Source: a virus | Taxonomy: Duplodnaviria; Heunggongvirae; Uroviricota; Caudoviricetes | Length of the DNA: 41,142 bases | IMG/VR virus record: IMGVR_UViG_2718218402_000007 | Span: 1 to 41,142 of that record | Strand: one strand, 5' to 3' | Shown here: in pieces, positions 1 to 41,142 of the stretch | Layout of the letters: each line of letters opens with the position of its first letter | How positions within the stretch are numbered: position 1 is the stretch's first letter | Translations under genes and position numbers: made by a program | Notes under the pieces: generated by a model | Seen by the model: the letters and a program-made list of their open reading frames with translations, nothing else | What the model was told of the DNA's origin: nothing | Database searches by the model: none

Positions 1-276
1 TTACCGACTGCGGCCTGAGTTTTTTAAGTGACGTAAAATCGTGTTGAGGCCAACGCCCATAATGCGGGCAGTTGCCCGGCATCCAACGCCATTCATGGCC
101 ATATCAATGATTTTCTGGTGCGTACCGGGTTGAGAAGCGGTGTAAGTGAACTGCAGTTGCCATGTTTTACGGCAGTGAGAGCAGAGATAGCGCTGATGTC
201 CGGCGGTGCTTTTGCCGTTACGCACCACCCCGTCAGTAGCTGAACAGGAGGGACGGCTGATAGAAACAGAAGCCAC
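1..276 (-). CDS. insA: IS1 InsA transposase/repressor
   Basis: 91-aa ORF, near-identical to the InsA ORF at 2093-2368 (one R/C difference at residue 8), lying inside the IS1 ends. Confidence 0.9.
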
Positions 277-331
277 TGGAGCACCTCAAAAACACCATCA
301 TACACTAAATCAGTAAGTTGGCAGCATCACC
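1..331 (-). mobile_element. IS1 copy, truncated by the window edge; terminal inverted repeat ends at 331
   Basis: Reverse complement of the IS1 left end (GGTGATGCTGCCAACTTACTGAT...) ends at 331. Sequence 1-331 is the reverse complement of the first ~330 bp of the complete IS1 at 2038-2805, with a few substitutions. Confidence 0.9.
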
Positions 332-619
332 TTCATCATAGATGCCGCCGTTCATCGCCATCTGCACCTGACCCTGACTATTAATATCCGCCAGCAGAGC
401 ATGTAACGTTCCCCACGCTTCGCCATTGGCTTTTTGCCAGTACATTTTCACCCGCTCTGTTTGAGGATTAACGGTATACGCCTGTACGGTCAGCGTCGGA
501 TCTGAGAGTGCGCAATCATCAGCGGCAACAGCAAACAAGGGAAGTAAGGTGAGGGCGAGAAAAATCCGTTTGAGATTCAAGGTGATCATTCCTTTACCAA
601 TGAGTAGCTGATGCGCCAT
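332..619 (-). pseudogene. N-terminal fragment of a secreted protein (probably the corA-neighbour yigE/DUF2233 family), truncated by the IS1 insertion
   Basis: ORF 305-619 starts with a signal-peptide-like segment (MITLNLKRIFLALTLLPLFAVAADDCA); its last residues and stop codon are encoded by the IS1 terminal repeat, so the reading frame runs into the IS. Identity as yigE is from recalled gene order, not a search. Confidence 0.5.
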
Positions 620-988
620 TATAGGTCCTGGATGTGGGATTTTTTTATCCTGTTAGCGACCTTGACGAGTACCAAAAAGCGCGAAGTTCAACTATTGTTC
701 TGTGGTGTTCTGTTGCGTGTTGACGGCAAAATTTTGCTGGCGTAACATGCGCGCACGATCACTCTAAGAGGACATTCGCCTTGGACACACCCAGTAGATA
801 CTGGCTCACTATCCTGTCATCCAGGATCAACTCCTAAGGCTATCCCTTTTTGCTGATAGCCTTAGCGGTTGTCAGCGACCTCAATTTTTCCCGTCGCGCT
901 GAGTCAGGCTGTTTAATGGTCTGAAACCCAATTTGTTTCTGTGTGCCCACCGAACTGTCCGATATTTTAAGCATTGGGAGTCCCGGTC

Positions 989-1939
989 ATGCTGAGCGCA
1001 TTTCAACTGGAAAATAACCGACTGACCCGGCTGGAAGTCGAAGAGTCACAACCCCTTGTAAATGCAGTATGGATTGATCTTGTCGAACCGGACGACGACG
1101 AGCGACTGCGCGTACAATCTGAACTTGGCCAGAGCCTGGCAACCCGCCCGGAACTGGAAGACATCGAAGCATCGGCACGTTTCTTTGAAGACGACGACGG
1201 CCTGCATATTCACTCCTTCTTCTTCTTTGAAGATGCGGAAGATCACGCCGGTAACTCCACTGTGGCATTTACCATCCGTGATGGTCGTCTGTTTACTCTG
1301 CGTGAGCGTGAACTGCCTGCATTCCGTCTGTATCGTATGCGCGCCCGTAGCCAGTCAATGGTGGACGGTAACGCCTACGAGCTGCTGTTGGATCTGTTCG
1401 AAACCAAAATCGAACAGCTGGCAGATGAAATTGAAAATATCTACAGCGATCTGGAGCAGTTGAGCCGGGTAATTATGGAAGGGCATCAGGGCGATGAGTA
1501 CGATGAGGCGCTCTCCACGCTGGCGGAACTGGAAGATATCGGCTGGAAAGTTCGCCTGTGTCTGATGGATACCCAGCGCGCGCTCAACTTCCTGGTGCGT
1601 AAAGCGCGTTTACCGGGTGGGCAACTGGAGCAGGCGCGTGAAATCCTGCGAGATATCGAATCCCTGCTGCCGCATAACGAATCCCTGTTCCAGAAGGTGA
1701 ACTTCCTGATGCAGGCGGCAATGGGTTTTATCAACATCGAGCAGAACCGCATCATCAAAATCTTCTCGGTGGTATCCGTGGTATTCCTGCCGCCGACGCT
1801 CGTTGCTTCCAGCTATGGCATGAACTTTGAGTTTATGCCAGAACTGAAGTGGAGCTTCGGCTACCCTGCCGCGATTATCTTTATGATCCTCGCGGGCCTG
1901 GCACCGTATCTGTACTTTAAGCGGAAGAACTGGTTGTAA
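989..1939 (+). CDS. corA: Magnesium/cobalt transport protein CorA
   Basis: 316-aa product beginning [15 protein letters not shown], with C-terminal YGMNF motif and two C-terminal TM helices; recognised as enterobacterial CorA. GGGAG Shine-Dalgarno 8 nt upstream of ATG at 989; the track start at 974 is an alternative in-frame start. Confidence 0.95.
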
Positions 1940-1946
1940 TATGAGT

Positions 1947-1980
1947 GCCGGATAAAGCTATTTTTTTATCCGGCTTATTT
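1947..1980 (+). terminator. Rho-independent terminator downstream of corA
   Basis: Perfect 10-bp stem GCCGGATAAA / TTTATCCGGC with an 8-nt loop, followed by a T-rich tract. Confidence 0.8.
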
Positions 1981-2092
1981 CTAAAAATTGTCTTTTTTAA
2001 AGTCATGCGGATTGAAAACTCTCTCTATTTTATTTTCGGTGATGCTGCCAACTTACTGATTTAGTGTATGATGGTGTTTTTGAGGTGCTCCA

Positions 2093-2368
2093 GTGGCTTC
2101 TGTTTCTATCAGCTGTCCCTCCTGTTCAGCTACTGACGGGGTGGTGCGTAACGGCAAAAGCACCGCCGGACATCAGCGCTATCTCTGCTCTCACTGCCGT
2201 AAAACATGGCAACTGCAGTTCACTTACACCGCTTCTCAACCCGGTACGCACCAGAAAATCATTGATATGGCCATGAATGGCGTTGGATGCCGGGCAACTG
2301 CCCGCATTATGGGCGTTGGCCTCAACACGATTTTACGTCACTTAAAAAACTCAGGCCGCAGTCGGTAA
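2093..2368 (+). CDS. insA: IS1 InsA
   Basis: 91-aa ORF with a zinc-finger-like CxxC...CxxC N-terminus typical of InsA. Confidence 0.95.
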
Positions 2369-2790
2369 CCTCGCGCATACAGCCGGGCAGTGACGTCATC
2401 GTCTGCGCGGAAATGGACGAACAGTGGGGCTATGTCGGGGCTAAATCGCGCCAGCGCTGGCTGTTTTACGCGTATGACAGGCTCCGGAAGACGGTTGCTG
2501 CGCACGTATTCGGTGAACGCACTCTGGCGACGCTGGGGCGTCTTATGAGCCTGCTGTCACCCTTTGACGTGGTGATATGGATGACGGATGGCTGGCCGCT
2601 GTATGAATCCCGCCTGAAGGGAAAGCTGCACGTAATCAGCAAGCGATATACGCAGCGAATTGAGCGGCATAACCTGAATCTGAGGCAGCACCTGGCACGG
2701 CTGGGACGGAAGTCGCTGTCGTTCTCAAAATCGGTGGAGCTGCATGACAAAGTCATCGGGCATTATCTGAACATAAAACACTATCAATAA
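2287..2790 (+). CDS. insB: IS1 InsB reading frame (expressed as the InsAB' transposase by -1 frameshift)
   Basis: 167-aa ORF overlapping the 3' end of insA in the -1 frame, the canonical IS1 arrangement. Confidence 0.9.
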
Positions 2791-2862
2791 GTTGGAGTCA
2801 TTACCTTAGCTCACATTATGAGGAAAGGTATCTTTTTGCGCTATGTAAATTCAAAGGGTTAG

Positions 2863-3732
<870 letters not shown>

Positions 3733-3792
3733 GTCTTTAAGTGATAAGCATAAACCGCAGCACGATCTTCTTGCATACGACGTGCTACGGTT

Positions 3793-4347
3793 TCATTTAT
3801 CTCCGACCGGAAACTTCTTACACAGTGTCGATATACCAACATCATAGATGATCGCCACCTTCTGGCGAGGAACGCCTGATGCAATTAATCGTCCGGCCTG
3901 CTCCCATTGTTCTGGTGTAAGTTTGGGGCGACGTCCACCAATTCGTCCCTGTGCGCGAGCTGCTTCCAGTCCAGCTTTTGTTCGTTCAACAATCAGTTCA
4001 CGCTCCATTTCAGCCAGGGCACCCATCACATGAAAGAAAAAGCGCCCCATTGGGGTACTGGTATCAATTGAATCCGTCAGACTACGAAAGTTGATGCCTC
4101 GTTCGCGCAACTCCTCCACCAGCACGACAAGATGCCGCATACTACGCCCTAGCCGATCCAGCTTCCAGACAACCAGAGTGTCACCTGCCGATAATGTCCT
4201 GAGCAGTTTTTTCAGTCCCGGCCTTTCGGACTTTGTACCGCTTATCTTGTCTTCAAAAATCAGCTCGCATCCTGCACAGTTCAGCGCATTACGTTGTAGA
4301 TCTGTGTTCTGGTCATTTGTTGACACACGTACATAGCCAATAAGCAT
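3793..4347 (-). CDS. pin: Serine-recombinase DNA invertase (Pin/Gin/Hin/Cin family)
   Basis: Starts MLIGYVRVSTNDQNTDLQ with the catalytic serine motif and a C-terminal HTH; GGGAG Shine-Dalgarno 9 nt upstream of ATG at 4347. Sits immediately beside an invertible tail-fibre segment. Confidence 0.9.
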   Translation of the reverse strand: MLIGYVRVSTNDQNTDLQRNALNCAGCELIFEDKISGTKSERPGLKKLLRTLSAGDTLVVWKLDRLGRSMRHLVVLVEELRERGINFRSLTDSIDTSTPMGRFFFHVMGALAEMERELIVERTKAGLEAARAQGRIGGRRPKLTPEQWEQAGRLIASGVPRQKVAIIYDVGISTLCKKFPVGDK

Positions 4348-4401
4348 GGTAGATCTCCCTGACAAAAGCAGGAATGATGCCATTTGCTCGTTATTTCTGC
4401 A

Positions 4402-4427
4402 TTTTCATAAACGTTGGTTTGGGAGAA
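4402..4427. other. Invertase crossover site (gix/pix-like), left copy
   Basis: TTTTCATAAACGTTGGTTTGGGAGAA; its inner half GGTTTGGGAGAA is the exact inverted repeat of TTCTCCCAAACC at 6270-6281. Resembles the hix/gix consensus (..AAACC..GGTTT..). Confidence 0.7.
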
Positions 4428-4775
4428 GCGGCGAAAAGGGATGTGGGCACAGGAGAAAATCAGATACCGGATATGTCATCCTGGAAAAGAAATCCGAGTT
4501 CTAATCGCTGGAGAAAATTGCCTGATGGAACCATCATTCAAATGGGAATATCAGCATCAGGGCCATTAGGCTCACCTGTAAATATCACCCTGCCGATATC
4601 TTTCAGCAATACCAATTATTGTGTTGTTGCATCGTACGATAATGCACGGTCAGGTGTGTCAACAATGGTTAGTTTTGCAGCATTACCTGTTTCACCATCG
4701 CAATTTTCCCTGATGTCATCTGTGACTGAGCAAGGAATAAATCCTTTTGCTTACTGGATTGCTTTTGGAGATTGA
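4416..4775 (+). CDS. Alternative tail-fibre C-terminal cassette (Sv'-like), promoterless in the present orientation
   Basis: The ORF begins inside the crossover site; the junction peptide ...VGLGE is shared with the expressed tail-fibre gene (...LGLGE at 6270-6295). Followed by its own tail-fibre assembly gene. Confidence 0.6.
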   Translation, partial: GLGEAAKRDVGTGENQIPDMSSWKRNPSSNRWRKLPDGTIIQMGISASGPLGSPVNITLPISFSNTNYCVVASYDNARSGVSTMVSFAALPVSPSQFSLMSSVTEQGINPFAYWIAFGD

Positions 4776-4778
4776 TAA

Positions 4779-5198
4779 ATGGACAGATACTTCTATTCAC
4801 AAAAAGAAAATGGTTTTTTTACCGATTTAAATAAAGCACCTTCAGATGCTGTTGAGATAACCACGGATGAATGGCTGTCACTACTGGATGGTCAGGATAA
4901 TGGCATGAAAATAGTCAGCAATCAGGAGGGATATCCGGTTTTGACAGAGCAACCACCTTTATCAAAAGAAAACCTTATTGCATTGGCAGAGTTGAAAAAA
5001 GGAAAACTTATTAATGAAGCCAACGAGCACATGAACAGCAGGCAATGGCCTGGTAAAGCGGCTATTGGTCGTCTGAAAGGTGAGGAACTGGCGCAATATA
5101 ATTTGTGGCTGGATTATCTGGACGCACTGGAACTGGTTGATACCTCCAGTGCTCCAGATATTGAATGGCCTACGCCTCCGGCAGTTCAGGCCAGATGA
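4779..5198 (+). CDS. Tail fibre assembly protein (U'-like), silent orientation
   Basis: 139 aa; the C-terminal motif (...LDYLDALELVDTSSAPDIEWPTPP) parallels the C-terminus of the convergent assembly protein at 5170-5772. Confidence 0.7.
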   Translation: MDRYFYSQKENGFFTDLNKAPSDAVEITTDEWLSLLDGQDNGMKIVSNQEGYPVLTEQPPLSKENLIALAELKKGKLINEANEHMNSRQWPGKAAIGRLKGEELAQYNLWLDYLDALELVDTSSAPDIEWPTPPAVQAR

Positions 5199-5772
5199 CA
5201 TCCGGCGCGGTGCTGGTATCTGTTGCCGTCACCGCGTCAATGTAATCCAGCACGGCGTTAAGTCTGGTTGTTTCTGCCTGCGTCAGTTTACGTCCGGCCT
5301 GTAATTTCAGCTGAATCAGACTAATGGAAGCCATTGCTGCATCAATCAGTGACTGGCGCTGTGCTTCTGCCGCGTCTACTGCGGCACTATGCTGTGCCTC
5401 AGTATCTGTCACCCATTTCTCACCATCCCATTTATCGTATGGCGTTAACGGGACGATAGTGGTTGTATTTTCAGGGTAATCACCCGGAGCTGTGATTTCT
5501 TTTGATTCTCCCGTTTCGGTGTTATAGACAACTTCACCGCGATGGTCTGGCACATATTCCCATGAGTTAAAATCTGCAGAACGGCAGATTGCATAACCAG
5601 CTTTATGTGTAACTGGTGCATCTAAACAAGAACATGCCGGGATACCGACGCCAACCGCAAGATATTCAGTTGATGTGGAAATATATTCCCGCGTTTCACC
5701 ATCATAATTATAAATGGTAATGTCTCCCGCTTTTATGGCAATGAGTTCGTTATTTAATACGGCTTTATTCAT
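5170..5772 (-). CDS. Tail fibre assembly protein (U/Tfa-like), expressed orientation
   Basis: 200 aa with a conserved Tfa C-terminus (...LDYIDAVTATDTSTAPDVIWPELPEA); directly downstream of the tail-fibre gene. Confidence 0.8.
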   Translation of the reverse strand: MNKAVLNNELIAIKAGDITIYNYDGETREYISTSTEYLAVGVGIPACSCLDAPVTHKAGYAICRSADFNSWEYVPDHRGEVVYNTETGESKEITAPGDYPENTTTIVPLTPYDKWDGEKWVTDTEAQHSAAVDAAEAQRQSLIDAAMASISLIQLKLQAGRKLTQAETTRLNAVLDYIDAVTATDTSTAPDVIWPELPEA

Positions 5773-6572
5773 CAGGCAGCTCTCACGATATAATTAAAGG
5801 CAATGTTACGAGGACGGTTTTCGTTTGCAGTTGGAACAATTCTTGAAGCATCAAGACCAATCACTTTTGGGTAAACAGCGCCATCTGTTCTTTCAGTCAC
5901 CATACTTCTGATTAAGGAGAAATAACTATTGTTCGTTGAGGGGTTCAAAGGCACTACTGCCCCCTTAAACGAGCCTACTGATTCCCATATTGAATAATTT
6001 TCGGTGTTTACAGTCTTGAACTCACCATAGATATTACGTATGGCATCGCCCTGAGCGGATAATATTGCCCTCCCCGTATCCATACCACGTCCGTCATCCC
6101 AGCCACGAATAAACTCACCACGTAAATCAGGCAATTTATTTGTCGGGTAAGCCTTTGCCAGCTCCGGGTATTCTTCAGCAGAAAAAGCTGCTCCGTTGCA
6201 TTTCAGCCAGCCTGTTGGCGGAGTGGCTGAAGGCCACGGAACAGGCACCCCAACAGGTAATGCAGAGCCTTCTCCCAAACCAAGGTTTTCGAGAGCCGTT
6301 TTCACCGTGCCATCCGATTTGATATCGCCAAACGGATTCTTGCGGCTTAACAGCAGCGCACGAAGCGCGGTAAGCAGCTGGTCGTGCCGCGCCTTCTCCA
6401 GACTGGCACCGGATGCCTCCACCACGCTACAAAGTTCTTCCTGCAACATGTCAAAGTAGTCATCATCCAGATCGGTGGCAGGCGTGCCAGTCTGGGGGTT
6501 ACCACGGGTAAAACCGTTCTTACCCGCGCCGAACTTATCCTTCTGCGCGGTTTTCGTGTCTATACGATGCAT
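5772..6572 (-). CDS. Tail fibre protein (constant N-terminus plus invertible C-terminal part)
   Basis: 266 aa; ATG at 6572 with GGAG Shine-Dalgarno. Contains the right crossover site, so residues after ...LENLGLGE are exchangeable by inversion. Confidence 0.8.
6270..6295. other. Invertase crossover site, right copy, inside the tail-fibre gene
   Basis: TTCTCCCAAACCAAGGTTTTCGAGAG; an internally symmetric site (CCAAACC AA GGTTTTC) in inverted orientation relative to the 4402-4427 site. Confidence 0.7.
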
Positions 6573-6575
6573 GGA

Positions 6576-7160
6576 TTACTCCGGATATTTAAAAATTACG
6601 TAGGTATGCGACGGGCAGAGTTTGTTAAGCACGCACTCGACAACGGTGTCGCCCCAGATACGCAGTGCGGAATCACAGGGATCGCCACATGTCATCCAGG
6701 TGGTGTTGGTGGCGGCTGGCATGTTGACCTGCCAGTAATACCGCCATTCCGGCGCATTCACCGCGTCAGTACAGGCCGATGAGCAGGTGAACGTGCTTTT
6801 GTCGTATCGCGTGATGGTAGCGTCTGGTCTGCCCAGGGCAGCAAGCTGTGCAAGGTAAAAATCCTCGTTGATGCCGCCCGCCAGGTTAACCTTCGCATCC
6901 AGTCGTTGCTGACGCTGGCGAAGGGTCTGTGTCCCTGCGGGAATACATTCATCCGGCAGACCGCACAGACGCTCCCAGCGGTTTATCAGTTCAGTGGTGG
7001 TGCGCGGATCCAGCTCCCGCATCAGGGCATCCGCACGCTGATGAACGCGGGTTAATGAAGGTGCCGCACCGGCAATCGCCGGATCGCTGGCTGACCATGC
7101 AGGACCGGGCGGCAACAGTGCCGATAACAGGCGGATGTAATCATCGTTTGTCACGTCCAT
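6576..7160 (-). CDS. Tail/baseplate protein (Mu gp48 / DUF2313-like)
   Basis: 194 aa; position between baseplate J and the tail fibre; family recognised from sequence. Confidence 0.7.
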
Positions 7161-8209
7161 GAAATCGTCCCCAGAACCGCCAGTTCATTTTTTGCAATGG
7201 AGATATTGTCCGCCGGGGCAAGCAACTGATGGCTGTATTCCCCGTTCGCACCGGAAATCGCCTCACTGATACGCGATACCTTCAGTTCTCCCTGCGGATA
7301 ACCATCACGCAGCAGGAACGAACGCAACTCGGCGGTGATGGCAGCCCGTATTTCCGGTGTGTCCGGCGTCACGCGGATATGAAAATCCACTTTATGCGCC
7401 ACCGGCCTGAATACATACAAATCAGAGCCTGCCACCGGGGCCAGTGGCTCAATGTGTTGTCTTGCCGCCGTTTCCGTTGATTCTTCCGGAATGGGATTAA
7501 TCAGGTCACTGCTGGCAATCATCACACCGACAGTTCCCGTTCCCATCCAGTGACGGTATGTCCATGCGCGGGTAATGCCGGGCACTTCTTTAGCCCAGAC
7601 GACATAGTCCACGTCAGCCCCGCCCTGCGGCGTCCAGTAATACCGCTCAATGATGCGGGCGCGCCACGTTTCCAGATCTTCAGTATCAAATCCGCCTGTC
7701 AGGGTGTCAGCCACACCGGAAGACGGCAGACCATTCACCGGCGTGACCAGGATTAATGACGTACCGTCGTCAGCGTTACCGACCGCGCCTGAACTTGAGC
7801 AGGCGATCGGCACGCGCAGGACACCACCGGAGCTGGTTGCATCGGCAGTTGCCGTGTACTGAACCAGGTCATCGCGCTGAATAACACTCCCGGCGGTCAC
7901 CTTCAGGCCATCGCTGACACCTTCCCAGCGCATATACCCGCTGGCAGCCGTGGCCCCCTTGCGCGGACACCGTTTCATCGCAGCATGTCGCGCCAGCCAG
8001 GACTCATCGCACAGGTCAGGCAGCATGTTCATTGCCAGATAATCGATGTACCCGTAAACCGTATGCAGCGCCGCCGCATACACCTTTGCCCGCACGTCTT
8101 CATCCATGCGCCGGAGCGTGTCGCTGACGTCCAGCCTGGCGAATAAATCGTTACGGAGCATACTGATATTTTCTGCCAGCGTCGGGCGCTGAAATTCACT
8201 GTCCGCCAT
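7151..8209 (-). CDS. Baseplate J-like protein (Mu gp47-like)
   Basis: 352 aa; size and position in a Mu-type baseplate operon. Confidence 0.8.
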
Positions 8210-8624
8210 GCGTTATCGCACTCCACAGATCATCAAAAGAAATCATTACCGGTCCGTCACGACGCCAGAGAGTGATACTGTTACCCAGTTCATTAATCCC
8301 GGTGCGGCGGATATCCAGATCAATACGGGACACCACGCCGTCATCAATCATCCATTGCAGGCATTCGCGGATATACCCCCTTACCGTCTGCACCAGCTGA
8401 TTGGTCAGTTTGCTGCGCTGAAGCAGCCACAGTCGGGAGCCGTAACGGTCATTCTGTACCGCAGGCCAGGTATCCCCCCACCATCCCATCGGGACGTCGG
8501 CGTTGTCATCAGGCTCCGCCCGCCGCCAGGTAAACAGGGAAATCACCACGGCGCGGGTCAGCGGATCCAGTTGTGCGCTGGCGCAGGTGCGTTTACCGTT
8601 CACCGTCAGCCACAGTTCCATCAT
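8196..8624 (-). CDS. Baseplate protein (Mu gp46-like)
   Basis: 142 aa; operon position between the spike and baseplate J. Confidence 0.7.
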   Translation of the reverse strand: MMELWLTVNGKRTCASAQLDPLTRAVVISLFTWRRAEPDDNADVPMGWWGDTWPAVQNDRYGSRLWLLQRSKLTNQLVQTVRGYIRECLQWMIDDGVVSRIDLDIRRTGINELGNSITLWRRDGPVMISFDDLWSAITHGGQ

Positions 8625-9169
8625 GCCTCCATCGCTTTATCAGGTTTGTCGGTGTTACTGCCCTGACCGTTCTCTCTGTGACGATGCCCGTTATAGGCAA
8701 GCCGCATCGCTGACATGGTGGTGCCGGTGGAGTCGCACAGGTCTTTCACCTGTCCGGTCACTTCCAGGTCCATTTCAAAACGTGCCTTAGGCGCATTGCG
8801 AAACGTGATCGTTTTACCTGCACCGTCCACCACGATCCCCTCCCGGGCCAGCGTCACGGACTGCCCCTGATCGTCATAGACAGCCACCTCACCCGTCTGC
8901 AGCCCTTTCAGGCGGTAGCGCCGGTCCGACACCGTAACAACCACCGCATGAGAACGGTCGCCATCCGGAAACAACACCACCGCTTCCGCACCGCTGTTTG
9001 CCCTTGCGGTAAAACCGTAGGGTTCAAGATGTTCAACCCCGGCTTTGGGTTCACCGGCAATCAGGGACACATCCACGGTCTGACATTTCGTGGCGGCACT
9101 GATGCTTTTCACCACTGCCCGCCCAATCAGGCCGAGGAGTTGTCGCTGCATGGCTTCAATCGCCCTCAT
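8621..9169 (-). CDS. Baseplate assembly/spike protein V (Mu gp45-like)
   Basis: 182 aa; family recognised from sequence and operon position. Confidence 0.75.
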   Translation of the reverse strand: MRAIEAMQRQLLGLIGRAVVKSISAATKCQTVDVSLIAGEPKAGVEHLEPYGFTARANSGAEAVVLFPDGDRSHAVVVTVSDRRYRLKGLQTGEVAVYDDQGQSVTLAREGIVVDGAGKTITFRNAPKARFEMDLEVTGQVKDLCDSTGTTMSAMRLAYNGHRHRENGQGSNTDKPDKAMEA

Positions 9170-10248
9170 CAGAACGGGTCCTCCTGTACTCTGGCTTTTT
9201 TCTTTTTCCGCACGCCGGGATCTTCGGGTTCAGGCAGATAAGCATCAGGCGGGCCGACACGGATTTCCGTCAGGGTGCCGTTCTGGTCCTGAGTAAACGT
9301 GACTTCCGAAACAAGCAGTTCGGTATTGTCGAAACCACAGACCGGATCGAAGACAATCACCCGCTGGTTGGGCTGCCACAGCGTACCGTTACCCTGTCGC
9401 CAGCCCTGCACCACATAAGTGGTTTCATCCGTCCGCGCCGCCCGTTGTCGGGCTTCAAAGTCAGCACGCGCAATACAGCCTGCCCCCGTGGCCTGCCCTG
9501 TCTGCCTGATATACATCGGACGGTAACGGGCAATAAATGCGTCCTCTGTGCGGGCCCGCAGCGCGGTGGTGGTGGCCTCACCGAAATCATCGTCGTTTCC
9601 GGCACGCTGCCCCGCCACCTGGTAAACAGAAAACCGCTCCCGGATACTCTTCTCCGTATCGCAGGAAAGGATGTTTTCCCCAAGTACCAGCGCGGTATGT
9701 GCCCGCGTTGAGCCAATACCGCCAATCACCAGCCTGCCGTGCGGGTCGTCGTAAGCCAGTGCCTGCTGCTGACCGAGTATTTTGTTGATTACCTCAATCA
9801 CCGTTTCACCGTGATCAGGCTGAACATCAGGAATAACACCCGACGGCGCACCGCTGTTCACCACCTCAATGCCGAAAGGCGCAGCAAGCGCCTGCGCAAT
9901 CTGCACCAGCGAGCGTCCGTTAAACTGTGTCGGTTCGGCTGCACAGTCAATCAGGTCAGCCGTCAGACTACGTCCGGCAATACCGGTGCTGACCGAACGG
10001 GCATCGTAACGAACGGGAGTCGCCTCCACCCAGCCGGTGATCACCAGCTCATCACCAATCAGCACTTCCACTTTTGAACCGTTTCTAATGCGCGGCTGAA
10101 GCGTGGTGATACCCTCATCTCCCGGCCACTGGCGGGTGATCTCCACACTGAAATCCCGCGCCAGCCGTTCAATACCGGCACCGATGCGCACCGATGTCCA
10201 GCCATTCCACTCCCGGCCATTTACCCGTAGCGTGACATTGTCGTTCAT
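9169..10248 (-). CDS. Baseplate hub / tail protein (Mu gpP-like)
   Basis: 359 aa; lies between the DNA-circulation-like protein and the spike. Confidence 0.75.
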   Translation of the reverse strand: MNDNVTLRVNGREWNGWTSVRIGAGIERLARDFSVEITRQWPGDEGITTLQPRIRNGSKVEVLIGDELVITGWVEATPVRYDARSVSTGIAGRSLTADLIDCAAEPTQFNGRSLVQIAQALAAPFGIEVVNSGAPSGVIPDVQPDHGETVIEVINKILGQQQALAYDDPHGRLVIGGIGSTRAHTALVLGENILSCDTEKSIRERFSVYQVAGQRAGNDDDFGEATTTALRARTEDAFIARYRPMYIRQTGQATGAGCIARADFEARQRAARTDETTYVVQGWRQGNGTLWQPNQRVIVFDPVCGFDNTELLVSEVTFTQDQNGTLTEIRVGPPDAYLPEPEDPGVRKKKKARVQEDPF

Positions 10249-11621
10249 TGCACTGGCACCTTCAGAGGGATCACCGGCACAAAGCCGGGATGCGTAATGG
10301 CATTACGCCGGATAATGTCCGCGTCACGCGCCGCGTTATCAAACCAGGTCGCCGCCAGCACCAGCGCGGGTAAAACCTCATCCGGTGTGCGCTGAATGAT
10401 CCGTGCAGACTGTTCAAGGCGCGTGTTGATATCCGCATTCAGATCTGCTTTCACCCGGCGCAGCGCCAGAAACAGCGCATCACTGGTTGTACGGGACAAC
10501 TCCTTATCAATTGCCGTATTCAGTGTGTCGCGAATGTCAGTCAGTTCTTCCCACGTCGGCAGGTCAACCGTGTTTTTCACCGCCGGTGCATTGTTCAGTG
10601 CCGGATGCGTGACGGAAGGCCAGCCAGTGCTCTGCGCAGGTGTTGTTGCCTGCCCCACTGCGGAATTCTGCATCACCGCGGAAGTTGTTGGCGCAGGCAA
10701 TCGGGTGACGGCATACGCCGCTTCACTGATTGCGGTCGTACGAAGGGTGCTGGCAACCACATTACGCTGCTGCGTAGCCGTGGCGGTGGTTTTACTGTCC
10801 GTTTTCCAGACGCCGCGCGGTTGCAGATCGCTGCCGAGGCTGACACCGGAAAGCGTTTTGATCATGGTGACCAGGTCGCTGGCGTTACCATAAAGGCGTT
10901 TCCCGGTACGCCACATTTTCTGCACCTGCTCAACGAGATTTTTGCCTGACGATGGTGGCGGCAGAAGTACCGAGATATCCCCCTGCAACAGCCTGGCAGC
11001 ATCCGATACGGCAGAATCCACCACTTTCATCGCATCAGAAACATACCCAAGCATTGTGCTGACATTACCAACGACGTCGTTCTGCACGAAATCCGCCACG
11101 CCATCGATACTGAAACCTCTGAAGCTGTCACTGATGCAGTCATCCAGTGCAGAACAGGATGACATCAGCGTCTGCGCCGTCGCCGCACCTGAAGTGGGGT
11201 AAGAGAGTTCTCCCGCTTCGACAAACTTCAGGTCAAAGCGGACAATACGCCCTTCACTCTTCGATGTGCTGACCCGAACTTCTCCGTCAACACAGACTTT
11301 CAGCTCACCGTATGTCGGATGGACAAGCGTGCCGGGACCGGGTTTATTCAGCGCGTCAATCAGGCGATCGCGCTGGTCAAAGCAGTCATCTCCCACCACA
11401 TAAGCCGTGATGGACGAGCGAAAAGTGATTTTCCCCAGGTCTTCGGTATAGGGTTTGTCGCGGTTCGGGTATTCATGTGTTTCCACACGGCGACCGGTTC
11501 CCGCACTTTCTTCTTCAACCTTAAACGGCACGCCGCGAAATGACGCGTCCTGAAGTCTGTCACGCCAGCCTGAAGACGACGAAAGTAATGAAGGTCGGGT
11601 GGGAAATGAGGATAAATCCAT
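10245..11621 (-). CDS. Tail/DNA circulation protein (Mu gpN-like)
   Basis: 458 aa, directly downstream of the tape measure gene as in Mu-like tails. Confidence 0.75.
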   Translation of the reverse strand: MDLSSFPTRPSLLSSSSGWRDRLQDASFRGVPFKVEEESAGTGRRVETHEYPNRDKPYTEDLGKITFRSSITAYVVGDDCFDQRDRLIDALNKPGPGTLVHPTYGELKVCVDGEVRVSTSKSEGRIVRFDLKFVEAGELSYPTSGAATAQTLMSSCSALDDCISDSFRGFSIDGVADFVQNDVVGNVSTMLGYVSDAMKVVDSAVSDAARLLQGDISVLLPPPSSGKNLVEQVQKMWRTGKRLYGNASDLVTMIKTLSGVSLGSDLQPRGVWKTDSKTTATATQQRNVVASTLRTTAISEAAYAVTRLPAPTTSAVMQNSAVGQATTPAQSTGWPSVTHPALNNAPAVKNTVDLPTWEELTDIRDTLNTAIDKELSRTTSDALFLALRRVKADLNADINTRLEQSARIIQRTPDEVLPALVLAATWFDNAARDADIIRRNAITHPGFVPVIPLKVPVQ

Positions 11622-11645
11622 AGACTGACCTCAAAAAGGACTGCG

Positions 11646-13553
11646 TTATCGTGGAAAACGAAAAGGGGAATACCCCACATCGTGCGTGATTTTCATCAGG
11701 GGATCGGCTTTGCCCGGTACATCAATTATCTTCATACCTGGCGGAGCATTCTCGAACGTGACTTTCAGCTCGCTGTGCTGTGTCATGGAAGAAGATGGAT
11801 TCAACAGCGGAACATTGGGTTTGTACTGACTCAGGCTGGCCTGATACTGCTCGTACTCTTTACGATCAAAAAAAGGCGTCCAGTCTGAAGCCAGAAACAG
11901 CCCTTTATTATCCAGCCAGTTAACCGTATCTTCAGGAACAACACTTTCCAGAGTATCTTTAACCGGCTCATACATCAGGGTTCCCAGAAAACCATATACC
12001 CCGGCCTTCCCGATAAAGCCGCGGCCTTTCCCCATCAATCCCGTTTCTGCCGATACCTTCCCCAGCGTACGCATCTCTCTGGTCACTGCGGTAATGGATT
12101 TGGTAACGTCAGCAACCCATTTGGTTGCCATAAACAGGGCAATCGCTTTCAGAACAGTTTCCCATCCCCCCATCGCCTGCGCCGTTTCATCCACCACGTG
12201 CCAGACTTTTTTTATGACAGGACCTACGGTTTCCCAGTTATCAATAATGAGGTAAGCGCCACCAACCAGAAGAGCAATCAGCCCCTTAGCAGGCGTCATA
12301 TTCATCACACCGCCGAGAACTTTCATAATTCTGGACAAAGAGCCTGCAGCGGCTCCCACCGTCAGTAAGGCCAGACCGATTTTAGCAATGGTCTTAACGA
12401 GCTCCGGGTTTTCACGGACAAACGTTCTCACTTCCTCAAGGAGCGGTTTTACCTCTTCAAGACCATCATTAACCTCAGGAAGAAACGTTTCCCCCAGCGT
12501 GGAAGAAATGGCATCAAGTTGATTTTGCAGAAGTAAAAGCTGGTTTTCCGTCGTCGCTGCCCTCGAAGCATATTCCTTCTGCATCGAACTGCCATACTGC
12601 TGGGAATCCGCAACCCGCCTGAAGTTGGTACGCAACAAATCAAGGTTAGTCAGCAGAGGTGCTATCGCGCCCAGAGACTCTTTCCCGAACAGGGCATTCA
12701 GCACAGCTGCCTGTTTTTCTTTGGGCACTTTAGCCATCGCATCCAGTACAGACAGCATGGTTCCCCGGGCATCTTTCTGCATATCAGCAGCTAATTTCTT
12801 CGGATTGATCCGCAGAAAACGTAATGCCTGTTTCTGCGATTTTGTCGCGGAATTTCCCGCGGTCAGGGAAAGCATGAAGTTCTTGATCCCTGTGGCGGCA
12901 ATTTCTGACTCCACGCCCATCCCGGCAATGGTTGCCCCCATTGCCGCGATTTCGCCGGAAGCCACACCTGCAACACCACCTAAAGGACCAATACGCGTAA
13001 CAATATCGGAGATTTTCTTCGCATTCGCCGGGCCGGTATTACCAAGGTAGTTGATTTTGTCAGCCAGCCCGGCCACTTCATCCTGCGTCATATTAAACGC
13101 AGTACGCCACTGGGCCATCATCTGCCCGGACTCTTCAGCCGTGGTATCAAAGGCCACGCCCATCTTCACCGCATCAGTGGCAAACTGCATCAGTTCATCA
13201 CGTGCAATCCCGGCCTGACCGCCAGCCGCCACAATTTCCGCGATCCCGTCTGCAGACATGGGAAGCTCAGTAGACAAAGCGCGTACCTGCTCCGTCATGG
13301 CCTTAAACGCATCCGGCGTATCCAGACCGTCTACCACTTTGCGGACATCAGCCATCTTCGATTCAAGGGTGATGGCTGATTTTACAGGGAGTGCCAGTGC
13401 CCCCATTATTGCAGTACCCGCCCCGGCAGCGCCCAGAGCAAGGCTGGAGACTTCTTTCTGAAACCCCTTAAGCTGACGCTGCATACCTTTAAGCGGGCCG
13501 GACAGCCTGTCAACGGCGGTGATGATGGCTTTCAGCTGAAAATTATCAGCCAT
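11646..13553 (-). CDS. Tail tape measure protein
   Basis: 635 aa, Ala/Gly-rich with long predicted helical and membrane-like stretches; located between the tail-tube/chaperone genes and the baseplate genes. Confidence 0.85.
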   Translation of the reverse strand: MADNFQLKAIITAVDRLSGPLKGMQRQLKGFQKEVSSLALGAAGAGTAIMGALALPVKSAITLESKMADVRKVVDGLDTPDAFKAMTEQVRALSTELPMSADGIAEIVAAGGQAGIARDELMQFATDAVKMGVAFDTTAEESGQMMAQWRTAFNMTQDEVAGLADKINYLGNTGPANAKKISDIVTRIGPLGGVAGVASGEIAAMGATIAGMGVESEIAATGIKNFMLSLTAGNSATKSQKQALRFLRINPKKLAADMQKDARGTMLSVLDAMAKVPKEKQAAVLNALFGKESLGAIAPLLTNLDLLRTNFRRVADSQQYGSSMQKEYASRAATTENQLLLLQNQLDAISSTLGETFLPEVNDGLEEVKPLLEEVRTFVRENPELVKTIAKIGLALLTVGAAAGSLSRIMKVLGGVMNMTPAKGLIALLVGGAYLIIDNWETVGPVIKKVWHVVDETAQAMGGWETVLKAIALFMATKWVADVTKSITAVTREMRTLGKVSAETGLMGKGRGFIGKAGVYGFLGTLMYEPVKDTLESVVPEDTVNWLDNKGLFLASDWTPFFDRKEYEQYQASLSQYKPNVPLLNPSSSMTQHSELKVTFENAPPGMKIIDVPGKADPLMKITHDVGYSPFRFPR

Positions 13554-13637
13554 GCTTCATCTCCTCATTTATACGGACGGCCTCTGCCTCCAGATCAGCA
13601 AAGTGGGAAATAGCCGTCCGGCGAAGTTCAAGGGGGT

Positions 13638-13961
13638 TTAATTTCCAGAACCACGCGACATTGTAGAATCGCTTCCGGAGGTCTCTTCCGTCTCCAAGCC
13701 GGTAAAAAAACGCATTACAATCATGCCTGCCTTGAAAATATCCAGCTTCGTCATCTGCGCTGCAGACGAGCGCGGGATCCCGGCCAGAAGCGGGATATAT
13801 TTCAGCGCTACCTGACTGTCCATTTTCATACCACCATCAGGTGAAACAGAGAAAGGGAACCCCAGCGCCTCAATCTCGTCATACGTAGGCTCACGTATTT
13901 CCAGCACATGCAGTGTTTCTTTGTGGGCGATGATCGGTTTTTTAAGTACAAGCTCAATCAC
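13638..13961 (-). CDS. Tail assembly chaperone (Mu gp41-like)
   Basis: 107-aa ORF between the tail tube and tape measure genes. Confidence 0.6.
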   Translation of the reverse strand: MIELVLKKPIIAHKETLHVLEIREPTYDEIEALGFPFSVSPDGGMKMDSQVALKYIPLLAGIPRSSAAQMTKLDIFKAGMIVMRFFTGLETEETSGSDSTMSRGSGN

Positions 13962-14314
13962 TGGTAATCCCCTTCTTCACCGTGGAACTCAAGATCAACC
14001 GTGCCTTCTTCGGCATTATGGTTCGCTTCGCCGTGCAGCCAGGCAGACGACAGTACATAGACCTGACCGTTCGCCAGCTCGGCAGTGATGGTCATCTCAT
14101 CAGACGAGGTGATTTTGTTCACCGGAAAATTCTTCGGCACCTTGAAGGTCCCTTTGACATAGGGCGCACGGTGAGTTTCCTTGCGGTCCACTGAACCGTC
14201 CAGGCCGATGATGTCATCATTGACCGTCCTGTTCATGGGCACCTCAATGCCGCCGGTCAGCGATAGCTGCTGACCGTCAATTTTGAAATAACAGGTTCCC
14301 CCGATACGGGCCAT
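13958..14314 (-). CDS. Tail tube protein (Mu gpM-like)
   Basis: 118 aa, immediately downstream of the sheath gene and overlapping it by one codon. Confidence 0.8.
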   Translation of the reverse strand: MARIGGTCYFKIDGQQLSLTGGIEVPMNRTVNDDIIGLDGSVDRKETHRAPYVKGTFKVPKNFPVNKITSSDEMTITAELANGQVYVLSSAWLHGEANHNAEEGTVDLEFHGEEGDYQ

Positions 14315-15807
14315 TATGCAGACTCCTCTGAATACTGAAGACGGAACTGGTTAACCACGGCAAAGACACGCAACTGGTTAACATAGTCAGGCGGGAACAG
14401 CGTGTTCAGGCGGTTCGGATCGCTGGCATCACGCTCCACAACCAGGTACTGCTTAAACAGTTCGTAGTTTTCCACGATCCCCGCACGCTCAAGCTGACGG
14501 TAGGTTGCCAGCAGTTCCCCTTTGATCACCGCCGGTGTGACAATCGCCTGACCGGGACCAAAGCGGGTACCGTCGCTGGCAAGCTTGTGACGCCCGTACT
14601 TACTGGTAATGACGGATTTCAGTTTGCGCAGCACATACGCGCTGGTATGCAGCGTCTCGCTGTCGAGGTAGCTGTTATCCGCAACACCGTAAGCGTTTTT
14701 CCTGTACGTGGTGACATCACGCTGAATGCGCAGCACCCCGCTTTCGACACACGCCGTTGCCACGCCATGAGACAGCAGGGTCTGTTGTTCGGTCATCGTG
14801 AACCGTTTCCCCTTCGGCGCAGGCAGCATACCCACCAGCTCACCGGTCTGCGTGGGACGTGCCGGATCGTTGCGGATAAACACCGCTGCGCGGGCGGTAC
14901 GGCTTGCCGCCAGCTCGTCGGCAGGCGTCTGGGTCTCTTTTTCGTATCCCGCCAGGGTAATGTGCTGCTGGTTAAACTGGTCACCTGCGGTCACCAGTTC
15001 TGACAGCGTGCCGATCTTTGCCGTATACACATGACCATACAGCTGACGCGCATAGCTCCAGCGACCGCTGGTATCGTTCATCTCGGTCACCAGCGTGTTA
15101 ACGGAGGCTGTGTCGTTGAACGGCAGGCCGATATAATCAAACGGCTCATCCGCCATTGCAGCCACCGCGCCGGTGAGAACCGGAGCGCCCGTTCCGGCGG
15201 TACCCGTCGCCACGGCAATCTGTACGCCCGCTGGCAGCACTTCGCCCCCACCAAAGCCGTAGTAATTGAGGCTGACAGGAATTTCATTCCCGCAAAGCCC
15301 CTTATGACGCGCGGTCAGTGTGACCACGCCTGCCGAAGATGAGGCAGTAAACGGCAGGGTCGGAACGGCATTGATGGCATCCTGGATACTGCTGGCAATC
15401 GTCGCAACGTTATCGCCGTTGGTCACCGGTGCCTGCACGCGGGTACGTCCCACATAAACATTCACCGTGCCGGTTTCGGTTGCCGCGCCGGTCACCGTCA
15501 GCGTAACCGTTGCCGCCGCGCCCGTGGATTCAGGAACGGCAATCACATATAGCTCGCCAAACGGGTCGGTCTGGCGATAAGCCTCGACCATACGCGCCAG
15601 CTGACTTCCCGCACCACAAATCTGGCGTGCATAGTCTGCCGACGGCATCAGTACCAGACTGTTGGCAACAATCTCTGCACCGTTATTGGCATGACCAATC
15701 AGCAGCGATGCTCCGCTGTCCTGTGCAGTATTCGCCGCCTGATTATCCATTTCCGCATAAAACAGCGGAACCAGCGTATTCGACGGAATGGTGTTAAAGC
15801 TCGTCAT
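14314..15807 (-). CDS. Contractile tail sheath protein (Mu gpL-like)
   Basis: 497 aa; size and position typical of a myovirus sheath. Confidence 0.85.
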   Translation of the reverse strand: MTSFNTIPSNTLVPLFYAEMDNQAANTAQDSGASLLIGHANNGAEIVANSLVLMPSADYARQICGAGSQLARMVEAYRQTDPFGELYVIAVPESTGAAATVTLTVTGAATETGTVNVYVGRTRVQAPVTNGDNVATIASSIQDAINAVPTLPFTASSSAGVVTLTARHKGLCGNEIPVSLNYYGFGGGEVLPAGVQIAVATGTAGTGAPVLTGAVAAMADEPFDYIGLPFNDTASVNTLVTEMNDTSGRWSYARQLYGHVYTAKIGTLSELVTAGDQFNQQHITLAGYEKETQTPADELAASRTARAAVFIRNDPARPTQTGELVGMLPAPKGKRFTMTEQQTLLSHGVATACVESGVLRIQRDVTTYRKNAYGVADNSYLDSETLHTSAYVLRKLKSVITSKYGRHKLASDGTRFGPGQAIVTPAVIKGELLATYRQLERAGIVENYELFKQYLVVERDASDPNRLNTLFPPDYVNQLRVFAVVNQFRLQYSEESA

Positions 15808-15961
15808 CGGTATTCACCTTTTTATTCACGCGCCGGATATCACCCGCTACTTCACGGCGCAGCCAGTAGTTGTTCTCGTCAACATTTCGCCCTTCGGCGG
15901 GCAAAAGGTCGCCGCGGGCAGGGTCAGGAACTGACCGCCCTTTAACAGGTTTGACAAACAT
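15794..15961 (-). CDS. Small phage protein (55 aa) upstream of the sheath gene
   Basis: ATG at 15961 with GAGGAT Shine-Dalgarno about 8 nt upstream; ends in an ATGA-type overlap with the sheath start. Below the ORF-track size cut-off; translated by hand. Confidence 0.4.
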   Translation of the reverse strand: MFVKPVKGRSVPDPARGDLLPAEGRNVDENNYWLRREVAGDIRRVNKKVNTDDEL

Positions 15962-15969
15962 GAGGATCC

Positions 15970-16530
15970 TCAGGAAGGAAGGGTTATTTCGGTGTGATGT
16001 TCGATATCGCCGTCAGGCCCGTTACCGGGCTCGAGATAATCAACATCAATCGCCAGCGTTTGCAGTTCATCCAGACTGTTCAGATCATCCTGCTGGCGGG
16101 TATCGTCTTCAGTCAGCTCGCTGATGACCGAAAAATCGAACTGATAAATCAGCTCATGACGATTCAGATCCAGCAGCGTGCCGCCGTCATAGGTAATCGG
16201 GTTACCGCACGCTTCCGGGTTCCAGCCCAGCAGGGCCTTAAAGAGCATCTGCCGGACATCGTCCACCACATCATACGAGGCAAACTGACCGCGCTCATCA
16301 CGCCCGTTACTCAGTATGACAACCACGGAGAAGCCCTCTTTCAGCTCCTGCCAGTAGTCGGTCTGGCTTTTGTTTTCTCCCGGAGAGTCATCACCCGGTA
16401 CCACATACGCCGCCGGGAGTCTCAGCTTTCCGACCTCCGGCAGATTTTTGAACTGTGCCGCGCCTGCCACCCGGTTTTCAAAATACGGGCAGCGGGCACG
16501 CAGCGCAGCAATAACAGGCGTCAGTTTCAT
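15970..16530 (-). CDS. Virion morphogenesis/neck protein (Mu gp37-like)
   Basis: 186 aa; lies between the head-completion genes and the sheath gene. Confidence 0.6.
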   Translation of the reverse strand: MKLTPVIAALRARCPYFENRVAGAAQFKNLPEVGKLRLPAAYVVPGDDSPGENKSQTDYWQELKEGFSVVVILSNGRDERGQFASYDVVDDVRQMLFKALLGWNPEACGNPITYDGGTLLDLNRHELIYQFDFSVISELTEDDTRQQDDLNSLDELQTLAIDVDYLEPGNGPDGDIEHHTEITLPS

Positions 16531-17033
16531 CTGTGTCGTCGCTCCGGCTTCAGTGATTTACGCAATTCCCGCGCCAGAAAATAGCGTGTCCAGCTGCGGT
16601 TCTTTTCAAGAGTTTCCACCATGAAGTTATTACGTGGAGCCAGTCGCCAGCCGCTGCCACCGGATGCACCACGATGATGACTACGACGACGTTTTGCTCC
16701 TCCCCGGACACCAAAAAACAGAAACGCCGGATAGAAGTCACCAGAGATCATCCGGTTCCCCTTCCCGTTGCGCTGGTTAGGGGCAATGCGTGTCATAAAA
16801 CCGGCTCGCTTTTTACTGGCTCTCGGCACCATATAACCAATCGAACGAGCCAGGCGTCCGGTCTGATAACCGGGGTTTTCACCCGGTGCCGACCGCGCAC
16901 GGCGCATCACCAGCCGACGGGCATCACGCATATGACGCTGCCCAATCGTGACAAACGCCCGCCGGACACGGGCGCGGTTAAAGCGCATCTCGGCGGGCTG
17001 CTGAACATCAACGTGAAAAAAGGGAGTCGCCAT
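16527..17033 (-). CDS. Head-tail joining protein (HK97 gp10-like)
   Basis: 168-aa basic protein in the head-tail connector block. Confidence 0.6.
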   Translation of the reverse strand: MATPFFHVDVQQPAEMRFNRARVRRAFVTIGQRHMRDARRLVMRRARSAPGENPGYQTGRLARSIGYMVPRASKKRAGFMTRIAPNQRNGKGNRMISGDFYPAFLFFGVRGGAKRRRSHHRGASGGSGWRLAPRNNFMVETLEKNRSWTRYFLARELRKSLKPERRHR

Positions 17034-17418
17034 TGCTGCCTCCGTGACTCTGCCTACATTCGCCCAGCTCCGTACACTCCAGCAGCAGAAAGCGCCGCGC
17101 CCCGTTCAGATCACGCTGACGTTTCACCCGGTACACACTGTCACCGCAGACCACCTCATAATCAGCGGTGATCCCCCGGCGGTAACGAATGGTGATGTAA
17201 TGGGTGATGGCGTCCCCGGTCTGCGCGGTTTCCTGCCAGGTGGTGGCACTGGTCTGGATAACCTTCGCCCATGTCCGGAACGTAACCGGGTATTGAGGCT
17301 CCACGCCAAAGTTATCCGCGGGCATATCCACCCGCAGGCGGATCAGGACGTGTTTATTCAGTTCACCGGGGTCCGGCAGAATGTAGGTTGCGCTGGTCTG
17401 CGCCTGACGAATTTTCAT
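17008..17418 (-). CDS. Head closure / head-tail adaptor protein
   Basis: 136 aa; position and family resemblance. Confidence 0.65.
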   Translation of the reverse strand: MKIRQAQTSATYILPDPGELNKHVLIRLRVDMPADNFGVEPQYPVTFRTWAKVIQTSATTWQETAQTGDAITHYITIRYRRGITADYEVVCGDSVYRVKRQRDLNGARRFLLLECTELGECRQSHGGSNGDSLFSR

Positions 17419-17738
17419 TGCGGAAAGTACCTGTACGGGCCGACAAGCCAGCCAAAACTCTGCGGCATGTCGAGTTTCTCCACTTCCGTAACCGACGAGC
17501 GGTTTTCGTAAAAATGGCTGATAAGCATCAGCATCCCCAGACGAATATCATCCGGCAGGTGCAGCCCGTCCGGATCGCTCTCCGGAATGGTTTCATCCGG
17601 TGCATAGAGCTTCCGGTTCAGATACGTTTCCGTCCGCTTTTGCGCCGCACAGGCCAGCAGTTGCAGATGGCGGTCATCAGCATCGAAATCCTCATCCAGC
17701 CGGAGTTGGGCTTTAATCTCTTCCATTGTCAGAAGCAT
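17415..17738 (-). CDS. Head-tail connector protein (gp6-like)
   Basis: 107-aa acidic protein downstream of the capsid gene. Confidence 0.65.
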   Translation of the reverse strand: MLLTMEEIKAQLRLDEDFDADDRHLQLLACAAQKRTETYLNRKLYAPDETIPESDPDGLHLPDDIRLGMLMLISHFYENRSSVTEVEKLDMPQSFGWLVGPYRYFPQ

Positions 17739-17740
17739 AC

Positions 17741-17941
17741 TCAGCCCTCTTTACTGGTCGTGGCTTTTTTCTCTTTTGCCGCTTTACTGCTTTTTGCACT
17801 GGTTCCGCGCTCTGCTAACCCGGCCTGAAGTGCAATCTCCTGCACCCGGGCAGGAAGCGCCCCGTCGTCATACTCACCGGCCCGAATGACCTCAACACGC
17901 ATACCGTCCGGTGACCATTTCAGATCTTGTTTCAGGATCAT
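17741..17941 (-). CDS. Small hypothetical head-module protein
   Basis: 66-aa ORF, Lys/Ala-rich at the C-terminus, tightly packed between the capsid gene and the connector gene. Confidence 0.45.
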   Translation of the reverse strand: MILKQDLKWSPDGMRVEVIRAGEYDDGALPARVQEIALQAGLAERGTSAKSSKAAKEKKATTSKEG

Positions 17942-17990
17942 GATTCTTCACCCGTCAGAACAGGGGGCGCGGTTCCGCGCCCCTGAGTGA

Positions 17991-19196
17991 TTACGCCGCT
18001 GCAATCTTCAGCAGTTTGATGGCCTGCGAATCGACCAGCATCCCGCCGGTGCGCTTGGTGGTATAAAAACCGACAAACGGTTTATTGGTGTACGGGTCAC
18101 GCAGAATGCGGGTGCCGATACGGTCAACGATGGTGTAACCCCGTTTGAAGTTACCAAATGCAATGGCTTTCGCATCAGCGGCGATATCCGGCATCTGTTC
18201 GTTTTCAGCGATACCGTAACCCGCCAGAGAGGACGGCTGCCCCAGTTCCAGCCCCGGACGCCACAGATAGTTACCCTCGGTGTCTTTCAGCAGACGGATG
18301 GCAAACAGGCTGTTGTTGTTCATCATGAACTTCGCGCCAGTGCGGTGTGCCTTACGCAGCGTGTAAATCAGTTTGATAATGGCGTCTGCGGTCACCGCGG
18401 TCGCTTCGCCGGATACAATATGCTGAAGTTTGCCGAACGCCCGGACCTTGTCGGTTTCATCAGTGGATTCATACGCCAGGAACCCTTTCGGCTTCTTGGT
18501 GCCATCGCCTGAGGTAAAGGCAATTTCTTCCTGTTCGGCAAATTCGGTTGCCAGCTCGCTGTTAATCCAGGCCTCCACGTTGAAGAAGGCATCGTCCAGC
18601 ATTTTCTGGGTAGCCTGCGGGTTGCCGTAGATTTCCCCCATGAGAGGTTCAATCAGCTCCAGTCTGGAGGTGGCAGTCTGGGATCGCGTATCCGTTTCCC
18701 CCACCCATCCGGAAGCCGTACCGCCCAGATTCACCAGTTTTTTGTAGTCGGAACCGCCAACGGTGATCACCGTGGCTTCCTGACGCATCACCACTTCATC
18801 TTTCAGCAGGTTAAGAATGTTGCGATCCAGTTCTTCCGGCACGGCGTAGCCACCGTCTTCATCGGTACCCACCTGCAATGCCTTACGCTCCAGATCGCGC
18901 AGACCGTCTTCACGGCCTTTACGTAGAAAGCCCACAAACGCCTCTTTATGCTCGGTGGCCAGTTTATTTTGCGCTCCACCTGCCGGACGTTTCAGCTCAA
19001 GCAGCTCTTTTTCAAGGTCGCTTTTGAGATTTTCCAGCTCGCTGAGTTTCCCGTTCAGGGTTTCCACCTGCCCGGCAAGCTTGCCTTTTTCCTGCTCAAT
19101 CGCATCCACGCGCTTGTCGTTCTTTGCTTTGAAGTCGTCAAACTTCTGCTGCAGCTCCTGCGCGACCTGTTCGACATCTTTAATATCAACCGCCAT
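17991..19196 (-). CDS. Major capsid protein, HK97 family
   Basis: 401 aa with an N-terminal coiled-coil delta-domain-like region followed by an HK97-fold-like body; follows the prohead protease gene. Confidence 0.9.
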   Translation of the reverse strand: MAVDIKDVEQVAQELQQKFDDFKAKNDKRVDAIEQEKGKLAGQVETLNGKLSELENLKSDLEKELLELKRPAGGAQNKLATEHKEAFVGFLRKGREDGLRDLERKALQVGTDEDGGYAVPEELDRNILNLLKDEVVMRQEATVITVGGSDYKKLVNLGGTASGWVGETDTRSQTATSRLELIEPLMGEIYGNPQATQKMLDDAFFNVEAWINSELATEFAEQEEIAFTSGDGTKKPKGFLAYESTDETDKVRAFGKLQHIVSGEATAVTADAIIKLIYTLRKAHRTGAKFMMNNNSLFAIRLLKDTEGNYLWRPGLELGQPSSLAGYGIAENEQMPDIAADAKAIAFGNFKRGYTIVDRIGTRILRDPYTNKPFVGFYTTKRTGGMLVDSQAIKLLKIAAA

Positions 19197-19210
19197 CGTA
19201 TTTCTCCTGA

Positions 19211-19897
19211 TTAGAAGTTCAGATTTTTCAGTGCATTCAGTGCAGAGCCCACATCCTCAGCGTCGCGCAGGGACAGTGCGCCATAGCCCCCGGCCATGAA
19301 TGCTTTGGCCTGGGTACGGGAGAGTCCGACATCACGCAGGACTCTTTCGATTTTTTTCTGTTCGGGGATTTCCCCGCGGGCCAGCGCGTTCTTGACGTCG
19401 CTGATCCGCGCCTCGTCGTTAGACGGAAACGTCACCAGACTGACTTCCCAGAGGTCGATTTCTTTCAACAGAAAGGCTTCTTTGCTCCGGTCGTATTCCC
19501 AGTCTTTCAGGACGTACCCAATAGAAAGGCCGGTTAACGAACCGGCCTTCATGTGTGCATGTGCGCGTTTTGCGAGGGGATCATCATCAATGAGCAACCG
19601 CCCCCTGACGTAAAGCCCGACATCGTCTTCCTTCATTTCGGTGTAAACACCGATGGGTTCATCCATGCGGTGCTGCCAGAGCAGCGCAGGTAACGCTTTT
19701 CTGTCACTCCACGCCCGCAGGGAAGCAGCAAATGCCCCGGACATCACCACATCATCGTGGCTGTCCTTTACACCAAAGACGGAGCCATACCCTTCAAACT
19801 CACCGGAGTCACTGACAGATTTCAGACTCAGCGGTACATCAAGACGTTGTTTCGTCTGCATTGGCGTTATCCTTCTGCTTACCGGCTTTACTGCCAT
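19211..19897 (-). CDS. Prohead protease (HK97 family)
   Basis: 228 aa, between the portal and capsid genes. Confidence 0.85.
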   Translation of the reverse strand: MAVKPVSRRITPMQTKQRLDVPLSLKSVSDSGEFEGYGSVFGVKDSHDDVVMSGAFAASLRAWSDRKALPALLWQHRMDEPIGVYTEMKEDDVGLYVRGRLLIDDDPLAKRAHAHMKAGSLTGLSIGYVLKDWEYDRSKEAFLLKEIDLWEVSLVTFPSNDEARISDVKNALARGEIPEQKKIERVLRDVGLSRTQAKAFMAGGYGALSLRDAEDVGSALNALKNLNF

Positions 19898-21080
19898 CGG
19901 AGGGTTTCGTGGTCATGTTCATCGGTGTGAGATAGACATCCCCACCGGGACGCGGATTCATATCTTCCAGGTCGCGGCAGTCATTGGGAGAGTAAATTCC
20001 CCAGTTAATCCCGGTGGCGTAGGCTTCAAAACGGGACTTCATATCCCCGCGCAGTAACGCCCCGGCGTTAAATTTGGCGTAATAAACGCCCTGCTTACTT
20101 TTTCGTACCAGTCCGGTGTTGATCCGCTGCTCAATGCGGGTCAGATACGGCACCAGTGAATAGTTGATAAATCCCAGCCCCAGTTCTTCGATATTGTTGA
20201 AGGTGGCGCGATCGGTGTTCTGCACCATGTGCAATGGCACACGGAACAGACGACAGATTTCTTCAAGCTGAAACTTGCGGGTTTCCAGGAACTGGCTGTC
20301 CTCGGCGTTCAGCGCCATCGACTTCCAGTCCAGCCCCATCTCAAGGATCATCGGGCGGTGAGCATTACCAAGCCCGGTGTGACGCTCCTCAAAATCTTTC
20401 TTCAGACGCTCATAAGCCTGATCCGACAGCGTCTGCTCTGTACGCAACACACCGGACGTCACCGCACCATTGCTGAACAGTCTGGCCCCGTGCTCTTCGG
20501 TCGCAGCTGCCAGCGATATTGCCTCGCGGGCATAGGCGATGGGATTCAGTCCCACCAGACCGTCCAGCGTCAGCGTGCGCACATGCCAGATATCTTCCTG
20601 GCTCAGTACATCCGTGGAGCCGTCCGGGAATGTGACCTGGTAAACCGGTTCCCAGCTACTGTTAAGCTTCGGTACCACACAACCTGGGTCGACGGGCAGC
20701 AGTTCAGCCACTTCGCCAAATGCTTTCACTTTGTAGGCGTAAAAGTTTCCCCGCAGGCACAGACAGGTGACCACCAGCTCCCAGAACTCCTGCGGCGTCA
20801 TATAGCCATTGGGATGCGTGGAGATCAGCTTATGCAGACGTTCGCCGGTGGCTCTCTGTTTCAGGCTGCCGTTCAGGTGATACAGGTTGCAGGGCAACAT
20901 CCCGACCGACTCCGCCAGCACCCTGACGCAGGAAAAAACCGCCGTCAGTCGCATGGCCCGCTGGCTGCTGATCTGCTTTCCGGTATAGGTGTCATATGAC
21001 AGCCCGATAGCATCCGCCAGCTCTGCTGGCGTGGTCACCGGTGCGTCACTTTTTCGTTGAAATAATCCCGAAAAGAACAC
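19839..21080 (-). CDS. Portal protein (HK97 family)
   Basis: 413 aa; GTG start at 21080; position between the terminase and protease genes. Confidence 0.85.
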   Translation of the reverse strand: MFFSGLFQRKSDAPVTTPAELADAIGLSYDTYTGKQISSQRAMRLTAVFSCVRVLAESVGMLPCNLYHLNGSLKQRATGERLHKLISTHPNGYMTPQEFWELVVTCLCLRGNFYAYKVKAFGEVAELLPVDPGCVVPKLNSSWEPVYQVTFPDGSTDVLSQEDIWHVRTLTLDGLVGLNPIAYAREAISLAAATEEHGARLFSNGAVTSGVLRTEQTLSDQAYERLKKDFEERHTGLGNAHRPMILEMGLDWKSMALNAEDSQFLETRKFQLEEICRLFRVPLHMVQNTDRATFNNIEELGLGFINYSLVPYLTRIEQRINTGLVRKSKQGVYYAKFNAGALLRGDMKSRFEAYATGINWGIYSPNDCRDLEDMNPRPGGDVYLTPMNMTTKPSDGSKAGKQKDNANADETTS

Positions 21081-21262
21081 TATTTACCTCCGCCGACAGA
21101 CGGCTGTGTACGGTCGAGATATCGCGCCACCAGCCACGACCAGAACAGGCACAGCGCCCCGGCAACAACAAACCCCGCCGGGGGATAAATCAGCCAGGCA
21201 CCATACGCCAGCAAAAGCGCACCCAGCACGCCCACCAGAGGCGCGAGAATCAGCATGATCAT
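21080..21262 (-). CDS. Small membrane protein (60 aa, two predicted TM helices)
   Basis: Exactly fills the gap between the terminase large subunit and portal genes; hydrophobic. Confidence 0.4.
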
Positions 21263-21273
21263 AATTACCTCAG

Positions 21274-23007
21274 TTAAAGCGAGCGGATCCCGTAGGACTC
21301 AATGTGATCAGACAGCGTGTCTTCTTTCTCGTACAGCATGGCTCTGCCAACCGCCATAATCAGCGCAACTGCACCATCAATTTTGTTTTCCGCCTGCTCC
21401 TTGACGGGCTTCACCACATCATCGTTACCCGGAATGGTTTTGCCGACCACGTTGCCGATACACCAGGTCATGATGGGATTGCCGTCATGATGAAAACGCC
21501 CCGATTCAATTGCCGCTTCCAGCTCTTTCATCGGGTCGGACATGTTGGTGTAGTTCTGAATGATGGTGATGGGGTTCAGGTCTTCATCCGCAAGGTCATG
21601 CGACAGCCCGGTCGCCCCGAAGGGGTCGATGGGTGACTCACTGACCGGGCTGATTTTGTTCGCCGCTTTGGCCTCCTCGAGGATGTAGCGATAATCCACC
21701 TCCGCACCATCGGTAACGGTCAGAACGCCCATTTCCACCCATTTCTGAAAGCGCTCGGCTGTCCGGCGATCTTCATTTTTCTCGACGCTGTACACCGTGT
21801 CATACGGTACCCAGAAGCGCGGAGCCACACTGTAGTAATGCGTTTTACCGTCAATCTCGCGGGTATAAAGTCGCGCCATACTGTTCATATCCAGCTTACG
21901 CGCCAGGTCAAAGGCCAGAATGCACGGCTGCCCCTCAAACTGCTCAAGGGTCAGTGATTTATCCTCGCAGCTCTGCCAGCTCACCAGGTTGAAATACGCC
22001 GAACGCGCCGACACCCAGATATTGAGGTGTTTTGTTTTAAAGACGTTTGCCAGACGGGCGTTATTTTTCGCACGCTGCTGCTGACTTAACAAAAATTCGC
22101 GATAAACCGACACGCCAATATTTGGATTGGCTTTTTCCAGCACCTGCGGGTCGGTCCAGTCGTCACCTTCATCAACGGTATAGATGATCCCGAACAGTTC
22201 ATCGTTGGGCACCGAGCCGTTGAGCATCTCGATGACTTCCCGCCGCTTGTCGTAGCACGGCCCCTCAATGTTGTACCCGGCAGTAGTAATGGCCCACATC
22301 AGTGGCTGACGTCGCGCCCCCATCCCGGTAAGCATCGTGGTGTAAAGCGCATCGGTGGCGTGCTCGTGATATTCATCCACCACCGCACAGTGGGGTGATG
22401 ATCCATCACCGGGGTTACCGATCAGCGGTTCAAACCGCGCGCCATCCTCCGGACGGTTCATGTTTGAGGCGTTAACCTCAATCCCGAACGCTTCCGTCAG
22501 CATGGGTGTGCGTTTACACATCAGTCGCGCCGGGCGAAAGACTTCCCACGCCTGTTTCTCTGTCGTGGCACCGGAATACACTTCCGCGCCAAACTCGTTA
22601 TCACAGGCAAAACAATACAGGGCGACACCGGCAGAGATTGCCGATTTGCCGTTCTTACGGGGGATTTCGGTATACACCTCACGGAAGCGGCGCAGCCGGG
22701 AGCCTTTATTGACCCAGCCAAACGCGCAGCAGATCACAAAGAGCTGCCACGGCTCCAGCGTGATGGGCATCCTCTTGAATGCCCACTCACCCTTGGTGTG
22801 CGGCAACAGCTGAATAAATTTGGCGGCCCGTTCAGCCAGGTCCTTGTCGAAGCGGTAACGAAACGACTTACTTTTTTCCGCCATCAGGTCATCAAGATGG
22901 CGCTGGCAGGCCTGAATCACAAACTGGCAGGCCACAATCTTTCCGCGAACGACATCCCGGGCATACTGATTGGCAGCATTTACGTTGGGGTAAGATTTCC
23001 GGCTCAT
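21274..23007 (-). CDS. Terminase large subunit
   Basis: 577 aa; overlaps the small-subunit gene by 4 bp. Confidence 0.9.
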
Positions 23008-23507
23008 GATTCGATGATTTTCAGAAACGGGTTAGTGGCTTTCTTCTGCCCCGCCAGGCCAATCAGACGCTGGCGGCTGCTGGGGTCGAGTCCGAGCATT
23101 GCCCCCGTGCTGCTCATCTCGGACTCCTGTTCTTTTTTGGCGGTCAGCTCCGGGTTTTTGACCATACCGCCCATTGCACCGGTGATGGTGTTGCCCTGGC
23201 TGGCAATATTTTTCACGGCACGTCGCCAGAACTCATAGGCCACGCACCACCGCTCAAGTACCGCCAGGTCAGTCACGCACAACAGGCCCTGACCGCAGAG
23301 TTCTTTGGTTGTCAGTTGCCACATGATCGTGGCGAGAGGGAGATCTTCTTCAGCGAACCACTCCGGTGGCTCAACACCTTTGATGGGCGTAAAAACAGGT
23401 TCATCTTTGTTCAGGGCTCGCTTGCCGGGGTTTCCGGCCAGCGCCTTGCGCGCCGTTGGCTTGGGGCGACGCCCGGAACGCCCCGCCGTTCCAGCCATAT
23501 GCGGCAC
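23004..23507 (-). CDS. Terminase small subunit (P27 family-like)
   Basis: 167 aa, immediately upstream of the large subunit gene. Confidence 0.8.
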
Positions 23508-23548
23508 TCCTGGTTAAATTTCATTTTTCGCGGGTATAAAAAAACGAT

Positions 23549-23597
23549 GGGGCGGGCAGTCCGGAAGACGTCAGGTCACAGGGATTTGACCCGCCCC
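23549..23597. other. Candidate cos/packaging site
   Basis: Inverted repeat GGGGCGGG (23549-23556) / CCCGCCCC (23590-23597) around a central GACGTC palindrome, in the HNH-terminase intergenic region. Confidence 0.3.
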
Positions 23598-23623
23598 TCC
23601 CCTCTGGCAGTGGGAACTGGTTC

Positions 23624-23974
23624 TCACCTCAGCCGTTCACGGGCCGTCTTCGCCTTATGACACGGCCAGCACAGGCTCTGCAGATTACTGTCGGCATCTG
23701 TGCCGCCATGCGCTTTAGGGATGATGTGGTCAACGGTTTTCGCCTCACGCACCACACCAGCACGCAGACATAACTGACACAGGCCTTTGTCACGCTTCAG
23801 CACACGTTCACGGATAGCATCCCATTTCGAACCATAACCGCGCTGATGACGGGATTGTCCAGGTTTGTATTGCTTCCAGCCTTCGCCTTTGTGTTGTTCA
23901 CAGCAGCCAGATGGATTTATAGTTGTTTTGCCGCACCCTCGGACCCGGCAGGCTTTAGGAGTTCGTGGTGGCAT
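23624..23974 (-). CDS. HNH endonuclease (terminase-associated)
   Basis: Zinc-binding cysteines and an HNH motif (...DHIIPKAHGGTDADSNLQSLCWPCHKAK); ATG at 23974. HNH next to terminase is typical of HK97-like cos phages. Confidence 0.85.
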   Translation of the reverse strand: MPPRTPKACRVRGCGKTTINPSGCCEQHKGEGWKQYKPGQSRHQRGYGSKWDAIRERVLKRDKGLCQLCLRAGVVREAKTVDHIIPKAHGGTDADSNLQSLCWPCHKAKTARERLR

Positions 23975-24013
23975 AATTTCTATCTCTTGTACGATTTTGA
24001 AAAGGGCAATTAC

Positions 24014-24265
24014 ATGAATCAAGAAATAATTACCGAATTAGAAAAAGAAATTGATGAATTAAAGCTTGAGACCTCTGCAAATCGCGTAATGATTAAAATC
24101 ATCATGAAATATATTTCAAACACTTCTGGGATGGATGTTAATACTATTTTTCAAGAAGTCGTTGAGGCGATAGCCCCTAATGATATTTCTCCTGAAAATA
24201 CACCAGAAGAAATTGAACGCCTACAGCAATTCAAAGAAAAGTTATTATCTTTTGGTCACGAATAA
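24014..24265 (+). CDS. Small acidic hypothetical protein (83 aa), AT-rich orphan gene
   Basis: ATG at 24014; opposite strand to all neighbours; followed by a hairpin at 24271-24289. Confidence 0.5.
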   Translation: MNQEIITELEKEIDELKLETSANRVMIKIIMKYISNTSGMDVNTIFQEVVEAIAPNDISPENTPEEIERLQQFKEKLLSFGHE

Positions 24266-24270
24266 TAAAT

Positions 24271-24289
24271 AGGCGCCTTCTAGGCGCCT
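24271..24289. terminator. Hairpin terminator between convergent transcription units
   Basis: Stem AGGCGCC / GGCGCCT with a 5-nt loop; the T-rich flank lies on the minus-strand side (ATTTATTATT), so it is more plausibly the lysis-operon terminator. Confidence 0.5.
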
Positions 24290-24459
24290 GAAAATACTAC
24301 ATACCACACTCCCTCAATGATCGCTCCAGTAACGTGGATATTTTCTTAGAGCATATCCCTGCTCCCCTCAACCGTAAACAATGTGTAATTACACTATTAA
24401 TGAGCGACTGGTACGCGCAACCTTGAGCTCTCTGGGATATCATGGCTGCTGCTATGGCA

Positions 24460-24735
24460 CTACTTATTAAGGTTTATCCGTTTACTGACACTCTCTGCTT
24501 CTATTTTACGAATAGAAGTTTTATCCCGATTACAGTTAGTCAGTGCTGACAACAGACTCACATTCAAATCCAGACTGCCTCCATAGGTCAGCGGATCGGG
24601 AATGGCTGGTTGCGGGGTTTCAGCGGTCAGACTTGCCGGTAGCGGTATCACCGGAACTTGTACGTAAACTGTCCGCGTACTTCCGCAACCGGTCAGCAGC
24701 GGCAGCAGGCACAGGACGTGAAGCGCAATCATCAT
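24460..24735 (-). CDS. Rz1-like outer-membrane spanin lipoprotein
   Basis: Lipobox LLTGC followed by a Pro-rich segment; read in the +1 frame overlapping the 3' part of the Rz-like gene and extending beyond it. Confidence 0.7.
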   Translation of the reverse strand: MMIALHVLCLLPLLTGCGSTRTVYVQVPVIPLPASLTAETPQPAIPDPLTYGGSLDLNVSLLSALTNCNRDKTSIRKIEAESVSKRINLNK

Positions 24736-25012
24736 TCGCAACAGCCACTTTGATATCTTCCTGGGTTCTCTGTGACTCCAGTGCGATCTGCTGTTTTGCA
24801 TGCTGGTTAGCCTCCAGAACTGTATTGATGATTTGCATTGATTGCAGGACGTTATTGGTAATGGCAGTTGCTGATTCGGCATTTTGTACAGCCTCATCAG
24901 CGCGTTTCTTTTCGCGCTGGTATTTGCTGTGGTAGTGGTTAGCTGACCAGACGAGAGAACCGAATAAAGTCAGGAGGAAAGCAGAAATAACCAGCTTATA
25001 GCTCAACTTCAT
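24620..25012 (-). CDS. Rz-like inner-membrane spanin
   Basis: N-terminal TM helix followed by coiled-coil-like sequence; directly downstream of the endolysin gene. Confidence 0.75.
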   Translation of the reverse strand: MKLSYKLVISAFLLTLFGSLVWSANHYHSKYQREKKRADEAVQNAESATAITNNVLQSMQIINTVLEANQHAKQQIALESQRTQEDIKVAVANDDCASRPVPAAAADRLRKYADSLRTSSGDTATGKSDR

Positions 25013-25472
25013 TTACCACCCCGCCAACCTCTTTAAACCTTGCAATCAGGTCACCAATTTTATGTTCATACTGACCATAACCAGCGCCCGGCAGTGAAGC
25101 CCAGATATTGCTGCAACGGTCGATTGCCTGACGAATATTGCCGCGGTCAATCATCGGTAAAGCACCACGCTCTTTAATCTGCTGCAGAGCTACAGCGTCC
25201 TGGCTTTCTGGAGAAAAATCTTTCAGGCCAAGCTGTTTACGGTAAGCATCCCACCAGCGTGAAAGAAGTTGATAACGGCCTGCAGCTGTTGATTTGAGTT
25301 TCGGGTTTAGCGTGACAAGTTTGCGAGGGTGATCGGAGTAATCAGTGAAGAGTTCTCCACCGACAATAACGTCATAACCGTGGTTACGTGTCGGTTGTCG
25401 CCCGTTATCCGTTCCTTCTGACCAGGCCACCATATCAAGGAAAGCTTTACGCTGGGGATTTAGTACCTGCAT
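24996..25472 (-). CDS. Endolysin, lambda R-like lytic transglycosylase
   Basis: 158 aa, recognisably close to lambda R (...AFLDM.AWSEGTDNGRQ.TRNHGYDVIVGGELFTDYSDHPRKLV...). Confidence 0.9.
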   Translation of the reverse strand: MQVLNPQRKAFLDMVAWSEGTDNGRQPTRNHGYDVIVGGELFTDYSDHPRKLVTLNPKLKSTAAGRYQLLSRWWDAYRKQLGLKDFSPESQDAVALQQIKERGALPMIDRGNIRQAIDRCSNIWASLPGAGYGQYEHKIGDLIARFKEVGGVVNEVEL

Positions 25473-25475
25473 AAA

Positions 25476-25811
25476 TTACTCCTTCGAGCTACCAAACTTG
25501 TTACCGATTACCCTCATTGCAGCCCCACGAATAGCATCGACCCCGATCAGCCCCACCCCACCACCAATGGCAACAGAAAGTGATTTAGGCCATCCGACAT
25601 ACTCAAGAGCGGATGCAAAGGTCAGTGTCAGAGCGCCACAGAGCAAAATCTCGAGCGTTTTTCGTTTCCAGCCACCACCACTGCCAAAATAGGCAATGCG
25701 CAAGCCAGCCATAACGATCGACATAATCACTGCGCCCAGTGGCGTATCTCCACGCCACCAGCTCTGAAACAACTCCAGCCAGTCTGGCCAGGTATTTGGG
25801 TTATGAGGCAT
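25476..25811 (-). CDS. Holin (putative class I, three TM helices)
   Basis: Three hydrophobic helices and a charged C-terminus, directly upstream of the endolysin gene. ATG at 25811 is the proposed start; the track's longer ORF starts at 25883. Confidence 0.6.
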   Translation of the reverse strand: MPHNPNTWPDWLELFQSWWRGDTPLGAVIMSIVMAGLRIAYFGSGGGWKRKTLEILLCGALTLTFASALEYVGWPKSLSVAIGGGVGLIGVDAIRGAAMRVIGNKFGSSKE

Positions 25812-25888
25812 TTCGTCATCTCTCACCTCGCGATTATTTGCGGGTGCTGTGTTGGAAATAAAAAGGCCACGCAACGTGGCCACCAGAA

Positions 25889-26941
25889 CTATTTCCCCAC
25901 CAGTTCACTTACCTCTTTCACCGTCTGGTTAAACCGCTCTGACTCAAGCTCAACACCTAACGCCCGACGCCCCAGCGCCATTGCTGCTTTTATTGTGGAA
26001 CCGGATCCCATAAAGAAATCAGCAACCAGATCGCCTGGTCGACTACTGGCATTGATTATTTGCCTGAGCATATCCGCCGGTTTCTCACACGGATGTTTAC
26101 CCGGGTAGAACTGAACGGGTTTATGCATCCAGACATCGGTATAAGGCACGGAGACTGATACGGAGAAATAGCGCCGGAGAGATTTAAACTCATCCAGCAA
26201 TTCAGAATATTTGCGATTCAGTGAATCATAAGATGCCACCAGCTGGTGGTGTGGTTGTTCCAGTTGTTGTTCCTGAAACTTCTCTGCCGCTATACGAGAA
26301 AACAGTGCCTGCAACTTCCGGTAGTCAGCCTCGTTCGGCAACTGCCACTGACTGCTACCAAACCAGTGGGAAACCATATTTTTCTTACCTGTGGCTTCGG
26401 CAATCTGTTTTGCCGTTATACCCAGTTCGGCACGAGCATCCCTGAAATACGAAATCAGCGGTGCCATTATGTGCTGTTTGAGTTCCCTTTCTTTTGCCGC
26501 ATAGCCGTCACTTTTGCCGCGATATGGCCCCTGGTAATGTTCAGCAAACAGAACACGCTCTGTGGCGGGAAAATATGCGCGCAGACTTTCTTTATTACAC
26601 CCATTCCAACGTCCAGACGGCTTCGCCCAGATGATATGGTTAAGCACGTTGAAACGTTCACGCATCATGATCTCGATATCAGATGCCAGGCGATGTCCAC
26701 AGAACAGGTAAAGGCTTCCGGATGGTTTCAGTACCCGCCAGAACTGGGCCAGACAGTGGTCCAGCCACTTCAGGTAATCTTCGTCCCCTTCCCACTGATT
26801 GTCCCAGCCGTTGGGCTTCACTTTGAAGTACGGCGGATCGGTAACTATCAGGTCAATGGAATCATCAGGCAGGGACTGAATAAAATGCAGGCAATCAGCG
26901 TTGATTAAATCAACACTGTTTATTTTTACAGTATTTTTCAT
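25889..26941 (-). CDS. Orphan DNA methyltransferase (beta-class N6A/N4C type)
   Basis: DPPY motif near the N-terminus and FxGxG-like FFMGSGST near the C-terminus; no restriction partner visible. Confidence 0.85.
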   Translation of the reverse strand: MKNTVKINSVDLINADCLHFIQSLPDDSIDLIVTDPPYFKVKPNGWDNQWEGDEDYLKWLDHCLAQFWRVLKPSGSLYLFCGHRLASDIEIMMRERFNVLNHIIWAKPSGRWNGCNKESLRAYFPATERVLFAEHYQGPYRGKSDGYAAKERELKQHIMAPLISYFRDARAELGITAKQIAEATGKKNMVSHWFGSSQWQLPNEADYRKLQALFSRIAAEKFQEQQLEQPHHQLVASYDSLNRKYSELLDEFKSLRRYFSVSVSVPYTDVWMHKPVQFYPGKHPCEKPADMLRQIINASSRPGDLVADFFMGSGSTIKAAMALGRRALGVELESERFNQTVKEVSELVGK

Positions 26942-27090
26942 GGATCAGTAAGCGTAACTCTGGTAGGCTCACTTTGCTTTTGCGCTAAAGCAGTGGGCCG
27001 TGGTTCGCTTGTGACCAGTAAGCATGAGCGAATGGCTGGCAGGTGCTACCAACACCCACCAGCCGCCCATTTTCACAAATTAAAAGCCCT

Positions 27091-27285
27091 TCATTGCTGA
27101 AGGCGTCTGTAACAGCCGAACTGGTAATCTGCCAGCCCCGCCATAACCAGCTGGGTCAGTATTAACTGACAGCGTTCGCGTGAAAGGTATGTGTTTTGTG
27201 CTATCTCCCCGACTGTTGCCGGTTCGACGCTTAATTCATTAAAAACAACTTTCGCCGTTTCTGTCATATCTAGCTGTTTTAGCAT
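27091..27285 (-). CDS. Small hypothetical protein with HTH-like segment (64 aa)
   Basis: ATG at 27285 with AAGGAA Shine-Dalgarno; first ORF downstream of the candidate minus-strand terminator at 27405-27432. Confidence 0.45.
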   Translation of the reverse strand: MLKQLDMTETAKVVFNELSVEPATVGEIAQNTYLSRERCQLILTQLVMAGLADYQFGCYRRLQQ

Positions 27286-27404
27286 GTCTTTTTTCCTTCT
27301 GGTTAACATGACATACCAATAACTCTTGTCTAAAAAGCCAGCAAGATAAAAAGTCAGTATTCACGACCACCAGCGTGTTTACTGTACTGCACCAAGTTTA
27401 CAGG

Positions 27405-27432
27405 TACAAAAAAACCGCTCAGCGGCGGGTTT
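27405..27432 (-). terminator. Candidate minus-strand intrinsic terminator (possible tR'-like site of the late operon)
   Basis: On the minus strand: CCGCTGAGCGG hairpin followed by seven T residues. Confidence 0.4.
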
Positions 27433-27477
27433 AAGTTGTGTGGCGAAGTAACCACTCTTAACACGATACAATACTTT

Positions 27478-27507
27478 TTGCGTACGCGTTAGTGAAAAAT
27501 ATATACT
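27478..27507 (+). promoter_or_regulatory. Candidate sigma70 promoter for the two-gene cassette
   Basis: TTGCGT (27478-27483), 18-bp spacer, TATACT (27502-27507); about 80 bp upstream of the cassette start codon. Confidence 0.4.
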
Positions 27508-27586
27508 ATCAAGCACAATCAGTTAACCTTTGGTTCTGCTGAACTAAAAACAGCAATCAGTATTAGTGCTCGTATAAGGAACAGAT

Positions 27587-28522
27587 ATGCTCTTGGGAGA
27601 TAATGAACGTTTCATGATCAAATGCCAGGTTACTTTAAAGAAGTATCCTAATGACGCACCTGACATGCCTTTAGTAAACTGTATTCCTGTTTTAAAAAAT
27701 CGCTATAACAAAGGAGAAGCTGTTTACGAATTAAACAAAGGACGTTCTGTCATAAGATTGCTATCCATAAAAGACGATGAAAATTACCTGAAATTGCTTT
27801 TTCAATATATAAATAAAGATGCTTCTGATCCCGCCTTTTCCAACATAAAAACTGGTGAAACCAGAATTGAGAAAAAGCAAAATGATGAAGGTATGGGGTA
27901 CTCTGCTCATGTGCTTATCAAAAAAAGACCGAGCGACTCATCATTCCAAGATTGTTATGAGGCAATTTTAGAAGAAGTTCCGGGCATTACCAGAGGTTTA
28001 TTAGCCCAAGCTTTAACTTATTTCCTGCGAGAAAATAATTTTTCCTTTATCCGTTCAGGAGGGAAAAAAGAACTTAAGTGCAGACCTATTTTCGACATTG
28101 ATTTTTTGGCTGCAACAACACTTGAGCAATCTCTATCCACTGGTTATTTATGTGGACTTACTGCTACTCGTCGCTTTAAAGATAACTCTTTAGATGATGA
28201 TGGCACAGTAATGGTTGAAGAAGAAACACTAAAGCTATCAACAAAAATACGTCGCGGAGAGGGTGCAATTAAGGCGATTAAGTCTGCATATGACAAACTT
28301 CGTGGTAGAAAGTATACAATGTTAAGAATTTCTTATAAAGACAAAAATAAACGCGTTTCATCAGATCTTGTTTCCATCGGAAAAGAAATGAGCTTACAGG
28401 AACTCGCAACAGCACAATTGGCACAACGTGAAAAAGCAGTGTTGGCATCAACAATTGCCGTTTGCCAAACAGCATTTCACGCAGAACTTCTCGCAAAAAT
28501 GCAAAACTTTATGTTAAAGTGA
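27587..28522 (+). CDS. Uncharacterised soluble protein (311 aa), first gene of the AT-rich cassette
   Basis: ATG at 27587 with AAGGA Shine-Dalgarno 6 nt upstream; strongly AT-rich relative to flanking phage genes; no catalytic or NTP-binding motif recognised by eye. Confidence 0.7.
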   Translation: MLLGDNERFMIKCQVTLKKYPNDAPDMPLVNCIPVLKNRYNKGEAVYELNKGRSVIRLLSIKDDENYLKLLFQYINKDASDPAFSNIKTGETRIEKKQNDEGMGYSAHVLIKKRPSDSSFQDCYEAILEEVPGITRGLLAQALTYFLRENNFSFIRSGGKKELKCRPIFDIDFLAATTLEQSLSTGYLCGLTATRRFKDNSLDDDGTVMVEEETLKLSTKIRRGEGAIKAIKSAYDKLRGRKYTMLRISYKDKNKRVSSDLVSIGKEMSLQELATAQLAQREKAVLASTIAVCQTAFHAELLAKMQNFMLK

Positions 28523-28554
28523 AGGCATGGAAAACCTGTCAAAAGGAGGCATAT

Positions 28555-29124
28555 ATGTATGTTTTATCTAAGGTTTTTACACCTATAGACTACCTACGCA
28601 TAAAGCATCCTGAGAAGCGATTTTTTGACTGGGTTTTACCCATTTTCACTGCTGCAATTATTACTTTATCCATCTATTACTTACCGAAAACCATCTCACT
28701 TCTCGGGAAGGATAGTCTTGTGTCTTTAGTAAACGGGATACTTCAAATACTATCTGGTTTTTACATTGCATCTATGGCTGCAGTTGCAACCTTCAGTAAG
28801 GATGGTATGGATGAAGTTATGCATGGCATACCTCCGGTATTAAAAGGTAAAAAACTTACAAGGCGTAAATTCCTCACTTATCTATTTGGTTATTTAGCGT
28901 TTATGAGCATCGCGCTGTATTTCGTTGGAGGAGCACTTCAACTAACCAGCGCAAGCATCAAGGAATTACACCTTTCATCATATCCACTAGTGAAATCATT
29001 ACTTTTGTTTATTTATTTAAGTACCATATGCAACATTATATACACAACGGCATTAGGTATGTATTTTATGATAGACAAAATGCATGATGAAAAATCGAAA
29101 CTTATAATTAAAGATAAAGAATGA
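28555..29124 (+). CDS. Uncharacterised membrane protein (189 aa, four predicted TM helices), second gene of the cassette
   Basis: AGGAGG Shine-Dalgarno 5 nt upstream of ATG at 28555. Four hydrophobic helices: WVLPIFTAAIITLSIYYL, LVNGILQILSGFYIASMAAVATF, FLTYLFGYLAFMSIALYFVGGAL, LLLFIYLSTICNIIYTTALGMYFMI. Confidence 0.7.
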   Translation: MYVLSKVFTPIDYLRIKHPEKRFFDWVLPIFTAAIITLSIYYLPKTISLLGKDSLVSLVNGILQILSGFYIASMAAVATFSKDGMDEVMHGIPPVLKGKKLTRRKFLTYLFGYLAFMSIALYFVGGALQLTSASIKELHLSSYPLVKSLLLFIYLSTICNIIYTTALGMYFMIDKMHDEKSKLIIKDKE

Positions 29125-29145
29125 GGCTTACGCCTCATTCTTTTT
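29119..29145. terminator. Strong bidirectional intrinsic terminator between the cassette and Q
   Basis: Perfect 9-bp stem GAATGAGGC / GCCTCATTC with TTAC loop; TTTTT on the plus side and a T-rich tract on the minus side. Confidence 0.8.
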
Positions 29146-37099: not shown

Positions 37100-37636
37100 A
37101 TGTCATTTATTAAAACTTTTTCCGGGAAGCATTTTTATTATGACAGGATAAATAAAGACGACATCGTTATTAACGATATCGCGGTTTCCCTTTCAAATAT
37201 CTGTCGCTTTGCAGGACATCTTTCACACTTCTACAGTGTCGCCCAACATGCGGTGCTTTGCAGCCAGCTGGTGCCACAGGAATTTGCTTTTGAAGCTTTA
37301 ATGCATGATGCAACAGAAGCATATTGCCAGGACATCCCCGCACCACTGAAACGACTTCTTCCTGACTATAAACGGATGGAAGAAAAAATAGACGCCGTAA
37401 TACGTGAGAAATACGGGTTACCTCCTGTTATGAGCACGCCAGTGAAATATGCCGATCTCATTATGCTGGCAACCGAACGCCGCGATCTCGGGCTTGATGA
37501 TGGCTCTTTCTGGCCTGTACTGGAAGGTATCCCGGCAACAGAGATGTTCAAAGTGATTCCACAGGCACCGGGCCATGCCTACGGGATGTTTATGGAACGT
37601 TTTAACGAGTTATCGGAGTTACGCAAATGCGCATGA
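37100..37636 (+). CDS. HD-domain phosphohydrolase (YfdR-like)
   Basis: H...HD metal-binding signature (HFYSVAQH...LMHDATEAY); GTGGAG Shine-Dalgarno before ATG at 37100. Confidence 0.75.
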   Translation: MSFIKTFSGKHFYYDRINKDDIVINDIAVSLSNICRFAGHLSHFYSVAQHAVLCSQLVPQEFAFEALMHDATEAYCQDIPAPLKRLLPDYKRMEEKIDAVIREKYGLPPVMSTPVKYADLIMLATERRDLGLDDGSFWPVLEGIPATEMFKVIPQAPGHAYGMFMERFNELSELRKCA

Positions 37637-37989
37637 ATGTTTTCGAAATGGAAGGGTTTCTTCGTGGGAGATGTGTACCGCGAGATCTGAAAGTAAATGA
37701 AACAGATGCTGAATACCTGGTGCGTAAATTCGATGCGCTTGAAGCTAAATGTGCAGCACAGGAAAACAAAGTAATACCAGTGTCAGCTGAACTGCCACCA
37801 GCAAATGAAAGTGTTTTGTTATTCGATGCTAACGGAGAAGGCTGGCTAATTGGCTGGCGTTCTCTCTGGTACACCTGGGGACAAAAAGAAACCGGAGAAT
37901 GGCAGTGGACATTTCAGGTCGGGGACCTTGAAAACGTCAATATCACTCACTGGGCAATAATGCCAAAAGCACCGGAGGCTGGAGCATAA
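37627..37989 (+). CDS. Hypothetical early-left protein (120 aa)
   Basis: ATG at 37627 overlapping the upstream gene's 3' end; Trp-rich C-terminal region. Confidence 0.55.
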   Translation: MRMNVFEMEGFLRGRCVPRDLKVNETDAEYLVRKFDALEAKCAAQENKVIPVSAELPPANESVLLFDANGEGWLIGWRSLWYTWGQKETGEWQWTFQVGDLENVNITHWAIMPKAPEAGA

Positions 37990-38294
37990 TGATCACTTTT
38001 ACCGACAAAGAACTGATTAAAGAAATTAAAGAGCGTATCAGCAGCCTTGACGTGCGAGACGATATTGAGCGCCGTGCTTATGAAATCGCACTCCTATCGC
38101 TGGAAGTAGAACCAGATGAACGCGAAGCTTATGAATTATTCATGGAAAAGCGTTTCGGTGACTTAGTAGATCGTCGGAGAGCAAAAAACGGCGATAACGA
38201 ATACATGGCATGGGATATGACTCTCGGTTGGATCGTCTGGCAGCAACGAGCTGGTATCCATTTTTCAACAATGTCACAGCAAGAGGTGAAATAA
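37989..38294 (+). CDS. Hypothetical early-left protein (101 aa)
   Basis: ATG at 37989 in a TAATGA overlap with a GGAG Shine-Dalgarno. Confidence 0.55.
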   Translation: MITFTDKELIKEIKERISSLDVRDDIERRAYEIALLSLEVEPDEREAYELFMEKRFGDLVDRRRAKNGDNEYMAWDMTLGWIVWQQRAGIHFSTMSQQEVK

Positions 38295-38644
38295 TGGAGC
38301 CATACAGCCTCACACTCGATGAGGCCTGTCATTTTCTCAAGATATCCAGACCGACTGCCATTAACTGGATACGCACAGGGCGTCTTCAGGCAACACGCAA
38401 AGATCCCACTAAGAATAAATCTCCTTACCTCACAACACGACAAGCCTGCATTGCGGCTCTTCAGTCTCCGCTGCATACTGTCCAGGTGAGCGCGGGTGAT
38501 GGCATAACAGAGGAAAGAAAATGTCACTCTTCCGCAGAGGTGAAATATGGTACGCCAGTTTCACATTGCCGAACGGTAAAAGATTTAAACAGTCTCTTGG
38601 AACAAAGGACAAAAGGCAGGCGACAGAACTCCATGACAAGCTAA
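38294..38644 (+). CDS. xis: Excisionase-like DNA-binding protein (AlpA/Xis family)
   Basis: ATG at 38294 with GAGGTG Shine-Dalgarno; HTH segment [26 protein letters not shown]; immediately upstream of and overlapping int. The true C-terminus may be shorter than the ORF. Confidence 0.65.
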
Positions 38645-39684
38645 AGGCTGAAGCATGGCGGGTCAGCAAACTTGGTGAAATACCTGATATAACGTTCGAG
38701 GAAGCGTGTGTCAGGTGGCTTGAAGAGAAAGCACATAAAAAATCACTGGACGATGACAAAAGCCGGATCGGATTCTGGCTTCAACATTTCGCAGGAATGC
38801 AACTAAGAGACATTACTGAATCAAAAATTTATTCAGCAATGCAGAAAATGACGAACCGGCGTCATGAGGAAAACTGGAAACTCAGGGCAGAAGCATGCAG
38901 AAAAAAAGGGAAACCTGTTCCAGAATACACGCCAAAACCAGCGTCCGTTGCAACGAAGGCTACGCATCTTTCATTTATAAAGGCCCTACTAAGAGCCGCA
39001 GAGCGTGAATGGAAAATGCTGGATAAGGCACCAATTATTAAAGTGCCTCAACCAAAGAATAAACGGATCCGCTGGCTGGAGCCCCATGAAGCACAAAGGC
39101 TGATTGATGAATGTCCGGAGCCATTAAAGTCTGTTGTTGAATTTGCACTGGCAACAGGCTTAAGACGCTCGAACATCATCAACCTTGAATGGCAACAAAT
39201 AGATATGCAGCGCCGGGTGGCATGGATAAACCCGGAAGAGAGTAAATCAAACCGCGCAATTGGCGTTGCGCTGAATGATACTGCATGTCGCGTATTGAAA
39301 AAACAAATCGGGAATCATCACCGTTGGGTATTTGTGTACAAGGAAAGCTGTACCAAACCAGACGGAACGAAAGCGCCAACGGTCAGGAAGATGCGGTATG
39401 ACGCAAACACAGCCTGGAAAGCGGCGCTGAGACGAGCAGGTATTGATGATTTCAGATTTCACGACTTGAGACACACCTGGGCAAGTTGGCTGGTTCAAGC
39501 CGGAGTCCCGTTGTCAGTGTTACAGGAAATGGGAGGCTGGGAGTCTATCGAAATGGTTCGTCGATATGCTCACCTCGCACCTAATCACCTTACCGAACAT
39601 GCACGGCAAATAGACTCGATCCTGAACCCATCGGTCCCAAATTTGTCCCAGTCAAAAAATAAGGAAGGTACTAGTGATGTGTAA
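38521..39684 (+). CDS. int: Tyrosine integrase (lambda Int family)
   Basis: 387 aa with the conserved C-terminal catalytic region (...[17 protein letters not shown]...VRRYAHL); stop codon 14 bp from the tRNA 3' end. Confidence 0.92.
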
Positions 39685-39698
39685 CTTATTGATTTAAA

Positions 39699-39774
39699 TG
39701 GTGCCGATAATAGGAGTCGAACCTACGACCTTCGCATTACGAATGCGCTGCTCTACCAACTGAGCTATATCGGC
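39699..39774 (-). tRNA. thrW: tRNA-Thr (anticodon CGU), thrW-like; prophage attachment site
   Basis: Reverse complement reads GCCGATATAGCTCAGTTGGTAGAGCAGCGCATTCGTAATGCGAAGGTCGTAGGTTCGACTCCTATTATCGGCACCA: cloverleaf with D and T arms, anticodon loop TTCGTAA, encoded CCA end. Confidence 0.9.
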
Positions 39775-39888
39775 CCTGAAAGGACATGTTCACGAACGTG
39801 AATCACGGTGGACAAGGTTAAAACTAACCGGGCGATGCGTCAATGGCCTTGTGAATCAAATGGCTACTTTTGCATCACCCGGTTTTAT

Positions 39889-41142
39889 TTACGCACGAAT
39901 GGTGTAATCACCAATGCCGATCCACTTGTAAGTGGTCAGTGCTTCCAGCCCCATTGGGCCACGCGCGTGGAGTTTTTGTGTGCTTACCGCCACTTCCGCA
40001 CCCAGACCAAACTGGCCGCCGTCGGTAAAACGCGTAGAGGCGTTAACGTAAACAGCGGACGAATCCACTTCGTTAACAAAACGCTGGGCGTTGCGCATAT
40101 CGCGGGTCAAGATCGCATCGGAGTGTTGTGTGCCGTGTTCACGAATATGGGCGATGGCATCGTCAAGATCGCTGACGATTTTGACGTTCAAATCTAATGA
40201 CAGAAACTCATCGTCATACTCTTCGGCTTTAACAGCAACCACCTTCGCAGGGCCTGTCTGCAACTGCGCCAGTGCAGCTGCATCTGCGTGTAATGTCACG
40301 CCGCTTTCCGCCATTTGTTTGCTTAATGCGGGCAGGAAGCTATCGGCGATGTTTTTATTCACCAGCAACGTTTCAACCGTATTACATGTGCTCGGACGCT
40401 GAGTTTTCGCGTTGACGATCACTTTTAATGCTTCAGCGATCTCTACACTTTCATCAACGTAAATATGGCATACGCCTATACCACCTGTGATCACCGGGAT
40501 TGTCGACTGTTCACGGCACAGTTTATGCAAACCAGCGCCACCACGCGGGATCAGCATGTCGATGTATTTATCCATACGCAGCATTTCACTGACCAGCGCA
40601 CGGTCAGGATTATCAATCGCCTGCACGGCACCCGCCGGTAAGCCGCAGGATTTCAGGGCGTCCTGAATCACCGCCACCGTTGCAGCGTTAGTGCGACACG
40701 TTTCTTTGCCACCGCGCAGGATCACCGCATTACCGGTTTTCAGGCACAGCGAAGCGACATCAACCGTCACGTTCGGGCGCGCTTCATAAATCACGCCAAT
40801 AACCCCCAGCGGTACGCGACGACGCTCAAGACGCAGGCCGCTGTCCAGTACGCTGCCATCGATTACCTGCCCCACCGGATCGGCGAGGTTACACACCTGG
40901 CGCACATCATCGGCAATGCCTTTCAGCCGTGCGGGCGTCAGTGCCAGACGGTCAAGCATCGCTTCGCCAAGGCCATTGGCACGCGCGTCAGCAACATCCT
41001 GGGCGTTAGCGTTGAGGATGATTTCGCTTTGTGCTTCCAGTTCATCGGCGATTTTTTCCAGCACGCGATTTTTTTCGCGGCTGGAGAGTTGCGCTAATTT
41101 ATACGAGGCTTGCTTCGCGGCAATGCCCATTTGTTCCAGCAT
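39889..41142 (-). CDS. proA: Gamma-glutamyl phosphate reductase ProA
   Basis: 417 aa starting [38 protein letters not shown], recognised as enterobacterial ProA; start codon is the last three bases of the window. Confidence 0.95.

Follow-up and report, generated by a model that had tools for sequence, protein, structure and literature searches.

An e14-type Pin/P-segment inversion switch, very probably functional, in a full-length SfV-like myovirus prophage

The window analysed here, a stretch of 41,142 nt, very probably carries a functional site-specific inversion switch of the Pin/P-segment kind, orthologous to the e14 system of Escherichia coli K-12 and residing in a full-length SfV-like myovirus prophage at thrW, beside proA. 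The components are a serine DNA invertase gene (pin), two inverted 26 bp crossover sites and, between them, two convergent sets of tail-fibre C-terminus plus assembly gene. The switch is real and, to judge from the sequences of public assemblies, where both orientations of the allele are found, evidently active. An initial annotation had described it as a switch of the Mu G-segment type; the logic holds, but the closest relative is the e14 P segment with PinE, not Mu G with Gin.

Are both orientations present in nature? The public assemblies compared were those with an identical Pin in a matching context, all of them static assemblies. One (L012) corresponds to the window as it stands and another (L011) to the window flipped in silico, each with 0 mismatches, and thus the single orientation that the initial annotation had named, together with an inactivated invertase, as evidence against a working switch is not what is seen. 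A further pair represents the current (L008) and flipped (L009) states with 25 mismatches each. In two E. coli chromosomes of equal length, CX15 and CX07, the sole difference over a 5.9 kb comparison is an exact inversion, with the crossover inside the 15 bp shared by the identical sites. A census of complete E. coli genomes at a coverage of at least 80% gave 28 records with the window orientation and 18 with the flipped one. Orientation pairs extend over several lineages and phage backgrounds, i.e. JE86-ST02/ST05, APEC E18005/E19025 and OkiPb01707/01691 in addition to CX15/CX07, L008/L009 and L011/L012, and the breakpoints of flipped copies are always inside the pix core.

The pin-proximal crossover site, pixR (4402-4427, + strand), reads TTTTCATAAACG-TT-GGTTTGGGAGAA, with the core TT at 4414-4415; pixL (6270-6295, + strand), which lies within the fibre gene, reads TTCTCCCAAACC-AA-GGTTTTCGAGAG, with the core AA at 6282-6283. 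With one core TT and the other AA on the + strand, the two coincide once one site is inverted, the reverse complement of pixR being TTCTCCCAAACC AA CGTTTATGAAAA. There are thus two inverted 26 bp sites of imperfect dyad symmetry with identical asymmetric 2 bp cores. Both agree at every base with the pixR and pixL sequences published for e14 (26/26; Table 3 of PMC3241671), and each is 1 mismatch away from the dix consensus. The initial annotation had placed a 26 bp gix-like site 55 bp from the invertase gene; the site exists and its sequence is that of pixR, but the spacing is 54 nt. It had also noted that the inner 12 bp are inverted at 4416-4427 and 6270-6281, which is correct, although the repeat is longer: 15 bp are exact (4414-4428/6269-6283) and 20 nt are complementary at 95%. 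The 12 bp unit GGTTTGGGAGAA, at 4416-4427 (+) and 6270-6281 (-), has no third copy in the window with up to 1 mismatch (0.24 matches expected). A scan of the 41 kb window with the Din-family consensus, allowing up to 3 mismatches, finds these two sites only (0.03 expected), and two matches occurred in 0 of 100 shuffles. A multiple-inversion arrangement (like Min of p15B) or a shufflon, in which more than two crossover sites delimit several overlapping segments, was considered and rejected, as only two sites are present in the whole window; a shufflon would also employ the Rci tyrosine recombinase, whereas the recombinase here is a serine invertase.

The invertase gene, pin (3793-4347, - strand), encodes a 184 aa protein of the Din family, assigned by Pfam, PHROG and identity to PinE. 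The true start is the ATG at 4347 (MLIGYVRVSTNDQ...) and not position 4383, where the listed open reading frame begins. Pfam identifies a Resolvase domain (1.6e-51) and HTH_7 (1.3e-10), and the PHROG match is 'DNA invertase' (5e-96). With an N-terminal resolvase catalytic domain, a C-terminal HTH and a length within the range of about 180-195 aa, Pin has the make-up of a small serine recombinase. Its identity to K-12 PinE is 95.7% (176/184) and that to Mu Gin about 78%, and it aligns end to end with the Mu Gin structures 3UJ3 and 4M6F (E about 1e-93). The catalytic Ser9 is found in the motif VRVSTNDQ, opposite an Ala in 3UJ3 (VRVATNDQ) and a Ser in 4M6F; R42 and the WKLDRLGRS motif of the active site are also kept. 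The protein being of full length, with its catalytic serine and no inactivating mutation, the view that the invertase is intact is borne out. Invertases have specific residues that contact Fis and the enhancer: in Hin numbering these are K47, Q151, R154 and L155, with positions 48 and 51 basic (PMC3798978). All are retained in Pin, where K46, K47, R50, Q150, R153 and L154 correspond to Hin 47, 48, 51, 151, 154 and 155. The 54 nt spacer between the pin start and the near crossover site is equal in length to that between gin and gix of Mu.

The invertible segment, equivalent to the P segment, measures 1,868 bp (4415-6282), close to the ~1.9 kb first proposed, and is delimited by in silico inversion and by the natural flipped copies. 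The currently expressed tail-fibre gene (5772-6572, - strand; 266 aa) consists of a constant N-terminal part of about 97 aa (6283-6572) and a variable collar-domain C-terminus (5772-6281), with matches to Pfam Collar (1.2e-15) and to a PHROG tail fibre family (1.8e-81). Among K-12 proteins, StfP shares 96% identity with residues 1-105, and StfE 58% with the C-terminus. The exact 266 aa sequence occurs on 471 public contigs. Its chaperone gene, tfa (5170-5772, - strand; 200 aa), starts in an overlap with the fibre stop codon (ATGA) and encodes a product that matches Caudo_TAP (4.6e-32) and is 92.5% identical to K-12 TfaE. In opposite orientation are the alternative, unfused fibre C-terminus (4374-4775, + strand; cassette proper 4416-4775) and its chaperone gene, tfa' (4779-5198, + strand; 139 aa). 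The former matches Pfam Gp53-like_C (1.6e-13) and PHROG tail fibre/virion structural protein, with about 31% identity to the K-12 StfP C-terminus; Tfa' matches Caudo_TAP (2.3e-26) and PHROG tail fibre assembly (1.5e-53), with 55% identity to K-12 TfaP. The 3' ends of tfa and tfa' overlap by 29 bp. The Pfam and PHROG assignments agree with the initial description of two convergent sets, 5772-6281 plus tfa on the - strand facing 4416-4775 plus tfa' on the + strand.

How is a fusion in frame ensured? The junction peptide GLGE is encoded by GGT TTG GGA GAA of the shared half-site; the expressed gene has it as part of ENLGLGE, the pin-proximal open reading frame as part of INVGLGE, which accounts for the conserved LGLGE/VGLGE peptides recognized at the outset. 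Inversion of 4415-6282 in silico converts the 266 aa fibre with the collar tip into an in-frame 216 aa fibre with the gp53-like tip, as had been anticipated, and the predicted 216 aa fusion is a verbatim entry in NCBI. As the sequence shows, the late-operon fibre gene holds its first ~97 codons (6572-6283) constant and takes on either of two tips: at present the collar-domain tip, with Tfa and a 266 aa fibre, and in the flipped state the gp53-like tip, with Tfa' and a 216 aa fibre. By analogy with the Mu G and P1 C segments, virions from the two states would carry different receptor-binding tips, and the locus would act as a host-range bet-hedging switch. The pin-proximal frame (133 aa) is open from ATGs at 4374/4377, outside the segment, and this outside ATG is kept in every Pin-type locus examined and also in Mu. 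A promoter and terminator scan of 3600-6800 gave nothing exceeding the shuffle expectation, which leaves pin and the pin-proximal frame without an assigned promoter.

The inversion would proceed as in the Hin/Gin paradigm. Pin dimers would bind the two 26 bp pix sites (4402-4427 and 6270-6295), and host Fis would bind a two-site enhancer located in the opening ~85 bp of coding sequence in pin; on supercoiled DNA, the Pin and Fis complexes would then assemble into an invertasome. Double-strand cleavage by Ser9 would fall on the central TT/AA dinucleotide, and a 180-degree turn of one half of the tetramer, followed by rejoining of the DNA, would leave 4415-6282 inverted. The putative enhancer (sis; 4263-4325, in the 5' end of pin) consists of two Fis-type 15 bp cores, 4311-4325 and 4263-4277. 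These predicted sites fit the degenerate motif KNNYRNNWNNYRNNM and form a pair with a centre-to-centre distance of exactly 48 bp, the centre of crossover being 96.5 bp from one and 144.5 bp from the other; such a 48 bp pair, given the degenerate motif, turns up in 1.6% of shuffles. Mu gin and K-12 pinE have the pair at matching aligned positions and with almost the same sequence. Fis binding and an enhancer function at the pin 5' end are thus suggested by a degenerate motif together with positional homology.

The surrounding prophage has a full SfV-like gene set of roughly 37 kb and is located at tRNA-Thr (thrW)/proA. The upstream neighbours of the fibre gene match Phage_Mu_Gp48 and Baseplate_J in Pfam, with 98.5% identity between gp48 and YmfQ. 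On the pin side, where the defence gene PD-T4-3 (2959-3732) directly adjoins pin, the end of the prophage is rearranged and abuts IS1-corA, and IS1 appears to have displaced attR. The att repeat of the thrW region was sought elsewhere in the window, with only a 14 bp chance match found. Given this end and the negative search for a thrW att repeat in the window, the prophage may be unable to excise cleanly; if so, a virion host-range function is moot in the present host. Strain MLI104K1 harbours a near-identical prophage in which the cassettes have been exchanged, pinE is frameshifted and the pin-proximal pixR has a mutated half-site. The record vB_EcoM-689R6, which carries a 94.6% identical invertase, was considered as evidence of a viable phage and rejected; it is partial and includes the host genes icd and mnmA, and thus represents a prediction from the e14 region.

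Closest among known systems is the K-12 e14 P segment with PinE (pinE, stfE, tfaE, tfaP, stfP/ycfK and ymfQ). Both pix sites are identical, as are the gene order, the 29 bp overlap of the convergent tfa genes and the presence of an open reading frame with an outside leader; Pin (95.7%), the constant fibre N-terminus (96%), YmfQ/gp48 (98.5%) and TfaE (92.5%) are all close. Whereas e14 is a 15 kb remnant at icd with a segment of 1,797 bp and mcrA beside pin, the window has a complete prophage of roughly 37 kb at thrW/proA, a segment of 1,868 bp and PD-T4-3 in that position. Its orientation is opposite to that of the MG1655 reference, and its tip alleles have diverged, with 58% identity for the collar-type tip (StfE), about 31% for the gp53-like tip (StfP tip) and 55% for Tfa' (TfaP). 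That the locus is e14 itself was rejected, as the site is not icd and the tips share no more than 58% and about 31% identity with their K-12 counterparts; the thrW/proA location, the SfV-like gene set and the different cassettes point to an orthologue of the system, carried by another prophage. In e14, PinE inverts the P segment, and K-12 cultures contain the two states side by side (PMC12529663; PMC4272514).

The Mu G segment has a similar plan, with a constant Sc part, two convergent alternative Sv/U cassettes and the invertase just outside, and gin shares the spacer length, the positions of the Fis motif pair and about 78% identity. However, the gix half-sites differ and the core is GA/TC instead of AA/TT, the G segment spans about 3 kb, and the larger S and U proteins show no close relationship in sequence. 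These differences in site, segment size and S/U proteins place the window locus outside the Mu G family proper. Hin/hix of Salmonella and Cin with the C segment of P1 belong to the same Din family, depend on Fis and an enhancer and have 26 bp sites that fit the dix consensus, and the Hin residues that contact Fis and the enhancer are conserved in the window Pin; yet Hin inverts a promoter and not coding cassettes, and the Hin and Cin sites differ from pix in sequence.

Does the adjacent pin carry out the inversion? Din invertases cross-complement, which favours inversion mainly in trans by another host enzyme of this family (PinQ/PinR type), with a minor part for the adjacent gene. Consistent with this, PinQ of prophage Qin inverts the e14 P segment in K-12 more strongly than PinE does (PMC12529663), and pinE is frameshifted in the near-identical prophage of MLI104K1. 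But the window pin is of full length with every catalytic and regulatory residue, and the canonical cis layout of site, 54 nt spacer and predicted enhancer within pin is kept, so that a mainly trans-acting source appears unlikely. Another possibility is that the element is frozen and that the two database orientations stem from rare RecA-dependent recombination between the short inverted repeats or from assembly error and not from Pin. The comparison does consist of static assemblies only, but the 15 bp exact repeat is far shorter than RecA uses efficiently, both orientations have reappeared independently in several lineages and in different phage backgrounds, breakpoints are always in the pix core, and the sites and Pin are intact. 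Pin-dependent switching has also been shown by K-12 experiments (PMC12529663; PMC4272514), and a relic of this kind is scarcely credible.

A different question is what the flipping is selected for. The segment might invert, but with defence of the lysogen, and not virion host range, as the selected function, a free receptor-binding domain masking surface receptors against superinfecting phages. The product would be a 17 aa leader from the ATG at 4374/4377 plus whichever cassette faces pin. The architecture of the frame at 4374-4775, a leader of the MPFA.YF.IFINVGLGE type followed by a gp53-like_C domain, is that of StfE2, the e14 protein reported by Kirigo et al. (2025) to block T2 adsorption in K-12 (PMC12529663). 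The conservation of the outside ATG in all examined Pin-type loci and Mu fits this role, and the bona fide defence gene PD-T4-3 immediately beside pin and the rearranged prophage end also favour it. Against these points, the StfE2 result comes from overexpression, and identity between the gp53-like tips of the window and of K-12 is low, at about 31%. A promoter-like site above chance was not found for the pin-proximal frame, AGGA at 0-3 nt from its ATGs is poor Shine-Dalgarno spacing, export of the product is putative, and PADLOC has no model matching 4374-4775. The ATG moreover sits in the pin 5' leader/promoter region and may be kept for that reason. Defence as the selected function is on balance unlikely. 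Could both functions be combined? In a dual output, the virion tip would be switched while a free protein from the pin-facing cassette would protect the lysogen by receptor masking; analogy with e14 suggests it, and it too is rather improbable. The free protein would have 133 aa (gp53-like tip) at present and 183 aa (collar-type tip) when flipped. If it were true, the pin end of the prophage, together with PD-T4-3, would constitute a phase-variable defence island. Since its prophage gene set is intact, its gp53-like allele differs and PD-T4-3 is adjacent, the window locus could in any case be a second test case for the defence claim made for the non-fused cassette of e14.

The preferred reading remains an e14-type Pin/P-segment switch of fibre tips. 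Knowledge of this switch dates from the 1980s; it is of a long-known kind in e14-type E. coli prophages, and the present copy is intact, ordinary and already known. Near-identical copies annotated as pinE, tfaE and stfP are found in many RefSeq E. coli genomes. The locus has little discovery value but is a clean worked example, with the exact allele documented both ways round. Invertase-carrying prophages of the P2-like type occur in E. coli, Klebsiella and Salmonella. In these P2-like prophages, for instance those of strain OkiPb01707, 'Escherichia phage P2' from O157:H43 T22 and Klebsiella phage Kp4845-2, pin and the segment are present with 86-96% nucleotide identity, and homology with the window stops at the outer edge of pixL. 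There the module is attached to a 445 aa P2 H-type fibre within a P2 baseplate and tail gene set, and the constant part and backbone are unrelated to those of the window. The unit of pin plus segment is thus visibly portable between SfV-like and P2-like phages.

The invertase and tail-fibre segment at 3793-6295 constitute an evidently active inversion switch. The initial annotation had read them as a Pin/Gin-type invertase with an invertible tail-fibre segment of ~1.9 kb, of the Mu G-segment type. The observation is confirmed and this interpretation supported, and it can be refined: the locus is an orthologue of the Pin/P-segment switch of e14, the Escherichia coli K-12 (MG1655) prophage remnant, within a complete SfV-like prophage. 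The Pin/P-segment system is itself already known. Pin is 95.7% identical to K-12 PinE, the constant part of the fibre 96% to StfP residues 1-105, gp48 98.5% to YmfQ and the chaperone Tfa 92.5% to TfaE. Identities are lower in the collar-type tip (58% to StfE), the gp53-like tip (~31% to the StfP tip) and its chaperone Tfa' (55% to TfaP); thus, the variable cassettes are different alleles from those of e14. The present state is also opposite to that of the MG1655 reference, as the StfE-type tip is the one fused in the window.

The invertase is intact and full-length. The pin gene lies on the minus strand (ATG at 4347 within ORF 3793-4383) and encodes 184 aa, starting MLIGYVRVSTNDQ, with Resolvase and HTH_7 domains (Pfam) and a match to the PHROG 'DNA invertase' family. 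Over its whole length, Pin aligns with the solved structures of Mu Gin (3UJ3/4M6F; ~78% identity); the nucleophile Ser9 is in place, and all residues specific to Fis/enhancer-dependent invertases by the criteria of PMC3798978 are kept, namely, in Hin numbering, K47, basic residues at 48 and 51, Q151, R154 and L155. A predicted enhancer lies inside pin (codons ~8-28), 96.5 bp away from the centre of the crossover; it consists of two Fis-type motifs (KNNYRNNWNNYRNNM), 4311-4325 and 4263-4277, with a spacing of exactly 48 bp. Such a pair appears in 1.6% of shuffles; Mu gin and K-12 pinE carry it at the same aligned positions and with nearly the same sequence.

The 12-bp inverted repeat GGTTTGGGAGAA noted initially is found once per strand, at 4416-4427 and 6270-6281, and no further copy, even at one mismatch, is present in the 41,142-bp window (0.24 matches expected). 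The repeat reaches 20 nt at 95% complementarity (4409-4428 / 6269-6288). When the window is scanned with the Din-family consensus TTNTCNNAAACCNNGGTTTNNGANAA at up to three mismatches, exactly two matches are found, with one mismatch each (expectation 0.03; no shuffled control had two): the pin-proximal 26-bp site pixR at 4402-4427, TTTTCATAAACG-TT-GGTTTGGGAGAA, and the fibre-gene 26-bp site pixL at 6270-6295, TTCTCCCAAACC-AA-GGTTTTCGAGAG. The core dinucleotides are asymmetric, TT and AA, respectively, on the plus strand; the sites are therefore inverted with matching cores, as inversion requires. Both equal, letter for letter, the published e14 sites, pixL (TTCTCCCAAACC AA GGTTTTCGAGAG) and pixR (TTCTCCCAAACC AA CGTTTATGAAAA) (PMC3241671, Table 3), as well as those of MG1655.

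The late tail operon on the minus strand runs from a Baseplate_J gene (7151-8209) through the Mu gp48/YmfQ gene (6576-7160) and the tail-fibre gene (5772-6572; 266 aa, phage tail collar domain) to the 200-aa Caudo_TAP chaperone Tfa (5170-5772), which is translationally coupled to the fibre gene. Facing these, the plus strand carries a fibre tip with a gp53-like_C domain, whose reading frame is open from 4374 and whose cassette proper spans 4416-4775, and another Caudo_TAP chaperone, Tfa' (4779-5198). The two convergent tip and assembly-gene sets proposed at first are thereby borne out by Pfam and PHROG assignments, and the tips are coupled to separate chaperones, the collar-type tip to Tfa by an ATGA overlap at 5772 and the gp53-like tip to Tfa' by GGAG-N9-ATG at 4779. 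The LGLGE/VGLGE junction is conserved as described, GLGE being encoded by the shared half-site in both reading directions. Would inversion preserve the reading frame? Reverse complementing 4415-6282 (1,868 bp) in silico yields an uninterrupted 216-aa fibre, in which the unchanged first ~97 residues lead through GLGE into the gp53-like tip; Tfa' follows. By sequence, recombinase, sites and cassettes are intact and both states keep the fusion in frame, which removes one ground for refutation, failure of the alternative C-terminus to be in frame. The chaperone genes converge with a 29-bp 3' overlap at 5170-5198, as do K-12 tfaP and tfaE. An 18-nt inverted repeat (83% complementary, 5108-5125 / 5234-5251) on either side of this overlap is due to the common C-terminal Tfa motif (LDYLDAL / LDYIDAV).

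Four independent lines, the exact allele, a near-isogenic pair, a census and the literature, say that the switch is active. Contigs encoding the identical 184-aa Pin were looked up, and the locus occurs in both configurations in the same context, with the PD-T4-3 gene, IS1 and corA on one side and gp48 and baseplate J on the other. GCA_054548415.1 has 0 mismatches to window 2811-8847 in the present orientation, and the Logan assembly of SRR33441791 has 0 mismatches to the in-silico flipped window 2780-8847. Two complete chromosomes, CP058796.1 (present) and CM129609.1 (flipped), show 25 mismatches each over 8.8 kb. The two products predicted for the flipped state, the 216-aa fusion and the pin-proximal ORF of 183 aa, have verbatim matches in NCBI. 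The chromosomes of E. coli CX15 and CX07 are equal in length, and over a 5.9-kb comparison their sole difference is the exact reverse complement of the segment, with breakpoints inside the 15 bp common to the sites; these sites are identical to those of the window. Among complete E. coli genomes at >=80% coverage, 28 records have the window orientation and 18 the flipped one, and sister isolates (JE86-ST02/ST05, APEC E18005/E19025, OkiPb01707/01691) stand in opposite orientations. PinE inverts the e14 P segment, and K-12 cultures hold both orientations together (PMC4272514; PMC12529663). A frozen relic, RecA-mediated exchange and an assembly artefact are all contradicted by these recurrent, independent and exactly sited inversions. 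Inversion by an invertase acting in trans is conceivable, as PinQ flips e14 in K-12 (PMC12529663), but the pin gene in cis is intact and canonically arranged.

Could the unfused cassette have a role of its own? An in-frame ATG-ATG (window 4374-4415) lies outside the segment, 14 and 13 codons 5' of GLGE. It is kept in the window, CX15, K-12, E. coli MLI104K1, the P2-like copy of E. coli OkiPb01707 and flipped CM129609.1; an outside ATG is present in every Pin-type locus examined and in Mu, where it is at -13. The 'silent' cassette thus always forms an ORF with a potential start of its own. In K-12 after inversion, StfE2, the pin-side ORF that begins outside the segment and joins a short leader to a gp53-like tip, is reported to block adsorption of T2 (Kirigo et al., PMC12529663), and window ORF 4374-4775 has this architecture in the present orientation. 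That the pin-side ORF might likewise protect the lysogen is nevertheless improbable: no promoter above chance was found, Shine-Dalgarno spacing at the outside ATG is poor, this ATG sits in the pin leader, and the window tip is only ~31% identical to that of K-12.

The e14 remnant was rejected as the surrounding element; the prophage is full-length. Its morphogenesis genes are ~97% identical to those of Shigella phages SfIV, SfII, SfI and SfV and E. coli phage vB_EcoM-720R4, and it has an integrase adjoining tRNA-Thr and proA, an S24-type repressor, and DUF968, KilA-N and methylase genes. In the MLI104K1 prophage, which is 99% identical, genes for Q, lysis, terminase, head and tail are annotated as well. 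At the prophage end, directly next to pin, a plus-strand gene (2959-3732) encodes an anti-phage defence protein, full-length PD-T4-3 (PADLOC E 2.4e-140; Pfam LEM-3-like GIY-YIG). The same position holds the McrA restriction enzyme in K-12 e14 and a DinI-like gene in CX15, and looks like a variable defence/moron slot. Embedded between the Q antiterminator region and the late methyltransferase are two genes on the plus strand (27587-28522 and 28555-29124) that match PDC-M53A (1e-17) and PDC-M53B (1.6e-39), a candidate defence pair in PADLOC; neither has a Pfam domain, and PHROG assigns them no function. At the pin end (window 1-2830), corA (974-1939) is flanked by two inverted IS1 copies (331 bp inverted identity, 1-331 vs 2038-2368) and a truncated yigE-like ORF. 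The integrase end (39699-41142) is at tRNA-Thr/proA but the pin end adjoins IS1-corA, loci far apart in K-12, and a search of the window for an att repeat of the tRNA found none; these features suggest a chromosomal rearrangement, mediated by IS1, in which the prophage was parted from its attR. The IS1-corA arrangement is common to MLI104K1, GF66.2, TW14425, 3036 and 11PC.

The MLI104K1 prophage is 99.2-99.5% identical outside the invertible segment, whereas the interior (4454-6030) is non-homologous, only a Tfa C-terminal patch (5055-5451) aligning, at 90%. Its pinE is frameshifted, and the pixR half-site has a G-to-A change (GGTTTAGGAGAA). Unlike that of the window, this copy is a decaying switch with cassette replacement in a sister lineage. 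The sole other block that does not align, the tape-measure region (11562-13923), is a second mosaic patch of the tail module; in MLI104K1, the tape-measure gene is preceded by an additional hypothetical gene of 531 bp.

By the Hin/Gin paradigm, an invertasome would assemble, Ser9 would cleave both strands at the 2-bp core, and the subunits would rotate by 180 degrees before religation. The pin and segment module (window 3887-6294) also occurs at ~96% identity in a P2-like prophage of OkiPb01707, where it is joined to a P2 H-type fibre of 445 aa, and related copies are found in Klebsiella and Salmonella P2-like phages. In many genomes, the outer edge of pixL (window 6294, query position 2595) is where homology ends. 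This boundary, together with the P2-like copy, indicates that the module passes from one phage tail backbone to another, unrelated one. The two tips may differ in receptor specificity, by analogy with Mu G and P1 C.

What the first reader, a model, noticed from the sequence alone, without database searches (positions are those of the whole stretch)
27478..29145. AT-rich two-gene cassette (soluble 311-aa protein + 4-TM membrane protein) inserted antisense between Q and the late/lysis operon
The cassette has its own candidate promoter, good Shine-Dalgarno sites on both genes and a strong 9-bp-stem terminator. Its base composition is much more AT-rich than the surrounding phage genes, and it is transcribed against the late operon. 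It sits in the Q-to-lysis slot where lambdoid phages carry cargo such as stx. I recognise no catalytic or nucleotide-binding motif in the first protein; the second is a small polytopic membrane protein. A cytoplasmic partner plus a four-helix membrane protein is the architecture of RexA/RexB-type exclusion modules and, in reversed gene order, of Kiwa, but I cannot assert homology. This is my leading candidate for an undescribed prophage-encoded exclusion or abortive-infection system.
Basis: partly seen in the sequence, partly recalled or inferred. Interest (0 to 1): 0.85.

Follow-up and report, generated by a model that had tools for sequence, protein, structure and literature searches.

The report
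Sucellos-type (Rex-like) prophage defence cassette
The AT-rich two-gene cassette is real and is an untested E. coli prophage copy of an already catalogued anti-phage system (PADLOC candidate PDC-M53, almost certainly the validated Vibrio cholerae "Sucellos" system). It resembles phage lambda's RexA/RexB suicide switch, so it is a new member of a known kind and not an undescribed system.

Summary
Gene A (27587-28522, 311 aa, soluble) and gene B (28555-29124, 189 aa, four TM helices) lie antisense between antiterminator Q and the methylase/lysis genes. The cassette is 36% GC against 51% for the window and ends in a strong hairpin terminator.

It is not undescribed. A and B match PADLOC's PDC-M53A and PDC-M53B. 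They are homologous to a V. cholerae superintegron cassette (A 27% identity, E 9e-32; B 49% identity, E 3e-57). I infer that this cassette is "Sucellos" (SclA/SclB), a validated abortive-infection system that needs both genes and that its authors call RexAB-like.

No sequence or profile similarity to RexA or RexB was found, so it works like Rex but is not a Rex family member. The E. coli allele is rare (4 of 5426 complete genomes) and untested.

The Q-proximal slot is a swap site. Every occupant sampled is a "soluble protein + four-TM protein" pair, and two common types are entirely unannotated.

The parts
27400..27494 (.). Conserved left border of the swap slot. It contains a - strand terminator-like hairpin (27426..27414 plus T7). 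It ends in ...TTTTTGCGTACGCGTTAG, after which related prophages diverge.
   Evidence: Window positions 27400-27492 match 905 of 5426 complete E. coli genomes. Alignments with mEp460, SfII, 14EC007, Siccibacter and Citrobacter prophages lose similarity right after GCGTTAG. The terminator scan is.
27478..27507 (+). Candidate cassette promoter: -35 TTGCGT (27478-83), 18-nt spacer, -10 TATACT (27502-07).
   Evidence: Read from the sequence. The -35 lies in the conserved border. Each compared cassette type carries a -10-like hexamer 17-18 nt downstream: mEp460 TAAACT, SfII TGtAAGAT, 14EC007 TGtAAACT. The consensus scan did not report it. Inference only.
27498..27526 (-). Promoter-like site on the opposite strand (TTAACT, 17 nt, TATATT). 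It points towards the conserved terminator and the late genes and may be the late promoter PR'.
   Evidence: Promoter scan, 9 of 12 matches. Its position relative to the terminator at 27426..27414 resembles a PR'-tR' unit. Inference, not tested.
27587..28522 (+). Gene A (SclA-like, PDC-M53A): a 311-aa soluble protein, the putative cytoplasmic sensor with a RexA/RdgC-like fold. Shine-Dalgarno AAGGA at 27578-82.
28555..29124 (+). Gene B (SclB-like, PDC-M53B): a 189-aa inner-membrane protein with four TM helices, the putative pore or ion-channel effector. Shine-Dalgarno GGAGG at 28545-49.
   Evidence: ORF and start codon. PADLOC PDC-M53B at 2.7e-39 over the full length. AF2 model with pLDDT 84 and helices 19-42, 55-79, 103-130, 144-177. 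Hydropathy scan. 49% identity, E 3e-57, to V. cholerae SclB-like P0425.
29116..29143 (.). Bidirectional intrinsic terminator. The 12-bp stem overlaps the stop codon of B and abuts the stop codon of Q.
   Evidence: Terminator scan. RNA fold of -17.4 kcal/mol with z -6.9.
29144..29506 (-). Antiterminator Q (small PF06530 type). It forms the right border of the slot and is not part of the system.
   Evidence: Pfam hit at 9.3e-46. Q proteins of phages carrying different cassettes are 75-89% identical to the window's Q and differ mainly in the last ~8 residues.

Best explanation
The cassette is a prophage-borne two-component abortive-infection system of the PDC-M53/Sucellos family. It works like lambda RexAB.

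**Shown here**
- A and B form an obligate A-then-B operon.
- The operon is conserved across Proteobacteria and is under purifying selection.
- It is homologous to a V. cholerae integron cassette.

**Taken from the literature on that cassette, if my identification is right**
- Both genes are required.
- The system blocks phages by killing or lysing infected cells early.
- A phage pentapeptide-repeat protein counteracts it.

**Inferred mechanism**
- A is made in the lysogen from its own promoter. It sits in the cytoplasm, probably as a dimer with a RexA/RdgC-like fold.
- A senses an infection cue, either phage DNA or replication/recombination intermediates, or a phage protein.
- A then engages the strongly conserved cytoplasmic TM2-TM3 loop of B (D86 ... 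T102-R103-R104).
- B is an N-in/C-in four-TM protein. It oligomerises or opens as a pore or ion channel.
- The membrane potential collapses and the infection aborts before progeny are made.
For: **Family assignment**
- PADLOC hits: A to PDC-M53A at 1e-17, B to PDC-M53B at 2.7e-39.
- PDC-M53 is a guilt-by-embedding defence candidate, found inside BREX, DISARM or type I RM loci.

**Homology to the V. cholerae cassette**
- BLASTP: A E 9e-32, B E 3e-57.
- That pair also hits PDC-M53A/B.
- It is flanked by attC-like repeats 1765 bp apart.
- It follows an Mrr_cat cassette and lies near a ParDE cassette.
- This fits Sucellos being VCA0367-0368, next to Epona (366).
- Sucellos is described as RexAB-like, needing both genes, having its own promoter, acting by suicide, and being common in Salmonella prophages.

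**Fold**

**Synteny**
- An A homologue ends just before B in 24 of 27 loci, with HMM E-values from 1e-13 to 1e-166.

**Context**
- cI then A then B, co-oriented, in Pasteurella and Proteus prophages.
- The Q-holin slot in Siccibacter and Cronobacter.
- The cargo end of a P2/P4-like element in Aeromonas.
- Next to Wadjet-like genes in Shewanella.

**Selection and composition**
- dN 0.10-0.13 with saturated dS against the Citrobacter orthologues.
- Foreign base composition.
Against: - No experiment exists on this E. coli allele. It is only 27% (A) and 49% (B) identical to the V. cholerae proteins, so its target range and even its activity are unknown.
- Equating the V. cholerae pair with Sucellos is my inference. 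No published accession confirms it (searches found none).
- Common ancestry with RexAB is not shown. The Pfam and PADLOC RexA/RexB models do not match. Profile-profile comparisons give probabilities below 1% even with a 113-sequence profile.
- Foldseek against BFVD does not list lambda RexA among its top 50 hits for A, and finds nothing significant for B.
- Another PADLOC candidate (PDC-M63) showed no activity when tested in its native host, so candidate status alone proves little.
- The promoter, and therefore expression in the lysogen, is not demonstrated.
Confidence: 0.75

Rival explanations
1. It is a two-component membrane-effector defence system, but its likeness to Rex is convergent. 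In this reading A is not a RexA/RdgC-type DNA binder. It senses something else, or has an enzymatic or ligand-binding site built from the invariant residues R8, D81, R93, K97, E101, H108 and E129. B is a generic four-TM effector.
For: - No sequence or profile similarity to RexA or RexB was found.
- Foldseek does not recover RexA.
- The invariant charged cluster lies in a loop that AF2 cannot model, residues 80-102 with pLDDT below 50.
- B shows no significant structural match to any viral protein.
Against: - RexA and RdgC are the two best hits out of 48,164 chains, and both align over about 160 residues.
- The authors of Sucellos independently report structural similarity to RexAB.
- The cI-A-B placement in two genera mirrors lambda.
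Confidence: 0.15
2. It is superinfection exclusion and not abortive infection. The pair would block DNA entry or an early step of incoming phages at the membrane, in the manner of SieA, SieB or Imm, without killing the host.
For: - B is a small polytopic inner-membrane protein.
- Prophage morons near cI or the late genes often encode exclusion proteins (established knowledge).
Against: - The V. cholerae homologue causes early death or lysis of infected cells and no phage amplification at high MOI.
- The P. putida Rex-type system causes RexB-dependent membrane damage.
- An obligate cytoplasmic partner is not typical of entry blockers.
Confidence: 0.05
3. It is not primarily defence. It could be a prophage life-cycle module: a RexA-like modulator of the lysis-lysogeny decision, or of Q-dependent late transcription through convergent or antisense transcription. 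Alternatively it could be an addiction (toxin-antitoxin-like) pair that stabilises the prophage.
For: - Lambda RexA biases the bistable switch independently of RexB (abstract).
- The cassette is transcribed against the late operon and lies between Q and a probable PR'-tR' unit.
- A membrane toxin with a soluble partner resembles some toxin-antitoxin systems.
Against: - The same pair occurs as an integron cassette, in a satellite, and in chromosomal islands with no Q or cI nearby.
- Its orientation relative to the late genes is reversed in Cronobacter.
- It was found embedded in RM or BREX loci.
- The homologue protects against phages.
Confidence: 0.05

Closest known systems
Sucellos (SclA/SclB), V. 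cholerae N16961 superintegron cassette (Darracq et al., bioRxiv 10.1101/2024.07.02.601686), which is the same as PADLOC candidate PDC-M53 (Payne et al., bioRxiv 10.1101/2024.01.29.577857)
   Same: - Same two protein families (PDC-M53A/B HMMs; BLASTP E 9e-32 for A and 3e-57 for B).
- Same gene order, similar protein sizes, and a four-TM partner.
- Both are self-contained cassettes with their own promoter region.
- The authors report the family as frequent in enterobacterial prophages.
   Different: - The proteins are only 27% (A) and 49% (B) identical.
- The cassette is carried in a lambdoid prophage next to Q, not in an integron.
- This allele is untested and its phage targets are unknown.
- Equating the V. 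cholerae pair with Sucellos is inferred from the primer list, neighbouring cassettes and attC spacing.
Bacteriophage lambda RexA/RexB
   Same: - A soluble protein of about 280-310 aa is followed by a small four-TM protein in one operon, carried by a temperate phage.
- RexA (PDB 8TWQ) is the best structural match for A.
- Homologues of A and B occupy the rexAB position directly downstream of cI in Pasteurella and Proteus prophages.
- The proposed logic is the same: a sensor opens a membrane channel and the infection aborts.
   Different: - No detectable sequence or profile similarity exists for either protein.
- B is 189 aa against 144 aa for RexB and carries a long conserved cytoplasmic TM2-TM3 loop.
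- In this window the pair lies next to Q, not cI.
- T4 rII exclusion has not been tested.
RexABpp (PP_5643/PP_5644) of Pseudomonas putida prophage P1 (Rosendahl et al., Sci Rep 2026, PMC12894663)
   Same: - It is a validated prophage pair of a soluble RexA-like DNA binder and a four-TM effector that has no similarity to RexB.
- Overexpressing its A component triggers B-dependent membrane damage.
   Different: - PP_5643 reaches 98% HHpred probability to RexA, whereas my profiles reach below 1% with hhalign.
- PP_5644 was not named among the top 120 relatives of a Pseudomonas M53B homologue, so it is probably a separate Rex-like family.
- I could not obtain its sequences for a direct comparison.
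Kiwa (KwaA/KwaB)
   Same: A small multi-TM protein plus a soluble partner, acting as a membrane-associated defence.
   Different: - The gene order is reversed.
- There are no KwaA/KwaB PADLOC hits and no DUF4868.

Membership tests
PDC-M53 / Sucellos | The soluble protein matches the PDC-M53A profile | tested here: met
   All five PDC-M53A HMMs hit. The best is E 1.1e-17 over residues 41-255.
PDC-M53 / Sucellos | The membrane protein matches the PDC-M53B profile over its full length | tested here: met
   E 2.7e-39, covering profile positions 2-186 of 188.
PDC-M53 / Sucellos | A lies immediately upstream of B on the same strand as one unit | tested here: met
   There are 32 nt between A and B in the window. 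The arrangement A then B holds in 24 of 27 loci from three proteobacterial classes.
PDC-M53 / Sucellos | Homology to the V. cholerae superintegron two-gene cassette | tested here: met
   A against Q9KMI3: 27% identity over 291 aa, E 9e-32. B against P0425: 49% identity over 173 aa, E 3e-57. The Vibrio pair also hits PDC-M53A/B.
PDC-M53 / Sucellos | That V. cholerae cassette is the one published as Sucellos (VCA0367-0368) | tested here: inconclusive
   - Only two of the 16 active cassettes hold two genes: 367-368 and 446-447.
- The phrase 'Sucellos to VCA0373' places Sucellos at 367-368.
- The Vibrio pair follows an Mrr_cat cassette, which fits Epona at 366, and is bounded by attC-like repeats.
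- The published description fits: RexAB-like, missed by Pfam, found in Salmonella prophages.
- No accession or sequence appears in the texts held.
PDC-M53 / Sucellos | Both genes are required for anti-phage protection, and the phenotype is abortive | not testable with these tools
   This needs plaque and liquid-infection assays with the pair and with single-gene deletions.
Lambda RexAB | RexA family sequence signature (Pfam PF15969, PADLOC RexA) | tested here: not met
   - No hit at E up to 1, whereas lambda RexA scores 1e-97 and 9e-110 as a control.
- hhalign of profiles with 28, 52 and 113 sequences against RexA gives probabilities of 0.2-0.4%.
Lambda RexAB | RexB family sequence signature (Pfam PF15968, PADLOC RexB) | tested here: not met
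   No hit. hhalign probability is 0.2%. Foldseek of the B model against viral structures finds nothing below E 0.3.
Lambda RexAB | RexA/RdgC-type two-domain fold | tested here: inconclusive
Lambda RexAB | A four-TM partner is encoded directly downstream | tested here: met
   Four helices in the AF2 model and in the hydropathy scan.
Lambda RexAB | Located directly downstream of cI in the immunity region and co-transcribed with it | tested here: not met
   In the window the pair lies next to Q, about 6 kb from the cI-like gene at 35280-35954. Homologues do sit in the cI-A-B arrangement in Pasteurella multocida and Proteus mirabilis prophages.
Lambda RexAB | Excludes T4 rII mutants through membrane depolarisation | not testable with these tools
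   Requires experiments.
Kiwa | KwaA and KwaB (DUF4868) proteins, with kwaA upstream of kwaB | tested here: not met

The most novel reading that the evidence does not exclude
The Q-proximal slot of this lambdoid prophage group has a conserved border found in 905 of 5426 complete E. coli genomes. It may be a dedicated exchange site for one very diverse superfamily of Rex-like sensor-plus-pore modules.

Besides three diverged PDC-M53/Sucellos alleles (window type, SfII type, 14EC007 type), it holds two pairs with the same architecture and no detectable similarity to anything annotated:
- The mEp460 type (308 aa + 182 aa four-TM protein) is in 219 genomes, including O104:H4 and O26.
- The Stx2a_1447 type (343 aa + 179 aa) is in 14 genomes.

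These would be new Rex-like defence families, and one of them would be among the commonest prophage defences in pathogenic E. coli.
Probability: 0.35. Interest if true: 0.6.

Novelty: new member of a known kind. Interest (0 to 1): 0.4.

Why it matters
- **Annotation.** Two "hypothetical proteins" in E. coli, Salmonella, Shigella phage SfII and related prophages can now be annotated as a Sucellos/PDC-M53-type, Rex-like abortive-infection module.
- **Linking three threads.** The analysis connects a PADLOC candidate with no reported test (no paper in the library mentions PDC-M53), the validated integron system Sucellos, and classical lambda RexAB. The connection rests on fold and on the cI-adjacent position of homologues.
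- **Prophage biology.** The site just after Q emerges as a cargo swap slot distinct from the stx slot. It carries interchangeable sensor-plus-membrane-effector pairs in about one in six complete E. coli genomes, and two abundant types are still uncharacterised.
- **Phage therapy and STEC ecology.** Such modules may shape which phages can grow on lysogens.

Tried and rejected
- **Sequence link to RexA/RexB.** hhalign of A and B profiles against lambda RexA/RexB, and against four-sequence RexA/RexB profiles built from lambda, Klebsiella phi6.1, Hafnia yong1 and Salmonella MS2LVA, gave probabilities below 1%. A profile search of PDB sequences found nothing relevant.
- **Fold of B.** Foldseek against BFVD found nothing significant. 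The afdb50 library was unavailable.
- **Direct link to P. putida RexABpp.** I searched with a Pseudomonas hunanensis B homologue, hoping PP_5644 would be named among the hits. It was not among the top 120. The residue numbers of the published RexBpp mutants do not fit that homologue either.
- **Q C-terminus hypothesis.** I proposed that the C-terminal half of Q co-varies with the cargo and with a Q-binding element. This is rejected. The Q proteins are 75-89% identical to the window's Q, and the DNA divergence is largely synonymous.
- **Nuclease motif.** I looked for a PD-(D/E)xK motif around D81/E95/K97 in A. E95 is not conserved, so this is rejected.
- **Rfam.** No known RNA family lies in or beside the cassette.
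- **Kiwa.** No support.
- **dN/dS.** dS is saturated even against the closest orthologue outside E. coli, so only dN could be reported.
Full report
**1. What is in the sequence**

The region contains two + strand ORFs inside a lambdoid prophage whose genes otherwise run on the - strand.
- Gene A runs 27587-28522 and encodes 311 aa. AAGGA lies five bases before the ATG.
- Gene B is best read from the ATG at 28555 to 29124, giving 189 aa. GGAGG lies at 28545-49. The mechanical ORF list starts it at an upstream TTG, but the family profile and the homologues begin at the ATG.
- A 12-bp-stem hairpin followed by T5 spans 29116-29143. It folds at -17.4 kcal/mol with z = -6.9. It overlaps the stop codon of B and touches the stop codon of the convergent Q gene.

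The cassette is 36.2% GC against 51.2% for the window. It is the lowest-GC 1.65-kb stretch in the whole 41 kb.

- On the right: RusA, KilA-N, DUF968 and a small Q antiterminator (PF06530).
- On the left: a 72-aa ORF, an N6/N4 DNA methylase, holin and lysozyme.

**2. Borders and the slot**

Window 27400-27492 matches 905 of 5426 complete E. coli genomes. The full cassette occurs in only four: D1, MLI104K1, 3045 and H22.

Alignments with phage mEp460, SfII, E. coli 14EC007, and Siccibacter and Citrobacter prophages show a conserved segment ending in ...TTTTTGCGTACGCGTTAG at 27494. Similarity stops there and resumes only at the last codons of Q. The Q proteins themselves are 75-89% identical to the window's Q.

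Every occupant of this slot that I sampled is an antisense pair of a soluble 308-343-aa protein and a 179-194-aa protein with four TM helices.

| Type | Where sampled | Complete E. coli genomes | PADLOC/Pfam match |
|---|---|---|---|
| Window type | this window | 4 | PDC-M53A/B |
| SfII type | Shigella phage SfII | 9 | PDC-M53A/B |
| 14EC007 type | E. coli 14EC007 | not counted | matches my A and B family HMMs; not scanned against PADLOC |
| mEp460 type | mEp460, O104:H4, O26 | 219 | none |
| Stx2a_1447 type | phage Stx2a_1447 | 14 | none |

In the Stx2a phage, stx2 lies about 2 kb further downstream, after the methylase and three tRNAs. The slot is therefore adjacent to the stx slot but distinct from it.

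On the - strand, a promoter-like TTAACT-17-TATATT (27526..27498) followed by the conserved terminator at 27426..27414 looks like a PR'-tR' unit. If so, the cargo sits between Q and the late promoter. This is inference.

On the + strand, the conserved TTGCGT (27478-83) is followed 17-18 nt later by a -10-like hexamer in four of the cassette types compared (window, mEp460, SfII, 14EC007). This is the best candidate for the cassette promoter. The consensus scan did not report it.

**3. What the proteins are**

Pfam and NCBIfam give nothing, and PHROGs gives only families of unknown function.

PADLOC gives clear hits: A to all five PDC-M53A models (best 1e-17) and B to PDC-M53B (2.7e-39, full length). 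PDC-M53 is one of 145 untested "phage defence candidates". They were predicted because family members are embedded inside BREX, DISARM or type I RM loci.

The family is large.
- An exhaustive profile search finds 753 A-family clusters at 50% identity with E up to 1e-3. Nearly all those listed are single-domain proteins of about 310 aa.
- B is more conserved and more widely detected than A: 164 clusters against 39 in the word-indexed search. This is what one expects of a conserved effector and a fast-evolving sensor.
- In 24 of 27 loci retrieved through B, an A homologue ends directly before B. These come from Gamma-, Alpha- and Deltaproteobacteria.
- Against the Citrobacter orthologues, dN is 0.10-0.13 while dS is saturated.

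**4. Structure**

The published RexA structure has a split globular domain (a seven-stranded antiparallel sheet plus a C-terminal helix) interrupted by a dimerisation domain. The order of secondary-structure elements in the A model is compatible with that layout. I could not superpose coordinates.

The match is modest:
- Foldseek against BFVD returns four significant hits, all uncharacterised phage proteins, and no RexA in the top 50.
- One of those phages, ctylc9, also supplies the best (non-significant) match for B.
- All sequence and profile comparisons with RexA and RexB are negative.

*Protein B.* B is modelled with pLDDT 84 as four long helices. Charge distribution suggests an N-in/C-in topology. 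The invariant cytoplasmic TM2-TM3 loop contains D86 and T102-R103-R104.

*An unresolved feature of A.* Its most conserved stretch is SDPAF ... R93 ... K97 ... EG ... H108. This is the one part AF2 cannot place (residues 80-102, pLDDT below 50). It could be a DNA finger, a docking loop for B, or a ligand site.

**5. Context of homologues**

- In Pasteurella multocida and Proteus mirabilis prophages, the pair lies immediately downstream of the CI-like repressor (HTH_3 + Peptidase_S24), co-oriented with it and divergent from cro. This is exactly the lambda cI-rexA-rexB arrangement.
- In Siccibacter it occupies the same Q-proximal slot as here.
- In Cronobacter it lies between an antiterminator and holin, but in the sense orientation.
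- In Aeromonas it sits at the cargo end of a P2/P4-like element.
- In Shewanella it lies next to MksE/JetD-like genes.
- In V. cholerae it is a single superintegron cassette bounded by attC-like repeats.

This mobility and these neighbourhoods are typical of defence cargo. They argue against a role tied to Q or cI.

**6. Link to a validated system**

Darracq et al. (bioRxiv 10.1101/2024.07.02.601686) screened the cassettes of the V. cholerae N16961 superintegron and named a two-gene cassette Sucellos (sclA, sclB). They report the following:
- High predicted structural similarity to lambda RexAB, without a Pfam match.
- Both genes are required.
- SclB is predicted to form a transmembrane pore.
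- The cassette has its own promoter.
- Infected cells die early.
- Phage 24 escapes through a pentapeptide-repeat protein.
- Homologues outside integrons are mostly in prophages, often in Salmonella.

Their primer list shows only two two-gene cassettes, 367-368 and 446-447. The phrase "Sucellos to VCA0373" places Sucellos at VCA0367-0368.

The V. cholerae homologue of my pair fits this position:
- Its proteins are Q9KMI3 (340 aa) and a 192-200-aa membrane protein present on more than 1000 contigs.
- It directly follows an Mrr_cat cassette, as Epona (366) should.
- It also hits PDC-M53A/B.
- A later preprint describes the N16961 copy as a cassette enlarged by an IS.

I therefore equate PDC-M53 with Sucellos at roughly 90% confidence. 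No accession in the held texts confirms it.

The window proteins align with the Vibrio pair at 27% identity (E 9e-32) for A and 49% identity (E 3e-57) for B.

**7. Mechanism, with status of each step**

*Shown here*
- The operon is obligate, conserved and under purifying selection.
- It belongs to the PDC-M53 family.
- It is homologous to the Vibrio cassette.
- A has a RexA/RdgC-like best structural match.
- B has four TM helices.
- Homologues occupy the rex position.

*Taken from the literature on the homologue*
- Both genes are required, the outcome is abortive, and the cassette has its own promoter.

*Inferred*
- A is a cytoplasmic sensor, probably dimeric and DNA-binding.
- On infection it engages the conserved cytoplasmic loop of B.
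- B opens or assembles as a pore, and membrane potential collapses.

*Unknown*
- The trigger, the phages targeted by this allele, and whether the cassette is expressed in the lysogen.

**8. Verdict**

The system is not undescribed. It is a diverged, untested E. coli member of the PDC-M53/Sucellos family. It works like RexAB but is not a demonstrable member of the Rex protein families.

The more novel material lies beside the finding. The Q-proximal slot is a swap site, and two of its abundant occupants, the mEp460 type and the Stx2a_1447 type, have the same architecture and no annotation at all.

Noticed in passing
L002:3152-4078 (+) and L002:4065-4613 (+), phage mEp460. The same pair occurs in L045 (E. 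coli O26) and L046 (O104:H4). It is the equivalent of window 27495-29143.: The same Q-proximal slot holds a different antisense pair: a 308-aa soluble protein (phrog_2802) and an overlapping 182-aa membrane protein (three segments pass my hydropathy threshold). GenBank does not annotate the membrane ORF on that strand. The pair has no PADLOC or Pfam hit and no detectable similarity to A/B or RexA/B. It is present in 219 of 5426 complete E. coli genomes.
   Followed up: partly
L043:2633-3664 (+) and 3657-4196 (+), Stx2-converting phage Stx2a_1447: This is a further occupant type of the slot: a 343-aa soluble protein and a 179-aa four-TM protein (phrog_3482 and phrog_16807, both of unknown function). 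It has no defence-database hit and is present in 14 complete E. coli genomes, including O157:H7. In this phage stx2 lies about 2 kb beyond the slot.
   Followed up: partly
L044:2635-4249 (Shigella phage SfII genes SfII_50 and SfII_49); L047:3647-5258 (E. coli 14EC007): The serotype-converting phage SfII carries a second PDC-M53/Sucellos allele in the same slot (A 2e-32, B 2.8e-54 to the PADLOC models). E. coli 14EC007 carries a third allele, 58-64% identical to the SfII pair, which matches my A and B family HMMs. Both alleles are only 24-29% identical to the window's proteins, so diverged alleles of one system are exchanged at one site.
   Followed up: yes
window 27400-27530, - strand: A promoter-like TTAACT-17-TATATT (27526..27498) is followed about 70 nt later by a conserved hairpin plus T7 (27426..27414). 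This looks like a PR'-tR' short-transcript unit. If so, the cargo lies between Q and the late promoter. The conserved segment contains the palindrome GCGTACGC.
   Followed up: partly
window 33849-33936 (-), 33961-34037 (-), 39702-39774 (-): Rfam finds a C4 antisense RNA and an isrK Hfq-binding sRNA side by side, which suggests an immI/ant-type immunity region. It also finds a tRNA gene next to the integrase end of the prophage, probably the attachment site.
   Followed up: no
L037:9361-10263 (Proteus mirabilis prophage); L006:16708-16963 (Pasteurella multocida prophage): Genuine RdgC-family genes (PF04381) are encoded a few genes downstream of the cI-A-B unit in the same leftward operon. These prophages therefore carry both an RdgC and a protein with an RdgC/RexA-like fold.
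   Followed up: no
window 27091-27309 (-): A 72-aa ORF lies between the slot and the methylase. It has weak winged-helix matches (TrmB and DprA_WH, E about 4e-3) and is conserved in related phages as a 65-67-aa hypothetical protein.
   Followed up: no
BFVD entries A0A8S5S8L2 and A0A8S5S8H0 (Siphoviridae sp. ctylc9): One uncultured phage supplies both the best structural match to A (314 aa, E 9e-10) and the best, non-significant, match to B (172 aa, E 0.33). This suggests a remote A/B-like pair beyond the reach of sequence searches.
   Followed up: no
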